Shown here one piece after another: positions 1 to 64,000 of a DNA stretch of 64,000 nucleotides (position 1 is its first letter; every line of letters begins with the position of its first letter). Below the pieces are notes generated by a model. That model searched no databases, had not been told where the DNA came from, and saw only the letters and a program-made list of their open reading frames with translations. The translations under genes were made by a program, and so were the position numbers. Source of the stretch: Candidatus Altimarinota bacterium. Lineage in GTDB: Bacteria; Patescibacteriota; Gracilibacteria; UBA1369. Location: NCBI GenBank assembly GCA_963677745.1, contig OY782391.1, positions 672,001 to 736,000 of the forward strand. Direction: 5' to 3'.

Positions 1-120
1 TTCCTGGCTTTTGGGAACCGACCCCTCCGGCAAAGCCGGCTGATTTTGGCATCCGGAAAAGGATACCAGAGCCATCAACATAACTAATAAAAATCCGTAA
101 ATATTCCTGTTTTTTCTCAT
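1..120 (-). CDS. Lipoprotein, 5' part only (runs off window start)
   Basis: Hand translation from ATG at 120: MRKNRNIYGFLLVMLMALVSFSGCQNQPALPEGSVPKSQE; basic N-terminus, hydrophobic core, lipobox FSGC. Confidence 0.75.
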   Translation of the reverse strand, partial: MRKNRNIYGFLLVMLMALVSFSGCQNQPALPEGSVPKSQE

Positions 121-278
121 TTTTATTTAAATTTAAAGGGCTGGAACTAACTAGATAAAGTCAACATCTTCACTTCTTCTCAATATTAAATTAAAAATTT
201 TAGAAGTAAATACAATATTACTGCACGTCAATTAGAAATAGAAAAAGTGAAAAGAATGTTTTAAAACAAGCAAAAATA

Positions 279-287
279 TGCTATTAT
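279..287 (+). promoter_or_regulatory. Extended -10 promoter for giant protein gene
   Basis: TGcTATTAT 24 nt upstream of ATG 312 in an AT-rich divergent spacer. Confidence 0.45.
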
Positions 288-311
288 ATACACGGATAAA
301 AATAAAAATAA

Positions 312-3300
312 ATGCGACGCAAAAGGGCACCCTCAATTATCTTTAAAAAAGGACGTTTCTGGCTGTATTTCAGTTTGGTTTTTGTTGTTCTGATATTTGT
401 ATTATCTGCCATTTTCGGCCACCTCGCCCCGTTGACAATTCCACAGGAAGAACAGCCTTCCAGTCAAAACCTGAGTAGTGAAACCGGTCTTCCGAAATTG
501 AAACCGGAAGATGAGCTCCAAGATTTACGAAATGAAACCACAAAGCATTATCAAAATCCGGACGGCTCAATCACAGCAGTGATAAGCGCTGCCCCTGTAC
601 ATTACAAAGATGGCGAAGAGTGGAAAGACATTGTACTGGACATTGAGCAGAACACATCTGCAACACATCCCGATTACGCTTTTGCGAGCGTTAAAAATGA
701 AACAAAACGCTTTTATTCGGCCTCCAGCGGAGCCCAAGGCCTAATGATAGACTTCGGGGAAGAAGTCTTCAAAGACTGGATCAACCCTGAAATGCTCTGG
801 CTCAACTCCAAAGGAGAAACTATCAAAAGAGTCAAAGGAAATATTGTAAAAGGAGTCGCATCTTCAAAAAGCATCAACTATCCGATGGTCTATCCAAGCT
901 CCGACGTTACCTTCGAGCAGTCCCCACAAAACAGAAAAATGGACGTCGTTCTCAAGGACAAATCAGCCCTTGCGGACATGCCAGCAGACGCCTCGGAAGT
1001 TGCCTACTGTGAAGAGATGATCGTCCCGCAAGGCTGGACTTATCAAACCAAAACCGAATCGGAAAACCCAAAAATCATCAGAGATATCAACTTCACCAAT
1101 AAAGACTCCAAAGCTGCTGTTAATCTTTATGCACCGGAAATATATGAGCAAAACGACCCGGAACACGTTATTTACGGCAGATACACCCTCAGACAAAACG
1201 GCAACGCCATTACAATCTGTAAAGTAGCACCTACAGACTGGTTGAAAGCCCCTGAAAGACAATTCCCGGTAGTTGTGGACCCCAATCTTTATGCCAGCGG
1301 CAGTATCTATACCGGAACGACTTCCTCTGCTGGAGACAAGTGGACCGGTGACCTTGACGTGGGTTGTTGGGGGTCCTGTACTCCCACCAGACGCGGCTAT
1401 GCCTATTTCGACACGTCGAGCATTATGACAGGGGCTAGTGTTACTTCCTCCAACTTAGCCTTAGCTCCCCGGCAAAATCCTGCATCAACCATGTATGTAT
1501 TTTTCTATGTAATGAGCCTGAACCCCCTGACGGCAACTGGCACCCAAATCTATAATGATACCAGCAGAAGTTATGGAATAGATACCGGTATTACCCATCT
1601 GACAACCGCCACGCTCAACTCATATCTTTCCATGACGCTCAATGCTAACGGAATATCTTACCTGGAATCAAGTTTCTCCAGCCCCAATTATTATGCCGCC
1701 AACATTTACTCCTCTACCAACAGTACTTATGCCCGCTACGACCGCTACGACAGCGGCTTCTCGCCACGCCTGTATGTCTGGTACACCCTGCCGACTATTG
1801 CCGTTACAGCCACCTCATCTTATTGGAACGGCACCAATTATTGGGTAAAATCAGGTGACAACATCACCGTTAACGGGACCACCATTGGGGCTGGTACTTG
1901 TTACGTCTATTGGGACACCGACGAGACTGCTGTTGGTACGGGAGGAGTCACCTGGAGCGATACTTGTGATGGAACTTACGTAGCGCCCTCCAGCACTACC
2001 AGTAACTCACCATATTATGTTTGTATAAGAGCATATGACGCAGGAGTCACGTCTTACACCAACTATATCTGCGATGAGATGTATTATGACTCGATAGCTC
2101 CGACTCTGACCAGCGTGGCTGTGAACAATGGCGCCGCCAACAGTGGCCAAACCGTCAACGTCAATCTCACCGGAGAGGCCGACGCAAATTCAGGACTTGG
2201 TACCGGAGCTCAAATCCGGCTGTCCTGTAACGGTTCGACCTGGTCTGCCTATACCTATTCAGACCCCTCTCCAAACTTCGACACTCAAACGGGAGCTGGC
2301 TGCGTGGCAGGTTTTGGAACCAAGACGATTTACGTTCAAATCCGTGACGCCGCCGGCAACTGGAGTGCTACGCGCAGCGACTCTATTGTCACCTGGGATG
2401 CACCCACCGTGACCGGAATCTCCCCTAATATCGGCCCCTACGACGGAGGAAATACCGTTACCGTAACCGGAACCAATTTCTACACAGGAGCAATTCTATG
2501 GATAGACACAGGCTCCAATAACAGCAACTCCTGTACGGTTAATACCAGTGCATCCATGACCTGTACCCTCAATTCATATACAGGTGCAACTGGAACTTAC
2601 GGAATCTGGGTAGTCACCCATTTAACTTCTGCCACACTACCCTCCGCCTATACCTACATGGGAGCCCCCACGATTTCCACCGGCTCCGATTCGCCCCGTC
2701 CTTTCGTCCCCTACTTCGGCCGATTGAGTCCCAATCCGGAAACCTCAATTGTCATAACGGGTACAAATTTCTATAATGGTTCAACCAACGCCCGAGTCAA
2801 ATATTCAGATATTCAAAGCGGCCTGCCAATGGATTGTGCAACAGTGACAGTTGTTAATACAACAACAATAACTTGTTCAAAGAACTTTAGTGTTGAGGGC
2901 CCGGTTACCAACTGGGCAGTGCAAACTGACAGCGGTATAACTGCAACTGTTCCAAATGGCTGGTATTCTTCCAACTATACCCTTCCCGCTGTAACCAATG
3001 CTACCGGTTACTCCGGAATGGGAATCGCCAACGTGAATTTAATTGGAGATACCACTCAAACACTGAGAATTAATAATTCAACTTCGACCCCAAACGCACT
3101 TGTTCATAACAGTACCCCGCCTTCCTTCCCCTGGTCCACCGCTTTTTACACCCATTATGGTCCCGTACAAAGCGGTACACCACCGTCCTCAACCTTAGGT
3201 ATCCCGATTCTTAAAACTTATACCAGTTATCCAATCAGTATCACTGGCGGAGCCTCTTATAGGATGAAAGTCGCAGTCTGGATAGACATCAACCGTGATA

Positions 3301-6300
3301 ATGATTTTGCTGATTCCGGAGAAATGGTCCTCGCTTATACAGATATTGGATCTGTTGGAGGAACGTTAAGCACCAGCATCTCCCTGCCTATAATAATTTC
3401 CGCGGGACAAACCAGGATGCGTGTTGGATCTGAATATTACAATCGTACCGGTGAAACTACCGGTAACGGTCCAAACGACTTCGGCGAATTTGAGGATTAT
3501 TATGTAACTTTACAAAATCAGGCGGCCCCCACTATTACCTCCGTTTCCCCGGACAAAGGCCCCCTGGCCGGCAACACACTCACGATCGTCGGCACCGGTT
3601 TCCAGACGGGAGCAAACGTCTATATTGGGACACTTGGCGATAACAATAATAAAGCCGACCCCGTCATTATTCAAAAAAATTATCCTTCACTTGGTATAGA
3701 TACCATCACCGCCGTTATTGGTCCGGGTACCCTGGTCTCCGGGACAACCTACAATGTCTATGTCCAAAACTCCGACCTGCAATACGGTACCAAAACCCTC
3801 TCCTACACCCCTTACTCTGCGCCGACTATTACGGCGGTAAATCCTTATTTTGGTCTTACCGGAACCTCCCTCTCCATCACCGGTACCAATTTTTATGACA
3901 ATAGCTCAGTCACCGCCAGTGCCACTCTGAATGGCGGTGCAATTTCCTGTTCCAGGAATAGTATGTCTACCACCACTTATTCATGCAACGCCGGATCTTA
4001 CACCCCGGCCAATCTATATACGGGAGCGAATCCATTTAATGTTTCCATCACCACTGCTTCCGGCTCGGTTAATTCCACCGGCGCTGCTTTCAATTATTCG
4101 CAATACACACTCCCCACACACACGGCGTCAGGATTAAACATTGGTATCACCAATGTCGCCCTGACCGGCGAATCTCCAACCGCACTCAACCAGCCCTCCT
4201 GGGCACCTCCCAGTATCACTCCTTCCGGCTCCCCTGCATCTTTACCCAACATCAGTGGTACCAACGCCTATTTCACCAATTACGCTCCCGGCCAGTCCGG
4301 AGGAAACATTCCGAATTTAAAAAGATATGGAACATACAATCTAAACATCACTGGAACTGCAGATTATTACAATCTGGGTGCGGCCTGGATAGATTACAAT
4401 CGTGATTATGATTTCGGCGAGACAGACGAAGATGTTGTCACTGGAGCATATATTTCAGGAGCGACCGCCAGCACTCCTGTCACTGTCCCCGGCACGGCAG
4501 GCTTGGGACAAACCAGACTAAGAGTTTGTAGCGGCAATAGTGCCTGTGATGCTTCCGGTAACGGACCCACCGCCTGGGGAGAAACCGAGGACTATGTAGT
4601 CAATATTCAGGCCGGCGACGCTCCTACTCTTTCTGCTATTTCACCTTCTGAAGGACCGGCCAATCAGGCCTATTCTGTCTCCATCACAGGAACAAATTTG
4701 CACTCGGGGGCTACTGTTTATTTCGGAGGTAATGGTGCTACAGGAGTCACCGTACAGGAAGACTATCCAGTGGACGGTACTGATACCATCACTGCTACCA
4801 CTCCCTCACTCGCGGCAGGCATATATAATGTTACAGTCACCAACAACGACTCACAGAGCGCCACTCTGACCAATAGTTATCGTGCCTGGGGCGCTCCCGC
4901 TCTTACCAGTCTCAACGGGAACGCGTTTACAGAAGCTTATTATGGAGTTCCGGCGGGGGGAAACACAATCAATATTTACGGTAACAATTTTTATACTAAT
5001 CTCGTAAATCCCATACAGGCTGCCATAGGCGGAAACGCCTGCACAAACCTGACTTTTGTCGATTCAACAAGGGTCACCTGTGTAGTTCCGACTGGCTCAG
5101 GAGAAGGAATAGTCAATGTTACGGTTACCACCGGCCCTAGCAACACTGCGACCCTCACCAACGGTTATGCCTATAATAATTATGGGCTACCACATGTTTC
5201 CGACACATCACATCTACTGGGTATCAGTCTGGTTCAATTACGCGGAGAAACCGGTTACACTGATTACATAAACAACACCAGTAATACAGTCTGGAATCTT
5301 TCCCATTCCTCCTCTCCTCCGGCTCTTCCCTACATTACTCCATATTTCACCAATTATACCCCGTCACAGATTACTGGAAACTCCACTTTGGGCATCCCCC
5401 GACTAATCAGAAACCACACCTATAGTATGACACTGGATGGTGGGACCTGGGCTGAACAAAAAGGTTCTGTCTGGCTCGACAGCAATCATGATAATGTTTA
5501 CAACCAGTCAGGAGAAATTTTGTATAATGGAGCGGTAATACCCGTCTCTGGAAACGTAACTTTTAACGTCAATATTCCTGCTAATTCACAACTGGGCGAA
5601 GCCCGTATGAGGGTTGGAACAGATTTGTACTATTTTAACGTCTATGGTCCCACCACCTACGGAGAATTTGAAGATTATCGCGTTCAAATTTTGAGCCAGC
5701 CCACCCCCACTGTCACCGATGTAAGCCCGCTGGAAGGCGCTTCCGGTGCCGGTAGTACAGTGCTGACTATTACAGGTACCAATTTTGAAAGCGGCGCACA
5801 GGTGGTAATGACAAGAGTCGGTGGAGGCAGTGGTCCTTATACTTATACTCCCAGCTCCATCACCAGTAACTCAATCACAGTCACTGTAAACAATCTTGCC
5901 AGCGGCGATTATGACGTGTCAGTGGTTCAGGCCGATGGCACCACGGGAACACGGTCCAACACTTTCTATGCCTGGCCTGCCGCAACAATTTCCGACGTTA
6001 CTCCCAACTGGCAGAGCACTTCCGGCGGCGGTGAAATTCACATATCTGGCGATAATTTTTGGGGAACCATCAGTATTATGATTGGCTCAACGCCCTGTGA
6101 TTATGCCTGGGTAGATGACCTCTCCAGCGTCTATTGTGATTCGGCACCTGCCCTCACCGCTGGAACCTATGATGTTTCCGTAACCACGGGCACAAATACG
6201 GCTTATGCATATGGCGCTATTACCTACTATGAAAATCCGACGGTTATAGCTGTCGACCCGAACTGGCAGATCAGCTCAGTGGGCGGAGGCAGTCTGACCA

Positions 6301-9300
6301 TCACAGGTACTGGCTTTTTCCCAACAGGAGTTCGACCCGCCAATACGGTAACCATAGGAGGAGTCGACTGTTCCAATACCAATATTTCCTCCTCCACCAC
6401 GCTTACCTGTACCGCCCCTAACCTGACAGCAGGCACTTATAACATCTCTGTTAGTACTCCCGTTGGCACCGGCACAGGAACGAATCTTATTTCCTATTAT
6501 TCAGCCCCGACAGTCACTTCAATTACCCAAACACACGGACCTGATGACGGAGGAGTAACCGTGGATATTTACGGTACAAATTTCCGTGCAGGCGATTCTT
6601 CGGTGACCATTGGAGGCAATCCGGCAACCGAAATCGATGTCATAAGCAACACTCATCTTACAGCAGTGACTCCTGCCGGCACCGCCGGCGCCCCGGTTGG
6701 CATCACGGTAACCAATTCCCCTGACGGACAGTCCGGCACCTTGTCCAGCGCTTACACTTATATGGATGACCCCACCTTTGCCGGCACCACCCCCTTCGTC
6801 CCCCATGCCGGTCCTTCCAACACCGGCGGCACCACCATCACCATCAATGGAACCAATTTCTATAATATAGAAGGCTCCACCCAGACCACCATTTCAGTTG
6901 GTTCCGGCAGTTGCACCGGCATCAGCATCAACGGAGCCCACACTCAGCTCACCTGTACTTTACCCTCACAAACTGCTGGGGCCAAAGACATAGTATTGAC
7001 CACTGCCAGCGGTTTTGCAGAGGCTTTTGGCGGATATATCTATTACGACGCACCAACCATCACTACAGTCGTACCAAATGCTCTGCACACCGGAGCTCTC
7101 GATAGCGGCGTTGAATTAACCATCACAGGTACCAACATCTATGACTCGGAAGGTGTTTCAAGTGCCTATGTCAATATAGGCGGTGTCTCCTGCGACCGCC
7201 GCAGTATGACCGAAGACACCACTTTTGTCTGTCATCCTCCCGACAAAGGCACCGACAACGACTACACTTTAATGCTCTATACCCGCAGCGGATCGGATGA
7301 CTACACTATCCACTATTATGACGCACCCACTGTTTCAAGCGTTGAACCGGATAAAGGCCAGGCGGTTGGTGGAGATACAGTAATTATTACAGGAACAAAT
7401 TTCTATGATGATGGAGTTGCTCCGACCACCGTCACCACTGACGCCGCCGGCCTGGTAGACTTCTGTGTCCCGGCCAGTATCAATATACTTTCTTCCACTG
7501 AAATTCAATGTACTACCGAACCCGGCACAGGTGCTGTAAACATCTATGTTAACACGCCCAGCGGACAATCCGCCGTACTCACTTCCGGCTATCGATATTT
7601 TGCGGCACCAACCGTCACCAGCGTAACCCCCAGTCAGGGTCCAATCGAAGGCGGACAGACAATTACCATTGCCGGTACTAATTTCTACGATTTAGCATCT
7701 CCGGTTACCACTGTAACAATTGGTACAGCTGGTTGCGATGATATGGTCATTGCTCCGACTTTTGACTCTCTCACCTGTACCACCCCCGCCAACACTGCCG
7801 GCACCTATAATGTCACCGTTACGACTCCCAGCGGAGCTTCCAACACCAATATAACTTACCAATATTGGGGCGCTCCGGTTATTAACGGACTTGCTCCCAA
7901 TGGTGGTCCCACCGGCACTTCTATTGAAATTGCCATCTCCGGCTCAAATTTCTATGAAAACTATCCCCCGGAACACCTTACGGTGACCGTAGGTGACGTT
8001 CCCTGTCTTTCTTCAAGTCTGCAAGCCTGGAACCATATACACTGTACCATACCGGCCTTCACGGGCGATCCGGGATCAAAAGCCGTTGTTGTGACAACCC
8101 CCAGCGGACCGTCCAATTCCTTTTATTATACATATTATGATGCTCCGACTATCACCAGACTCACACCTATCTCCGGCGCGCCAGCTGGCAACTCACAAAT
8201 ATATTTCTACGGGACTAATTTTTATGACAATCTGACCTATCCAATCAGCGTATTAATCAATAACAACCCCTGCCAGCTCTTATCTGTTGTCAGCCCAACC
8301 TCCCTCTGGTGCAACATCCCGGCAGGAACACTTCTCCAGGTTGTTGATGCGGCCATCACTACCGGCTCCGGCACTGACACCAAAACCAATGCTTTCGTCT
8401 ATGATAATTACACCGCTCCACTTACCTACGGCACGACCAACAACATGGGTCTGACCAGGGTCGCCCTTTCCGGTGAATCCTCTGCCAGTCTGACACTCGA
8501 CAACACCTCCCTGACCCCCGACAATTTAAGTCATACCTCCAACCCGCCTTCCTTGTCCTGGCCCACTCCCCTCTACACCAACTATGTACCGGTACAATCC
8601 TCCTCTCCGCCCCAGAGCAACCTTGGTGTTCCCGTTCTGGAGAGATATGGCCGATATACCTTTCAGGCAGGTAAGATTTATGGCGCAGACCAGCATCTTG
8701 GCCTGTGGATAGATTACAACAAAAACAATTCCTTTGCCGACGCCGGAGAATTCGTACTCGACGATGTCCATATGGGAATGGGAACTACCACTTACAGTAC
8801 GCCAATCGACATCCCGGCCGCCGCCGCGATCGGCACCACCAGAATGAGAGTGGGTGCTACCGCCACTTCTGAAAACCTGCGTCTGGGCGGTTACGAAGGG
8901 GTTGCTTACGGCGAATTCGAAGATTACCTGGTAAACATCCAAGCCTCCTCTGCTCCAACCATAACCGACTTCACTCCGGGTGTCGGACCAGCTGCCGCCG
9001 GCACAGCCTTCACGTTGACAGGAACGGGTATCAAGCCCGGGGCCCGTGTCTACTTCGACGTTTATCCGGGAGGACCTGAGGCCACACCAAGCCCAATTAC
9101 TTGGATGAATGACACTACCGTTACCGGATTTACCCCCGGCCTCGGTTCCGGCACCAACCACACGGTATTTATTGTTAATCCGGATAATCAATGGGCTTCT
9201 CTCAGCAACGCATACCTGGCCTACGGACTGCCAACCGTTACTGACTTGGGATACACCTATTTCGACCTTCCTGCAGGAGGAACAACCATCAACATCAACG

Positions 9301-12300
9301 GTACCAATTTCTATAACGGCGTCATTCCTGTTACCGCTTTTATTGGATCGGAAGAATGCACCACCACCACCTACGTTAGTCCGACTCAGGTAACTTGCGA
9401 AGTACCGCCCGCCAACCCCTCCGCCGAAGGACCTGTCAGCGTTTACGTTTCGACCGAGTCCGGAGCCGGCACACCTCTGGATAACGCTTTCATTTACAAT
9501 AATTACGGCCTCCCGACGGTTACCGGACTGTTGAACAACTTCGGTACCAGTTTGGTCCAGTTAAGGGGAGAAACCGCTTATACAGACTACATCAACAACA
9601 CCAGCAATGTGCCCTTGAATCTCTCCCACGTTTCCTCGCCGCCTGCACTTCCTTATACTGATGCTTACTACACCAACTACGCCCCTGCCCAAAGTACCGG
9701 ATCCGTCACTCTGGGTATACCGCGGTTAGTCAGAAGCCACACGTACAGCCTTACTATGGATGGCGGAACTGCTTATGATGAAACAGGAGTAGTCTGGATC
9801 GACCTCAATCAAAATAATATTTTTGAGCACCCCGACGAAGCCTTGGCCACTGGTTATATCTGGTTGGCCGGCAATTTGACTACCACCATCACTATCCCGG
9901 CAACTGCCCAACTTGGTGAAACCCGAATGAGGACTATCAGCGGTAACCTCTGGTCTACTCCCTATGGTCCCAACCAGTATGGCGAAGTTGAAGACTATCG
10001 TGTGATGCTCCTATCTCAACCCACTCCGACTGTAACTGACATTTCTCCCAACTACGGTCCACCCAGTTTGGCAACCTCTGACATAACAATTACCGGCACC
10101 AATTTTGACAGCGGAGCCAAAGTAAAAATCGGTACAGAATATGCCACGGACGTCACCGTTGTTGATTCTGCACATATCACCGCCACTACCCCGGCTTTGG
10201 CAGTCGGAGATTATGAGGTGCAGGTAGAACAGGCCGATGGTACAGCTTCCAACATACTGTCCGGAGCGGAAGGCTTCCATGTTCTGGGAGCCCCCACGGT
10301 TTCCAGTATCACTCCCGATGAAGTGGCCGCCGACACCCCCGCCCTGATCGCCACTATCACCGGCGAAAATTTCTACACCACCGACCAATATCCCGTCTCC
10401 ATCAGCGTCGGCGGCCAGCCCTGTGATATCGGAGTAGATGTTCAAAACGCACAAACTATCGTCTGCGAATACAGCAGTCCGGCCACTCCCGGCGTCTATG
10501 ATGTATCTGTTACGACAGGCAGCGACACCGGCACCGGCAATGATTTACTGACTGTCTACGGAGCCCCGACCATCAGCTCGATTGCCCTTGATTACGGGTC
10601 TACCAACGGTGGTGAAACCGTCATCATCACGGGTACCAATTTCTTCCCCGCAGGAGGCAGTCCTGACGTTTATTTCGGCCACTCTCCGGGCGATCTCACC
10701 CCGGCCCCCACCACCCATGTGGACAGTGATACGCAGATCACAGCAACCACACCTGGAGGACGCGGCGTCGGACTGGTTGATGTTCTGGTTACCACCGATG
10801 CCGGCACAGCTACCCTTACTGACGGATATGAATTCCTCCCCCACCCCATCAATATCGACAGCTCAACTTTAACTTCCTACAGCGCCCGGATCGAACCTAT
10901 CAATACCGCCAGCTATAGTTATGCCAATTTCAACCCAGTTAATGAAGACTTTGTAAAAGTCACTCTCTATGAAGAGGGTTCCGGCAATCCGGCTATCGGC
11001 AGAAAAGTAACCTTGTTTGCCAACCCGTCTGCCGGTATCGAAATGCTGATTGCCGACTGCAGAGATCCCCGCCATGCAATCGACGCGACAGAAGCCACTA
11101 CGGACTCACTGGGAACAGGCTGTTTCCGTGTACACAAATCAGGGGTAGCAGACTTTGACATCTCTACGGTCACTTTGAGTGCAACCGTTACCAATGGTAA
11201 TTATAGCGAAGACGCCACTCTTAGCACCACCCGTGAGCTTGAAATCGGGCCTTTTTCTGCCACCTCCACCCTCAATTACCGCTATCGCAATGACGACGGC
11301 TCTGACCTGACGGCAAGCGCTATCGCCGACACCGATGTTCCTTTCTACAACGCCGTCACCAATACGGCTTTCCGACTGCGTTTTGGCCTGACCAGAAATG
11401 TTCCTTCGGGCACCGACAGCATGAGATTTGATGAATTTTCACCAACCACCTCAGTTCAGTATTCAGCCGGAACCGGCTATCTGCCTGCCTCTTTCAAAGC
11501 TTTTGCGGGTGGTTATGCGGTCAATGAAAATAACAACAAACTGTACGTAATCACGCCTTATGAGGAATTAACCAAGACTCATGTCTTCAAATTTGACCTG
11601 AATGACCTGAGTCAGTCCCCCACCTCTTTTGAATTCCCGCCGGTGGTAAACGGTTCCTTGCCTTATGGAGACAGAATCGATGCTCCGATAACTTCGACTA
11701 CCCATAACGTCACCAGAACCTTTATCGACCCGGACAACAACCTGATGTATTTCGTACTTACTCCTTACTTCGCCGACGCTCCCAACCACAGCATCAGAGT
11801 CTACAAAGTGAATCTGACCACCGAAACGGTTGTCGATGTCTTCGAAGAACCTTCGGATCTGCTTGATAACAAGAGCTCAATCTCCTATGATTCGGAAATC
11901 GATCTGACCAACGGTTTCCTCTATCTGACCATCTCCGGAAACGAAGCCCAGGAAGAAAAAAACGCCCGCGTCATGAAGATCAAACTTAACGGGCCGGCCC
12001 AGGCTATGACCGAAGTGGGTCAACTGGTATTGGGAAGTGCCAGCAGGGAAATAACTTCCTCCGTCATCGACCTGACTAATCAATATTTGTACGTCACCAC
12101 CGAGATGCCGCAAAAGATCGTCAAGATCGACCTGGATGTCTCCCCCACCCTTCCTCCCGTCGTTACGGACGAAATCACTCTGGTACCAATTCCTTCGGAA
12201 AGTCCCAATGAAACAGTCGGCTACCAGTCCGCGGTTATCGATACAGTAGAAGGCTATGCCTATTTTGCCTCCTCCACCAACTTCCTGGGAGCCGGATATG

Positions 12301-14093
12301 ACGATATACAAAGAGCCTTCATCACCAAGGTGGACACCGATCCAAACCGCACCTTCGAGGTCGTTTCCAGATTGAATATTGCCCCCTCTTCCCCCACTTC
12401 CGATGATATGACCTACGCCAATTTTATATATTGGCCCAACGAATATGCTCCCAATGAATATGCTTTGGAAAACATTTTCCCGGCCGCTTCCATCGACACC
12501 ACCAACGGCTATGCCTATTTCCCGGCCACCCGCCTGAACCAGCCCCGGGCACTGGGTTTCCACAAAATCATCCGCATCCATCTGTCCGACTTCACCCGCA
12601 AATCATTCAACGATGAAATGATTTTCAGTGACGACAGCGCCCACCTCATCAAAGGAACCATCTTCCGCCCGTCCACCGGCCGCGGCTATCTGATCAGACC
12701 TTCCGTCAGCCCGGATTATGAAACCCTCACCGAGTGGAACTCCACCAGCCGCCAGAATCTCAAACTGCAGGTGGCACAAGCCTTAGACAACCAATATTGT
12801 AACTACGACAATTACAACTCTTACGTCTGGAACGACCTTCCCAACGCCGACTTTAGTATTTCAGACTCAACCTACTTTAGCGATGGTGCAGCCACATCCA
12901 ACGTCACAGGCCTGCTCTACGATAATAATGACTCGTTTGTGCCGGGCCAGCTTAAGGACAGCAGCTCCACCACTTCACGGATCTCACTGGGCAAAAACCA
13001 GTTCTCGGAAATAGAATACTCTCTCAAACCGACTGCCGGCGCCGAGGGTTCCTATTGTTTCCGCCTGATCGACGCTGATCCCCAAACCGACAATCAGGTC
13101 GGCAGAAACCCCAACCTAGTCTATACGCTCACCGGAAGCAACTATGACCCGACCAATTATAATATTTATCCTGCCTTATCAGTCGGCGGACTTATTCTGA
13201 GTAAAACTTCCATCAATCTGATCGAAGGAACCACCACCGACAGTTATGGAATCAAGTTGGCCCAAGCCCCCTCCTCCACTGTAACCGTGTCGGTCAACGC
13301 CGATGACAGCAGATTAATCCTCTCCCCCGACTCAACCCCCGGAACTCCCACCGAGACCTCCCTCACCTTCACCACCGGCAATTGGGACACCTACCAATAC
13401 ATCACCGTCTCCGCAATTAACAACGGCACCGCCGAAGGAACAACCACCGGTCTGATTAATCACACCGTCACCGGCGCCGACGCCAAGTTCAACAACATTA
13501 TTGCCAGCCCGGTTCAATCCGTACTCACCGATTATGGCTCCTCCTCGGCCAATGTGTTAGCCACCATTACCGGCGACGCCACCTTCACCCCGCCGGACAA
13601 TTTCTCCTTCCCGGAAGCCTACAGTGGACAGGTCACGCCCAACTTCTCCCCTGCTCTCAACCTGAGCTTCTCTGAAACCCGCGGCCCCTCCCTTGATTAT
13701 GTTTTGACTATGCAAACGGACGGTTTCTGCAAATCCGCCGGCGTCTGCATACCGCTTAATCGCGTCTTCACGGCCACCGCCAATCTGGTCAATATTTACA
13801 ACACCTTCAATCCGGCCCAAATCAGTCAATTCATCTCCAATTATCTGCAGGACGGAGAAAACTTAACCAACCGCTCCACCTACGTTCACGGAAATCCATC
13901 CGAAGACCGTCCTCTTTCCTCCCCCATCACCCTGATCGACACCAGAAACGTCCCCAGCGGCAACAGTAATAACCCGCTGCAGGGAGACCTGTCATTCACG
14001 CTGCATTTGATGATTGATTATGGAAGTTTCAACATTCCGTCACTCGGCACCTACATCACCACACTGGTTTTCGATTTCAACACCAATCCGTAA
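312..14093 (+). CDS. Giant (4593 aa) surface protein: N-terminal TM/signal, DNRLRE-like region, ~21 IPT/TIG repeats, 5 GEVED modules, 7-bladed beta-propeller, Calx-beta-like domain, C-terminal WxL-like domain
   Basis: Repeated PT(I/V)TxxxP...GG..ITITGTNF...C...C motifs; GEFEDY/GETEDY/GEVEDY x5, each preceded by WIDxNxD and GxTRMRV; seven S.ID..NG.(L/A)YF blades; C-terminal ETRG...GTYITTLVFDF. Confidence 0.9.
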   Translation: MRRKRAPSIIFKKGRFWLYFSLVFVVLIFVLSAIFGHLAPLTIPQEEQPSSQNLSSETGLPKLKPEDELQDLRNETTKHYQNPDGSITAVISAAPVHYKDGEEWKDIVLDIEQNTSATHPDYAFASVKNETKRFYSASSGAQGLMIDFGEEVFKDWINPEMLWLNSKGETIKRVKGNIVKGVASSKSINYPMVYPSSDVTFEQSPQNRKMDVVLKDKSALADMPADASEVAYCEEMIVPQGWTYQTKTESENPKIIRDINFTNKDSKAAVNLYAPEIYEQNDPEHVIYGRYTLRQNGNAITICKVAPTDWLKAPERQFPVVVDPNLYASGSIYTGTTSSAGDKWTGDLDVGCWGSCTPTRRGYAYFDTSSIMTGASVTSSNLALAPRQNPASTMYVFFYVMSLNPLTATGTQIYNDTSRSYGIDTGITHLTTATLNSYLSMTLNANGISYLESSFSSPNYYAANIYSSTNSTYARYDRYDSGFSPRLYVWYTLPTIAVTATSSYWNGTNYWVKSGDNITVNGTTIGAGTCYVYWDTDETAVGTGGVTWSDTCDGTYVAPSSTTSNSPYYVCIRAYDAGVTSYTNYICDEMYYDSIAPTLTSVAVNNGAANSGQTVNVNLTGEADANSGLGTGAQIRLSCNGSTWSAYTYSDPSPNFDTQTGAGCVAGFGTKTIYVQIRDAAGNWSATRSDSIVTWDAPTVTGISPNIGPYDGGNTVTVTGTNFYTGAILWIDTGSNNSNSCTVNTSASMTCTLNSYTGATGTYGIWVVTHLTSATLPSAYTYMGAPTISTGSDSPRPFVPYFGRLSPNPETSIVITGTNFYNGSTNARVKYSDIQSGLPMDCATVTVVNTTTITCSKNFSVEGPVTNWAVQTDSGITATVPNGWYSSNYTLPAVTNATGYSGMGIANVNLIGDTTQTLRINNSTSTPNALVHNSTPPSFPWSTAFYTHYGPVQSGTPPSSTLGIPILKTYTSYPISITGGASYRMKVAVWIDINRDNDFADSGEMVLAYTDIGSVGGTLSTSISLPIIISAGQTRMRVGSEYYNRTGETTGNGPNDFGEFEDYYVTLQNQAAPTITSVSPDKGPLAGNTLTIVGTGFQTGANVYIGTLGDNNNKADPVIIQKNYPSLGIDTITAVIGPGTLVSGTTYNVYVQNSDLQYGTKTLSYTPYSAPTITAVNPYFGLTGTSLSITGTNFYDNSSVTASATLNGGAISCSRNSMSTTTYSCNAGSYTPANLYTGANPFNVSITTASGSVNSTGAAFNYSQYTLPTHTASGLNIGITNVALTGESPTALNQPSWAPPSITPSGSPASLPNISGTNAYFTNYAPGQSGGNIPNLKRYGTYNLNITGTADYYNLGAAWIDYNRDYDFGETDEDVVTGAYISGATASTPVTVPGTAGLGQTRLRVCSGNSACDASGNGPTAWGETEDYVVNIQAGDAPTLSAISPSEGPANQAYSVSITGTNLHSGATVYFGGNGATGVTVQEDYPVDGTDTITATTPSLAAGIYNVTVTNNDSQSATLTNSYRAWGAPALTSLNGNAFTEAYYGVPAGGNTINIYGNNFYTNLVNPIQAAIGGNACTNLTFVDSTRVTCVVPTGSGEGIVNVTVTTGPSNTATLTNGYAYNNYGLPHVSDTSHLLGISLVQLRGETGYTDYINNTSNTVWNLSHSSSPPALPYITPYFTNYTPSQITGNSTLGIPRLIRNHTYSMTLDGGTWAEQKGSVWLDSNHDNVYNQSGEILYNGAVIPVSGNVTFNVNIPANSQLGEARMRVGTDLYYFNVYGPTTYGEFEDYRVQILSQPTPTVTDVSPLEGASGAGSTVLTITGTNFESGAQVVMTRVGGGSGPYTYTPSSITSNSITVTVNNLASGDYDVSVVQADGTTGTRSNTFYAWPAATISDVTPNWQSTSGGGEIHISGDNFWGTISIMIGSTPCDYAWVDDLSSVYCDSAPALTAGTYDVSVTTGTNTAYAYGAITYYENPTVIAVDPNWQISSVGGGSLTITGTGFFPTGVRPANTVTIGGVDCSNTNISSSTTLTCTAPNLTAGTYNISVSTPVGTGTGTNLISYYSAPTVTSITQTHGPDDGGVTVDIYGTNFRAGDSSVTIGGNPATEIDVISNTHLTAVTPAGTAGAPVGITVTNSPDGQSGTLSSAYTYMDDPTFAGTTPFVPHAGPSNTGGTTITINGTNFYNIEGSTQTTISVGSGSCTGISINGAHTQLTCTLPSQTAGAKDIVLTTASGFAEAFGGYIYYDAPTITTVVPNALHTGALDSGVELTITGTNIYDSEGVSSAYVNIGGVSCDRRSMTEDTTFVCHPPDKGTDNDYTLMLYTRSGSDDYTIHYYDAPTVSSVEPDKGQAVGGDTVIITGTNFYDDGVAPTTVTTDAAGLVDFCVPASINILSSTEIQCTTEPGTGAVNIYVNTPSGQSAVLTSGYRYFAAPTVTSVTPSQGPIEGGQTITIAGTNFYDLASPVTTVTIGTAGCDDMVIAPTFDSLTCTTPANTAGTYNVTVTTPSGASNTNITYQYWGAPVINGLAPNGGPTGTSIEIAISGSNFYENYPPEHLTVTVGDVPCLSSSLQAWNHIHCTIPAFTGDPGSKAVVVTTPSGPSNSFYYTYYDAPTITRLTPISGAPAGNSQIYFYGTNFYDNLTYPISVLINNNPCQLLSVVSPTSLWCNIPAGTLLQVVDAAITTGSGTDTKTNAFVYDNYTAPLTYGTTNNMGLTRVALSGESSASLTLDNTSLTPDNLSHTSNPPSLSWPTPLYTNYVPVQSSSPPQSNLGVPVLERYGRYTFQAGKIYGADQHLGLWIDYNKNNSFADAGEFVLDDVHMGMGTTTYSTPIDIPAAAAIGTTRMRVGATATSENLRLGGYEGVAYGEFEDYLVNIQASSAPTITDFTPGVGPAAAGTAFTLTGTGIKPGARVYFDVYPGGPEATPSPITWMNDTTVTGFTPGLGSGTNHTVFIVNPDNQWASLSNAYLAYGLPTVTDLGYTYFDLPAGGTTININGTNFYNGVIPVTAFIGSEECTTTTYVSPTQVTCEVPPANPSAEGPVSVYVSTESGAGTPLDNAFIYNNYGLPTVTGLLNNFGTSLVQLRGETAYTDYINNTSNVPLNLSHVSSPPALPYTDAYYTNYAPAQSTGSVTLGIPRLVRSHTYSLTMDGGTAYDETGVVWIDLNQNNIFEHPDEALATGYIWLAGNLTTTITIPATAQLGETRMRTISGNLWSTPYGPNQYGEVEDYRVMLLSQPTPTVTDISPNYGPPSLATSDITITGTNFDSGAKVKIGTEYATDVTVVDSAHITATTPALAVGDYEVQVEQADGTASNILSGAEGFHVLGAPTVSSITPDEVAADTPALIATITGENFYTTDQYPVSISVGGQPCDIGVDVQNAQTIVCEYSSPATPGVYDVSVTTGSDTGTGNDLLTVYGAPTISSIALDYGSTNGGETVIITGTNFFPAGGSPDVYFGHSPGDLTPAPTTHVDSDTQITATTPGGRGVGLVDVLVTTDAGTATLTDGYEFLPHPINIDSSTLTSYSARIEPINTASYSYANFNPVNEDFVKVTLYEEGSGNPAIGRKVTLFANPSAGIEMLIADCRDPRHAIDATEATTDSLGTGCFRVHKSGVADFDISTVTLSATVTNGNYSEDATLSTTRELEIGPFSATSTLNYRYRNDDGSDLTASAIADTDVPFYNAVTNTAFRLRFGLTRNVPSGTDSMRFDEFSPTTSVQYSAGTGYLPASFKAFAGGYAVNENNNKLYVITPYEELTKTHVFKFDLNDLSQSPTSFEFPPVVNGSLPYGDRIDAPITSTTHNVTRTFIDPDNNLMYFVLTPYFADAPNHSIRVYKVNLTTETVVDVFEEPSDLLDNKSSISYDSEIDLTNGFLYLTISGNEAQEEKNARVMKIKLNGPAQAMTEVGQLVLGSASREITSSVIDLTNQYLYVTTEMPQKIVKIDLDVSPTLPPVVTDEITLVPIPSESPNETVGYQSAVIDTVEGYAYFASSTNFLGAGYDDIQRAFITKVDTDPNRTFEVVSRLNIAPSSPTSDDMTYANFIYWPNEYAPNEYALENIFPAASIDTTNGYAYFPATRLNQPRALGFHKIIRIHLSDFTRKSFNDEMIFSDDSAHLIKGTIFRPSTGRGYLIRPSVSPDYETLTEWNSTSRQNLKLQVAQALDNQYCNYDNYNSYVWNDLPNADFSISDSTYFSDGAATSNVTGLLYDNNDSFVPGQLKDSSSTTSRISLGKNQFSEIEYSLKPTAGAEGSYCFRLIDADPQTDNQVGRNPNLVYTLTGSNYDPTNYNIYPALSVGGLILSKTSINLIEGTTTDSYGIKLAQAPSSTVTVSVNADDSRLILSPDSTPGTPTETSLTFTTGNWDTYQYITVSAINNGTAEGTTTGLINHTVTGADAKFNNIIASPVQSVLTDYGSSSANVLATITGDATFTPPDNFSFPEAYSGQVTPNFSPALNLSFSETRGPSLDYVLTMQTDGFCKSAGVCIPLNRVFTATANLVNIYNTFNPAQISQFISNYLQDGENLTNRSTYVHGNPSEDRPLSSPITLIDTRNVPSGNSNNPLQGDLSFTLHLMIDYGSFNIPSLGTYITTLVFDFNTNP

Positions 14094-14105
14094 ACGATCT
14101 GAATC

Positions 14106-15308
14106 ATGCGTCTCTTCACTTCAAAATTAGAAAAACACCTCCAGCGCCCCGCACTGTTGCTGTCGGGCATTATCCTCATCAGTACACTGTTCTTCTCCTT
14201 CCCCGCACTCGCCCAAAACAACAATGCCTTGCAGGTATTACTTAATCCTGTGCAATCGACGCCGGGAACTTCCCCCGTGAAAAAACCTCCCCTCTCCTAC
14301 GAACTGAAACCCGGGAAATCATTGGAAGATGTTTTTACCATTCAGAACTTTTCATCGGGACAATCCTATAAATTCAGGGTCTATGCCGTGGACGCGATCC
14401 AGAGCAGCGATGGGGCATCGGGTTTCAAGCTGGAGGACAAAAAACAAAATCACGTCGGCGACTGGATAAAATTTAACCAAAAAGAAGTTGAAATCAAGCC
14501 GGGCGAAACAGCTCTCCTGCCCTACAGCCTGATAATCCCGACCAAAGTCACCCCCGGCACTTATCAGGGCGGACTGGTTGCCGAATTGATCAGCCGGAAC
14601 GACAATAAGACAACTGACGGTCAAAACACCGTAATTATTTCCACCAGACTGATAGAACCGGTCTATATCTCTATTCCCGGCAGAAAAACGGTTAAATACA
14701 ATCTTAATGATTTTTCCTATCAGCAGATTGGGGGGCTTCCCAGTTTTTACATGAGATTCTCCAATAATGGCAACGTCTTCCTCAAGACCTCCACCAAACT
14801 CAGCATACGGGGGACGCTCCTGGAAAAACCCTATCAGGTTGACCTGGCAGACTCTACCATCCTGCAGGGGGAAAGTCTGGAAAAAGTCTTCAAGTTTGAG
14901 AACCCACCCCTCTTTGGCGAATACAAAGCTGACCTGACCATGGAAATATCCGAATATAATGTCGCTAAAAACGAGTTAATGCCGCTTAACACCGTTACAA
15001 AAACTATCTCCTTTTATATTATTCCCTGGCACTGCCTGATCTTCCTGTTATTGTTGATAATCCTGCTCCCGGTCTGTGAATATCTGCGGCGCCGTTATTT
15101 CCGCGAAAATCCCCCCCTGACCTTTGGCCACCTGGTCAAAAAAGGTGAAACCGTCGTTTCTATCGCCGACCTGTATCAGATCAGCTGGAAAAAGATAATA
15201 AAATTGAATAAATTGGCCAAACCCTATACAATCAAACCTGGCCGTCTGCTGGAGCTACCCTTTCCAAAAACCGGGGAAGAATCCGTAAAGAAAAATCCCC
15301 CCTCCTGA
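14106..15308 (+). CDS. DUF916/WxL-interacting-like secreted protein with C-terminal TM helix and LysM domain
   Basis: Signal peptide; YELKPG..EDVFTIQN, VYAVDA, VGDWIKF..V.IKPGE...IP...PGTYQGG, FSNNGNVFL; TM helix, then HLVKKGETVVSIA...NKL..PY.IKPG..L. Confidence 0.75.
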   Translation: MRLFTSKLEKHLQRPALLLSGIILISTLFFSFPALAQNNNALQVLLNPVQSTPGTSPVKKPPLSYELKPGKSLEDVFTIQNFSSGQSYKFRVYAVDAIQSSDGASGFKLEDKKQNHVGDWIKFNQKEVEIKPGETALLPYSLIIPTKVTPGTYQGGLVAELISRNDNKTTDGQNTVIISTRLIEPVYISIPGRKTVKYNLNDFSYQQIGGLPSFYMRFSNNGNVFLKTSTKLSIRGTLLEKPYQVDLADSTILQGESLEKVFKFENPPLFGEYKADLTMEISEYNVAKNELMPLNTVTKTISFYIIPWHCLIFLLLLIILLPVCEYLRRRYFRENPPLTFGHLVKKGETVVSIADLYQISWKKIIKLNKLAKPYTIKPGRLLELPFPKTGEESVKKNPPS

Positions 15309-15310
15309 TA

Positions 15311-15339
15311 TTGACAAATAAAGGGAATAAAGTTATTAT
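15311..15339 (+). promoter_or_regulatory. Sigma70 promoter for the 212-aa gene
   Basis: TTGACA-N17-TATTAT. Confidence 0.8.
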
Positions 15340-15371
15340 GTTTAGAAGCTTTACAATTTAACAAAAAAAAT

Positions 15372-16010
15372 ATGAAAAAGCTCGCAACAATTTTAGCACT
15401 CACAGCAGTAGTCGCCAATCTGGGCGTCGCCGTAGTGTTTGCTCAGGAAAACGTAGCTGGAAGCCAGCTGATCGGCTGTGCCGATGCCGCAACCGGCCAG
15501 GCACTGGCAGTTAGCTGGACAGACGGCCCTGGTGCTCCGGTATCTTTCGAAGGCAAGTATACCAACTGGTTTGATGACGCTAATACCGATGCCGCTATCG
15601 TACTCGACACTTTCATCTACGTAGACACCACTGATGATCGTGGTTGGGATCCTGCTGGAGTAACCTGCGGAACAGGAGGACGTGTAGACATTAGTTCTCT
15701 GGGTCTGGATCATCCTACTGTCACCCAGAACCTCGCAATCGGTTTGGGCACTGTGACCGAAGGCGGCGATTTTACATGGCAGGGTGCTTCACATGATCCG
15801 GCAGATGTAGCCGAGGTCGTCGGTGTAGTACACGCTGCCGCCCAAGACCTTACAACCGCTTTACAAATGGTCACCTTTACCAAGGCTTGGTCCGGAACAG
15901 TTAGAATGACTTTTGATGGCAGTCAGTTACATGTAAATACTCCAACTACTCCAATTGCAGCCGGTACTTATACCGGAAACGTCACCTTCACTCTGGTTCC
16001 TGGAGTTTGA
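15372..16010 (+). CDS. Small secreted WxL-like/pilin-like protein (candidate major subunit)
   Basis: Signal peptide ending VFA-Q; TTDDRG motif; C-terminal AAGTYTGNVTFTL; one Cys pair. Confidence 0.7.
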   Translation: MKKLATILALTAVVANLGVAVVFAQENVAGSQLIGCADAATGQALAVSWTDGPGAPVSFEGKYTNWFDDANTDAAIVLDTFIYVDTTDDRGWDPAGVTCGTGGRVDISSLGLDHPTVTQNLAIGLGTVTEGGDFTWQGASHDPADVAEVVGVVHAAAQDLTTALQMVTFTKAWSGTVRMTFDGSQLHVNTPTTPIAAGTYTGNVTFTLVPGV

Positions 16011-16040
16011 TCGATGATTTAAGAGTCTGAATAGACCATG

Positions 16041-16074
16041 AAAGAGAGGGGTAATTACCCCTCTCTTTTCTTTT
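16041..16074 (+). terminator. Intrinsic terminator
   Basis: Perfect palindrome AAAGAGAGGGGTAA|TTACCCCTCTCTTT followed by TCTTTT. Confidence 0.85.
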
Positions 16075-16113
16075 AAATTTCACAAAATCACCTTCCCCTG
16101 AATAAACCGTTCA

Positions 16114-16122
16114 TGTTATAAT
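16114..16122 (+). promoter_or_regulatory. Extended -10 promoter re-initiating after the terminator
   Basis: TGtTATAAT, about 50 nt upstream of ATG 16175. Confidence 0.6.
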
Positions 16123-16174
16123 AATAGTGAATCCAAAATGTATTTTGAATAAAATAAAAATAAAACTAATCCCT

Positions 16175-17302
16175 ATGTTTAAAGAGAAACTTCTGGCTAC
16201 CTTGACTGTACTCGCTCTTCTTTTACCGCAAACCGGCCTTGCCTCCAATATCTTCGGTTTTGGCGGAGCTAGTGATAGTGTCAAAGGTCAATATGAGTTT
16301 ACCTATGATGGTAAAACCACGCTGGAAAGCACCCTTTTACTCAGAAACGGCGAGCGTGAAAAAGAAACAGTAGTCAGGCTCTCCGCAGTCGACGCCCAGA
16401 CCAACAACCAGGGAGACCTGTTTTATAAGGAAAACGGTCAGCCGCAGTCAAAAATAGGTACCTGGGTTAAATTTGATCAAACCGAAGTCCGCCTGCCTCC
16501 CAAGGGGGAAGCACGTGTACACTTTGTCATCACCCTGCCTGACAAAATCACTCCCGGCATCTACGCCGGTGGCCTTACCGCCGAAGATATCACCGATGTA
16601 CAAACCACTTCAGAGGCCGGCAAAACCGACTCCTCCTCCGGCTTTTCCGTTATCATGAAAGCCAGACTGCTTAAACCGATTTTAATTAATGTCCCCGGCG
16701 AAAAAGTCAGCAAATTTCAATCGGGCGAGCTCACCTTCAATCAAAAATCCAACCCCAAAACCTTGTTATTTGATATACAAAACCAAGGTAATACTCTGCT
16801 GGCCGCCAAAGGTACTTTGGAAATTAAGAACGGGGAGACTACCGTGAAAGTGTTCCCCATTGATGCTAAGGGCATCCTTGCAGAAGACACCTTCCATGGC
16901 CAGTATGAATGGCGTGAAGCCCCCGCCTGGGGCAATTTTACCGCCCAGCTGTCCTTGGATGTTTCCGCCTATGACCCCTTCACTGAAACCTACACCCAGT
17001 TGGGAAATGTCAAAAAAGACGTGTCCATTTCATTGACCAGTTATAATTCATTGCTCCCCTATCTGTACGGATTACTGGCCCTGATTTTGCTCATAGTGGT
17101 GATTGTGGTAAAAAACTACCTCTATAAAGCTAAATGCGTCCCTTACACCATTCTGGCCAACGATACCCTGAACAGCGTCGCGGAAAAGTTTGGCATGGGC
17201 TGGAAGAAACTCGCTTCCATCAATAAAATCAAGGCTCCCTATCAACTAAAAACCGGAACAAAAATTCTGGTTAGAGCAAAAGACGATGCTAAAAAGAAAT
17301 AA
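16175..17302 (+). CDS. DUF916/WxL-interacting-like protein with TM helix and LysM (paralog of 14106..15308)
   Basis: Start moved to MFKEKLL (signal peptide, downstream of the promoter); LSAVDA, IGTWVKF, ITPGIYAGG, IQNQGNTLL; TM helix, then YTILANDTL..VAEKF..W..LA.IN....Y.L..G. Confidence 0.75.
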   Translation: MFKEKLLATLTVLALLLPQTGLASNIFGFGGASDSVKGQYEFTYDGKTTLESTLLLRNGEREKETVVRLSAVDAQTNNQGDLFYKENGQPQSKIGTWVKFDQTEVRLPPKGEARVHFVITLPDKITPGIYAGGLTAEDITDVQTTSEAGKTDSSSGFSVIMKARLLKPILINVPGEKVSKFQSGELTFNQKSNPKTLLFDIQNQGNTLLAAKGTLEIKNGETTVKVFPIDAKGILAEDTFHGQYEWREAPAWGNFTAQLSLDVSAYDPFTETYTQLGNVKKDVSISLTSYNSLLPYLYGLLALILLIVVIVVKNYLYKAKCVPYTILANDTLNSVAEKFGMGWKKLASINKIKAPYQLKTGTKILVRAKDDAKKK

Positions 17303-18011
17303 ACTAATTCTGTTTTTCCTGTTCATCAATTTTCTGTTTTCTGTTTTTGTGGCACAGGCCCAAATCTCCATCAATGGAGAAATGGAAGTTGGCCCCTGTA
17401 CAACGAATTGCGTTAGACTTAACGTTCCCGTTTCTCTAAGCCCTACGGCCAATGCCCCAGTCTTTATCGACAACAGTAAAAAGTTGGTCTATCTTCTTTC
17501 CACCAACTCCGGCCAATATCTGGAGGTAGTCAATTCAATAGACTCGTCGGTAGCCCCCCCGGTCAATTTTTCGGTACAGGTGTCAGCTTCCGACCTAAGT
17601 GATTCTGTAAACAATCTCCCTATTAGCGAAATCGGCATTCTGACCTATAATGAAACCCCCGGACAAACCGTAGATGGCAGAAACTCTTCGGGAGGTGACT
17701 TCCCTGTATCAAGACTAAACCCCAGAAACATCATCGCAGACCCACCCATTTTCCCACTCCTCCCGGATCCCTTCAACGAATCCGCCTTAAATAACAGAAT
17801 ATCTTCCGGTGAAATTGGAGAAAATTATTTTCAATTTTTTGATTCCGGCCCCCACACAATTATGGAGACGCCTGTTGCCGGGAATTATCTTGGAAGTTAT
17901 AATATTGGTTTCGCCGTTGTTTTAAGATTTCCAGAATTCTCCATTGACACTTATAATCTGCGTGATGGCAATTATATGTCCCCACTCACCTTTACTTTAA
18001 CCGTTTCCTAA
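17286..18011 (+). CDS. Secreted WxL-like/pilin-like protein (candidate minor subunit)
   Basis: Signal peptide (AQA-Q); FSVQVSASDL; C-terminal DGNYMSPLTFTL. Confidence 0.55.
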   Translation: MLKRNKLILFFLFINFLFSVFVAQAQISINGEMEVGPCTTNCVRLNVPVSLSPTANAPVFIDNSKKLVYLLSTNSGQYLEVVNSIDSSVAPPVNFSVQVSASDLSDSVNNLPISEIGILTYNETPGQTVDGRNSSGGDFPVSRLNPRNIIADPPIFPLLPDPFNESALNNRISSGEIGENYFQFFDSGPHTIMETPVAGNYLGSYNIGFAVVLRFPEFSIDTYNLRDGNYMSPLTFTLTVS

Positions 18012-18015
18012 AAAT

Positions 18016-18708
18016 ATGCGTAAAAACATCCTTCTCCCTGTTTTGGTCTTATTGACCTTGGCACCCCAACTTTGTCTTGCTCAAGCAATGAGCGTCACTT
18101 CGAGGCCGGCCAATATTTACAAAGTTTCCCCTTATGAATTCACTGCCGAAATCAAGCCGGGGGAATCGGCTGTTGACACAGTATTGATAACGAATTCAAC
18201 AGACCAGCCAACAACAATAACCCTGACCGGAGTAGATCCTTTTACCAACCAGGAAGGAAAAACCTCCTATAAATTATCAACGGACACTCAAACCGATGCC
18301 GGTCTTTGGATAGTTCCGGAGCAGAAAACCGTTGAAATTGCCCCCAAACAACAGGCCAAAGTGAATTTTACCATCTCCGTACCTGCCGGAACCGAATTGA
18401 AAAACTATCTTGCCGGTATCTCCGTGGATGTGAAAAGTATCGCTTCCTTCAATGACAAAAACGGGCAACAGGTTAGAATTAATGTCCGCAAAATAGAAAA
18501 AGTGAATATCAAGGTAACTGACAACCCTCAACCGGTTGAGATTATGACGTACCAGGGCGCAATCTCCTGGGCCCAGATCTATTTATGGTCTTCTCTGGGC
18601 ATTTTCGTACTTGCCCTAGCTATCATCCTTTTCACTCAAATCAAAAAACGCCGTTTGAAAAAAAAACACGGTCACTCCTCCTCTATCGGAACTGAAGAGA
18701 AAAAATAA
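18016..18708 (+). CDS. Short DUF916-like protein with C-terminal TM anchor
   Basis: Signal peptide; EIKPGE...ITN, TGVD, AGLWI...VEIAP...V.FTISVP...NYLAG; TM helix plus basic tail; lacks the second Ig domain and LysM. Confidence 0.75.
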   Translation: MRKNILLPVLVLLTLAPQLCLAQAMSVTSRPANIYKVSPYEFTAEIKPGESAVDTVLITNSTDQPTTITLTGVDPFTNQEGKTSYKLSTDTQTDAGLWIVPEQKTVEIAPKQQAKVNFTISVPAGTELKNYLAGISVDVKSIASFNDKNGQQVRINVRKIEKVNIKVTDNPQPVEIMTYQGAISWAQIYLWSSLGIFVLALAIILFTQIKKRRLKKKHGHSSSIGTEEKK

Positions 18709-18730
18709 TCAGCCCTGTTTAAGCTATCTT

Positions 18731-20140
18731 ATGTCCCCAAAAAAAGTCCTTTTCGGCATTTTGGGAGGCTGTCTGGCCGGACTTTTCACTTATCTTTTTC
18801 TGACCCGGCCGGAAAACAGTCTTTTTCTTCTGGAACTGGCGGCTTTCGGATATTTAACTTACAAAAAACCTTTCTGGGGGCTGATAATCCTGCTGCTGTT
18901 GCCGTTATCCGGAGAATTTTCCCGCATGACCTTTGTGGGACGGAGTCTGGTGATCAACGACCTGCTGGTGCCAATTTTTGATCTGGCGGCGCTTCTGAAC
19001 CTGTCCAAAAAGAAACTGGAACTGCCTCCCCTGCCTGCTCTTAAACCGCTGCTGTTCTTTCTATGCATCGGTTTAGCTTCCCTGCTTTTTAGTCTGCTAG
19101 CCCTGCCGCCGGCGGAAGTGCTGGCCGGTAGTTTGTATCTGTTCCGTCTAGCTTTTTACATTGCCCTTTTCCCCGTCACCTGCCTGCTGCTACCCCAAAC
19201 CGGATTAAACGGGTTTATCAAATGGATTGCTCTGTCGGCGCTGCTGATTACGCTTGGGGGATTTCTGCAATTAATTTGGTTACCCAGCCTGGAGGCTTTG
19301 TCCAAAAGCGCCGGATATGACCCGCATATTAACCGTCTGGTCGGAACCTGGCTGGATCCCAACTTTATTGGGGGATTCTTCGCAGTTATTTCCCTTCTTC
19401 TAATCAGCATGGGACTTTATCAGAAATCCACGAAGATCAAAGTTTATTATTTTGGTGTGACCGCGATACTCCTGGCAGCCCTGTTTCTGACTTACTCACG
19501 TTCGGCCTATCTGGCCTTCTTTGGGGGACTTCTGGTACTCGGCATTGCCAAAGCCAGAAAGCTTCTGATTTTGATTCTGATCATTTCCGCCATCGGCCTG
19601 GCCAGCTCGGAACGGGCTCAACAACGGGTAGGAGAACTGGTCACCAGTGTCACCTCGGTACTATTTAATACTTCCGAAAATCCCGACCCCACGGCCCGTC
19701 TACGTATTCAAAACTGGGAACAGACTCTGGAGTTGATCGGTCAAAAACCGCTGCTGGGACACGGTTACAACACCCTTACCTCGGTCAAACTATCCGAAGG
19801 TTTTATCTCCAGTGAGGAAACTCATTCCGCCAGCGGCTCAGACTCCAGCTTTCTGACCATCCTGGCCACCACCGGGTTACTCGGACTGATCACTTTTATC
19901 TGGTTTTTCATGGTTGTACTTCGCGACTCCCTTCACAGTTGGCGACATGCAAAAGAACCGGCTGTCCGCGGTCTGGGGCTGGGAATTTTTACGGGAGTAA
20001 TTGCCCTGCTCATTCACTGCAACTTTGTAAACAGCCTGTTTTTCCCGCAGATTATGATCTTCTTTTATCCCCTGCTGGGAGCGTTTTATAAAAATTTTAG
20101 TAGGCCAGCTCGGTCACCACGACCAATTTCCCATCCCTGA
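18731..20140 (+). CDS. O-antigen ligase/O-oligosaccharyltransferase (Wzy_C) family membrane protein
   Basis: Many TM helices; RL.GT..DPN..G, LTYSRSA, PLLGHG, TGLLG, H..F.N motifs. Confidence 0.85.
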   Translation: MSPKKVLFGILGGCLAGLFTYLFLTRPENSLFLLELAAFGYLTYKKPFWGLIILLLLPLSGEFSRMTFVGRSLVINDLLVPIFDLAALLNLSKKKLELPPLPALKPLLFFLCIGLASLLFSLLALPPAEVLAGSLYLFRLAFYIALFPVTCLLLPQTGLNGFIKWIALSALLITLGGFLQLIWLPSLEALSKSAGYDPHINRLVGTWLDPNFIGGFFAVISLLLISMGLYQKSTKIKVYYFGVTAILLAALFLTYSRSAYLAFFGGLLVLGIAKARKLLILILIISAIGLASSERAQQRVGELVTSVTSVLFNTSENPDPTARLRIQNWEQTLELIGQKPLLGHGYNTLTSVKLSEGFISSEETHSASGSDSSFLTILATTGLLGLITFIWFFMVVLRDSLHSWRHAKEPAVRGLGLGIFTGVIALLIHCNFVNSLFFPQIMIFFYPLLGAFYKNFSRPARSPRPISHP

Positions 20141-21350
20141 AGGCCAGAATCAAAACTTCCTTTACACGGCCGTATTCAAAAAGAGTCGCCTTAAAACTTT
20201 CATCCTCCAGCTTTTTAACTTCTATGCTGTAATCACTGCTGAGAGCGCCGTTTCTTGCTGAAAACCCTTCCAGGATGGCCTGCACCACCTGTGCCCTGTC
20301 ATTACCGCTATAAATAATTCTGTCGCCGGTCAAATAATGAGACATCACCATGTCCAGGGATCTGCTGTATTGAGAATTGGTTTTATCGACGGACTGGTTC
20401 ATTTCCTCAACCGGATTAATATACTGTACGGTCTGCATTCTAACCTCCGGCAGGGTTGTTAAAGTCAGTGGGACGGCCAAAGTTGCGGGAAGCTCTCCAG
20501 TAACAGGCTCAACTGCATCTGTGGTGAGAGGCAGGGATTTGGTGGAAATTGCAGAAGTTGTCTGGCTGGCTGTTTCCACATCAGCCGTCTGACCGTCTTC
20601 GATCTTTTGTTCGGACAAGGGGGCCGGTAAAGCTGTTCCGCTTTGCTCAACGCGCTCGTTTTGTTCCTGTCTGAGAGCTTCCTCCTGGGCAATTATTAAA
20701 TTTTGAGCTTTTTGAGCAGAATCAGCCGTGTCCGTAATGATGCCTTTCTGTACTATTGCGTTATCCTGCAAATCAGCCTGTCCGGAAGCGCCCTGCTTTG
20801 TAGTTAAGAGAGTGCTGATCTCCAGGCTGGGCATTTCCATCGCCAGAAACAGATAAGGCAGTTTATTTTCCCGAGCATTCGAAATATCTGCAGCGGGTAC
20901 TGTGTCTTCGGTGGAAACTGTTGGAGGTTTGTTTAAAAATTCGGCAGGGGGCATCACCAGATCGGCCGAAAAAGTTATAATGCCCGGCTCGGACGATGTT
21001 GTGTCTGCAGCAGTGTCAGGGGCAGGAGCTTTTGTCAGGGTGTTTTGTACCAACCCGTCGGACTCGGGCGTCAGCTGGTTGGCAGGCATTTTGACCTGAT
21101 AATTGAGTGCATTTATCGCGACTATGGTTAATACAGCCAGAACCGGGACACCTCCCAATACATACTTGTATTTCAATACCAGATCCGCCCAGTCAAATTT
21201 TGGTAAAACCGTTAAATTGGCAGCCTTATCAATAATACTCAGGCGCAATTTGGAGCTGAAGGAAGGGTCGATTTGGATACTTTCCTCCCCTCTGGCCTTT
21301 TTCAAGGCAGCGATAGTGTTTTCAAAATATTTTCCGTCCAGCTTTTCCAT
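20097..21350 (-). CDS. Putative anti-sigma factor (single TM, long low-complexity extracytoplasmic region)
   Basis: Directly downstream of the ECF sigma; P.F...LR motif before the TM helix. Confidence 0.6.
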   Translation of the reverse strand: MEKLDGKYFENTIAALKKARGEESIQIDPSFSSKLRLSIIDKAANLTVLPKFDWADLVLKYKYVLGGVPVLAVLTIVAINALNYQVKMPANQLTPESDGLVQNTLTKAPAPDTAADTTSSEPGIITFSADLVMPPAEFLNKPPTVSTEDTVPAADISNARENKLPYLFLAMEMPSLEISTLLTTKQGASGQADLQDNAIVQKGIITDTADSAQKAQNLIIAQEEALRQEQNERVEQSGTALPAPLSEQKIEDGQTADVETASQTTSAISTKSLPLTTDAVEPVTGELPATLAVPLTLTTLPEVRMQTVQYINPVEEMNQSVDKTNSQYSRSLDMVMSHYLTGDRIIYSGNDRAQVVQAILEGFSARNGALSSDYSIEVKKLEDESFKATLFEYGRVKEVLILAFRDGKLVVVTELAY

Positions 21351-21354
21351 TGTT

Positions 21355-21900
21355 TTAGGATTTCATTAGTTGTTTTAACCGTTTCAGGGCGCGGTAGAGT
21401 TTTACCCCAACGTTATTGGCCGATATTCCCATAATCTGGCCAATTTCTATATTCGACACTTCTTCAAAATACTTAAGCCGGATCAGTTCTCTTTCTTCAT
21501 ACTCCAGCTTTTGCAGCAAATCCATTACGCCCTGTTTTTCCTGTCTGACCGCTTCTTCCTCCATCACGTCCTGATCATCCGAAAGCTCTGTCATATCTTC
21601 CAGATTGACTTTCTGGGAGCGGAAATGAACCCGATACCATTTCAGCACATTATTATGGGCTATCTTATATAGCCAGGCTGAAAACGGATACCCTTTGTAC
21701 TCGTAACTCTTGAGATGTGAAAGCGCGTCGTAAAAAGTCTGACTAACCAGATCCTCCGCGGTCACCTGATCGCTGACGCGTCTGTAGACATAGCGGTAGA
21801 TCTGCTCCACATACTTGTCATACAGCTCCGCGAAGCGGGCTGGATCACGTTTTGCTGCCTCCACCAGCTGATTCTCTTTTTCCAAACCCCTATTCATCAT
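21355..21900 (-). CDS. ECF-family RNA polymerase sigma factor
   Basis: F..LY..Y...IYRY...AEDL...F...FSAWLY.IAHN; region 4 EI..IMG.S...V...LYRA. Confidence 0.95.
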   Translation of the reverse strand: MMNRGLEKENQLVEAAKRDPARFAELYDKYVEQIYRYVYRRVSDQVTAEDLVSQTFYDALSHLKSYEYKGYPFSAWLYKIAHNNVLKWYRVHFRSQKVNLEDMTELSDDQDVMEEEAVRQEKQGVMDLLQKLEYEERELIRLKYFEEVSNIEIGQIMGISANNVGVKLYRALKRLKQLMKS

Positions 21901-22076
21901 AATAAAGTTTAGAGCGCAGTTTAACCAGAAAGTGACAGCTGTGTCAAGAGCAGGATTTGCTTATTTGAAGTGTCAATTTACCCTAAGGATAATGATAAAC
22001 AACTGTCTCATCATCTCTAGCAACTTTTACAATCCCTTCCCTTGTGATACATTACAGAAAAATCACCAATAAAATT

Positions 22077-22601
22077 ATGTTTGATTCAATCTTGGACAAT
22101 CCGGAAGCCCTGGGACAGGTGTTGGGAGCTGTTATCGGCGTTGCCGGACTGGTCGTGGGCACTTTCATCACTATTCTCACCTCTTTTCTGATCAGACACA
22201 TGGATATTCGCCGTGAAGAAAGGAAAGAATACGCCGATCTGGAAAGAGCCAAAAAAGAAAAAACTTTTGTTCTTAAGCAGGAAATTTATTCCGAATTTAT
22301 CTCAGAGTTGGCTGCGCTGGAAAACTTCCTCAGCAAAAAAAGTCCCGCTTTGGATCTGAAAACTCTGGAAACCTTCGACAATGAGTGGACCAGAATCGAA
22401 ATTAAAGTTGATTTGGTGGCCAACGATCAGGTTCGTGAACTGAAAGACAGGCTTTCCCAGGAATTAATGAGTCTGGCCAAAGCCAAGTTCGCTCAAAAAG
22501 ACACCACCCAAGAAGTTTCCCTGAGTGACGGCTACACAACCAACCGTTCTGCTCTTTTGGAAGCAATCAGAGAAGACATGGAAATCATTACTCAAAACTG
22601 A
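22077..22601 (+). CDS. Hypothetical protein with N-terminal TM helix
   Basis: ORF; ATG 22077 preferred because TGaTACATT (-10) overlaps the longer start. Confidence 0.7.
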   Translation: MFDSILDNPEALGQVLGAVIGVAGLVVGTFITILTSFLIRHMDIRREERKEYADLERAKKEKTFVLKQEIYSEFISELAALENFLSKKSPALDLKTLETFDNEWTRIEIKVDLVANDQVRELKDRLSQELMSLAKAKFAQKDTTQEVSLSDGYTTNRSALLEAIREDMEIITQN

Positions 22602-23545
22602 TGACGAAAAATTTTCTCACCACCACAGCCGTTTTGATAGCCACCATCCTGATTGGGGGTAATTATTGTTGGGCGCAGGTTCAGGAACCGACCCTTTTGC
22701 TCACTGATACAGCCCCGATTGTCGATACTACCCTTGTGAAAAGCTTAACCACTACGGCTCCGCTCACAATCATAGACAGAACCAGCCTGATCTCCCCGCT
22801 GGGGACCGCCACGACCGTTACCCCTACGGACACAGCAACCGGCTCAACCACCGGCACCGGAACCTCCACTCTGGGCACGCCTCCCTCCACAAACACTTCA
22901 ACCACCGATACCACAACGGGCGGAACAACTGCGGCTACCGGGACTTTCGTCCCGTCTGTCACCGACACCCGTACCCCGGCCACCACGACACCCGGATCAA
23001 CCGCGCCAGCCACCGGCACGTTCACGCCACGTATCCCGCCTGATGTAACCGTCGTTACCGATGTCCCGGCCGACACCACCACGGAAGAATGCCCGCCAAT
23101 CAATCCCCTTTCCGGTCAAAACGTGGAATGCCCCAAAACTGAGAAGGTCCCGGTAATCCCCCGCGTTCCCTATATTCTGCTCGCCACCCCTCTACTGGGA
23201 GTTTTGCTGTTCTGGCTGGTCATTTCTCTATTGTCCAGGCAACAGGTAAAGCTGGAACAGACTTACAGCAAAAAGCATCTTTCCTCACATCACCGGCAGA
23301 ATGTAAAAACCGCCCAAACCGGACTGTACCGGGAAATTGTGGAATTCATCTCATCCAACCTTTCCTCCGGCACCAAACTTGACCCGGCCAGTCTGCAAAA
23401 ATTCTCGGCAAAAATAGAACTACTAGGCTCGGCAGAAATGAAAACCCGCCATCAGGAACTTCTAACCGCCTGCCAAAAGGGCAATCGCGACCTGATCAAA
23501 CAGTCACTCAAAAGTTACACCGCGCAAATCAAGAAAGAGCTTTAA
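22601..23545 (+). CDS. Thr/Pro-rich (mucin-like) single-pass membrane protein
   Basis: Signal peptide, ~140 aa T/G/P-rich stalk, Cys pair, TM helix, cytoplasmic helical domain; TGATG-coupled to the upstream gene. Confidence 0.75.
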   Translation: MTKNFLTTTAVLIATILIGGNYCWAQVQEPTLLLTDTAPIVDTTLVKSLTTTAPLTIIDRTSLISPLGTATTVTPTDTATGSTTGTGTSTLGTPPSTNTSTTDTTTGGTTAATGTFVPSVTDTRTPATTTPGSTAPATGTFTPRIPPDVTVVTDVPADTTTEECPPINPLSGQNVECPKTEKVPVIPRVPYILLATPLLGVLLFWLVISLLSRQQVKLEQTYSKKHLSSHHRQNVKTAQTGLYREIVEFISSNLSSGTKLDPASLQKFSAKIELLGSAEMKTRHQELLTACQKGNRDLIKQSLKSYTAQIKKEL

Positions 23546-23885
23546 TTCCGGTAATTTTTTCACGTGTCTTTCGCTGACGTCGCTTCTTTTGCTTTTTCAG
23601 TTTCTCTTTTTTAGCACCTCTGCCGGATTTCTTGCCAAGCATTTGTTCTTCGATTTTAGCAACCAGTAAGCGGTAAGCGGACAGCCGGTTACCCCACAGT
23701 TCCCTGAATTTCTGTACCCGCACTTCCTGGCCCGTCGGCAGATGCTTCAGTTGGACGCAATTAACGCTCTTATTAATTTTCTGCCCGCCCTTACCTCCTC
23801 CCTTGGTCAGTTTCTCCTCAAAATCGACCCATCTCAAACCCAGGGCAAGCATCTTGGCTTCCAGTTTTTCATCTTTGAAGTCCAT
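23529..23885 (-). CDS. Small codon-independent GGQ release-factor homolog (ArfB/mtRF-R C12orf65-like)
   Basis: GGKGGQKINK...VQLKHLPTG..V..Q..R....NR..A plus very basic C-terminal tail; start set at MDFKDE because the upstream part of the ORF is an RNA gene. Confidence 0.9.
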   Translation of the reverse strand: MDFKDEKLEAKMLALGLRWVDFEEKLTKGGGKGGQKINKSVNCVQLKHLPTGQEVRVQKFRELWGNRLSAYRLLVAKIEEQMLGKKSGRGAKKEKLKKQKKRRQRKTREKITGIKALS

Positions 23886-23900
23886 CCGGCGTAAAAATAA

Positions 23901-23975
23901 TGGTGGACCCCAGAAGTTATTCACTCCTGAACGCGACGCTTGCGCAAAGCGTCTAGCGCAGAACGCTAAAGGCCC
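23901..23975 (-). ncRNA. Non-canonical tRNA-Ala-like RNA (75 nt)
   Basis: GGGCCUU-UA-GCGU(UCU)GCGC-UA-GACGC(UUUGCGCAA)GCGUC-GCGUUC-AGGAG(UGAAUAA)CUUCU-GGGGUCC-A-CCA; four stems, G3:U70, A73, encoded CCA. Confidence 0.75.
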
Positions 23976-23985
23976 ATGTGAGAAC

Positions 23986-24013
23986 ATCCTAACAAAAATC
24001 CCTGAATTTTCAA
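23986..24013 (-). promoter_or_regulatory. Sigma70 promoter for the tRNA-like RNA/GGQ gene
   Basis: TTGAAA-N16-TAGGAT with extended TG, ending 10 nt before the RNA 5' end. Confidence 0.6.
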
Positions 24014-24603
24014 CCTTCACCGCTTTTCGGGCTTGATCTTTTTTTCAAAAAATTAATCACCGCCAGTTTATATCTGTGGGCCAGAAGCAATAAACAAAGC
24101 GTCAAATCCCGCTCCTTATGTTCCGACTCACAATAAACTTCCACAAGCCTGTTCGACGAATTTTGATAAACCGCCTCTATTTCCTGTTCCGTACAGGCCA
24201 TTCTGAACTCTTTTATAGTCAGCCTCAGGACCCGTCTGACAGGTTTGATTTTTGCCCGATCATAGAGACTTTCTACCTCCAATTGCTCTTCCGGCGTTAA
24301 GGCGGGAAGCTTAGGTTTAACTGGTAAAGGACCGTTCAGCTGATCGCCGCGCTGTCGAACCGCCCGTGCCAGACTCATATCCAGTACATGAAAATCCTCC
24401 TTTCTGTAATCAGACACCAGATAAACGCCCTCCAAATGCCGTCTGGCGTGTTGCCAGATTTCATATATTTCAGGCCGTGTTTTGGCTACCGCCAGCTCTG
24501 CCACCGTGCCGTAAAAGTAGGTCAAAGCGTCCCGCTTCCTCACTTCGTCGTAAAGCGGCTTTAACTCATTTTCATATATTTTTAATCCGTTTATTTCTTT
24601 CAT
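24010..24603 (-). CDS. Hypothetical protein with an internal two-fold helical repeat
   Basis: 197-aa ORF with AT-rich upstream region; two ~70-aa similar halves. Confidence 0.65.
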   Translation of the reverse strand: MKEINGLKIYENELKPLYDEVRKRDALTYFYGTVAELAVAKTRPEIYEIWQHARRHLEGVYLVSDYRKEDFHVLDMSLARAVRQRGDQLNGPLPVKPKLPALTPEEQLEVESLYDRAKIKPVRRVLRLTIKEFRMACTEQEIEAVYQNSSNRLVEVYCESEHKERDLTLCLLLLAHRYKLAVINFLKKRSSPKSGEG

Positions 24604-24761
24604 AATGATTATTAGTGGCAGATTTTAACATCTTTTTTAAAATATTCAAGTGGCCGGCGAAATATATTCCGCATTTATTCTACAATTTATCCGACAGCGG
24701 AATTAATTAAAAATTTTCTTAAAAACGTGCTAATAATATTTACGAAAAAAATAGTCACAAC

Positions 24762-26093
24762 ATGGGTAAAAAATATTTTGGCAAAGAAACGTCCAAAGCT
24801 ATTGAAAACTTCGGACTAAGCGGCGTCCCCGTAGATCTGAGTCTGATCCGCTCTCTGGTTCTAGTTAAAATTGCCTTGGCAGACGCCAATCTGGAGCTGG
24901 GCAGACTGGATAAAAAAAGACATTCGGCCATTGTTTCCGCAGCCGGAGAGGTGCTGGCGGGCAAGTTTGACGACCAGTTCCCCACCGATGCCATTCAGGG
25001 CGGCGCGGGCACGTCCATCAACATGAATGTCAACGAGGTGTTGGCCGCCCGCGCCGCCGAGCTGCTCAAAAACCGCCTGCCGGTTCACCCCCTCGATCAC
25101 GTGAATATGGGCCATTCCACCAATGACGCCGTCCCCGCCGCCTTTCGGATCACGCTGGCCCCTTTACTGGACAAACTGCTTCTGGAACTGGCGGCCCTGG
25201 AAAAGTCTTTTCGTAAAAAAAGCCGCGAGTTCACCGCTGTTTTAAAAGTCGGCCGTACCCACCTGCAGGACGCCGTCCCCATAACGCTGGGGCAGGAGTT
25301 TGGCGCATACGCCGCCCTGGTCAGCCGTGACCGCCAACGTCTCCGTGAATTCAAAAAATATCTTTACCAGACCAACCTGGGAGGCACCGCCATCGGAACC
25401 GGGCTCAACTCATCCCGACAGTTCATCAAGCTGGCTAACCGTAATCTTTCCCGGCTCAGCCGGCTGCCGCTCCGCCCCGCCCCCAACCTGATCGACAACA
25501 CTCAAAATCTGGACACCTTCCTCCACCTGGCCGCCCTGCTACAGGTCTCGGCAGCCGGCCTCCACAAAGTGGTAAACGACCTGCGCCTGATGGCCTCCGG
25601 CCCCCGCGTCGGTCTGTCCGAAATCATCCTTCCCGAAAGACAAATCGGATCCTCCATCATGCCGGGCAAAATCAACCCGGTGATTCTGGAAAGTTTTAAC
25701 CAAATCTTTTTTGTCATATCGGGCAACGCCGAGGTCGCCTCCTTGGTCATCCAAAACGGCCAGTTTGAGCTGAATGTCATGCTACCAGTCCTGATCAAAT
25801 CCCTCCTGGAGTCATTCACTCTATTGACTGCCGGCGTAAAAAATCTCAGGACAAAAGCTGTAGACGGAATCAAGGCCGACCGAAAAAACTGTCAAAAACA
25901 TTTACGCGAACATCTGGGCAAAGCCACCGCTCTAATCAGCCGGTTAGGCTATGACCAGGCTGCCATACTTGTCAAACGGGCGTCCAAAAACGGATGTTCC
26001 CTGGAAGAGGAAATCACCAAATCAAAACTGCTCTCCCCCCGGGAGTTGTCCGAAATCTTTTCTCCGCAAAACCTGACCCGGCCCCGTAAATAA
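24762..26093 (+). CDS. aspA: Aspartate ammonia-lyase (fumarase/aspartase family)
   Basis: QGGAGTS.NMN.NEV, STND..P, KVGRTHLQDAVP, GSSIMPGKINP. Confidence 0.85.
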   Translation: MGKKYFGKETSKAIENFGLSGVPVDLSLIRSLVLVKIALADANLELGRLDKKRHSAIVSAAGEVLAGKFDDQFPTDAIQGGAGTSINMNVNEVLAARAAELLKNRLPVHPLDHVNMGHSTNDAVPAAFRITLAPLLDKLLLELAALEKSFRKKSREFTAVLKVGRTHLQDAVPITLGQEFGAYAALVSRDRQRLREFKKYLYQTNLGGTAIGTGLNSSRQFIKLANRNLSRLSRLPLRPAPNLIDNTQNLDTFLHLAALLQVSAAGLHKVVNDLRLMASGPRVGLSEIILPERQIGSSIMPGKINPVILESFNQIFFVISGNAEVASLVIQNGQFELNVMLPVLIKSLLESFTLLTAGVKNLRTKAVDGIKADRKNCQKHLREHLGKATALISRLGYDQAAILVKRASKNGCSLEEEITKSKLLSPRELSEIFSPQNLTRPRK

Positions 26094-26141
26094 ATCCAGG
26101 ATCCGGGCACAGGAAACAAAGCCCGGATTATCCGCCTGGAT
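26094..26141. terminator. Stem-loop between convergent genes
   Basis: ATCCAGG-ATCCGGGC...GCCCGGAT...CCTGGAT inverted repeat; no clear U tract. Confidence 0.45.
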
Positions 26142-26145
26142 TGTC

Positions 26146-27126
26146 CTAGATTGTCGGCACCTGATAAGCCAGTTTAACGGTCAGCTTACCTTTCATTGTG
26201 GGATGCAGCGAACAATGATAATCGAAACTGCCCAGGTCATTAAAGGTAAAAGTCCAGCTTTCACCCGGTTTTAACACCGGACTGGAAAATTTCCCGCTGA
26301 CATCACTGACAATCTGATGATCAACGGTATCATTATTGACCCATTTTACTTTTGCGCCCTGGGGCACAAGCATTTCAGCGACACTGAATTTTGATCCGCT
26401 GATGGTAATACTCAAGGTATTGTCCCAGGTAGTATTGGGCAGCTGTTCGTCAAATTTGGGGGGAGCGACTTCCGTCTTCACCTGACCAAAATAATCCAGC
26501 TTGTTTTCACGAACCTGAATCAGTCTGTAAACCATTTCGGCCAGCTTTCCCCTGGTCATACCCTGCGCCGGATAAATTTTGTTGGCGGAATCGGCTTCAA
26601 TCAGCTTCTTGTCCTTGGCGTACTGCACAAATTTCACATACCACTGATCGGCCCCCGCATCGACAAATGGAACGCCCGTCACAACCACCGCCGAAAGATC
26701 TATCTGATAAGTATTCAGTAACATCTTTAGATTTTCCACCAAATTTACCGTCTGGGTCGGTTTAAACGAATTATCGGGATAGCCCTGAACAATAGCCATT
26801 TCATAAGCCTTGTTTAAATATGGAGCGTACCATTCCGTCTGTGAAATGTCGGTAAAAGGAGCTTTTTTCAAAATTGTTTTGGTATCCACAGCTGCTGCGC
26901 CCAGAATTATTTTTAAGGCCTCTACTCTGTTCACGGCTCTTTCCGGCTGAAAAGTTCCGTCCGGATACCCCCCGATAATTCCACGGGTTTTCAGATCGTT
27001 GATCGCTGTATAATTGGGATTATCAGAATGAACATCACTGAACAAATCCGGTACCAACGCCTGTGCCATCGGAGAAAGCATAAAAGACAGTAAAAACAGT
27101 GCCAGAGAAAATTTGAATTTAAACAT
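26146..27126 (-). CDS. SLH-domain protein with C-terminal cupredoxin (plastocyanin/amicyanin-like)
   Basis: Three SLH repeats (GYPDGTF.P...V.R.E); V.W.N.D...H...YHCSLHPTMKG type-1 copper ligands. Confidence 0.9.
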   Translation of the reverse strand: MFKFKFSLALFLLSFMLSPMAQALVPDLFSDVHSDNPNYTAINDLKTRGIIGGYPDGTFQPERAVNRVEALKIILGAAAVDTKTILKKAPFTDISQTEWYAPYLNKAYEMAIVQGYPDNSFKPTQTVNLVENLKMLLNTYQIDLSAVVVTGVPFVDAGADQWYVKFVQYAKDKKLIEADSANKIYPAQGMTRGKLAEMVYRLIQVRENKLDYFGQVKTEVAPPKFDEQLPNTTWDNTLSITISGSKFSVAEMLVPQGAKVKWVNNDTVDHQIVSDVSGKFSSPVLKPGESWTFTFNDLGSFDYHCSLHPTMKGKLTVKLAYQVPTI

Positions 27127-27237
27127 GGTGGAAAAATTATTTTTATTTTCAAAAGCAATTCTAATATAAATCTGCCCAAACCTCCAGAAACAATTTGCCC
27201 CCTAAAACACTTCACATACAAATCACACAGACAGTAG

Positions 27238-27266
27238 TTGACAAGGCGGCGTTAAGGTTGTAAACT
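27238..27266 (+). promoter_or_regulatory. Sigma70 promoter
   Basis: TTGACA-N17-TAAACT. Confidence 0.7.
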
Positions 27267-27289
27267 AGCCTCTTCTTATTAATAGTTTT

Positions 27290-28906
27290 ATGTTAGAAAA
27301 TCCAATGCACAGGAGAGGCGCGCTTTCGGCGATAATTGGCATAGGTGCCGGAGCGGCGGTAAATGCAGGGCTTAATCTGATAGATAAACCACGGGTAACC
27401 GCCGGTTTATCGGAGTCTCCCAATCAGTGCCGCAGCAACATTTTTGAACACAATATCGCCAAATATATTGAAACCAAACGGGACAACCACAATATCTCAA
27501 GAAAAACCGCCCAGGTGGAATCCTCACCAAATTCCGGTATCAGTAGAAAAGATTTTGCCAAAAGAGAACTGGCCGCATCGGCTGTTCTACCGCCCATTCT
27601 AAAAGAACTGCTCTACTGTATTCCTTTTGAAGAATCAAACTACAACACCCATGCCAAAAGTGGAGCCGGCGCCTACGGCGCCTGGCAATTCATGCCTGGA
27701 ACGGCTGCCAACAGCACTTTTGTCGGACCCTATATATTGGTAGGAAACGGTGAAGACCATCGTTCAGAATTTGAATTGTCCACCAAAGCTGCCGTAAAAT
27801 ATTTCGAATACATCTATTCCGTCCTGTCCAAGGATCCAAACTACCAGATTCTAAAATCACGTTACGGGCTGGACGACGATGGCTTCCTGGCCCTCACCAC
27901 CGTCAACGCCTACAACTCCGGCGAGGGACACATGCTCCGGGCTTATGAAGTAATGGCCAACGAACCGGAAGCCAGAAAGGTTGTCGACCAGTGTGCCCGG
28001 CAGGGCTGCCATGGTCTTTATGAATATCTGACTGAGATCTACTCTCATCAGTACAAGAAATGGCAAAAATCCAAACCATATTTTGCCTCGGAATCATCCG
28101 CCTATGTTTATAAAATTCTGGCCTATCACCGGCTGGACAACAAAACCGCTCAAAAAGAATCAGCTCCTGCGCAGGCCTCAAAGCCCACCATTGTCAGCAA
28201 AATCAGCGGAGTCTACCGGGCTTCCATAGCCTCAATTTTATCATTGGCGGGATTCACCGGCGCCACCAGGCTTACAGAAGGAGAGTTGAACAGCCGTAAC
28301 ATGATGAACAGGCGGAACTTCCTGACTGCAGCCGGACTGGCTGCCGGAGCTACTGTCGGTGCGTTGGCCTCCAACGGTATTTATCAATACAAAGCCAGCA
28401 GCGAACTGCGCGACCGTCTAAAAGCCGCTCTTCCTGCCGACCCGCAACCCGCTCCCAAGGAAGATGATCCGGGAAAAGAAAAACCTGACACCTCCCCCTT
28501 GGCCATACTCAGCGAAAAAAACATCACTGCCAATCAGACTGTACTGACCCTTGTCTATACCCATACTCAATCCGGCCAGTTTATTAAAACCCATCAGGAC
28601 CAAAAACTTGCCGTCAGAAACGTCAGCCAGTTGGCTTCCAGCAAAAAATTCGTAGAAAATCTGTTTATGGGCGACGCCGCTTATGAACTATACAGAAGCC
28701 AGAGTAATTCTGTTTATCTGCAGTTTGCCAAGTACTTCTACGACAAAAGTCTGTTTTTATGCCAGCAGCAGTTAAGCGGTAAAATCACTCCCCCGCCGGC
28801 TAAAAACAAGGCAGAAGCCAGGGCAATACTGCAAAGCCGCCAAAATTACCTGGTCAGCGCACTGAAAATAATAGACGCAGAGTTCTCCGAAGCGGGTAGT
28901 CAGTAA
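27290..28906 (+). CDS. Lytic transglycosylase (SLT domain) protein
   Basis: EESNYN..AKS.AGA.G.WQFMP.TA and AYNSGEG motifs; RR-containing hydrophobic segments at the N-terminus and internally. Confidence 0.85.
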   Translation: MLENPMHRRGALSAIIGIGAGAAVNAGLNLIDKPRVTAGLSESPNQCRSNIFEHNIAKYIETKRDNHNISRKTAQVESSPNSGISRKDFAKRELAASAVLPPILKELLYCIPFEESNYNTHAKSGAGAYGAWQFMPGTAANSTFVGPYILVGNGEDHRSEFELSTKAAVKYFEYIYSVLSKDPNYQILKSRYGLDDDGFLALTTVNAYNSGEGHMLRAYEVMANEPEARKVVDQCARQGCHGLYEYLTEIYSHQYKKWQKSKPYFASESSAYVYKILAYHRLDNKTAQKESAPAQASKPTIVSKISGVYRASIASILSLAGFTGATRLTEGELNSRNMMNRRNFLTAAGLAAGATVGALASNGIYQYKASSELRDRLKAALPADPQPAPKEDDPGKEKPDTSPLAILSEKNITANQTVLTLVYTHTQSGQFIKTHQDQKLAVRNVSQLASSKKFVENLFMGDAAYELYRSQSNSVYLQFAKYFYDKSLFLCQQQLSGKITPPPAKNKAEARAILQSRQNYLVSALKIIDAEFSEAGSQ

Positions 28907-28928
28907 ATCATCAAAAGACGGTCCGGTC

Positions 28929-29426
28929 TTATAAGATGCTTATAAAATCGTCAACCGCCGCATACACTTTTTGAGGATCCTCGGTGTCCACGGGCTTCTC
29001 AAACTTCATGTCATAATTCCCGCTGTCGATTGAGGGTTTTTCAGAAAGAACATAGCCGGCCTTCAGCATATCTTCCCTGAAATTAATCAATCGGGCCATT
29101 GCCTCTTGAATCTCTTCCGGACTTAAATCCCCATCCAGACTCTCTGTTCCCATTATCTGGATAATTCTTTTTTTGGCGTCAATGTAGAGCCACAGAGAAA
29201 CCAGTCCCCACCTGTTGTGATATGCCTGAACCTCTATTAAATCATAATTCGTATATTTACGATTCATGTTTCTGGACTTTGCGTCTTCCATGAAATCATC
29301 GGGAGAATCAAAATTCTGAACCTCTCCCAGTTTCCCCAACACCGGCCAGACGGCCCTGGCTACATCAGGACTAATCCCGTCTTTCTCGTCCATAGTGTCT
29401 GGAGAAGACGACATCGCATTAGACAT
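28929..29426 (-). CDS. Hypothetical acidic protein
   Basis: 165-aa ORF with TGtTATAAT upstream. Confidence 0.65.
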   Translation of the reverse strand: MSNAMSSSPDTMDEKDGISPDVARAVWPVLGKLGEVQNFDSPDDFMEDAKSRNMNRKYTNYDLIEVQAYHNRWGLVSLWLYIDAKKRIIQIMGTESLDGDLSPEEIQEAMARLINFREDMLKAGYVLSEKPSIDSGNYDMKFEKPVDTEDPQKVYAAVDDFISIL

Positions 29427-29565
29427 AAATATTTTTGTTAATTACTTGTTTTATCGTGTTTATTATAACACAAAAACCACTGTTTAACAACAAGGCTGGG
29501 TAAGGATAATAAACAGACCTCTTGCCAACGTTAAAAAGACAGAGCTCCTCATCTGGTCTTCTAAA

Positions 29566-29769
29566 CTATTCATGAGGTGGTTCACCTAATTCTTCGGCCG
29601 TAACCTCTCTCCAAGACATCTCCCTTAACTTTTTGGAATAAATCTCAAGTTCCTCTGGAGTAATCCAACTTACCAATTCATCATCACCCTGCCGATCCCC
29701 AGTTTCTACTTCAACCTTGTTTGTTTCGTCAGTAAAAGACTTGTCTTCAAGCTGTTTTTCGTCACCCAT
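29566..29769 (-). CDS. Small acidic hypothetical protein
   Basis: 67-aa ORF starting 28 nt after the tmRNA 3' end. Confidence 0.5.
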   Translation of the reverse strand: MGDEKQLEDKSFTDETNKVEVETGDRQGDDELVSWITPEELEIYSKKLREMSWREVTAEELGEPPHE

Positions 29770-29796
29770 AAAACAATTATACTAAACAAAATCTTT

Positions 29797-30237
29797 TGGT
29801 GGAGATGCCGGGAGTCGAACCCGGGTCCATAAAAATCAGGTACAAACGTCTACAATCATAGTCACATTTGGTTAGGCATAAGGAATAAAGATGTGACGAA
29901 AAGCTCCTTTTGCCTGGTTTTGGTGAAACTACATCCGGTCTCAAAACGCCAAACCGTCCGGATAAGTCCCGCTAGTGTCATAAGGTCCGAAATAGCGGAG
30001 TCATTCGGCTTACGACCTCAGAGTTTGTGGTCCGAGGATTTTGGCTGCTCTAGGCAACGTTTGCCAAAGCGAACGTTCTTGGAGCGAAAACTGTAGCCAA
30101 GTTATTGGCTTCATTTCTCATGGCCTGTGCAATTTGATTTGCATCTATGTTTGTACCGACGGATCTGACGGGAGACGGTACCATCCCGTGATTGCTGTTT
30201 GTAAAAGAACATCTATGTCGAATGCCAATACATCCCC
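29797..30237 (-). ncRNA. ssrA: tmRNA (441 nt)
   Basis: 5' GGGGAUG.....AUUCGAC; 3' GACCCGGGUUCGACUCCCGGCAUCUCCACCA; G3:U70; tag frame after AUAGAU: GCA AAU... ending FALANVA-stop (30142..30050). Confidence 0.95.
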
Positions 30238-30263
30238 TCACGTCTAACTCTACAATAAATCTT

Positions 30264-32516
30264 CTAGCTTGTAAAGAGGGCTGCCAAAGACAAATCGAAA
30301 AAGGCGTCAGACTGGTTAAACAAGGCCCGGAGCTGATTGAAATTGGCGGTACTCAAGGACCTGATTTCCTGCAAAAACTTCTTTTTTGCCCGCGGTGACA
30401 ACAGATAGAATCTTTTAAAGATAAACTCCACCATTTTGCCGTCTCCCTGGACGATAAATTTCTGCAGTTTCCTGCTCAATACCGTCACACCACCCATTCT
30501 ACCCAGACTGATCGAAGTGATCACCGACATGGTGGCCAATTCCTTATTGGGTACCGCCACCAGGTCCAGCACATAATCATCCATTGTCTTCAGCTGCAAT
30601 TCACCAATCAGTTTCAGGGCAACCATTCTCGTCTGATCATCTTTCCCCGAAAAAATATCAATCATTATGTTCATCAGACGGTCCTTCATTTCGGTAAATC
30701 TCCACAGCCCGGCTATGGCTGCCGCCTTGATGGCCAGGTTGTCACTTTTCAAATAGGGTTCGAGCAGGGTAATCAACCCCCGGTCTTCGGTTACGGAAAG
30801 TGCCTCAATAATACTGGCTTTTATATAATCCGTACTGGCGGTGAAATGCCTCTTATAAAAATCCAGCAGCACGTCAAAGCCGAACATTTTCAGGGCCTGA
30901 TTCACTTCCAGCTTGATCGACAATGGCAAATCCTCCAGATAGACCTTGTTGAAGACATCAATCATCAGCAGCTTGGTCACGTTCATGTTACCAAAAGTTT
31001 TAGCGTCCATATTACGGAAAGACAGATTGATGGCCTGAATGGAATAATAACGGAGACGCAGATTTTTCTCGTTTTCCAGAACCAGCAGATATTCCCTGAT
31101 CGAGTTGGGATTGCCTATTTCCACCAGACTGGTTAGCGCCCGTTGACGCAGTTCCAGAGTTTCTTTTCCATTCAGCAGAATTTTTCTGAGCAGTTTTTCG
31201 CCACGTTCTTTTTGTACATGTTCACCCATCAGATCAACCGAACTACCCCGCAAATAAGCGTCTTTGTCATTAAGTGCCCAAAACAGCGCAGCCTGATATT
31301 CCCTCTTTATCTTTAGAACAAAGATCAGAGACAGGGACATCAGGAAAAGTAAAATATAAACCACCAATCCCGGATAGTCATTTAAAAAGGGGGTCAGTGA
31401 AAAAATTAACAGGGAAACCAGCAGCGAAGATAGAGAAAAGATCACCCCTTTGATAAAGAAGAAAACTTGCTGGCTCAGGTTTCTGGGAATCAATCCGAAC
31501 ATGGCCTGGCTGCTCACCATCACATAGGAATAAAAAGCAAAAGTGTGGAAAATAAATAAAACCGCGGCCAGATAAAGATTGTTGGGAAAAATCACCATCA
31601 GAAAACACAAAACAAACATGATCCAGGGATAAGTCAGCAGCAGGTTTGCCACTCCCACGCCGTAAATCACCTGACGGGAAACCAGCAGATTGAAAACGGC
31701 CCGAATCGACACCGCCACAAAGCTGGTCAAAGCAATAAAATGAATCAGCTCGTCGCCTTTTAAATTAATTGAAAACGCGGCGTTATAAACATAAAAATGA
31801 AGCACCACCACGCCTCCAAACAAAAAGAAAACAAAAGTCATCAGTCTGAACAGGCGGGATTTTTCAAAAACAAAAGATAAGCTCTGTCTGATTCCCGGCA
31901 ACAAACCGACCTGCCGGTCCTGTTCTGAGGTATCCTCACCCGTAATCGCGTCAAACTGCCAACTGATCAAAAACAGACAAACCATAAACAATCCCGTTCC
32001 GATCATCACCAGCCAGACAGGGCTGATTCGAATATTCAAAAGAGTCACCCCCACCACCGCCACACTGGAAAGTAACTGGGCAATGTCCATCATTCCCCTG
32101 ACCATCGGTAAAAAACTCTTGGACTGCCTGGAATTAACGTAGCCGGAAGAAAGGTTTTCCAAAGATGTGTCAAAAGCCGTACTGGAAAAACGTGCCAGCA
32201 CCAAAGACAAAAACAAATAGGTGGTAATTGACCATTGCAGATAAAGACAAACCGCCCCGAAAACCATCACTGCCAGCAGAAAAAACAGGGTACTCGTCAA
32301 CGCCGAGGTCTTCCTGCTCAAAAGTACGTCCAAGCTGTAATTGACAATGGCAATCAAGCTGACAGCCAACAATAGTGCCGGCAAACGGTCTATCAACCCT
32401 GCGTTCAAAAATTCTGCCGTCGCACCGATAAAAGCCATCTCCGTAAAAAAAGTAGCCACAAATGTGGTTATTCCAAACAGCCATTTTTTCAGGGGATAAC
32501 TGTTGCTCTTGATCAT
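30264..32516 (-). CDS. MFS-like (NTT/TLC-related) transporter fused to HEAT repeats
   Basis: About 12 TM helices with a Q.K...P motif, followed by helical HEAT-like repeats; start MIKSN chosen because TGcTATAAT overlaps the longer start. Confidence 0.7.
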   Translation of the reverse strand: MIKSNSYPLKKWLFGITTFVATFFTEMAFIGATAEFLNAGLIDRLPALLLAVSLIAIVNYSLDVLLSRKTSALTSTLFFLLAVMVFGAVCLYLQWSITTYLFLSLVLARFSSTAFDTSLENLSSGYVNSRQSKSFLPMVRGMMDIAQLLSSVAVVGVTLLNIRISPVWLVMIGTGLFMVCLFLISWQFDAITGEDTSEQDRQVGLLPGIRQSLSFVFEKSRLFRLMTFVFFLFGGVVVLHFYVYNAAFSINLKGDELIHFIALTSFVAVSIRAVFNLLVSRQVIYGVGVANLLLTYPWIMFVLCFLMVIFPNNLYLAAVLFIFHTFAFYSYVMVSSQAMFGLIPRNLSQQVFFFIKGVIFSLSSLLVSLLIFSLTPFLNDYPGLVVYILLFLMSLSLIFVLKIKREYQAALFWALNDKDAYLRGSSVDLMGEHVQKERGEKLLRKILLNGKETLELRQRALTSLVEIGNPNSIREYLLVLENEKNLRLRYYSIQAINLSFRNMDAKTFGNMNVTKLLMIDVFNKVYLEDLPLSIKLEVNQALKMFGFDVLLDFYKRHFTASTDYIKASIIEALSVTEDRGLITLLEPYLKSDNLAIKAAAIAGLWRFTEMKDRLMNIMIDIFSGKDDQTRMVALKLIGELQLKTMDDYVLDLVAVPNKELATMSVITSISLGRMGGVTVLSRKLQKFIVQGDGKMVEFIFKRFYLLSPRAKKKFLQEIRSLSTANFNQLRALFNQSDAFFDLSLAALFTS

Positions 32517-32553
32517 ATGATCCGGTTGGCTTGATATCCCCATATTATAGCAC

Positions 32554-32586
32554 AAAAAAGCCGGTTTTTAAACCTTCAAAACCGGC
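32554..32586 (-). terminator. Intrinsic terminator of efp
   Basis: GCCGGTTTT...AAAACCGGC followed by TTTTTT on the minus strand. Confidence 0.75.
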
Positions 32587-32602
32587 CTGATCAATTCCCG
32601 TC

Positions 32603-33163
32603 CTATTGGCTGACCCTCTCTACATATTCTCCGGTATCGGTATTAATCCGGACAACGTCTCCCTCTTTGATAAATAATGGAACATTTGCCTTGGTCCCGG
32701 TTTCCAGAGTTACCTGCTTGCTGCCGCCGGTTGCCGTGTCTCCTTTATTTCCCGGGGGGGCGTCAATCACCTTAAAATTCATCTTTGGAGGAAGCTGAAT
32801 GGTAAAAGGGTTACCGTCAATAAACATTACAATCAGCTCGCTGCCGTCCAGAATATAGTCTTTCATCTCGCCAATATTTTCCAGCGGCAAGACAAACTGT
32901 TCATAGCTGGTATTGTCCATAAAAGTCATATCGGCACCGTCATTGTACAGATATTGGCAATTGCGGTACTCCACATTGGCTTCTTCGATATTTTCACCGC
33001 TTCTGAAACTGACCTCAAATATCTTTCCGGACTTGGCGTTTTTAAGCTTGGTTCGTGTAAAAGCCGAACCCTTGCCGGGATTTACGAACTGATAACTGAG
33101 TATCACGCAGGTTTCACCGTTATATTTGATAGCGGCGCCTTTTTTGAAATCTGATGTATTCAT
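32603..33163 (-). CDS. efp: Elongation factor P
   Basis: NPGKGSAF (Lys at the modified position), VPLFI..GD...INT.TGEYVER. Confidence 0.97.
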   Translation of the reverse strand: MNTSDFKKGAAIKYNGETCVILSYQFVNPGKGSAFTRTKLKNAKSGKIFEVSFRSGENIEEANVEYRNCQYLYNDGADMTFMDNTSYEQFVLPLENIGEMKDYILDGSELIVMFIDGNPFTIQLPPKMNFKVIDAPPGNKGDTATGGSKQVTLETGTKANVPLFIKEGDVVRINTDTGEYVERVSQ

Positions 33164-33215
33164 GCTGATCCAATAAAGTTTTATTCGTCCGGCCTCTGGC
33201 AAGACTGTCGCGGGC

Positions 33216-33244
33216 ATTCTATCCGCCCGCCCCTTTTTGGTCAA
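33216..33244 (-). promoter_or_regulatory. Sigma70 promoter of efp
   Basis: TTGACC-N17-TAGAAT. Confidence 0.7.
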
Positions 33245-33267
33245 CCCAAAAGGGGCTTCTGGAAGCC

Positions 33268-34689
33268 TTATAAATCCCGGTGCGGAAAAAACAAAGTATT
33301 CCTGATGTCCTTCTCACCCAGCAGCAGCATAATAACTCTGTCCACGCCCAGGGCATTGCCGCCGGACGGAGGCATTCCGAATTTCAGAGCATTGATAAAA
33401 GTTTGATCAACGTTATAAACCTCTTTCCCCAAGCCCTTTCTCTCCTCTTTTTCCAGATTAAGACGGGACTCCTGTTCCACCGGATCATTCAATTCCGTAA
33501 AACCGTTGCACAGCTCCAAACCTCCAACATAGGCCTCAAAACGCTCGGCAAACTGCTCATCGCCGGCACACTTTTTGGACAAGGCCGCCATGGACACCGG
33601 ATAGTCATAAAGGATTGTCGGAACTTCAAAACCCAGTCTGGGTTCAATCTCATTCAAAAAAATCAGATAAAACATATCGTCAAAACCGGTACTGCCGGTT
33701 ACCGCATAACCGCGTTTGACAATTTCCGCCCTGAACAAATCCATGTTGAAAAAAGTCTCCCTGTTTATACCGGCCATTTCCTGAAAAGCGTCAATTATCC
33801 TGAGTCTCTTCCAGGGGGCCATTATATCGATCTCTTTTTCCTTCCAGTCCAGCTTTTTCAGTTTTCCTGCGGCGTCTCTGGGACCAAACTTCTCCCACAG
33901 AAATTTAACCAGCCTCTCGGTATCGTCCATTATCTCCTCATAGGAAGCAAATGCCCGATACCATTCCAAAATTGTAAACTCCGGATTGTGCCGCTCGCTG
34001 AAAGTCTCCTTGTTCCGGAAGGAGCGGGTAACCTGAAAAATCTTCTCCAGCCCGCCCACCAGCAATTTTTTCATAGCATACTCGGGAGAGGTAATCAGGT
34101 ACATGTCTTCACTGATCTTGCCATCGGCGGAAAAATCGGCTTCAAATCTTGTTTTAAAAACATCCAGATAAGGCTCCATACCGGGTAGCCGCACCAGGCA
34201 GGGAGTGTCGGTCTCCAGAAAAGCCTCTCCTAAAAAAAACTCTCTGACCGCGGCAATAATCCGGGAGCGTTTAATCAGATTTTCCTTGAGACCTTCATCC
34301 AAAATCATCTTTTGATAATTGGGCGAATCAACCGGGGAAATATAAAAATCTTCACAACCGGCCAATAAGCGCGACTCTCCCGACTGTCGCACCGCCAAAG
34401 ATCCAGCCACAGAAGCTTCCGACACCACCTCCGCCTCCACAATAGTCCCCACTTCCGGCAGCTTTTCCGCTAAAACCGTTATTTTTCCTGATCCATCCTG
34501 CAATATATAACCGCGCTCCTGTTGGACCGGCCCCTGCGGCCCGGGCAACAAGCCCTCCCCGTCCAGTATCCCCACTACCCTTCCGCATAAGACAGCGCTT
34601 TGTCCCCCGCCCTCTTTATGTAAAAAAGTTCCAATCGTTTCCGTCCGCCCCACCCGGCCTGGATAAATCATCTTTTGTAAAGTTAACAA
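33268..34689 (-). CDS. epmA: EF-P lysine aminoacylase (EpmA/GenX) with N-terminal OB-like extension
   Basis: YL.TSPEY.MKKLL, HNPEFT.LEWYR, ELCNGF.EL, GMPP..G.ALG.DR; adjacent to efp. Confidence 0.85.
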   Translation of the reverse strand: MLTLQKMIYPGRVGRTETIGTFLHKEGGGQSAVLCGRVVGILDGEGLLPGPQGPVQQERGYILQDGSGKITVLAEKLPEVGTIVEAEVVSEASVAGSLAVRQSGESRLLAGCEDFYISPVDSPNYQKMILDEGLKENLIKRSRIIAAVREFFLGEAFLETDTPCLVRLPGMEPYLDVFKTRFEADFSADGKISEDMYLITSPEYAMKKLLVGGLEKIFQVTRSFRNKETFSERHNPEFTILEWYRAFASYEEIMDDTERLVKFLWEKFGPRDAAGKLKKLDWKEKEIDIMAPWKRLRIIDAFQEMAGINRETFFNMDLFRAEIVKRGYAVTGSTGFDDMFYLIFLNEIEPRLGFEVPTILYDYPVSMAALSKKCAGDEQFAERFEAYVGGLELCNGFTELNDPVEQESRLNLEKEERKGLGKEVYNVDQTFINALKFGMPPSGGNALGVDRVIMLLLGEKDIRNTLFFPHRDL

Positions 34690-34781
34690 TTCCTTTTGGT
34701 TTTACACCAAAAACCGCCAACATTTAAACATCATCTGAGTAGTTTTGAACGAAAATCCTCACTTTTGCACCAACTTTTGAA

Positions 34782-37700
34782 CTATTCTGCGGACATTTTC
34801 ACCTTTTCCGCAAGCCTTTTAAGACAGGCGTTCAGTTCGTCCACCCATTGAAAACCCAAATCCTCCAGCTTGATCTTCAGTTTATTGCCGGAAATCATCC
34901 ATTTATGATTATATTCGAGCAAATTCATAATGTTCTCGGGTTTGACCAGGTTGCTCATATGCAGAATAATTTCCTTGTCCTTGGTCAGATAAACGCTTTC
35001 CGCCTTCACGCTGACCACGCCGGCCAATTTGGCGCTGATTTTCATCTCGATCACCTTGAAAAAGTTAATCACTTCCGGCGGCAAAGCTCCGTAGTCGCTA
35101 ATCAGGTCCTCTTTCATGTCATGCAGATACTGGGATGAGTCCGCGGCCGACAGCTTCTGATACATAGCCACTTTCTCCTTGGTATTGGTAATATAATGAT
35201 CGGGAATAAAAGCGCTGATCGGAATTTCCACCGACACGTCCTCCGGCTCCTCTTCGCGCAGCACACGGCCGGCTTTGAGGTCCTCCACCGCCTTGTTCAG
35301 CATCCGGATAAAATGGCTTACTCCAACTACGTTAATCACGCCATGCTGTTTGGCGCCAAGGATATCGCCGGCCCCGCGTATCTCCAGATCCTTCATGGCA
35401 ATCTGAAAACCGGAGCCCAGCTCTGAAGCCTCCACAATAGCCTTCAGGCGCTTCTTGGCATCCAGCTTCAGTCTTTGCCCGTGATACATGAAATAAGCGT
35501 AAGCCTGCCGCTTGCTGCGTCCCACGCGCCCTCTCAACTGGTACAGCTGGGCCAGACCGAATTTCTCGGCGTTGTTTACAATCAAAGTGTTGGCATTGGC
35601 CAGATCAATCCCGTTTTCAATAATGGTTGAGGAAACCAGCACATCAAACTGATGGTCTTTAAAAGCCACGATCCTCTCCTCCAGATCGCCAGAACCCAAT
35701 TGGCCGTGCGCCACACCAAACCTGGCCTCGGGTACCAGCACGCGCAATTTTTCGGTCAAACTGTCGATGGTCTGGACACGGTTATGAAGAAAATATACCT
35801 GCCCGTGACGCTTAACTTCATTCAAAATAGCCTCGCGCACCAGTCCAAGTGAAAATCTTCGAACCTCCGTAATCACCGGCAAACGGCCGGGCGGCGGCGT
35901 GGTTATGGTCGAGATATCCCTCAGTTTATTTAGGGCAATATTAAGAGTTCTGGGAATCGGCGTGGCTGTTAAGGTCAGAAAATCCACGTCGGCCTTAGTC
36001 TGCTTGAAAACCTCCTTCTGCTTGACGCCAAAACGCTGCTCCTCATCGACAATCACCAGTCCCAAGTCTTTAAAAACCAGATCCTTCTGCAGCAATCTGT
36101 GCGTCCCGATAATTATATCAATTTCCCCCTTGGCCAGCTTTTCCAGGATCTTTTTTTGTTCGGAAGCGCTGCGGAACCGGGACAGCATCTCCACGCGGAC
36201 CTTAAAAGGCTCCATGCGTTTAACAAAAGAACGGTAATGCTGATCGGCCAAAATCGTAATCGGAGAAACCAAAGCCGTCTGTTTCTTATTCAAAAAAGCC
36301 AGGTAAGCGGCCCTCATAGCCACTTCCGTCTTCCCAAAACCCACATCGCCGCAAACCAGTCTGTCCATGGGAATGTCACGGCACATATCATCCAGTGTGT
36401 CCTTGGTCGACCTCATCTGTCCCGGGGTATCCTCATATTCAAAGCTCTCTTCAAAGAGCTTCATCTGTTTGTCAAAAAACTTGAAGGAAAATCCGGAGGC
36501 GCTCTTTCTTTCGGCATAAATGGCCAACAACTCTTTGGCAATCTGTTCCGTTTCCTTTTTAACTTTTCTGGTAATGGAATTCCATTCGGCAGAGCCAAGT
36601 CTGGTCAGTTTGGGAGGGTTTTCGTCGGCTCCGATAAATTTGTTAACCTTGTCGGCCTGGTCGATCGGCACAAACAGCTTGTCGTTTTCGGCATAACCGA
36701 TTTTCAGATATTCCTTGGTCAGATCGTCAATCTTACGCTGCTCCAGTCCTAAAAAAAGACCGATACCATGGTCGACGTGCACCACATAGTCCCCGCTCTT
36801 CAGGCTGGCCAAAAAGTCCATAAAAACCTTCTGGTTCACGGCCCTTTTTTTCTCTTCCTGTAGCGTAGAAATATCTCTGTCCGAAATCACCGAAAGTTTA
36901 ATTTCCGGGTTCTGGAAGGCGTACGGTAAATTATCGTCCTGATCCCCTTCCACCAGAAAAAGCCTGAAATGACCGTACCCGAACTGACTCAAATCTTCGT
37001 TAAAGGCAAGCTTGTTCTCCGCCAGAATCTCCTGCATTTCGCGCTTATGTTTGGTAAAAATAATCACATGCCAGGACTCTTTGATTTTCTCTTTCAGGTC
37101 ATTCACCAGATCGTACACACCGCGATATTTTAAAACCGACAGATAGTGCAAATGCTGATGGCTGGACTCGTCTTCGTTGAAAGTGACAAAGCTCAGCACC
37201 AGGTTCTTGTTGTATACTTCATTAAAATTGGCGTTCCAGTCCTCATAAAATTCATCATATATTTCCAGGTCGTCCTCCACCACCAGATTGTCCTTGCGAA
37301 AAGTATCCACCAGCAGCTGATCGGTTTCCTCAAACAGCACCGGCCAGATTTCCAGTTTCTTCAGCGTTTTTACCCCCTCCTTTTGCAGGCTGTCACGGTC
37401 AAAAAACTCCATACTTTCAACCTCTTCAAACCCCAGATTAATACGAACCGGAAAGTCGCTGTTCACCGGAAAAATCGTCAGCGTGTCGCCGGTTCTGTGG
37501 TAAGTTCCGCGCAGCAGATAAGCGTCCTCGGACAGTTCATAGCCCATACCTATCAGATTTTCATAAAAACTCATCAGACTGATGGCCTTCCCCTGCTCCA
37601 GCACTAAAGTGGCTTTTTCAACCCATTCCAGGTCGGGAACCCGCTTCAAAAGTTCAAAATAAGGCAGTACCAGAAATCTCCTCTCTGTGTTGCGCAATTC

Positions 37701-38030
37701 AGCCAGCAGCTCCATCACTTTCATTTGTCTTAAGCGGTCAACTTTGCTGGCGGAAACCACGTCCAGTTTTGAGTCAAACCCCCTGGCTTTAAAATCGGAC
37801 CAGATTTTCAGATCTTTTATCACCGCATCCGCTTCCTGACTGTTATTAACGATCCAGACTCCGCCATTAATCTTTTTCATATCCCTCAACGCGTCAACCA
37901 CGGTAAAAACCTTCGAGGAGTGGTTGGCCGATCCGGAAACGCTAAAAGCTTTTTTAGTTTCCAGCATATCCAAAACCCGTGCATTAAGTACGGTCGGCAA
38001 AAAGCGGATCAAATTGGCTATTTTGCTCAT
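34782..38030 (-). CDS. mfd: Transcription-repair coupling factor
   Basis: GDYVVH.DHGIG (RID), MDRLVCGDVGFGKTEVA, DEEQRFG, QLRGRVGR, TRCF C-terminus. Confidence 0.97.
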   Translation of the reverse strand: MSKIANLIRFLPTVLNARVLDMLETKKAFSVSGSANHSSKVFTVVDALRDMKKINGGVWIVNNSQEADAVIKDLKIWSDFKARGFDSKLDVVSASKVDRLRQMKVMELLAELRNTERRFLVLPYFELLKRVPDLEWVEKATLVLEQGKAISLMSFYENLIGMGYELSEDAYLLRGTYHRTGDTLTIFPVNSDFPVRINLGFEEVESMEFFDRDSLQKEGVKTLKKLEIWPVLFEETDQLLVDTFRKDNLVVEDDLEIYDEFYEDWNANFNEVYNKNLVLSFVTFNEDESSHQHLHYLSVLKYRGVYDLVNDLKEKIKESWHVIIFTKHKREMQEILAENKLAFNEDLSQFGYGHFRLFLVEGDQDDNLPYAFQNPEIKLSVISDRDISTLQEEKKRAVNQKVFMDFLASLKSGDYVVHVDHGIGLFLGLEQRKIDDLTKEYLKIGYAENDKLFVPIDQADKVNKFIGADENPPKLTRLGSAEWNSITRKVKKETEQIAKELLAIYAERKSASGFSFKFFDKQMKLFEESFEYEDTPGQMRSTKDTLDDMCRDIPMDRLVCGDVGFGKTEVAMRAAYLAFLNKKQTALVSPITILADQHYRSFVKRMEPFKVRVEMLSRFRSASEQKKILEKLAKGEIDIIIGTHRLLQKDLVFKDLGLVIVDEEQRFGVKQKEVFKQTKADVDFLTLTATPIPRTLNIALNKLRDISTITTPPPGRLPVITEVRRFSLGLVREAILNEVKRHGQVYFLHNRVQTIDSLTEKLRVLVPEARFGVAHGQLGSGDLEERIVAFKDHQFDVLVSSTIIENGIDLANANTLIVNNAEKFGLAQLYQLRGRVGRSKRQAYAYFMYHGQRLKLDAKKRLKAIVEASELGSGFQIAMKDLEIRGAGDILGAKQHGVINVVGVSHFIRMLNKAVEDLKAGRVLREEEPEDVSVEIPISAFIPDHYITNTKEKVAMYQKLSAADSSQYLHDMKEDLISDYGALPPEVINFFKVIEMKISAKLAGVVSVKAESVYLTKDKEIILHMSNLVKPENIMNLLEYNHKWMISGNKLKIKLEDLGFQWVDELNACLKRLAEKVKMSAE

Positions 38031-38063
38031 TCTAAAACTTCGGTCTTTTCCACTAAGACTCCA

Positions 38064-39176
38064 TTAAATCTTTAGCGGCATTATGATGTACATATAAGTC
38101 TTTTCAGACTCTTTGGTTATCCTAATTACAGCAGGCGACAGCTTGTCGTCAAGCTCAATTGTTATTTCGTCGGCCAGAATAAAATTCAAAACGTCCAGCA
38201 GATATTGGGCGTTGAGAGCTATCTTGTTGTTTTCTCCTTCAACCTTTCCCGTAATTTCCGCCTTTTCTTCGCCCACCTTGGTCTCGTCGGTAGAGATGGT
38301 AAGTTTGCCGTCGTTGGTAACAGAGCATTTGATGTTATTGTTATTTTCCCTGGCAAACAGGGCCACCCTTCTCACCACCAGCGACAATTCATCGGTTTTT
38401 ACGTCCACCTTGGTCTTACTGGTGTGCGGAATGATCTTTTCATAATCGGGAAACTTTCCCTCAATCAGCCTGGAAACCATCCTGGTATCGCCGGCCACAA
38501 ACAGAATCTGGTTTTTGGAAACGGTAATTTCAATATCCTCGGCGGAAGATCTGGCAATAATTTTTCCCAGTTCCGAAACGGTCCTGGCGGGAACAATCGC
38601 CTGTAAATCAAACTCCACCTTCTCTTTTAACATCACTTTTTTCTCCGCCAATCTATAACTGTCTGTTGCCACCAGCTTTAAATGATCCTTTTTTAAATCA
38701 AACAGGATTCCCGATAAAACCGGTCTGGCCGTATTGGTGGCCGCAGCAAAAACAGTCTGACTGATAGCCACGTCAAACTCTTTCCTGGAAACACTGAAAA
38801 ACTGATCTTTACTTACCGAGGGAATTATTGGAAACTCTTCGGCCGAGATGCCTTTAATCTTGGTTTGTGAGCTGGCGGCCTTAATAAACAACGTATTACT
38901 CTCATCCACATAGAGCTCAACCTGGCTGTCTTTCAATAATGATACATAACTCATTAATAGTTTTGCTGGCACGGTAATGGCTCCCTCCGCCTTAATTTCC
39001 GCAGGAATAAAACACTGAATGGCGATTTCCAGGTTGGTTCCGGCAAAGTTAAGTTTTCCCCCTTCCGCCTTCAATAACACATTATTTAACACCGGCAGGG
39101 TGGTGTTTTGACTGATGGCCTTGCCGACAACGTTCAGGGCTGTGTCCAGATCCGATTGAGTGCAGATAAGTTTCAT
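38064..39176 (-). CDS. dnaN: DNA polymerase III beta clamp
   Basis: TLPVL.NVL, ATDSYRL, SRLIEGKFPDY, IMP C-terminus. Confidence 0.97.
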   Translation of the reverse strand: MKLICTQSDLDTALNVVGKAISQNTTLPVLNNVLLKAEGGKLNFAGTNLEIAIQCFIPAEIKAEGAITVPAKLLMSYVSLLKDSQVELYVDESNTLFIKAASSQTKIKGISAEEFPIIPSVSKDQFFSVSRKEFDVAISQTVFAAATNTARPVLSGILFDLKKDHLKLVATDSYRLAEKKVMLKEKVEFDLQAIVPARTVSELGKIIARSSAEDIEITVSKNQILFVAGDTRMVSRLIEGKFPDYEKIIPHTSKTKVDVKTDELSLVVRRVALFARENNNNIKCSVTNDGKLTISTDETKVGEEKAEITGKVEGENNKIALNAQYLLDVLNFILADEITIELDDKLSPAVIRITKESEKTYMYIIMPLKI

Positions 39177-39518
39177 TGGAATGTCTTAAGGTTACTGATT
39201 TTCCCGCCCATTATAGACTCCCGTTATTCCCTTTCAAGTCCATTACCAGGATTTCCACTTTTCAACATTACCAAACTTCCTGTTAATAGATTATTATTTC
39301 TCTTTAATTTATTTAAATAGTTATAGAGAGCACTTCACAAAATATAAATATTATTGTCTTTTGTGTTTAAAGATCTTTGATTAATCTTCCTTTTTTCCTT
39401 TTGATTCTATAAACAAATTCCAGAGAAACCCCAAACTAATGTTTAACAGTATAAAATTTTAACTTCTGTGCAAAAATAGTTTAAAATCTATTCAAAAGTA
39501 TAGATTTAATAAAATTTT

Positions 39519-40205
39519 ATGAACGTCTTTTTGCACCCGTCCCCCCGCTTTAAAAAATATTATATGGGAGCTTTCCTCTTGGCGCTGCTTGCTTTGGGGG
39601 TAACAGTATTGTTAATACAGGCTCACTATCAAACAGCCGAGGTGGGAAGTTACTGTAATATTAACGATTATTGGAACTGCGACCGGGTTAATAAAAGCAG
39701 TTTTGCCGAAATCTTGGGAATACCGGTCTCTATACTGGGATTTCTCTATTATTTGTTTGTCGCCGCTGTCTATTTCCTGGTTTTGAGGGGTTTCAATTTT
39801 TCCAAAAAACTACTGCCGATTACCCCGCGGTTTTTATTAATATCCCTGTCCGCAATCGGGGTAATCAGCTCCGCGGTTTTAGGGGTAATCGAATTTGACA
39901 TTCTTAAAGCCTGGTCCGCCGTAGCGGTGATTAAGGCGTTTGTTTTTATAGTTCTGTTTATCACTATATATAAATATGCGTCCGTAAAAAAGCACCCCGA
40001 ATCGGAGTTTTTGGGCTTTCTAACAGCTCTTTCCCTGTTTGGCGTGAACTTTTCCCTGTATTTAACCGGTATTGAGCTGTTTGTTCTACAGGCCTTCTGT
40101 ATTTTCTGCCTGACCCAGCAGATCATTATTCTGATCATCGCCGTTATTAATTTTATCGTCTTAAAAAAAAGCAACCATGAGCACACCCTCCACGCCGGCT
40201 CCTAA
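39519..40205 (+). CDS. Vitamin K epoxide reductase (VKOR) family disulfide-formation protein
   Basis: C.IN..WNCD.V..S.FA...GIPVS and C-terminal CIFC. Confidence 0.9.
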   Translation: MNVFLHPSPRFKKYYMGAFLLALLALGVTVLLIQAHYQTAEVGSYCNINDYWNCDRVNKSSFAEILGIPVSILGFLYYLFVAAVYFLVLRGFNFSKKLLPITPRFLLISLSAIGVISSAVLGVIEFDILKAWSAVAVIKAFVFIVLFITIYKYASVKKHPESEFLGFLTALSLFGVNFSLYLTGIELFVLQAFCIFCLTQQIIILIIAVINFIVLKKSNHEHTLHAGS

Positions 40206-41148
40206 AAAAAGGTCTCCCGAGTCTTTGGAACAAAGACAAAAAGACCGCGCCGCAGAAGAAGAAATTTCCGGTTTGTCAGCGGAAGAAAGGAAAAAGCGGC
40301 AGGAGGAGCAGAGGCTTAAATATGAAAAAGAAAAAGCGGAAATAAAAAAGAGCCTCTACGGAGATCTGGCAACCGAAAAACCGGCCGCTTCGTCTGACCA
40401 AAAACCGGAAAGACCTGAAGAGTCAAAAAAGCCCAAAAGCAATGAACAGAAAGAAAAAGAAGACCGGGAAAACTTCAAAAAGTTGTTTGACGCCGCCGTC
40501 GAAAACATCAAATCAAAAAAAGCCTTTCGTTTTGAAGGCATAGACGCGGATAATCTGGGTAGACCGGCCTCCCATCTGGCCACCATGACAGCCCTTCTGG
40601 ACCATTCCCAAAAAGGAGAAAAGAAACCCGAAGATATCTGGAAAAGAGTGGAAAACAAGCAGGCTAAACTTGGACAGATCGGTCTGCAGGTGGAAATCGA
40701 CATGGGAGAGCAAAAGAACAGTAATCTGGGGTTGACCAATTTGAAAATGGAAATTTCCCTGGAATCCCTGATGAACGGCGGGTTCATTGAAAAAATGACC
40801 CGTTTTACCAATCTGGCTTTTTTTGCAGCCCATCTCCATTCTCGTCAGCAAAAGGAGGCACCACAAGCGTTTGAAGTGCCACAGCCCGCTTCTTCCAAAA
40901 AACAGAAGACGCCGCTGGAACAAGACGTGGAAAAGAATTATAAAAATTACGGAATTACATCCGTCGCGGACAAAGGCGGCCTGGAAAACACGGACGCTCT
41001 GTTTGAACAGGGTCGTACCGACACGGTTGCTTTTTCCTTCAAAAACGGCGCGGTCTGGGGAACTTTGGACACGCAAGGCGCCCCCGCCGATCCGCAGAAA
41101 CTTCAGGAAGCCGTCGATAAGTTACCAAAAGAAAAACATGAAAGATAA
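40177..41148 (+). CDS. Hypothetical charged protein
   Basis: 323-aa ORF overlapping its neighbours in an operon. Confidence 0.7.
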   Translation: MSTPSTPAPKKRSPESLEQRQKDRAAEEEISGLSAEERKKRQEEQRLKYEKEKAEIKKSLYGDLATEKPAASSDQKPERPEESKKPKSNEQKEKEDRENFKKLFDAAVENIKSKKAFRFEGIDADNLGRPASHLATMTALLDHSQKGEKKPEDIWKRVENKQAKLGQIGLQVEIDMGEQKNSNLGLTNLKMEISLESLMNGGFIEKMTRFTNLAFFAAHLHSRQQKEAPQAFEVPQPASSKKQKTPLEQDVEKNYKNYGITSVADKGGLENTDALFEQGRTDTVAFSFKNGAVWGTLDTQGAPADPQKLQEAVDKLPKEKHER

Positions 41149-42082
41149 AAACCCCGCCGCGCCCCGCCCCCTTATCAATGGCTCGGCCTATCCGCGAATC
41201 GGTCTGGCCCTGGGGTCTGGAGCGGCCAAAGCCATCTGTCAGTTCGGCATATTAAAAAGGCTGACGGAAAACAATATTCCTATCAGTTATATAACCGGAT
41301 CCAGCATGGGGGCTATTCTGGGAGGGGTTTATGCCCTGGGACTGGATCTTGATCTGGCTATCGAAAAAGCCTTCCGTTACGCCGAAGCGACCAATATCAA
41401 CAACCTGAACAACTTTAACTTTTTCCACGAAAGTCTTTATAAAAATGACTATACGGAAAACCTGCTCACCGAACTTTTTGCCGACTTCAATTTTGAAGAT
41501 TGTAAAATTCCTTTCAGCGTTACCACTGTGGATTTGGAAGCGGGCGGCGTGGTGGTTCTGGACAAAGGACCTCTTGTCCCCGCTATTCGGGCTTCCACGT
41601 CCATCCCCGGGATTTTTGCGCCTGCCTTAATTAACGGAAAATATCTGGTGGACGGCGGGCTGCTGGAAGACTGTCCGGTCACAACCGTCAGAGAGAGGGG
41701 TCAGTGTGATTTACTGATTGGTTCCTATATTAAAGACCTCAAGGACCGGCAGTTCATTTCCGCTTTTATTTATAATAAATTTTATAAAAGAAAGAAAAAA
41801 ACCAACATTATCAGCCAAACAATCAACGAGGCGAAAGAAAATATGAATTTGCTGAGCGGGATTGTCTTAAGGTCACTTGATATCCTTCGCGCGGAACTCT
41901 GGAAATACAAAAAAAGCGAAGCCCGCCCCGACCTGATTATCGAAATAAACGTGGAAAAAGTCAGCCTTTTTGACTTTAAAAAAATTAAAAACCTGGTCAG
42001 AGAGGGCGAAAAGGCTTTTGACTCGCAATTCGTACGGCTGGCGGCCTTGATAGAAGGCAAAAAGAAAGAGTTGAACGGATAG
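41138..42082 (+). CDS. Patatin-like phospholipase
   Basis: LALGSGAAK, GSSMG nucleophile motif, DGG; start MKDKN. Confidence 0.92.
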   Translation: MKDKNPAAPRPLINGSAYPRIGLALGSGAAKAICQFGILKRLTENNIPISYITGSSMGAILGGVYALGLDLDLAIEKAFRYAEATNINNLNNFNFFHESLYKNDYTENLLTELFADFNFEDCKIPFSVTTVDLEAGGVVVLDKGPLVPAIRASTSIPGIFAPALINGKYLVDGGLLEDCPVTTVRERGQCDLLIGSYIKDLKDRQFISAFIYNKFYKRKKKTNIISQTINEAKENMNLLSGIVLRSLDILRAELWKYKKSEARPDLIIEINVEKVSLFDFKKIKNLVREGEKAFDSQFVRLAALIEGKKKELNG

Positions 42083-42138
42083 TCCGAAAATGCTAATTTG
42101 TAGAAGCAAAAAGTCAAAATAACACCTAATAACAAACA

Positions 42139-42786
42139 ATGTCAGTCAAACCTCTTTTAGCCCTTCTGGCCGCTTCCTCTGTGCTTTTTCTGTCTGCCTG
42201 CCAGCCGGCCACCGACGGCAATCTGTACGGATATGATTTCAGCGGGGCCAGGATCACTTATAAAATCAGCGGGTCCAGTGAGGGGAAAAGTGATGTCCTG
42301 ATTAAAGGTGAGAAAAAATACATTCATAATCAGAGCGTTCAGAAAAAAGCCAACGGAGAAACTTCGGAAGTGGACAACATAATAATTCTTGACGGCAGCA
42401 AACTATATTCCCTGGACCCGAAAACCAAAACGGGATCGATGATTACCCAGCCTTATTATAGTGATCTGATAAAACTCACTCCTGAAGAAAGAAAACAAAA
42501 AATGCTGACGGACGCCATTAACGACAACCGGACTCCCGAAGAACAACAGAAGAATCCCCTTCTCCCGACCGGAACGGAAGTGGTGGCCGGACAAAAATGC
42601 GATACTTACAAAAGCGGAAACATCGAAACCTGCCTCTGGCAGGCTATCCCCCTGAGAACGGTTGTATCAATGCCTGATTATGGAATAGAGACTACCACGC
42701 TGGCTACCAATATTGATCTTAGCCAAACCATAGCAGACAGTGAATTTGCCGTACCCTCGGATTATAAAATCACTGAACTGAATTAA
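42139..42786 (+). CDS. Lipoprotein (DUF4412/LolA-like fold possible)
   Basis: Lipobox LSAC; G.E.VAG.KC..Y; EF.VP.DY C-terminus. Confidence 0.7.
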   Translation: MSVKPLLALLAASSVLFLSACQPATDGNLYGYDFSGARITYKISGSSEGKSDVLIKGEKKYIHNQSVQKKANGETSEVDNIIILDGSKLYSLDPKTKTGSMITQPYYSDLIKLTPEERKQKMLTDAINDNRTPEEQQKNPLLPTGTEVVAGQKCDTYKSGNIETCLWQAIPLRTVVSMPDYGIETTTLATNIDLSQTIADSEFAVPSDYKITELN

Positions 42787-42789
42787 TAA

Positions 42790-44349
42790 ATGAGCCTCCC
42801 CACACTTTTACTGTACCTAACCGCGGTCTTTGCCCTGGGCATCGTGCTGGGCTTTTATTTCATCAAAATCAGGCCCCGGCAGGACCTGGCCCAGTCGCGC
42901 AAACAGGCTCAAAAGCTGCTCTTTGAAGCCCAGACCGAAAGCCTGTCTTTCAAAACCCGCAGCCTCCAGCAGGTAGAAAGGTTTAAAGCGTCCTTTACCG
43001 AATATGAGAAAAGGTTCGAGTTTCAGAGCCAGAAAATTGAAAAAAACGTCCAGAATCTGGAAATCCGCAGTACTGCCAGGGAAGACGACAACCGGAAAAT
43101 ACAAACCGTGCTGGAGTCCGAACAAAACGAATTGATCCGGCTGGCCAATGAAGCCCGCGAGATAAAAACACAGATAGCGCCGCTTTTGGCAAAAACCGCC
43201 GGCTGTTCGGAAGACCAGATTAAAACCGACTTGCTGGAAGACCTGGACCGGGATTTGGAATTGGCCAAAGAAACGCGCCTCAGTAAACTGGTCGACTATA
43301 CCACCGAGCACTCCCCTCTGATTGCCAAAAATCTTTTGATTGAAGCTATTCATCGGTACAGCGCTCCCACCTCGGTGGAAAAAAAGAGCCTGGTGGTGCC
43401 GATTAACCGCAATGAAACCAAAGCCAGAATAATCGGCAAGAACTGTGAAATTCTGACTTATTTGGAAGACCGGCTGGGCGTAAATATAGTATTCGACGAT
43501 GCCAAGGAGGGCATCAGCATCTCCCATTATGATCTGGTAAAAAAACATGTTGCCCGGGAAACCATCCTCAAGCTTATCAAAGATCGCGTAGTCGACTTGG
43601 ACAGGGTGAAAAAGAGACTGGAGGAGTCGGTGGCAGAAACCAAAGCCCTGCTCTATGAAGTCGGTGACAAGGTGGTCAAAAAACTGAATCTGGAATACCG
43701 GCACTTTCCCAGGGAATTCAAGGAAATCCTCGGCCGGTTGAAGTTCCGCACCAGTTATGGACAAAATATCCTCAAACACTGTTTTGAGGTGGGATATTTT
43801 ACCCTGCTTTTGGGAAACGAATTGAATTTAAACGAAGAGGTTTGTAAGATCGGCGGTTTCTTCCACGATCTGGGTAAAGCAATTGACCAGGAAGACGGCC
43901 GGCCGCACGACGTTTTAACCAAAGAGATCATGGAAAAATTCCAGATCTTTTCTTTGGAGGAAATTCATGCCGCCTGGACGCACCATGACGCTGTGCCGAT
44001 TGAAACCGCGGAAGCCCTGCTGGTGAAAGCCGGAGATGCCATTTCGGCCGGCCGGCCCGGCGCCCGCCAGGAAACCATCGAAAAATACCTGGCCCGGGTG
44101 ATGGCTCTGGAAAGTATCGCCAACTCTTATGAAGGAATCAACAAGGCCTATGCCATTTCCGGCGGGCGCGAACTGCGCGTCCTGGTTGATCCCAAGCAGC
44201 TGGAAGACGAAAATCTGCCCGAGTTGGCGGCCGAGATTGCCCAGGAAATTGAGGCAAACGTTGCCTATCCGGGACAGATCAAAATAAACGTGATCAGGCG
44301 CGTCCAGCACAATCGCACCATCAAGGATAAATCCAAAAAGAAACAATGA
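42790..44349 (+). CDS. rny: Ribonuclease Y
   Basis: TM helix, coiled coil, KH domain, RTSYGQN.L.H, HDLGKA, DAISA.RPGAR, YPGQIK. Confidence 0.93.
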   Translation: MSLPTLLLYLTAVFALGIVLGFYFIKIRPRQDLAQSRKQAQKLLFEAQTESLSFKTRSLQQVERFKASFTEYEKRFEFQSQKIEKNVQNLEIRSTAREDDNRKIQTVLESEQNELIRLANEAREIKTQIAPLLAKTAGCSEDQIKTDLLEDLDRDLELAKETRLSKLVDYTTEHSPLIAKNLLIEAIHRYSAPTSVEKKSLVVPINRNETKARIIGKNCEILTYLEDRLGVNIVFDDAKEGISISHYDLVKKHVARETILKLIKDRVVDLDRVKKRLEESVAETKALLYEVGDKVVKKLNLEYRHFPREFKEILGRLKFRTSYGQNILKHCFEVGYFTLLLGNELNLNEEVCKIGGFFHDLGKAIDQEDGRPHDVLTKEIMEKFQIFSLEEIHAAWTHHDAVPIETAEALLVKAGDAISAGRPGARQETIEKYLARVMALESIANSYEGINKAYAISGGRELRVLVDPKQLEDENLPELAAEIAQEIEANVAYPGQIKINVIRRVQHNRTIKDKSKKKQ

Positions 44350-45278
44350 TCCATGATCTGGCTATTATTGGTACCGGGCCGGCCGGAATTTCGGCGGCTA
44401 TTTATGCGGCACGCGGACAGCTTTCCACAGCTATTTTCGGCGATGAGACCAAAGGCGGGCTGGCCCGTGCTCACGTAATTTCCAATTATTTCGGGGTGGC
44501 GGGAAATCCCGCCGGCCCTGAATTGATCAAGACCGGGTTGGACCAGGCTGTTGCTTTCGGGGCTGAACACCGCCGGGAAGAAATAGTCGACCTGTCGTTG
44601 CAGGAAGACGGTCTTTTTTTACTTAAAAGCGCCAACCATAACTCTTACCGGTCGCGAACGGTTATTATTGCCACCGGACAAAGTCTGCTGCTGGCAGGTA
44701 TTCGCGAAGAGAGGGAGTTCGCCGGAAGAGGGGTTTCCTATTGCGTGACCTGTGACGGTTATTTTTATAAAAACAAGCCAGTGGTGGTGGTGGGCAACGG
44801 CGACTATGCGGCCGAAGAAGCATTACAGCTTTCCGCCTACAGTTCGGATATCACTATTTTAAGCCACGGAAAGCCTTTCCGGATCGGGGATGATTTTCTC
44901 CGTGAATTGCAGAATAAAAAAATCAGCCTGCTGGTAACCCCCAAACTGGCCTCTTTTTCAGGGGAAAACGCTCTCGAAAAAATTACTTTCACCTCTCCCC
45001 TGTCCGACGGCCGGGATTCGTTGACTACGCAGGGTGCTTTTATGGCAATCGGGATGGCGGGGGCCAACGCTTTTGCTAAAAAACTCGGATTGGAGATGAA
45101 TGGGAGCTATATCAAAACTGACCAAGACGGCAAGACCAATATAAAAGGCCTCTTTGCCGCAGGCGACTGCACAGGTGCTCCCGCCCAGGTTGCGGCCAGC
45201 GTCGGTAATGGTTGCAATGCCGCTCTCGCTGCAATAAAATTAATCCGCGGTTTAAACAGCTACATACAGTATAATTAA
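44346..45278 (+). CDS. trxB: Thioredoxin-disulfide reductase
   Basis: GTGPAG, GVSYCVTCDG, GLFAAGD. Confidence 0.9.
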   Translation: MIHDLAIIGTGPAGISAAIYAARGQLSTAIFGDETKGGLARAHVISNYFGVAGNPAGPELIKTGLDQAVAFGAEHRREEIVDLSLQEDGLFLLKSANHNSYRSRTVIIATGQSLLLAGIREEREFAGRGVSYCVTCDGYFYKNKPVVVVGNGDYAAEEALQLSAYSSDITILSHGKPFRIGDDFLRELQNKKISLLVTPKLASFSGENALEKITFTSPLSDGRDSLTTQGAFMAIGMAGANAFAKKLGLEMNGSYIKTDQDGKTNIKGLFAAGDCTGAPAQVAASVGNGCNAALAAIKLIRGLNSYIQYN

Positions 45279-45282
45279 ATTT

Positions 45283-45579
45283 ATGTTTGGATTTAAAAAG
45301 AAAGAAAAAAAACAGAACCATTTGGACAAAGTATTGATGGGACTGGTTGTGGGAGGTGCTATAGGCTCGGTTTTAGGCGTAGGACTGGCTCCGAAAAAAG
45401 GCAGTGAGACGCGCAAAGAGCTTTCCAAACACACAGGAACGGTCTACAAAAAAGCCCGCAAATCACTTTTTGGAATGATGGGAAAGGTCTTCCGGCCGAA
45501 GGAAAACCATCGTCAGACAAGCTCCCACTCCGCACAGACGGCCACCAATAACGGTAAAAAACCTTCGGGACAGAAATAA
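45283..45579 (+). CDS. YtxH-domain small protein
   Basis: G..VGGAIG......LAPKKGSETRK. Confidence 0.85.
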   Translation: MFGFKKKEKKQNHLDKVLMGLVVGGAIGSVLGVGLAPKKGSETRKELSKHTGTVYKKARKSLFGMMGKVFRPKENHRQTSSHSAQTATNNGKKPSGQK

Positions 45580-45588
45580 TTTCAACAC

Positions 45589-47637
45589 ATGGGAAAAAAG
45601 AAAAACAGGAAAATAGCCAAAAGCAAAACGGGAAAAAAGGCCAAAAAACTGCAAAAAAAGCACTTTAATAAAACGGTCTCCCCTGAACTTCACAAAGAAA
45701 AGGAGCAGAAAGCTTTGATTCCCGCTGCCAAGATCACGCCCGCCGCCGCAACAACATTTTCCAAAAAACTGGAGGAGGTAATTGCCGAGAACGAAACTGA
45801 AACCAAAAAAGGTCTATTCGGCGGAAAAATAATTTTTCTCGGTCCCCCCGGTGAATATCTGCAAAAAGACTGGAAGGCTCTCTGGAAAAGGTTCACCAGA
45901 GGACTGGTCAGATTTCTGGTTATTTTTGTTATACTGCTTGTCTGTGCCGGAGCAGCTTTGACGGTCGAGGCGTTTGCCAACGGCCGTGTTTACCCGCGGG
46001 TTGCCTTGTCGCAACAGCAATATGGACTGTTGCCCGCTGCCGAAGCCAATTCCAAGCTTATACAAAATATTAACGATTATCAGAAAACCGGCCTTACGTT
46101 TATTTATGGGAAGGAAAAACAAAATCTGTCGCTGGAAGATTTGAAAATTGTGCTGCTCCCCGATCAGACGGTTGAACAGTTACCCGTCTTCAATCTTAAA
46201 CAAAACGGTTTTTTTGAACTTGTCTATTCCCTCTTCAGTGAAAAAAACATTATACCGATATCGAAAAAAGATGACCGGCTTATTTTCAACACGGTTGAAC
46301 AGAAACTGAAACTCAATGAAAAGAGGGCGCGGCCCGCCTCTTTCTATTTGGATGACAAAAAGAATCTGCAGATCAAGGCTGAACAGTCCGGAATTGTTAT
46401 CAATCAGGCTGCCCTGCTGCAGGACTTGAATAGCCGGTTGATCACCCTTAGCAACGAGCCGATCGAAATTAAAACATTACAGGAACTTCCGGCCGTTACC
46501 TTTGCCGATTTGGACAAAGAAAAGGAAGACCTGCTCTTAAAATTCGAAAATCAAATTTCCATCAAGAGCGGTAAACAGGTCTGGAAATTCAATCCGCTTA
46601 ACCATCTGGACAACCTGACCTTCCGCAAGGAAAATGATCAGATTGTAGTACTGGTCTCCCCTGCCCTGGTCAGCGGTTTTTTCCAGGAAAAGGTCTTTTC
46701 CATGGTTGAAAAACCCGTGTCCCCCCTCAAAATTTTCTATAACGAAAAAGGGGAAGTTGTTTTTGAGGGAAAGGCTTTGGACGGAGAAGAGGTTAACAAA
46801 AAGAAATTTGTGAAGGATTTGGAGATGGCCATCAACTCCCTGGACAATGAACTGGAACTGTTGGTGGAAAAAAAGAAGGCGACACTGGAAATTGACCCCA
46901 AACTTCAGGAGCTTGGCATAAGGGAACTTCTGGGCACCGGTCATACTTCATTTTCCGGCTCTCCCGCCAACCGCCGTCATAATATCAAAAACGGCATGTC
47001 CAAGTTTAACGGCGTGCTGATCAAACCGGGGGAAGAGTTTTCCTTCAATACAATTCTGGGCGAAGTGGACGGTTCAACCGGTTATAAACTGGAACTGGTA
47101 ATCAAGGCGGAAGGAACCGTGCCGGAATACGGAGGCGGCATCTGCCAGGTGTCTTCAACCATGTACAAGGCCGCGCTGTTTGCGGGACTGCCGATTGTGG
47201 AAAGGGCTCCGCATTCCTACGCCGTCAGTTATTATGCGCAGATCGACGGGTACGGACTGGACTCAACCATTTACCCGGGAGTCAGGGACCTCAGATTTAC
47301 CAACGACACATCCTCCTCCATCCTCATTCAGACTTTTGTGGACGGAGATCATGCCTACATCAACTTCTTCGGAACCGGTGACGGGCGCCAGGTCCGCCTC
47401 GAAAACTACTGGCGCGGCAATTACCGCGGTGCCGGCGGAACCCAGTTGATTCCCACCAAAACACTCCCGCCTGGCGCCCGCAAGCAGATTGAATCGGCCC
47501 ACGGCGGATTCGACGCCAGCTGGGACCGCATCATTACCAAAAACGGAGTGGAAACCAGGGAAAAAATCTACAGCGTCTACCGCGCCACCTCCAACCGCAT
47601 TCTGGTCGGCGAAGGCGCTGCCCCGGCTACTCCCTGA
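45589..47637 (+). CDS. VanW-family protein
   Basis: R.HNI, PGEEFSFN..LG, GGG.CQVSST.Y, ER.PHS, D.TIY, DLRF.N. Confidence 0.92.
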   Translation: MGKKKNRKIAKSKTGKKAKKLQKKHFNKTVSPELHKEKEQKALIPAAKITPAAATTFSKKLEEVIAENETETKKGLFGGKIIFLGPPGEYLQKDWKALWKRFTRGLVRFLVIFVILLVCAGAALTVEAFANGRVYPRVALSQQQYGLLPAAEANSKLIQNINDYQKTGLTFIYGKEKQNLSLEDLKIVLLPDQTVEQLPVFNLKQNGFFELVYSLFSEKNIIPISKKDDRLIFNTVEQKLKLNEKRARPASFYLDDKKNLQIKAEQSGIVINQAALLQDLNSRLITLSNEPIEIKTLQELPAVTFADLDKEKEDLLLKFENQISIKSGKQVWKFNPLNHLDNLTFRKENDQIVVLVSPALVSGFFQEKVFSMVEKPVSPLKIFYNEKGEVVFEGKALDGEEVNKKKFVKDLEMAINSLDNELELLVEKKKATLEIDPKLQELGIRELLGTGHTSFSGSPANRRHNIKNGMSKFNGVLIKPGEEFSFNTILGEVDGSTGYKLELVIKAEGTVPEYGGGICQVSSTMYKAALFAGLPIVERAPHSYAVSYYAQIDGYGLDSTIYPGVRDLRFTNDTSSSILIQTFVDGDHAYINFFGTGDGRQVRLENYWRGNYRGAGGTQLIPTKTLPPGARKQIESAHGGFDASWDRIITKNGVETREKIYSVYRATSNRILVGEGAAPATP

Positions 47638-47666
47638 TCAGCCGCAATTCTCCCGGCTACCCGTCA

Positions 47667-48449
47667 TCACTCGGCGGCCGGTTTTCCCGACACAATTTCC
47701 TGCAACAGTTTTTTGGCCTCAGCGTTGTCCGGCCAGTGTTCTATAATCGACTCCAAAACCTGCCTGGCTTCCGCATACATGTCTTTTTCAATCTGCCAAT
47801 TGGCCAGGGTCAGACCATAATTCAAATTATCCGGATCCAGCGTCAGGGCTTTTTCAATATTCAAAAATGCCTGGTCCATTTCTTCCAGCAGGTGATTGAT
47901 TCTGGCCAGACTGTAAAAGCGGCCGGCCCTCCCGGGATCCAGCTGGATCGCCTTCTCATAAAACTCCTTGGCCTCACCGTATTTTTCCTGATGGAAAAGA
48001 GACAGTCCAAGATTGCTGAAATAAACGGGATCGTCATTCACCGCTACAATCAGTTTCCGGTAAATCAGTTCTGCTTTGCCGTACTGTTCCTGATTCAAAT
48101 AAATAGCCCCCAGTTTGGCATAAGCCTGAAGATGCGACGGGTCCATGGCAATCGCCTTGATATATAGCTTTTCAGCATCGCCGATATGTCCCTTTTTCAG
48201 TTCCAGTTCGGCCTTCTTAAAATGGTTTTCACCTTTCACCCGCAGTTTCGGATTGACCGTTGAAGGGTCGGGGATCATTTCCTTGGCGGTCACTTCCAGA
48301 TCCTGTTTGGACAGCCGCCCGGGCAGCCTCAGCCCCCTCTTCAAAACCATTTTTCCGAAAAGGGTGGCCTTGTCGAGCAGATACCAGCGGCGCACGAATA
48401 TCAGCAGCAGTATCAGGAAACTTGTTATGACTAATATTAAGTCAATCAT
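47667..48449 (-). CDS. Membrane-anchored TPR protein
   Basis: N-terminal TM helix; TPR repeats (A...Y.KAI..DP). Confidence 0.88.
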   Translation of the reverse strand: MIDLILVITSFLILLLIFVRRWYLLDKATLFGKMVLKRGLRLPGRLSKQDLEVTAKEMIPDPSTVNPKLRVKGENHFKKAELELKKGHIGDAEKLYIKAIAMDPSHLQAYAKLGAIYLNQEQYGKAELIYRKLIVAVNDDPVYFSNLGLSLFHQEKYGEAKEFYEKAIQLDPGRAGRFYSLARINHLLEEMDQAFLNIEKALTLDPDNLNYGLTLANWQIEKDMYAEARQVLESIIEHWPDNAEAKKLLQEIVSGKPAAE

Positions 48450-49375
48450 AGGCTCAAAATAAAATTTTCCAGTAATAAGCGGCTGTTTACGTTGGTTTCA
48501 GACAAACTCTTAACCGCAAAAAGCTTGTCCAGTCTTTGGGCGGCCAGCGTCTGTGCGCCTGGGTCGGAGGCCAAAACGGCTGCCTTCAGCTCGTCCCTCA
48601 GCACTATCGAAACGATTTCCAGAAAAATCTGGATCAGCAATTGGTCATTGTGGATCTGGCTGACAAAATTAAAAGCGGAGGCAACATCGCGTCTTTCCAG
48701 AAAATCTTTGATTTGGACGTAAAACTGTTCATAGGCCTGCAAATGTTCATCGGTCTCCAATAATTTAATAGCCTTGGCCACCCGTCCCAGTGCCAGTTCC
48801 ACCACCCTGGCGATTTTTTTCTCATCCTGCAGCCGGTAGCGGTTTTTGAGTAGACGCAACAGTTCTTCCGCCGGCATCAGCTGAAAATCGATCCGTCTCA
48901 CCCGGGAGAGGATTGTTTCCAGAACGGCTTTGGGATTGGACGTGGTAAAAATATAAAGGACTTTGTCCGGTGGCTCCTCCAGCATTTTCAGCATGGCGTT
49001 AGCCGCTTCGTCGGTCAGCCGGTCAATATTTTCCAACACCAGCACTCTCTTCCAGCTGTCACCGGTCATCTGCAGATTGGCCAGGAGAGACCGGATCTCA
49101 AGCAGCTTCAGATTGTTCTCTTCCGGGATGGCGCCGTAGATCAGCGTGTCCGGATGAATGCCCCGGTCGATCAGCGTGGAAATTTGGAAAGCCTTTTCTT
49201 CAGACAAATTGTAAGTTTGCACGGCCTTGGCAAAATTCTTGGCGATGGTGAACTTTCCCAAGTCCGAGGGGCCGGCCAGCAGATAGGCGTGAGCCAGATT
49301 GCCGCTCTCCAGATCTTGTTGCAATTGAGCCAGCTGTTTCTGGTGACCGATAATGTTTTTGAAATATTGTGACAT
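48446..49375 (-). CDS. holB: DNA polymerase III delta' subunit
   Basis: IIGH, HAYLL.GP...GK, HPD, AANAMLK.LEEPP, TILSR; start MSQYF. Confidence 0.88.
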   Translation of the reverse strand: MSQYFKNIIGHQKQLAQLQQDLESGNLAHAYLLAGPSDLGKFTIAKNFAKAVQTYNLSEEKAFQISTLIDRGIHPDTLIYGAIPEENNLKLLEIRSLLANLQMTGDSWKRVLVLENIDRLTDEAANAMLKMLEEPPDKVLYIFTTSNPKAVLETILSRVRRIDFQLMPAEELLRLLKNRYRLQDEKKIARVVELALGRVAKAIKLLETDEHLQAYEQFYVQIKDFLERRDVASAFNFVSQIHNDQLLIQIFLEIVSIVLRDELKAAVLASDPGAQTLAAQRLDKLFAVKSLSETNVNSRLLLENFILSL

Positions 49376-49534
49376 ATAAAGTTGCTTCTTCCGGATAGAT
49401 AGCACAAAACCAATTTTCTCAATTTTGTCTAATGTTTTTCCGTCGCTAAGTTTATACTCACCGGCGTAAATTGTCACTTGAAAAAAACACCTTCCGGGCG
49501 CAGAATCTTGCCGTAAACATCTAAACCAAACCTT

Positions 49535-50194
49535 ATGAAAAACCGCCTTTTTTTATCACTGACAGTCTTTGCTTTTTTACTGGCCGGCTGCCAGGGAGAA
49601 CCTGCCGCCGACAAGAAGTCCGCCACCCCGGTTCCCGTCGTCACCGAAACCACTTCAAACACTAACCAGACAGAAACTTTTATGCAAACTGCCACCCCCC
49701 AGCCCGGCGATACCATCGCCACTTTGGAAACAGACAAAGGTACCATTCAGTTCAAACTTTTTACCGATCTGGTTCCCGAAACCACCAAAAATTTCATTGA
49801 GCTGGCCAAAGCCGGCAAATACGACGGAGTCCCCTTCCACCGCGTGATCAAGGATTTCATGATTCAGACGGGGGATTTCACCAATAAAAACGGCACCGGA
49901 GGATACAGCTACAAAGGTCCCGGTACACAGATTGATGATGAATTTTCCACCCAGCTCCAGAATCTCCGCGGAACTGTTTCCATGGCCAATGCCGGCGCCA
50001 ACACCAACGGTAGCCAGTTCTTCATCGTGACTGCCAATGGTGGAACCCCCTGGCTCAACAATAAACACACTGTTTTTGGCCAGGTTTTCTCCGGACAGGA
50101 TGTGGTAGACTCGATTTCCGGCGTGCAAACCAACAACATGGACGCTCCCGTCACTCCGATTCTGATCAAGAAAGTAACCATAAGCACAATCTGA
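49535..50194 (+). CDS. Cyclophilin-type peptidyl-prolyl isomerase, lipoprotein
   Basis: Lipobox LAGC; [37 protein letters not shown]. Confidence 0.95.
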
Positions 50195-50442
50195 AATAAA
50201 GGGCCTGTCTGACAAGACGATTTGTTTAGCACGAAGGCCTGTCTATTTCACAAGGCTTTCAAAGGTTGGACTAGTCGAAAACGGAAAATGATTAATTGCC
50301 ATTGGACAGACCTTGATTAATACTGACAGCTGGCGATGCCAAGAAGCTTATTGGAGTTTCGCCATCCGTCAAAACAAAAAATTTTGCCTGGCCGGGCAAA
50401 AAACGGATTTTCCAAAATAAAGGCCGCCCAAAAACAAAACTT

Positions 50443-50468
50443 AAAAACCCCTCTTTACGAGGGGTTTT
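50443..50468 (-). terminator. Intrinsic terminator of infC-rpmI-rplT
   Basis: AAAACCCCTC-GTAAA-GAGGGGTTTTT on the minus strand. Confidence 0.8.
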
Positions 50469-50497
50469 CAAATTGTCTCAACTTCAGGTTTCTGTTT

Positions 50498-50851
50498 CTA
50501 GAGAGCCGATTTAGCCTTCTCCACAACCTGTTTGAAAATTTCCGGATTGTTGGTGGCCAGTTCGGACAGGATTTTCCGGTCTACGGCAATCTTGGCCTTG
50601 AGCATGCCGCTGATCAGTTTGGAGTAGCTGATTCCTTCAGCCCTGCAGCCGGCATTGATTCTGGTGATCCAGAGTGAGCGGAACTGTCTCTTTTTGAGCT
50701 TTCTGCCGCGATAGCTGTTCTGTCCCGCCTTGGCGATAAAGTTCTTGGCCCATTTAACGCGGGATGTGGCTACTTTGGAGTAGCCCTTCACCATCCGTTT
50801 AAATTTATTGTGTCTTTTTTTTGTGGAAATACCTCTCTTTACACGTGTCAT
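50498..50851 (-). CDS. rplT: 50S ribosomal protein L20
   Basis: MTRVKRG...KKRQFRSLWITRINA...DRKILSELA. Confidence 0.97.
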   Translation of the reverse strand: MTRVKRGISTKKRHNKFKRMVKGYSKVATSRVKWAKNFIAKAGQNSYRGRKLKKRQFRSLWITRINAGCRAEGISYSKLISGMLKAKIAVDRKILSELATNNPEIFKQVVEKAKSAL

Positions 50852-50874
50852 GATAGTTTGGGATTAAATTCTAA

Positions 50875-51063
50875 CTAAGGGAGCAGCTTTTTGATCCATT
50901 TGGAATCGCTGGCTGAGGCCTGCATTCCGGCCCTGTGTAACTTCTTCTGTCTCTTGGATTTTTTAACCAAAAGATGTTTCTTGGCGGATTTGCTGAACAT
51001 AATCTTACCGGTGCCGGTAATCTTGATGCGCTTTTTCAGTCCGCTGTTGCTTTTCCTTTTCAT
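50875..51063 (-). CDS. rpmI: 50S ribosomal protein L35
   Basis: K.KS.SG.KKR.KITGTGKI...H; lies between infC and rplT. Confidence 0.95.
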   Translation of the reverse strand: MKRKSNSGLKKRIKITGTGKIMFSKSAKKHLLVKKSKRQKKLHRAGMQASASDSKWIKKLLP

Positions 51064-51066
51064 AAG

Positions 51067-51579
51067 TTAATTGTTTGATGGGATTAATACCATATTGATT
51101 GAATTTCCTTGTCTTTTGGCCGGCGCCTCGATCGTCGCTATGTCCTTGAGTTTTTCATAGAAGCTGACGATTTTCTGCATGCCCAGATCGTTGTGGGCGG
51201 CTTCCCTGCCTTTAAACATCAGTGTCACCTTAACGGTGTTTCTGTCCTCCAGAAAACCTCTGGCCTGTTTGGCTTTTACCTCCAGATCGTGTTCGTCGAT
51301 ACGCAGGCTGAGGCGGATGGTTTTCAGTTCGGTCTTTTTTTGCAACCGCTTGTGCTTGGCTTCGATCTTTCTCTGACGATACTGATACTTGCCGAAATCC
51401 AGAATCTTACAGACCGGCGGTTTGGCCAACGGGGCCACCTCCACCAGATCCAGTTCTCTTTCCTGTGCCATGCGTAGCGCTTCCTCCAGATTTACTTCTC
51501 CCAGTTGTTCGTCGTTTTCATCAATCAGTCTGACCTGTGGAGATTTAATTTGATAGTTAACGCGGGTGTGTTTACTGAT
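51067..51579 (-). CDS. infC: Translation initiation factor IF-3 with non-canonical AUC start
   Basis: Frame extends upstream of the track's ATG through ISKHTRVNYQIKSPQVRLIDENDEQLG; in-frame TAA two codons above ATC 51579. Confidence 0.9.
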   Translation of the reverse strand: MSKHTRVNYQIKSPQVRLIDENDEQLGEVNLEEALRMAQERELDLVEVAPLAKPPVCKILDFGKYQYRQRKIEAKHKRLQKKTELKTIRLSLRIDEHDLEVKAKQARGFLEDRNTVKVTLMFKGREAAHNDLGMQKIVSFYEKLKDIATIEAPAKRQGNSINMVLIPSNN

Positions 51580-51606
51580 AGTTTATTTAGTAATGATGTA
51601 CAAGAC

Positions 51607-51670
51607 GGACTTTTCCCCGAAAACCCCAAATCTTCAGGTCCTCCCCCTTTGGCGAGGCTCAAAGTCGGGC
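51607..51670 (-). promoter_or_regulatory. Structured 5' leader of the infC operon (candidate L20-responsive leader)
   Basis: P1 GACUUU/AAAGUC enclosing CCUC/GAGG and CCUGAAGA/UUUUCGGG hairpins. Confidence 0.5.
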
Positions 51671-51673
51671 TAA

Positions 51674-51703
51674 AATATATATGTGTTTTGGCATTCCTGT
51701 CAA
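51674..51703 (-). promoter_or_regulatory. Sigma70 promoter of the infC operon
   Basis: TTGACA-N18-TATATT. Confidence 0.65.
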
Positions 51704-51888
51704 CAAAAAACCTTTAATAAGAAGGCCCAACCACCGTTTATACTCGTATAGGTAAATTTAGATAATTTTTATTCCCGCTTCACCTCCCTGCTTTATTCTG
51801 CCCCTGAACTGATAATAAGTTTGACCATTGAGATCGTAAAACCAAGTAAAGTATGAACAAATTGTCACCTAACCGACGGGAGAACGTC

Positions 51889-52557
51889 ATGAGAAAACCG
51901 GTCTTTTGGAACACAACGATTACCGCACTGGTCTGCCTGGCGCTGGTTGGCTGTCAAACTCAGGCGGAAAAAGATTCGCCTGCTTTGACGACCGGACAAT
52001 CCGGCGGACAGCCGTGGGCTGCCACACCATCCGTCTCCGAAAATTACCCCGAAAATCCTACCGGAAACATCTGGAGTCCCGGGCGGAAAGAATGGGTGCC
52101 ATATTATGAGGTCCCGGCGGGTTGGGAGACCAACCCTTCCAGCAGGTGGCATCTCAGAAAGACTGTTTCCGGACAGGAAAACTCCTATCTAACTTTGGAA
52201 TACGTTGAAAACCAGGCGTCCCCCTTGGCTGCCCGCGACACCGCTTATGACAAGACGGTCTGCCTAAACGGGGAAAATCAGAACGCCTTCATTGACTGTC
52301 TGAAAAATCCCGAAAAGTCGGAAACCCAATTGGCCGGACAAAAGGTTTATCAACTGACCTATCAGGGGACCTGGCGGGGAAAGGAAGAGAAGGTTCAATC
52401 ATTTTATTTCCTGAACGGAGAAACGACCTATTCCGCGAGAGTGGAGGGGTCGGCGACAGACGCGGCGGAAGTGGTAGAAAAAATTATGTCCACACTGAAT
52501 TTCAGAGAGGAGGTTTTCAGTCCTCAAAACAACCCGGAAGATCTGGGAGGAATTTGA
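51889..52557 (+). CDS. Lipoprotein, PsbP-like fold possible
   Basis: SD GGGAG before MRKPVF; lipobox LVGC; Y.VP.GW...I.STL.F pattern. Confidence 0.7.
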   Translation: MRKPVFWNTTITALVCLALVGCQTQAEKDSPALTTGQSGGQPWAATPSVSENYPENPTGNIWSPGRKEWVPYYEVPAGWETNPSSRWHLRKTVSGQENSYLTLEYVENQASPLAARDTAYDKTVCLNGENQNAFIDCLKNPEKSETQLAGQKVYQLTYQGTWRGKEEKVQSFYFLNGETTYSARVEGSATDAAEVVEKIMSTLNFREEVFSPQNNPEDLGGI

Positions 52558-52610
52558 ATATAATCTGAATATTAAAAGTTCCTGCACTGTCAGGAGAAGG
52601 AGCGGTAAAG

Positions 52611-54860
52611 ATGCTTCGATGGACTGTTTTTCAGTTTGCCATTGTTTTTATTTTGATCTCGGGCCCGCTTCAGGCCAAAGAAATCGGCAGCGGGTTTTGC
52701 ACCGAACTGCAGTTGGAAAATATTCCCTTGGTGCGGATCGGCGAAACTCTCCATCTGCCCATGGAAGAAATGAGAATTACCCAGGAATACAACAATTCCT
52801 ATCAGGACGGCTGGTGTGAAAACGGTTCGGCGCAGCCACCGGCGACCAGCGCCGAGTGCCAGGGCAAAAAGATCTTTTACGGGCATGACGGACTGGATCT
52901 GCATCCCCAGGGTGCCGGCTCCGGACAAGAAAACATTCTGGCCGTTCAGAACAGTCTGGTGCTGGCTTCTCACAAAAGCGGGACTTTTGACGGTTGGGGG
53001 GAATCGATGATTCTGGTTACCCGGTCCAATGAGTTTTCCGAAGAACTGATTACTTTCCACTATCATCACCTGCACGGAACACCCTCCCCTTCTTATAGCA
53101 CCACCCGGCTGTTCAACGCCTGTGAACCGGTACTGAAAGGGCAGGTTATTGCCAAGGAAGGCGGAACCCCCGGCTGGCCGACCCATCTGCATTTTTCAGT
53201 CAAACGCTGGAAGAATCTCTCAGAGTTGCAGAATGAAATCAGCCATCATCCTTCGGGCGTCTATGGCTACGGCTATACCTACGGGGACGAAAGCAAGCTG
53301 GCCAGATATCTCGATCCGCAAGCACTGCTTTACGATTTCTTTACGGAATTCCAGGAAGACCAGGCGGAATTTTCCACCTGGCAGTGGAGCCAGACTTATG
53401 TTACGGAAATGCGGCATCAGGGCTGGTATCTGGGTGAATTTAACGGAAACTACGGAGTAGAACGGAATGTCGCGCGCCGCGCAGCGGCGCGCTGGATCAA
53501 ACAAGCCCTGGAGCTGCCGACCGCCAACAGCAGTGCCTCCAGCCTTTACTACGATGTACCGCCTGCCGATCCCGACTTTCCCTACATCAACACTCTGGCA
53601 CGCCAGGATTTGACGGTTCCGGTTTTGAACCCGGATGGCGGCTGCACAACTTTCGGGCATTACTTTTGTCCGGACCAGGATCTGTCCAGGTCCCAGGCGG
53701 TCAAAATGATAGTGGCCGGTTTTTTTCAGGAGGAGTTTCTGGATATCTACAACAACTGGGTCTGGAAGGCGGCGGCACCCTTAGCCAACAACATCCTTTC
53801 CCAGTTTCAGGATGTCTCGGTTTATACCTGGTTTGCCCCCTATGTATATTTTGCCTGGCAAAAAGGACTGACCGGTACCGGAAGTTTTTTCTATCCCGAT
53901 CAGTCGGTGCGCCGGGCTGAACTGGCCAAGTGGCTGGTGATGGCCTGGCAGATCAAACATGGACAGGCTCCCGGTTTTTGCCGGAACGTCAGCTGCGAAG
54001 GCGGATATTTCTGCGAGGAAAGCAGTAAATCCTGCCAGCCTCTGCCGGAGTGTATACCCTGGGAAAATTCTCCCTGCCCCCTGGGGGGAGGATATGAGAT
54101 TCCAGGGAATACGGAAAACGGCACGGGCGGCAATCAGGGCTCCGGTGGAAATTCATCCGGCGGCACCGGCAATTCCGCGGGCAGCGGAGCCATGGGAAAT
54201 ATATACAACTGCACTTCCGATCCTCACTATGCCACACCCTGTTCAATGGGAGTCGGGATCTGTCTGAGAGGTGGAATTCAGGTGTGTAATCAGATCGGAG
54301 ACGGCCTGATTTGTAGCTCCTCCGCCGGCACGCCTAATCCGGCCGGAGAAATTTGCGGCAACCTGATGGACGACAACTGCAACGGCGCTGCGGACGAGCC
54401 GCCCTGCGTTCAGCAGGGCGGAAGCGGCGGAACTTCCGGAGCCGGCGGCAGTGGAGGGAGTATCCCCTGCACCGACGGCTATTATGTCAGCCCCTCCGGC
54501 GCCAGCTGTTACTCCAACCCTTCCGCTTCCGGCTCCCCCACCCTCTGTCTGGAAACCTCCTACTCTTCCGGTGCCCAGCTCAGCTGGCGCCTTTGCAAGC
54601 AGGGCGGAGCCTTCCAGAACAACTTTACTTACGAACTGCTCGATCAAAATCATCTGTCCCACTATCTGGGAGGGACACAGAATGCCGGCGCCGGCTCCGC
54701 CTGCAGCCCCTGGCAGTCCGCTGATTTCAGCTATATTACCCAGAACCAACCGGTCAACGGAGCGGGACTGATCGTCGAAGTCCACTCGCCCAACGGGTGT
54801 ACCCAGCCGTCCTGTACCTACTACACCGGCATCACGACTTTCTATCGCGACTGCCTCTGA
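52611..54860 (+). CDS. Secreted M23 peptidase with SLH repeats and Cys/Gly-rich C-terminus (MopE-like metal-binding motif)
   Basis: GHDGLDL, YHHL, HLHF zinc motifs; SLH-like repeats; EICGNLMDDNCNGAADE. Confidence 0.85.
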   Translation: MLRWTVFQFAIVFILISGPLQAKEIGSGFCTELQLENIPLVRIGETLHLPMEEMRITQEYNNSYQDGWCENGSAQPPATSAECQGKKIFYGHDGLDLHPQGAGSGQENILAVQNSLVLASHKSGTFDGWGESMILVTRSNEFSEELITFHYHHLHGTPSPSYSTTRLFNACEPVLKGQVIAKEGGTPGWPTHLHFSVKRWKNLSELQNEISHHPSGVYGYGYTYGDESKLARYLDPQALLYDFFTEFQEDQAEFSTWQWSQTYVTEMRHQGWYLGEFNGNYGVERNVARRAAARWIKQALELPTANSSASSLYYDVPPADPDFPYINTLARQDLTVPVLNPDGGCTTFGHYFCPDQDLSRSQAVKMIVAGFFQEEFLDIYNNWVWKAAAPLANNILSQFQDVSVYTWFAPYVYFAWQKGLTGTGSFFYPDQSVRRAELAKWLVMAWQIKHGQAPGFCRNVSCEGGYFCEESSKSCQPLPECIPWENSPCPLGGGYEIPGNTENGTGGNQGSGGNSSGGTGNSAGSGAMGNIYNCTSDPHYATPCSMGVGICLRGGIQVCNQIGDGLICSSSAGTPNPAGEICGNLMDDNCNGAADEPPCVQQGGSGGTSGAGGSGGSIPCTDGYYVSPSGASCYSNPSASGSPTLCLETSYSSGAQLSWRLCKQGGAFQNNFTYELLDQNHLSHYLGGTQNAGAGSACSPWQSADFSYITQNQPVNGAGLIVEVHSPNGCTQPSCTYYTGITTFYRDCL

Positions 54861-54914
54861 TCACGAAAGAAGTACTAAAGAATCTACAAAGAATCGCGAA
54901 AGGAGAACTCGATC

Positions 54915-54950
54915 AAGCCCCCCGGCGGCCTGCGCCGCCGGGGGGCTTTT
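54915..54950 (+). terminator. GC-rich intrinsic terminator
   Basis: AAGCCCCCCGGCGGC-CTGC-GCCGCCGGGGGGCTTTT. Confidence 0.85.
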
Positions 54951-54954
54951 AAAA

Positions 54955-55923
54955 TCAAACCAGAATCAGGTTAAATAAGTATCCGGTAAACATAATTCCC
55001 GCCCCCACTATACCGGCGAAGATTAATATCAGCCTGGTTTTCATCACTCTTTTCAGTATCAAAAATTCCGGCAGAGAAAGTCCTGTAACAGCCATCATAA
55101 AGGCCAGGGTCGTGCCGATTGCCACGCCTTTATCAGTCAGCACGCTGACCAGCAGAATGATGCCCGCAGCGTTGGAATAAAGGGGTATGCCGATCAGGGT
55201 AGCCAGCGGCACCGCGTACCACTTGTCGCTCCCGGCGAATTGAGCCAGAAAATCCACGGGAACATAACCGTGTATCCATGCTCCGAGGCCGATTCCGACA
55301 AGCACGTATAGCCAGATTTTTTTAAGAAGTTTCCAGGTGTAATTTTTAGCATATTTGAGCCTGTCTCCGGCGCTCTGGGTTTCTTGTTCTTTCTCTGTTT
55401 TGAGCTTTTTTTTATAAACAAAGTCCTCGACCAGTTTTTCCAGCTTCAGTTTACCAATGATCATTCCGGAAATGATAGCAATAACCAGTCCGCTGAAAAC
55501 GTAAAGCAGTGCGATTTCCCATCCAAACATCCCCAGCAGCATTACCAGGGCAACCTCATTGATCATGGGAGAGGCGACCAGAAAGGAAAAAGTAACGCCC
55601 AAAGGCACCCCGGCTTCGATAAATCCCAAAAACAACGGAATGGCGCTGCAGGTACAGAATGGCGTGATTATTCCCAGCAGGGAGGCTAATACGTTGCCGG
55701 TCCACTCGCGCTTACGCGACAAAAATTTTCTGGTTTGTTCAGGCGGCAGATAAGTCCTGATGACGGAAACCGTGAAGATGATTACCGCCAGTAAAATAAA
55801 AATCTTGATTACATCATAAATAAAAAAGTTCAGAGATTCTCCCAAGGGCGTTCCTTTCGGCAAGACTAACAAGGTTTGGGTAATCCAGTCGGCAAACAAC
55901 TGAACCGGATAAAAAATATCCAT
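54955..55923 (-). CDS. arsP: ArsP/DUF318-family permease
   Basis: TPFCTCSAIPLF.G...AGVPLG..FSFL.ASP..NE; GIPLYSN; LSLPE. Confidence 0.85.
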   Translation of the reverse strand: MDIFYPVQLFADWITQTLLVLPKGTPLGESLNFFIYDVIKIFILLAVIIFTVSVIRTYLPPEQTRKFLSRKREWTGNVLASLLGIITPFCTCSAIPLFLGFIEAGVPLGVTFSFLVASPMINEVALVMLLGMFGWEIALLYVFSGLVIAIISGMIIGKLKLEKLVEDFVYKKKLKTEKEQETQSAGDRLKYAKNYTWKLLKKIWLYVLVGIGLGAWIHGYVPVDFLAQFAGSDKWYAVPLATLIGIPLYSNAAGIILLVSVLTDKGVAIGTTLAFMMAVTGLSLPEFLILKRVMKTRLILIFAGIVGAGIMFTGYLFNLILV

Positions 55924-55924
55924 A

Positions 55925-56227
55925 TTATTTTCCGATTAAATTATTAATTTTCTTTAAGTGTTTCCCCAATTTTTTTTCATTCAGGTAATAAATTACATTG
56001 AGGCCCTCTTTCCTCGACTCGATCAGTCCCTGTTTCTTCAGCATTTTTAAGTGGTGCGAAACCAGATTTTGAGGCAGATCCAGGCCCTTCCACAATTCAC
56101 AAACACACTTCTCCCCGTTCTGCAGCAAATAAATAATTTTTAACCGGTTTTCCTCGGCAATCATGCCCAGGAATACCGCGAGCTGTTTAATCTCCGCTGA
56201 TTTTTTCGGACCGCATTTGTCAGTCAT
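55925..56227 (-). CDS. arsR: ArsR/SmtB-family repressor
   Basis: RLKI..LL..GE.CVCEL...Q..VSHHL..L. Confidence 0.9.
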   Translation of the reverse strand: MTDKCGPKKSAEIKQLAVFLGMIAEENRLKIIYLLQNGEKCVCELWKGLDLPQNLVSHHLKMLKKQGLIESRKEGLNVIYYLNEKKLGKHLKKINNLIGK

Positions 56228-56236
56228 GGTAAAAAC

Positions 56237-56258
56237 TATATCAACGTTCATTGATATA
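56237..56258. promoter_or_regulatory. ArsR-type operator
   Basis: TATATCAA-N6-TTGATATA, matching the ATCAA-N6-TTGAT ArsR box, just upstream of the arsR start. Confidence 0.8.
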
Positions 56259-56445
56259 CTATGTTTCCCCGGTTTTAGTCAATGCCGGTCAACCGTAAAA
56301 AACTCTTTCTGCTGTCACGTGATCACGACAGCCGGGATTTTTGGCACAAAAAAGTCATCTTTTTGGAGTGTCTTTCAAGGGCTGCGCCGGTTGAACAAAT
56401 TCCCGGAGGGTTTATCCTGTAATCTTATCTTTTAACTACATAGAT

Positions 56446-57759
56446 ATGGAAACAGGCAACAGAATCACCACAAAAAACAGGAAAAAACGTCGGGAGCCGA
56501 CTCTGGAAGAGTTGGCGGCCAGACAACGGCAGGAGTTGAAAAGACTGGAGGCCAGACATCAGCGTCAAAGAAAAGATCTGGTGGGAGAAGACAGTGCCGA
56601 GGCCCGAATTGTTTATCAGACAGTCTCTGCTATGCAGGGAGAAAGTCAAAACAGCCTGCTGTCCGCCTCCACCCCGCTCCCGGATGCGGAACCTCAAAAG
56701 CAAAAGCTGGAGTTTAATCTGGTCAGGAAAGGTCTCCATTACGCCGAACAGGACGGGGAATTTTTCTGCCGGGAAATTATGGATATCCAGATAGATTTTG
56801 ACCGGGAAAACGGTCATAGAATTGAGGCAATGATTGCCTCTTTACTGGTTAAAATGAAAGACAAAGTTCGTGGAATCTATGACCGGGGAGATCCCAGAAT
56901 TCAAGTGGGCATTGATGTTATCGATCAGATCGCGGAAAGCGCCAAATCATTGAAACCGCTTAACCGCATCCTGACCTTGTTGGACGACGATATTTATTAT
57001 TATCATCCGGAATTGATGAGGACCAATACTAAAATCTGGATGTGGTCTGAATTCCGCCAGGAATTTGCCAACCGCTGTCTGGCTAACTACCTGCCGTTGC
57101 CGCTTCTGGAGGCCACCAACGGGGGCGCCGATATACATTTTGCCAGCAGCCCCGATAGTTTTGCCCTGATGTTTGACTCGAAATCACCGGATGAGGAGAA
57201 TACCCGGTATATGATCACCAACAAGGAGGCCGTCAAAATCGACAAAGCCTTCGGTTACAAGTACATGGACATTAATCCGGCCACCGGTAAACCATTCCTG
57301 AGATTCCGCTACGCGGATTACGGGCAGAGAGGGTTCTTTGACGGCGAGCGCGTTATGTCTATACCCGAATTCTACACTTGTGCGCCGTCAGTGGACTTCG
57401 CGGGAAACGATTACAAGGTAAACAGCTCCGGTTACTCAATCGTTAACGGGTATCTTTATGATCAGATAGATGAAAAAATCAAGATCGATCCGGAAAAAAA
57501 GAAAGAACCCCTCGGTTTTATTGATGAGTTGTTAGGCAACGATCCCGATCAGAACAGAAACACCAGAAATTCCGCGGTGATGCTGGACTTCTTCCGGCAA
57601 AGCCAGGAAAGCATGAAGAAACTGTCAATCAGTGCGGATCACGCCATCACAATAGAAGGCAAAACTTATCTGCCAAAAGGATTTTTCAAGCCTTCCAAAA
57701 AAACACTGGGTGAAAACGGTTACGTCGACTACCGGCAATCAGAATACGTAAAAATATAA
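56446..57759 (+). CDS. Hypothetical protein
   Basis: 437-aa ORF, no motif recognised. Confidence 0.7.
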   Translation: METGNRITTKNRKKRREPTLEELAARQRQELKRLEARHQRQRKDLVGEDSAEARIVYQTVSAMQGESQNSLLSASTPLPDAEPQKQKLEFNLVRKGLHYAEQDGEFFCREIMDIQIDFDRENGHRIEAMIASLLVKMKDKVRGIYDRGDPRIQVGIDVIDQIAESAKSLKPLNRILTLLDDDIYYYHPELMRTNTKIWMWSEFRQEFANRCLANYLPLPLLEATNGGADIHFASSPDSFALMFDSKSPDEENTRYMITNKEAVKIDKAFGYKYMDINPATGKPFLRFRYADYGQRGFFDGERVMSIPEFYTCAPSVDFAGNDYKVNSSGYSIVNGYLYDQIDEKIKIDPEKKKEPLGFIDELLGNDPDQNRNTRNSAVMLDFFRQSQESMKKLSISADHAITIEGKTYLPKGFFKPSKKTLGENGYVDYRQSEYVKI

Positions 57760-57776
57760 CCGCCCCCCACGGTTAA

Positions 57777-58403
57777 TCAGATATATTCCATCCTTCCCGC
57801 CAGAGCTCTTGTCAGAGTTATCTCATCAGCATAGTCCAGATCGCCTCCAGCCGGGAGGCCTCTGGCTATGCGGGTGACCCTCACTCCCAAAGGTTTTAGT
57901 ATTTTGGTCAGATACATCGCCGTAGTCTCGCCTTCCAGCGAGGGGTTGGTAGCAACGATTACTTCAATTTCTCTCGGTACCACGCCGCTCCCCACCAGGT
58001 CCTCCACTCTTCTGTGCAGTTCATCCGCTTTGATCTGATCCGGGCCGATGCCGTCAACCGGCGAAAGGACCCCGTGCAATACATGATAAAGGCCCCTGAA
58101 CTGGCCGGTCCGCTCCAGGGCAATTACGTCCAGGATTTCCTCCACCACGCAAAACTGCAGTTTGTTGCGCATCGGATTAAGGCAAAACCGGCACTTTTCT
58201 CCTTCCGCAATGTTAAAACAGTCCTGGCAGAACCTTAATCCCCTTTTTACTCCCGAAACCGCACCGGCCAACGAATCCACGCGCATATCCGGTGAGTGCA
58301 ACAGGTGCATTGCCAGTCTCTGCGCGGATTTCGGGCCTATCCCGGGCAGACGGGCAAATTCATCGATTACTTTCTGTATTGATTCGGGCAAAAAAGAACT
58401 CAT
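57777..58403 (-). CDS. recR: Recombination mediator RecR
   Basis: LPGIGPKSAQRLA, C..C...C..C, YHVLHG.LSP..GIGP, EGETTA, DYADE.TL. Confidence 0.97.
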   Translation of the reverse strand: MSSFLPESIQKVIDEFARLPGIGPKSAQRLAMHLLHSPDMRVDSLAGAVSGVKRGLRFCQDCFNIAEGEKCRFCLNPMRNKLQFCVVEEILDVIALERTGQFRGLYHVLHGVLSPVDGIGPDQIKADELHRRVEDLVGSGVVPREIEVIVATNPSLEGETTAMYLTKILKPLGVRVTRIARGLPAGGDLDYADEITLTRALAGRMEYI

Positions 58404-58472
58404 GGGAGGGTACAAAAAAACTGGGCTGGAAAATCCCCTCCGTCTTATCATAAAAAAAACCTTCTGACCACT

Positions 58473-58973
58473 TCACTCGCTCTTTTTTGGCTTGCGCTCC
58501 TCCGGAGTGTCCGCGAAAATATCCTGCCAGGAAATTTCGGGATCCGCCTGCCTTCCCCGCTCCAGAGCAGCTTCCACTGTTCCCCTGATTCCCTTCACAT
58601 TTTCCAGCAGTTCACCGGGCTGGGGAGTAGCCGGAACGGCCTCTGCGCCTTTTAGTACGACTTCCAGGGAGCCGGTGATCTTCCGTTGCCTGGAAGAGGG
58701 TGGTGTTTTCGGGAACTCGTATTCCTTAAAGCGGCTGATAAAATCATCAATACCCTGAAGCCTGATATGATCAATAATCTCTGTTGTCGTCATCTGGCCG
58801 TTAAGACTGAGCTTGGCGGCAATACTCAGAATCACCGCCCGTCCCAGATAATTGTAATATTTCAGCTCATCCATCAGCTTCTGGAGGGGGTGATACCCGT
58901 CCAGGGACTGCTGTTCCGGAAGTCCCGCATCGCAGAACTCCTCTCCCCCGTTGTTTTTTGCATCGTATGCCAT
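58473..58973 (-). CDS. Hypothetical protein
   Basis: ORF upstream of recR; start uncertain. Confidence 0.55.
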   Translation of the reverse strand: MAYDAKNNGGEEFCDAGLPEQQSLDGYHPLQKLMDELKYYNYLGRAVILSIAAKLSLNGQMTTTEIIDHIRLQGIDDFISRFKEYEFPKTPPSSRQRKITGSLEVVLKGAEAVPATPQPGELLENVKGIRGTVEAALERGRQADPEISWQDIFADTPEERKPKKSE

Positions 58974-59108
58974 TGAATCCGGCCGATAAGTATATAAATA
59001 CAATCCCCAGGCAGAAATAAGATTACATCTTAATTAATTATTTCCAAAATTGCCAGCTGGTATGTATAATATGTCGGCATCTATATCCGTTAAACCCAAT
59101 AAATATTT

Positions 59109-59684
59109 ATGTTGAAGACTGGAACGGTAGCAAAAATTTTGATTATTCTCTCCACACTTCTTTTATTGGCTGGTTGCGGCGAATCAACGACCAACCCCGA
59201 CAATCCGCCGGCAGCCGGAAAATACGCCGAAGTTGCCAAATGTCTAACCGCCAAAGGAGCCATCATGTACGGTGCTTACTGGTGTCCGCATTGCCAGAAT
59301 ATGAAAGCGGCTTTTGGTGATGACTTCCAGTTTATTAAGTACCAGGAATGTGATCCTGCAGGACCCAACGGAAACATGAAGGTCTGTCTGGACGCCGGAA
59401 TCAGTAGTTATCCCACCTGGAGTTTCCCCGGACAGGGTAATCTGGCAGGAGAAGAGCCGATATTTTTATTGGCCAAACTGGCTAATTGCGAAGACAAACT
59501 GCCGGCGGAAGACAAACAGAAATTGGCGGACGCCGAAAAACAGCTGGATCAGGCTTCCGGAAACTCAGCCTCCACCGAACCTGCTAAAACGGAACCCGCT
59601 CCCGGCACAATCGGTCAAGCCGAACCGGTCGGCCGCACACCGGTCGCAAGTGGTGAACAAACAGCCCAACCCGTAACCCCTTAA
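59109..59684 (+). CDS. Thioredoxin-like CPHC lipoprotein (VKOR-partner type)
   Basis: Lipobox LAGC; MYGAYWCPHC...FG...Y.EC...C...I.SYPTW. Confidence 0.85.
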   Translation: MLKTGTVAKILIILSTLLLLAGCGESTTNPDNPPAAGKYAEVAKCLTAKGAIMYGAYWCPHCQNMKAAFGDDFQFIKYQECDPAGPNGNMKVCLDAGISSYPTWSFPGQGNLAGEEPIFLLAKLANCEDKLPAEDKQKLADAEKQLDQASGNSASTEPAKTEPAPGTIGQAEPVGRTPVASGEQTAQPVTP

Positions 59685-59687
59685 AAG

Positions 59688-60089
59688 ATGAGTTTTGGAT
59701 TTATCGGTATCTGGATGATTGTTCTGGGACTCGTGAGCGGGACGGTTATTCATCAGCCCGCGGCTCCCGCTGCAACGATACAGCCGGAAGTCACACAGGC
59801 ATCCGACCTGTCTGCAAATACGCTTGCCTCCTGTTTAAATAAAAGCGGCGCCATACTTTATGGAGCTTATTGGTGCCCCCATTGTGCCGATCAGAAAGAG
59901 TATTTTGGGGCGGCCGTTTCCGGTCTCAATTACGTTGAATGTGACGCCAAAGGCCCGCAGGGCGACCCGGACCTTTGCCAATCAGAAGGCATCGAGGCTT
60001 ATCCCACCTGGAAAATGCCGGGAAAACCCAGTCTGCAGGGCGCTCAAACATTACAACAGTTAGCCGCCTGGAGCGGCTGTGAGAGTTAA
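59688..60089 (+). CDS. Thioredoxin-like CPHC protein, tandem paralog
   Basis: LYGAYWCPHCADQK.YFG...YVEC...C...IEAYPTW. Confidence 0.85.
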   Translation: MSFGFIGIWMIVLGLVSGTVIHQPAAPAATIQPEVTQASDLSANTLASCLNKSGAILYGAYWCPHCADQKEYFGAAVSGLNYVECDAKGPQGDPDLCQSEGIEAYPTWKMPGKPSLQGAQTLQQLAAWSGCES

Positions 60090-60109
60090 TCAAATTAATC
60101 AAAAAATTT

Positions 60110-60577
60110 ATGAAACAAACACACCTTTTGATTATCTGTTTGGGAATAAGCCTTCTCACGGCTTGCCAGAACGTTTCACCCGATAACGCCAGGCAGTCCG
60201 CGGATCAGCTGGAAAAAGAAAAAGCCCAGGCCGTTTCCAAAATAAAAATTGAGGTTACTGATGACGGACGGTCGGAAAAAGCCCCGCTGCCTGTGACCCC
60301 CGCCCTCCAGAAAAAAGAAATTACGGTCTCTTCCACCGGCCTGCAGCCTGCCACTATGGAAGCAAAGGTAGGCCAAAGTCTGACGATAATCAACTCCCTG
60401 GACAAACAGATCAACCTCTACACCACTGCCGACGGAGCAAAGTCCTGCGAAGTTCTTGGTTCCACCATCGAAATCCCCGGAGGCCAGAGCAAACAAATCA
60501 GCCTGGAGAAACCGTTCCGCTGCACCATCATCAACCAGGAGAACACTGATCAGAAAGTCGATATTAAGGTTGAGTAA
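60110..60577 (+). CDS. Lipoprotein with cupredoxin-like fold
   Basis: Lipobox LTAC; P...EAKVGQ.L.I.N pattern; copper ligands not evident. Confidence 0.6.
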   Translation: MKQTHLLIICLGISLLTACQNVSPDNARQSADQLEKEKAQAVSKIKIEVTDDGRSEKAPLPVTPALQKKEITVSSTGLQPATMEAKVGQSLTIINSLDKQINLYTTADGAKSCEVLGSTIEIPGGQSKQISLEKPFRCTIINQENTDQKVDIKVE

Positions 60578-60596
60578 CCGTAGTCAGCAAACTGCC

Positions 60597-61661
60597 ATGG
60601 ACAAAGGAGAGCAAATTAAAAAATATGCGCTGCAACAGCTGGGCATTGATTTAATTGGTTTTTGCCGGGCCGAAAAACTCGAACAGGCGTCCAAAAATCT
60701 GGAGCAGTTTATCGACAAGGGTTATCAGGGCGGAATGAAATATCTGGAAAATTATCAACTGCGTGGTGACCCCCAAGGCTTATTGCCCGGAGCCCGGACG
60801 GTAATTGTAATCGGGATGAACTATTATCGTGAAAAACCGGTTACTCCACCCGGTCATGGAATCATTGCCCGTTATGCCTGGGGCCGGGATTATCACAAAG
60901 TACTCAAAAAAACGCTGAAGGAATTACAGAAATTTCTGGAAATAAACTGGCCCGGAAATCAGCACAAGATTTGCACGGATTCTGCACCGCTGATGGAAAA
61001 AGCCTTCGCCGAAAAGGCCGGAATCGGATTTTATGGGAAAAACACCATGCTCATCAATCCCCGGATCGGCTCCTTTTTCCTGCTGGGGGAACTACTCACT
61101 TCGCTTGAACTGGAACCGGATCAGCCGGGTTCCGGTACCTGTGGCAATTGTACCCGCTGTCTGGATGCCTGCCCGACGCGTGCCCTGGTAGCCCCCGGAC
61201 AGCTTGATGCACGCCGTTGTATCAGTTATCTGACAATTGAGAATAAAGAAAACCCCCTCCCTCCCGATCTTGCTCCGGCCCTGGGTAACCGTATTTTTGG
61301 CTGTGATCTTTGTCAGGAAGTTTGTCCCTACAACCTTCAGCTGGCCAGGCCGATAAAACAGTCCCCCGCCCGTACCGACGCGGCCAATTCGTCCAATTCT
61401 GCCGCCCGTCCCCTGGTTCCCGGCCTAGCCGACCGGCAAATCGCCGGCGACAGTCTGCCGTTAAATGAGATCATGGCGATGGACAACGATCAGCAGTTTC
61501 TGCAAAAATTCGCCGGCTCCCCCCTCATGCGCGCCAAGAGAAAAGGATTGCAGCGAAACGCTGCCAACGCCGTTATCAACGCCCGCACCCCGTCAAAAGT
61601 CAAACAGGGCGCCGTTACAGTAAACAGCGGCAAACAGAAGCTTTCCCGAAAGATTATTTAA
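60597..61661 (+). CDS. queG: tRNA epoxyqueuosine reductase
   Basis: ARYAWGRDYH, DS.P.MEK, CG.C.RC..ACPT, CISYLTIE, FGCD.CQ.VCP.N. Confidence 0.93.
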   Translation: MDKGEQIKKYALQQLGIDLIGFCRAEKLEQASKNLEQFIDKGYQGGMKYLENYQLRGDPQGLLPGARTVIVIGMNYYREKPVTPPGHGIIARYAWGRDYHKVLKKTLKELQKFLEINWPGNQHKICTDSAPLMEKAFAEKAGIGFYGKNTMLINPRIGSFFLLGELLTSLELEPDQPGSGTCGNCTRCLDACPTRALVAPGQLDARRCISYLTIENKENPLPPDLAPALGNRIFGCDLCQEVCPYNLQLARPIKQSPARTDAANSSNSAARPLVPGLADRQIAGDSLPLNEIMAMDNDQQFLQKFAGSPLMRAKRKGLQRNAANAVINARTPSKVKQGAVTVNSGKQKLSRKII

Positions 61662-63774
61662 GGCTTCTGGCCCGCATCAGCAGATCCAGAGCTTGTACCC
61701 GGGTCACATATTGCTTGGGAAAAAATTCACCGGTCGGTTGAGCTTGTATCAATCCTTTATCCCAGGCTGCCCTCAGATAGGGTCCCTGCCAGGACTGGGT
61801 AATGTCCTTAAACGGATTGTCGGGAAACCCGGCTCCGCAATTAGGTGTATAACAACCCTGATGTGGAGGGATTCCGGACATTTTGATTGTCAGGGCCACC
61901 GTCTCGGCTTTGTTTATTAATCCGACCCCCAGTTTATCAGGCGCAATGCCCTGTACGTAACCCAAATCCCAGGCTGCCCTTACCCAGGGGCCCATCCACA
62001 TATCCATGTCGGTAAAAGGAGCGCCGGCGCCGCAGTCAGCATCATAACAGCCTTTTTTTGCTTCCTTGCCGAAAGCTTTCATAGCCATCTTTATAAACTC
62101 CGGTCTGGTTATATATTGCTGGTGGCGAATCGTAAAATCCGGGTATCCGCTGATTATGCATTCATCATAAGCTTTTTTAATCAGCGACTCGTAAGGGCTG
62201 CCGCTTATATCAATCGGATAATATACGCCCGGACATTTGCTGAGTTCTTTTTGCGGCGCGGCGGGCTCTGTCGCAGCGGCTTCTGTCACGCCAGCTTTTT
62301 CCTCGCCGAAAATTGCCGTACTAACCTGTTCCAGCAGTCCCGGCTTGGGCTCCTCGGGGGCCGCGCCCCGCAGGGTATCAGCTTGGACGTTTTCAGCACT
62401 GGCGGCTGTTGTTTCGGCGGCAGTGGGAGGGTTTTTAATTTCAAAAGACTGTATGGAAACGTCGGGTTTATAGGTACTGTTTAATTTTGCTTCTACCACA
62501 TATTTGTATTTTCCCAGCGGCACAGCCTGGTCATAATCGTCATAACCGTCCCAAGTTATGGTAAACAGACCCTTTTCCTTGGGTGCGTTCAGGAGCAGTG
62601 TTTTTATTAAATTGTCTGAATTGTCTTCCGCCTTGGGGTCATAAGAGTCCTTGTAGATTGAAACTGTCACGGTGGCAGGAGAAATCAGTGTTACTTTCAG
62701 GGGGAGCCTGTCATAAGCCGGCTGATCGTTTTCAAAATAGAGGGTCAGGGCCTGGGCTCTGGACAACATTATATCCGGACTTGGTTTGAGTTCCGGAGCG
62801 GCCGTTTCGGTGGTATTTGACGTTTCACCGTTGGTTGCGGTGGAACCTCCGGTTGTATTCGTACTTCCAGTGTTGGTATCCGTCGAACCGGAAGTCGGGT
62901 TGTTTGTAGTATCATCTCCTGTAGAACCGCTGGAACTGCTTCTTATCGTAAAACTGGACATCGTCAGCGCGGGGCTTTTGTTGCCGGAAGAGTCAGTCAG
63001 AGTGATTGTGCAATTGCTATAGGTACCCGGTGTCAGCGGATTCAAAACGATCACGTTGTTCCCAACCGCTGCGGTGACTTTGTCCGCACTGCAACTGCCA
63101 CCATAAGTGAGCGTACCGGCCTTGTTGCTTGAAAATGAATAAGACGGCGAAGTTTGATTGGTCGGAGTCGGGATGGGAATCGATTCCTGCAATCTCGGAG
63201 ACACAAAACCCCGGACGCCAAGCTGCGTGTAGTCGCTTTCTGCCGGAAGATTTTTATTGGTCAAATCTAATGAACAGGTATTGTTTAAAGAAAAATCAGG
63301 GTCCAGGGCGTCCAATAAAACCTTGAAATTGACAGTCTTACTGGTGTCGGCCAATTTCAAATCGTAATTTACGGGAGGAATCTTGATTGGAAAATAAAGA
63401 GGGTCCATAAAGGCTGAGCCGTCGGTTGGAGGAGCGTTAATCAACAATTTAGTAAACAGATTCGTTCCGGAATATTCCACGGTGAAATAATTGTTGGAAG
63501 AAACATTTGTGGCATTAATTTCCCATTGGACGGTGTATCTATAACCGTTGGCCATCTGATTGTTTTCCGAGAGAATGGATCCTTTGCAGGAGACGGTTCG
63601 GGCAGTCAATGAGTTTAGGGCAGGTGTGATGGTTTTGATGGTATTTAGCTGTTGGGTAGTCATTGTATTGACGGGTGCGAGAGCTTCCACTGTTCCTGCA
63701 CTTCCCAAACAAGTTAAAACAGAAAGAACAGCAGTGGCGACGACCCAAATTTTGGAAGATTTTGTTTTTGTCAT
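61654..63774 (-). CDS. Secreted SLH-domain protein with Ig-like and FlgD-Ig-like domains
   Basis: Signal peptide; S/T-rich linker; WDG.D..G/Q..VP.G.Y motif; three C-terminal SLH repeats. Confidence 0.85.
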   Translation of the reverse strand: MTKTKSSKIWVVATAVLSVLTCLGSAGTVEALAPVNTMTTQQLNTIKTITPALNSLTARTVSCKGSILSENNQMANGYRYTVQWEINATNVSSNNYFTVEYSGTNLFTKLLINAPPTDGSAFMDPLYFPIKIPPVNYDLKLADTSKTVNFKVLLDALDPDFSLNNTCSLDLTNKNLPAESDYTQLGVRGFVSPRLQESIPIPTPTNQTSPSYSFSSNKAGTLTYGGSCSADKVTAAVGNNVIVLNPLTPGTYSNCTITLTDSSGNKSPALTMSSFTIRSSSSGSTGDDTTNNPTSGSTDTNTGSTNTTGGSTATNGETSNTTETAAPELKPSPDIMLSRAQALTLYFENDQPAYDRLPLKVTLISPATVTVSIYKDSYDPKAEDNSDNLIKTLLLNAPKEKGLFTITWDGYDDYDQAVPLGKYKYVVEAKLNSTYKPDVSIQSFEIKNPPTAAETTAASAENVQADTLRGAAPEEPKPGLLEQVSTAIFGEEKAGVTEAAATEPAAPQKELSKCPGVYYPIDISGSPYESLIKKAYDECIISGYPDFTIRHQQYITRPEFIKMAMKAFGKEAKKGCYDADCGAGAPFTDMDMWMGPWVRAAWDLGYVQGIAPDKLGVGLINKAETVALTIKMSGIPPHQGCYTPNCGAGFPDNPFKDITQSWQGPYLRAAWDKGLIQAQPTGEFFPKQYVTRVQALDLLMRARSLK

Positions 63775-63886
63775 TACTAATTTCTATAAAATCTTTATAT
63801 TATAACATAAAAAACCACCGTAGCAAAGGTGGAGGACGGTTACTAACCTGCCTTAATCGGGATGATTTCCCGCTTTATACAGGCGT

Positions 63887-64000
63887 TTAAAGCTTTTTTC
63901 GGACCTCTGCGGCCAGATCAGGCCGGTCAGTGATCAGTCCGTTCACTTTTCTGGTCAAAAACAACTTGCGCATCATGGTGGGATCATTAACGGTCCAAAC
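63887..64000 (-). CDS. Glycerophosphodiester phosphodiesterase, 3' end only
   Basis: Hand translation VWTVNDPTMMRKLFLTRKVNGLITDRPDLAAEVRKKL*; WTVN and G.ITD.P motifs. Confidence 0.85.
   Translation of the reverse strand, partial: VWTVNDPTMMRKLFLTRKVNGLITDRPDLAAEVRKKL

What the first reader, a model, noticed from the sequence alone, without database searches (positions are those of the whole stretch)
23529..24013. Hidden tRNA-Ala-like RNA with remodelled loops, apparently co-transcribed with a GGQ ribosome-rescue factor
Seen: a 75-nt cloverleaf with acceptor GGGCCUU/GGGGUCC (G3:U70), A73 and CCA. The D, anticodon and T stems all pair. However, the D loop is only 3-5 nt with no GG, the anticodon loop is 9 nt (UU-UGC-GCAA, able to zip into a 7-bp stem), and the T loop is UGAAUAA instead of UUCRA. 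It has its own promoter and ends 15 nt before an ArfB/C12orf65-like gene. Known: G3:U70 alone suffices for AlaRS charging, and staphylococcal non-proteinogenic tRNA-Gly species lose the D-loop GG and T-loop TPsiC. Inference: intact stems with all loops altered point to selection rather than decay. It could be an alanylated non-decoding RNA used in ribosome rescue or Ala-tailing with the GGQ factor, a non-ribosomal Ala donor, or a tRNA-mimic leader/processing site controlling the rescue factor.
Basis: partly seen in the sequence, partly recalled or inferred. Interest (0 to 1): 0.9.

Follow-up and report, generated by a model that had tools for sequence, protein, structure and literature searches.

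The report
Anticodon-less tRNA-Ala-derived RNA family
A small RNA that descends from an alanine tRNA has lost its anticodon and both tRNA loops, yet keeps a frozen alanine-accepting end across a clade of ultra-small groundwater-type bacteria, so it is probably a carrier of alanine that cannot read codons.

Summary
Window 23901-23975 (- strand) is a 75-nt cloverleaf (z = -3.4) that ARAGORN and Rfam do not call. It is a paralogue of the genome's own tRNA-Ala.

It belongs to a conserved family. A covariance model finds one copy in 11 of 36 genomes of the family and none in 128 genomes of 18 other families of the order. A metagenome scan adds 4 new variants.

Across 15 distinct sequences, 97.7% of pair cells pair and 9 pairs show double changes (0 of 500 shuffles reach this). 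The acceptor stem (G3:U70, tandem U:G), A73 and CCA are essentially invariant.

The usual form is 63-67 nt. The "anticodon arm" is a 5-6-bp hairpin capped by UUU, UUCG or GCAA. The UGC loop in this window comes from a 12-nt insertion specific to this lineage.

The element has its own conserved promoter. It sits 7-51 nt upstream of a classical-ArfB/C12orf65-type GGQ gene in 8 of 11 genomes, and persists without that gene downstream in 3.

Best reading (0.5): a trans-acting RNA that cannot decode, is matured like a tRNA and is charged by AlaRS. Its target is unresolved: FemX-type cell-wall transferases or ribosome rescue. A purely cis processing role remains possible. No expression or charging data exist.

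The parts
23986..24013 (-). Promoter-like site TTGAAA (24013-24008), a 16-nt spacer, then TAGGAT (23991-23986), preceded by TG. It ends 10 nt before G1 of the RNA.
   Evidence: Found by the consensus scan. A comparable TTGnnn-16/17-TAnnnT site ends 10-20 nt before G1 in 14 of 15 distinct family members.
23901..23975 (-). The tRNA-Ala-derived RNA, 75 nt, made of these pieces:
- acceptor 5' strand 23975-23969
- hairpin 1 (D-like) 23968-23954
- hairpin 2 23953-23935, which carries the lineage-specific ~12-nt insertion
- linker 23934-23930
- hairpin 3 (T-like) 23929-23911, sharing G65 with the acceptor
- acceptor 3' strand 23911-23905
- A73 at 23904
- CCA 23903-23901
   Evidence: Fold z = -3.41. 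R1 scores it 76.7 bits and R2 75.6 bits. Covariation is shown.
23886..23900 (-). 15-nt spacer UUAUUUUUACGCCGG between CCA and the start codon. It is AU-rich and I see no Shine-Dalgarno-like GGAGG.
   Evidence: Sequence. In relatives the spacer to the first ATG is 7-52 nt.
23529..23885 (-). Gene for a 118-aa GGQ protein of the classical ArfB / C12orf65 (mtRF-R) type. The GGQ motif is at residues 33-35 (nt 23789-23781), and the C-terminal tail is basic.
   Evidence: Pfam RF-1 4e-15. Best solved relative is C12orf65, 7a5h_C, 4e-13. The NCBIfam ArfB equivalog scores only 20.4 bits against a cut-off of 100. The N-terminus M(M)DFKD is conserved in close relatives. Open frames upstream of it are not conserved in length: 122-137 aa in G024, G001, G003 and G002.
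24010..24603 (-). Upstream 197-aa protein of unknown function ('UP'). It is a fast-evolving family built from one or two ~90-aa modules, and it often lies directly upstream of the RNA.
   Evidence: No Pfam or NCBIfam hit. It is present next to the element in G018 and G023, where the GGQ gene is not adjacent.
29797..30237 (-). tmRNA gene (context), 5.8 kb upstream on the same strand.
   Evidence: ARAGORN. Rfam RF00023 scores 105.7 bits. A tmRNA lies 1-8 kb from the GGQ gene, on the same strand and contig, in 21 of 36 family genomes.

Best explanation
The element is a stand-alone gene for a small RNA that cannot decode. It arose once, by duplication of a tRNA-Ala gene, in the ancestor of one sub-clade of a family of small-genome bacteria. 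Record titles of two hits with identical element sequence read Candidatus Peribacteria and Peregrinibacteria.

Selection has kept the acceptor/T-stem stack, the AlaRS identity set (G3:U70, G2:C71, A73) and the encoded CCA. The D arm, anticodon arm and T loop have been reduced to three short capped hairpins around a tight four-way junction. The only conserved single-stranded part is ACCA-3'.

Proposed mechanism:
1. Transcription from its own strong promoter. The RNA fold and the promoter motif are shown; activity is inferred.
2. Removal of the 5' leader by RNase P. This is inferred: U at -1 in 13 of 15 members, and a type A RNase P RNA is present.
3. Charging with alanine by the single AlaRS, which here lacks the C-Ala domain. 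This is inferred from established minihelix biochemistry.
4. Exclusion from decoding, because there is no anticodon loop and no elbow, and the 51-63 T-stem pair is of a weaker type. The structure is shown; the consequence is inferred.
5. The alanyl-RNA then serves as an alanine donor off the decoding pathway.

My first choice for the user is the FemX-type aminoacyl-tRNA transferases of cell-wall synthesis, found in 35 of 36 family genomes (about 0.3 absolute). Second is a ribosome-rescue use alongside the adjacent GGQ factor (about 0.15-0.2).

In this genome, and in 7 others, the GGQ gene rides on the same transcript.
For: Descent from tRNA-Ala:
- The first 11 nt, TCAGGAGT and GGTCCACCA are identical to the genome's own tRNA-Ala(GGC).
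- In the own genome, R1 hits only the element and the three tRNA-Ala genes.

Conservation and structure:
- Found in 11 of 36 family genomes and 0 of 128 genomes of 18 other families.
- 8 of 11 metagenome pattern hits are true members.
- There are 15 distinct sequences.
- 97.7% of pair cells pair, 9 pairs have double changes, and 0 of 500 shuffles reach any of the five measures. Slid controls pair only 34-53%.
- All 14 relatives fold to the same shape, with z from -2.3 to -4.1.

Acceptor end:
- 5 of 6 counted acceptor pairs never vary and G3:U70 is present in 15 of 15. ACCA is invariant.
- By contrast, the wobble pairs 51:63 and 6:67 do switch between G:U and Watson-Crick.
- The acceptor stems of genuine tRNA-Ala genes vary among these genomes.

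No anticodon: hairpin 2 is capped by UUU, UUCG or GCAA.

Independent gene:
- It has its own promoter in 14 of 15 members.
- It is retained intact with no same-strand downstream gene in G018 and G004, and ahead of a different gene in G023.

Parallel with staphylococcal non-proteogenic tRNA-Gly:
- The 51-63 pair is A-U in 10 members, G:U in 4 and C-G in 1, against G-C in 19 of 19 genuine tRNA-Ala genes.
- NP tRNA-Gly have A49-U65, U50-A64 and A51-U63 and bind EF-Tu weakly (PMC7826273, passages read).

Possible user:
- FemX of Weissella needs only G1-C72, G2-C71 and ACCA, and the acceptor stem suffices (PMC2655667, passages).
- FemAB family genes occur in 35 of 36 family genomes.

Charging and maturation:
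- Bacterial Ala identity is A73, G2-C71, G3:U70, G4-C69 and G20, with no anticodon element (PMC9976931, table passage).
- The genome's AlaRS is 633 aa with no C-Ala/DHHA1 domain.
- RNase P RNA is present.
Against: - There are no expression, end-mapping or charging data. No RNA run holds the region.
- The whole acceptor stem is frozen, positions 4-7 included. AlaRS identity alone does not explain that, so G3:U70 cannot be singled out statistically.
- The sequences come from one clade (one gain and one loss on the AlaRS tree), so they are not independent.
- The Fem link is weak. Fem genes occur with and without the element.
- The second Fem paralogue (at least 53% identity) is found in 13 of 36 family genomes. 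These include the three that lost the element, but not G010, which has it.
- The fem genes are far from the element.
- The genomic neighbourhood (GGQ gene adjacent, tmRNA 1-6 kb away) points towards translation rescue or simple co-expression rather than the cell wall.
- G20, a minor Ala determinant, is absent.
Confidence: 0.5

Rival explanations
1. Cis-acting module. The promoter plus tRNA-like structure would serve as a processing and punctuation signal, like the tRNA-like t-elements of plant mitochondria or tRNA-mRNA co-transcripts (both recalled from memory). RNase P and 3'-end enzymes would cut it out and so define the 5' end of the GGQ mRNA. Any charging would be incidental.
For: - The element lies 7-51 nt upstream of the GGQ start in 8 of 11 genomes, and 13-73 nt upstream in 3 of 4 new metagenome variants.
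- No terminator-like site and no second promoter lie between them in the window.
- The spacers lack a Shine-Dalgarno sequence (my reading).
- In 11 of 20 element-less relatives the GGQ gene has a -10-like box 5-8 nt before the ATG. That suggests a leaderless mRNA which the element could have replaced (no chance control).
- An acceptor/T stack plus CCA and U(-1) is what a bacterial RNase P substrate needs (established knowledge).
Against: - G018 and G004 keep an intact element with only a convergent gene downstream. G023 keeps it ahead of an unrelated P-type-ATPase-like ORF.
- Processing does not require G3:U70 or A73, yet they never change in 15 of 15, while other wobble pairs do.
- The GGQ gene is expressed without the element in most relatives.
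- Spacer length is not conserved.
Confidence: 0.22
2. Ribosome-rescue cofactor. The alanyl-RNA would enter the empty A site of the peptidyl-transferase centre of stalled ribosomes or split large subunits, without mRNA or EF-Tu. It would accept the nascent chain or add alanine, acting with or in parallel to the co-transcribed classical-ArfB/mtRF-R-like hydrolase.
For: - It is adjacent to, and probably co-transcribed with, the GGQ gene in 8 of 11 genomes.
- The best solved relative of the protein is C12orf65/mtRF-R, which in entry 7a5h sits on a large subunit carrying peptidyl-tRNA (its role is recalled, and reviews are listed).
- tmRNA lies 1-8 kb away in 21 of 36 family genomes, and the element stays 1.1-2.7 kb from tmRNA even where the GGQ gene has moved.
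- No NFACT_N/RqcH scores above the cut-off, and no small S4-only protein is found in the own genome. The usual Ala-tailing machinery is therefore not seen.
Against: - The GGQ gene has a strong match in 52 of 61 related genomes, while the RNA is in 11.
- The two have been separated at least twice.
- The neighbourhood is syntenic as a whole, so adjacency may only reflect inherited gene order.
- tmRNA and SmpB are present and complete.
- The T loop and D loop, which tmRNA keeps for ribosome and SmpB contacts, are lost.
Confidence: 0.17
3. Uncharged or charged decoy. The RNA would mimic a tRNA-Ala acceptor arm and so titrate or regulate a protein that reads that arm, such as AlaRS, RNase P, the GGQ protein's basic tail or the unknown upstream protein.
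For: - The full-length invariance of the acceptor stem, including the tandem U:G pairs at 6:67 and 7:66, suggests a sequence-specific reader beyond AlaRS. Genuine tRNA-Ala genes do not share those pairs (U7-A66 in 19 of 19).
- A fast-evolving protein of unknown function lies directly upstream in most genomes.
[quoted passage not shown] I saw the title only and did not read the paper.
Against: - No partner has been identified. The upstream protein has no family hit and no Atlas hit, and it is absent next to the element in G001, G004 and G006.
- Nothing here distinguishes this reading from the donor model.
Confidence: 0.08
4. A decaying tRNA-Ala pseudogene whose stems pair by chance.
For: ARAGORN and Rfam do not recognise it, and all three loops are non-canonical.
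Against: - The same architecture is kept in 15 distinct sequences across at least 9 genera.
- 22 pair cells carry double changes, and no shuffle reaches the observed covariation.
- The promoter is conserved.
- The ACCA end is invariant.
Confidence: 0.02

Closest known systems
Non-proteogenic tRNA-Gly isoacceptors (NP1-3) of Staphylococcus aureus / S. epidermidis
   Same: Both are a paralogue of a normal tRNA that keeps the synthetase identity set. Both lose the canonical T-loop triplet and the D-loop GG. Both have an A49-U65 / A51-U63-type T stem associated with weak EF-Tu binding. Fem-family transferases are present in the genome (PMC7826273 passages).
   Different: The staphylococcal RNAs are full-size tRNAs with an anticodon arm. 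This family has no anticodon loop at all, is specific for Ala rather than Gly, is 63-67 nt long, and lies next to a rescue-factor gene. That paper states such tRNAs had so far been detected only in the two staphylococci. Use by a Fem enzyme is untested here.
tRNA-like domain of tmRNA
   Same: Both have an alanine acceptor stem with G3:U70, A73 and CCA, lack an anticodon, and are charged (or chargeable) by AlaRS. Both lie in the rescue-gene neighbourhood.
   Different: This RNA has no mRNA-like domain, tag reading frame or pseudoknots. tmRNA keeps a canonical T arm (GGUUCGACUCC in this genome), whereas this RNA does not. Rfam tmRNA does not match it. Its sequence derives from tRNA-Ala, not from tmRNA.
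Synthetic tRNA-Ala minihelices and microhelices (Francklyn & Schimmel 1989; cited in PMC9976931, reference list seen)
   Same: Both are an acceptor/T-stem stack with G3:U70 and ACCA, a sufficient AlaRS substrate without the anticodon or the tRNA core.
   Different: Those are laboratory constructs. This is a natural, conserved gene with two extra capped hairpins at a four-way junction.
tRNA-like processing signals: plant mitochondrial t-elements and mascRNA (both recalled from memory); Rfam RF01684
   Same: Both are tRNA-derived structures next to mRNAs that RNase P-type enzymes can cut, with no decoding role.
   Different: Those elements do not conserve an aminoacylation identity set or an encoded CCA. 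RF01684 does not match this element. This family persists where there is no mRNA downstream.
Classical ArfB / C12orf65 (mtRF-R) GGQ proteins (for the neighbouring gene)
   Same: It has an RF-1 GGQ domain and a basic C-terminal tail and is about 118 aa. The best solved relative is C12orf65. C12orf65 is grouped with classical ArfB in PMC6514570 (passages).
   Different: It scores below the NCBIfam ArfB equivalog cut-off (20.4 against 100 bits). No link of this protein family to a tRNA-like gene was found in the passages I read.

Membership tests
Canonical tRNA (Rfam RF00005; tRNA-Ala) | Recognised by tRNA detectors and the covariance model | tested here: not met
   ARAGORN finds 0 tRNAs at the element in the window and in all 15 member loci. 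There is no RF00005 match at E<=10 or E<=5.
Canonical tRNA (Rfam RF00005; tRNA-Ala) | 7-nt anticodon loop on a 5-bp stem, presenting an anticodon | tested here: not met
   14 of 15 members have a 4-7-bp hairpin with a 3-4-nt cap (UUU, UUCG, GCAA). The window's copy has a 5-nt loop on 7 bp after a 12-nt insertion.
Canonical tRNA (Rfam RF00005; tRNA-Ala) | D-loop G18G19 and T-loop UUCRANY forming the elbow | tested here: not met
   The D-like hairpin has 3-6-nt caps without GG. The T-like loops are UGAAUAA, UUAAUAG, CCUAAAG and similar. The 19 genuine tRNA-Ala genes all have TTCGAnn or TTCAAGT.
Canonical tRNA (Rfam RF00005; tRNA-Ala) | 7-bp acceptor stem, discriminator base and CCA; Ala identity G3:U70, G2:C71, A73 | tested here: met
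   Invariant in 15 of 15 members. The identity set is taken from the PMC9976931 table.
tmRNA | tRNA-like domain plus an mRNA-like tag reading frame and pseudoknots; RF00023 | tested here: not met
   The RNA is only 63-75 nt and has no RF00023 match. The real tmRNA lies at 29797-30237.
Non-proteogenic (cell-wall) tRNA | Paralogue of a proteogenic tRNA that retains the synthetase identity elements | tested here: met
Non-proteogenic (cell-wall) tRNA | T-stem pairs 49-65, 50-64 and 51-63 of the weak EF-Tu type | tested here: inconclusive
   49-65 is A-U in 15 of 15. 51-63 is A-U in 10, G:U in 4 and C-G in 1, against G-C in 19 of 19 genuine tRNA-Ala genes. However, 50-64 stays G-C in 12 of 15. No affinity was measured.
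Non-proteogenic (cell-wall) tRNA | Used by a Fem-family transferase and not by the ribosome | not testable with these tools
   FemAB genes are present in 35 of 36 family genomes, but their amino-acid and RNA specificity is unknown.
tRNA-like mRNA processing element (t-element type) | Always abuts the end of an mRNA that it helps to define | tested here: not met
   In G018 and G004 only a convergent gene lies downstream.
ArfB (NCBIfam NF006718) for the neighbouring protein | Scores above the equivalog cut-off | tested here: not met
   20.4 bits against a cut-off of 100. The Pfam RF-1 domain is met at 56.2 bits against 35, and the GGQ motif is present.

The most novel reading that the evidence does not exclude
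The RNA would be a natural 'macromolecular puromycin' or mini-tmRNA. It would be an alanine-charged acceptor arm without an anticodon that needs neither mRNA, EF-Tu nor RqcH. It would reach the peptidyl-transferase centre only on ribosomes or split large subunits whose A site stays empty. There it would take over or alanine-tag the nascent chain, working with the co-transcribed mtRF-R-like GGQ hydrolase and in the same neighbourhood as tmRNA. That would be a third, RNA-only route of ribosome rescue or Ala-tailing.
Probability: 0.15. Interest if true: 0.95.

Novelty: new variant of a known kind. Interest (0 to 1): 0.75.

Why it matters
AlaRS is one of the few synthetases that ignore the anticodon, so a tRNA-Ala can in principle shed everything but its acceptor arm and still be charged. 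That was shown with synthetic minihelices decades ago. This family looks like nature doing the same thing and then keeping the result under selection.

If it is charged, it would be the first dedicated alanine carrier without an anticodon, apart from tmRNA. The paper I read says dedicated non-decoding tRNA paralogues were so far detected only in staphylococci, so this would extend the idea to the candidate phyla radiation.

It would also bear on two open questions: how ultra-small bacteria split aminoacyl-tRNA between translation and the cell wall, and how they rescue ribosomes without RqcH.

Practically, the family escapes ARAGORN and Rfam. A covariance model now exists to annotate it.

Tried and rejected
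No earlier findings were seen.
- The genome contigs pattern scan was too permissive. By my regex only 2 were members (L082, L090), and both are identical to the elements of G002 and G001. No second scan was available.
- In the metagenome scan, 11 stretches were found. 8 match R1 at 64.9 bits or more. L185 (26.5 bits, GC 0.73) was dropped as a chance hit. L182 and L190 gave no match.
- Sequencing runs: no RNA holder is listed. Read laying was not used, because contigs of DNA runs cannot show RNA ends.
- The longer reading frame (GTG 24020, 163 aa), which would make the element coding, is rejected. Close relatives start at M(M)DFKD, and their open frames (122-137 aa) end inside or just before the element.
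- Co-occurrence with a Fem paralogue: the distribution follows the clade, with one gain each. It also has exceptions both ways (G014, G029 and G017 have the paralogue without the element; G010 has the element without the paralogue found). It is therefore not usable as evidence of coupling.
- RqcH-type Ala-tailing: NFACT_N is below its cut-off. S4 domains occur only in three large reading frames. LPG_synthase_C (MprF type) was not found.
- The upstream protein has no Pfam or NCBIfam family and no ESM Atlas hit. It was not detected near the GGQ gene in 23 element-less loci by tblastn, but it evolves fast, so this is weak.
- Phage collection: no match.
- AlaRS tree: the row for G010 was the wrong reading frame, because the longest ORF of a truncated locus was taken. 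Its placement must be ignored. G001, G008, G012, G021, G026 and G027 were not in the tree, as only 30 loci were returned.
- Literature searches found no description of such an RNA: 'Peribacteria'+'tRNA', 'tRNA-like' with CPR/Patescibacteria terms (none of the 15 listed papers holds 'tRNA-like'), mtRF-R/RqcH terms and release-factor evolution.
- Supplementary files were not opened. The tRNA tables of PMC4736985 and the gene-neighbourhood data of PMC6514570 might bear on this.
- Not used: structure prediction, fold search, complex prediction, the search for homologous proteins, the search of protein representatives, the listing of cluster members, the search for related loci.
Full report
**What is at the site.** On the - strand, 23975-23901 reads GGGCCUUUAGC...GGGGUCCACCA.
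- It folds as a four-helix cloverleaf at -33.0 kcal/mol. Shuffles average -22.85 (sd 2.98), z = -3.41, and 0 of 200 shuffles fold as well.
- ARAGORN finds only the tmRNA in the window.
- Rfam finds only the tmRNA at gathering thresholds. It finds nothing tRNA-like at E<=10 around the element.
- A TTGAAA-16-TAGGAT site ends 10 nt before G1, and no terminator-like site separates the RNA from the next gene.
- That gene starts 15 nt after CCA. It encodes a 118-aa GGQ protein: Pfam RF-1 4e-15, best solved relative C12orf65/mtRF-R 7a5h_C at 4e-13, and the ArfB equivalog at only 20.4 bits against a cut-off of 100.

**Origin.** The genome is one 1.336-Mb contig with 47 tRNA genes called by ARAGORN. 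All 47 end in encoded CCA, and they include tRNA-Ala CGC, GGC and UGC.
- The element shares its first 11 nt, TCAGGAGT and GGTCCACCA with tRNA-Ala(GGC).
- A covariance model of the element hits only the three tRNA-Ala genes besides itself in this genome.
- It is therefore a tRNA-Ala paralogue.

**It is a conserved family.** Upstream regions of the GGQ gene in relatives showed the same element in 6 further genomes.
- Model R1 then found it above 50 bits in 11 of 61 related genomes, all in the window's own family, and in 11 of 36 genomes of that family.
- The weaker 27-36-bit hits are 76-77-nt stretches. For the 18 such loci I examined, they are ordinary tRNA-Ala genes.
- Model R2 found it in 8 of 151 genomes sampled from the order. 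All 8 are in the same family; 0 of 128 genomes in 18 other families have it.
- A metagenome pattern scan gave 11 stretches, of which 8 are members, adding 4 new variants.
- Two genome-contig hits carry element sequences identical to those of G002 and G001. Their record titles name Candidatus Peribacteria and Candidatus Peregrinibacteria.
- None of the 15 distinct members is called by ARAGORN or matched by any Rfam family (6 loci tested).

**Structure and selection.** On the 15 distinct sequences (alignment A3):
- 97.7% of pair cells form standard pairs. 9 of 23 pairs carry double changes (22 cells). None of 500 shuffles reaches the observed value on any of the five measures.
- Sliding the partners drops pairing to 34-53%.
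- Hairpins 1, 2 and 3 each have three pairs with compensatory changes. In G023 the T-like stem is CACCUG/CGGGUG instead of CAGAAG/CUUCUG.
- All 14 relatives fold to the same shape on their own, with z from -2.27 to -4.12.
- The acceptor helix is almost frozen. G1-C72, G2-C71, G3:U70, C4-G69 and C5-G68 never vary. U6:G67 becomes U6-A67 once. ACCA is invariant.
- The hairpin caps are UUCG, GCAA, UUUA, CUUG, UUU and the like. These are structural caps, not conserved loops.
- So the only conserved unpaired part of the RNA is its ACCA 3' end.

The family form is 63-67 nt.
- The window's 75 nt result from an insertion of about 12 nt in hairpin 2 that no other member has.
- The 'UGC anticodon in a 9-nt loop' is that insertion. 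Elsewhere hairpin 2 is 4-7 bp with a 3-4-nt cap.
- There is no anticodon, no D-loop GG and no T-loop motif. The RNA cannot decode.

**History.** On an AlaRS tree of 30 family genomes (one row, G010, was a wrong frame and must be ignored):
- The element-bearing genomes lie on one side.
- The label needs two changes: one gain, and one loss in the nested lineage G017+(G014,G029).
- A sister group of 17 genomes has none.
- Kin are not independent, so the 15 sequences represent one origin followed by long retention.

**Context.** The local gene order is: SLH/cupredoxin-like gene, a fast-evolving unknown protein ('UP'), the element, the GGQ gene, then two convergent membrane-protein genes.
- The GGQ start lies 7-51 nt after CCA in 8 of 11 genomes, and 13-73 nt after it in 3 of the 4 new metagenome variants. 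The fourth contig ends 98 nt after the element.
- In G018 the element follows UP and faces a convergent gene; the GGQ gene is 2.1 kb away.
- In G023 the element follows UP and precedes a P-type-ATPase-like ORF; the GGQ gene is on another contig.
- In G004 the element sits 6 nt after the SLH-gene stop and faces a convergent gene. The GGQ gene is at the end of another contig, so a second unassembled copy cannot be excluded there.
- 14 of 15 members have a TTGnnn-16/17-TAnnnT site ending 10-20 nt before G1, and 13 of 15 have U at -1.
- The GGQ gene itself has a strong match (E<=1.9e-17) in 52 of 61 related genomes, so it does not depend on the element.
- No ordinary tRNA lies within the 30 GGQ loci, which removes the 'simple pseudogene of a local tRNA' refutation.
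- A tmRNA lies 1-8 kb upstream of the GGQ gene, on the same strand and contig, in 21 of 36 family genomes. The element stays 1.1-2.7 kb from it in G004, G018 and G023.

**Weighing the mechanism.** The promoter, the U(-1), the encoded CCA and the presence of a type A RNase P RNA fit tRNA-like maturation.
- Bacterial alanine identity is A73, G2-C71, G3:U70, G4-C69 and G20, with no anticodon element (PMC9976931, table passage). The element has the first three. It has C4-G69, as 14 of the 19 genuine tRNA-Ala genes examined also do. It lacks G20.
- That minihelices with G3:U70 are charged is established work (Francklyn & Schimmel 1989; I saw only the citation).
- The genome has one AlaRS of 633 aa, with catalytic and editing domains but no C-Ala/DHHA1 domain. 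The elbow-binding role of C-Ala is recalled from memory.
- If the RNA is made and matured, charging seems hard to avoid. A single U70-to-C change would abolish charging while strengthening the helix. That change is never seen in 15 of 15, although 51:63 and 6:67 do toggle between wobble and Watson-Crick. I take this as the best argument that charging is selected. I rate 'charged and used as such' at about 0.55-0.6.

**Which user?** There are two candidates.
- Cell wall. FemAB-family genes are in 35 of 36 family genomes, and this genome has two. Their best NCBIfam match is the FemX alanyltransferase model, but far below its cut-off. FemX of Weissella contacts only G1-C72, G2-C71 and ACCA (PMC2655667).
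- The element also parallels staphylococcal non-proteogenic tRNA-Gly in its altered loops and in 49-65 and 51-63 being A-U type (PMC7826273). But co-occurrence gives no independent support, and nothing links the genes physically.
- Ribosome rescue. The GGQ gene and the tmRNA neighbourhood favour this, as does the absence of RqcH (NFACT_N below its cut-off) and of a small S4 protein. However, the synteny is inherited as a block, the GGQ gene is far more widespread than the RNA, and the elbow that tmRNA keeps is gone.
- I put the Fem-type donor at about 0.3 and rescue at about 0.15-0.2.
- A purely cis processing role is about 0.2-0.25. It explains the adjacency and the missing Shine-Dalgarno sequence. 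It may also fit the leaderless-looking GGQ genes of the sister clade (11 of 20 loci, no chance control). It does not explain the two or three genomes with no downstream gene, nor the frozen identity set.

**Novelty.** No Rfam family matches and no phage sequence matches. The searches found no paper describing it. The Peribacteria genome paper reports 46 tRNA genes and does not mention it in the passages I read. I file it as a new variant of a known kind: tRNA-derived RNAs that do not decode.

**Limits.**
- There are no expression data.
- All members come from one clade.
- E-values of the home-made models are rough.
- Supplementary files were not opened.

Noticed in passing
window 29797-30237 (-), and positions in relatives: A tmRNA gene and the small GGQ gene lie on the same strand and contig, 1-8 kb apart, in 21 of 36 family genomes. 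This includes the sister clade that lacks the tRNA-like RNA. It may be a conserved rescue-gene neighbourhood or plain family-level synteny.
   Followed up: partly
L233:3213-3284 (+) and L233:4333-4404 (+) = own genome C1:320712-320783 and C1:321832-321903 (outside the window): Two 72-nt tRNA-like elements have G3:U70, A73 and a canonical T arm, but end in CGA and CCG. Each is enclosed by a helix formed by its flanks. They bracket a NERD-domain ORF (L233:3429-4166). ARAGORN does not call them. The Rfam tmRNA model gives 30.2 and 26.0 bits, below its gathering score.
   Followed up: partly
L234:2362-2432 (-) = own genome C1:1106861-1106931 (outside the window): A 71-nt tRNA-like gene has a G3:U70 acceptor stem, A73 and CCA, a 3-bp D stem and a canonical T arm. 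ARAGORN labels it tRNA-Ser(UGA). Rfam mascRNA-menRNA scores 41.9 bits (gathering score 42.5). The tmRNA model gives many 70-72-nt sub-threshold hits in relatives, so this may be a second family of odd alanine-type tRNA-like genes.
   Followed up: partly
L008-L028 (GGQ loci of relatives without the element): In 11 of 20 loci a -10-like hexamer lies 5-8 nt before the in-frame ATG of the GGQ gene, for example TATAAT-GACTTC-ATG. This suggests leaderless mRNAs. No chance control was run.
   Followed up: partly
window 24010-24603 (-), and neighbours of the element in L002, L003, L021, L039, L041, L051, L184, L186-L188: A fast-evolving protein family of unknown function lies directly upstream of the element in most genomes. 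It is built from one or two ~90-aa modules and has a recurring (V/I)xxI(F/W)(Q/E)xAR-like stretch. No Pfam, NCBIfam or Atlas hit was found.
   Followed up: partly
L225:1462-3363 (+) = own genome AlaRS (outside the window): The single AlaRS is only 633 aa, with catalytic and editing (tRNA_SAD) domains and no C-Ala/DHHA1 domain. Open frames of 616-708 aa across the family suggest this is general. On the AlaRS tree the lineage of this genome (G000, G002, G024) sits on very long branches of 0.56 and 1.28 changes per site.
   Followed up: partly
window 23935-23953 (-): The window's copy alone carries an insertion of about 12 nt in hairpin 2. It lengthens the stem to 7 bp and leaves a 5-nt linker. 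This shows that the hairpin tolerates changes in size.
   Followed up: yes
L037 and L051 (G010 contigs C57 and C122): The element and the start of the GGQ gene occur on two contig ends of the same assembly, with a few differences in the protein. This may reflect strain variation or a collapsed or duplicated assembly region.
   Followed up: no
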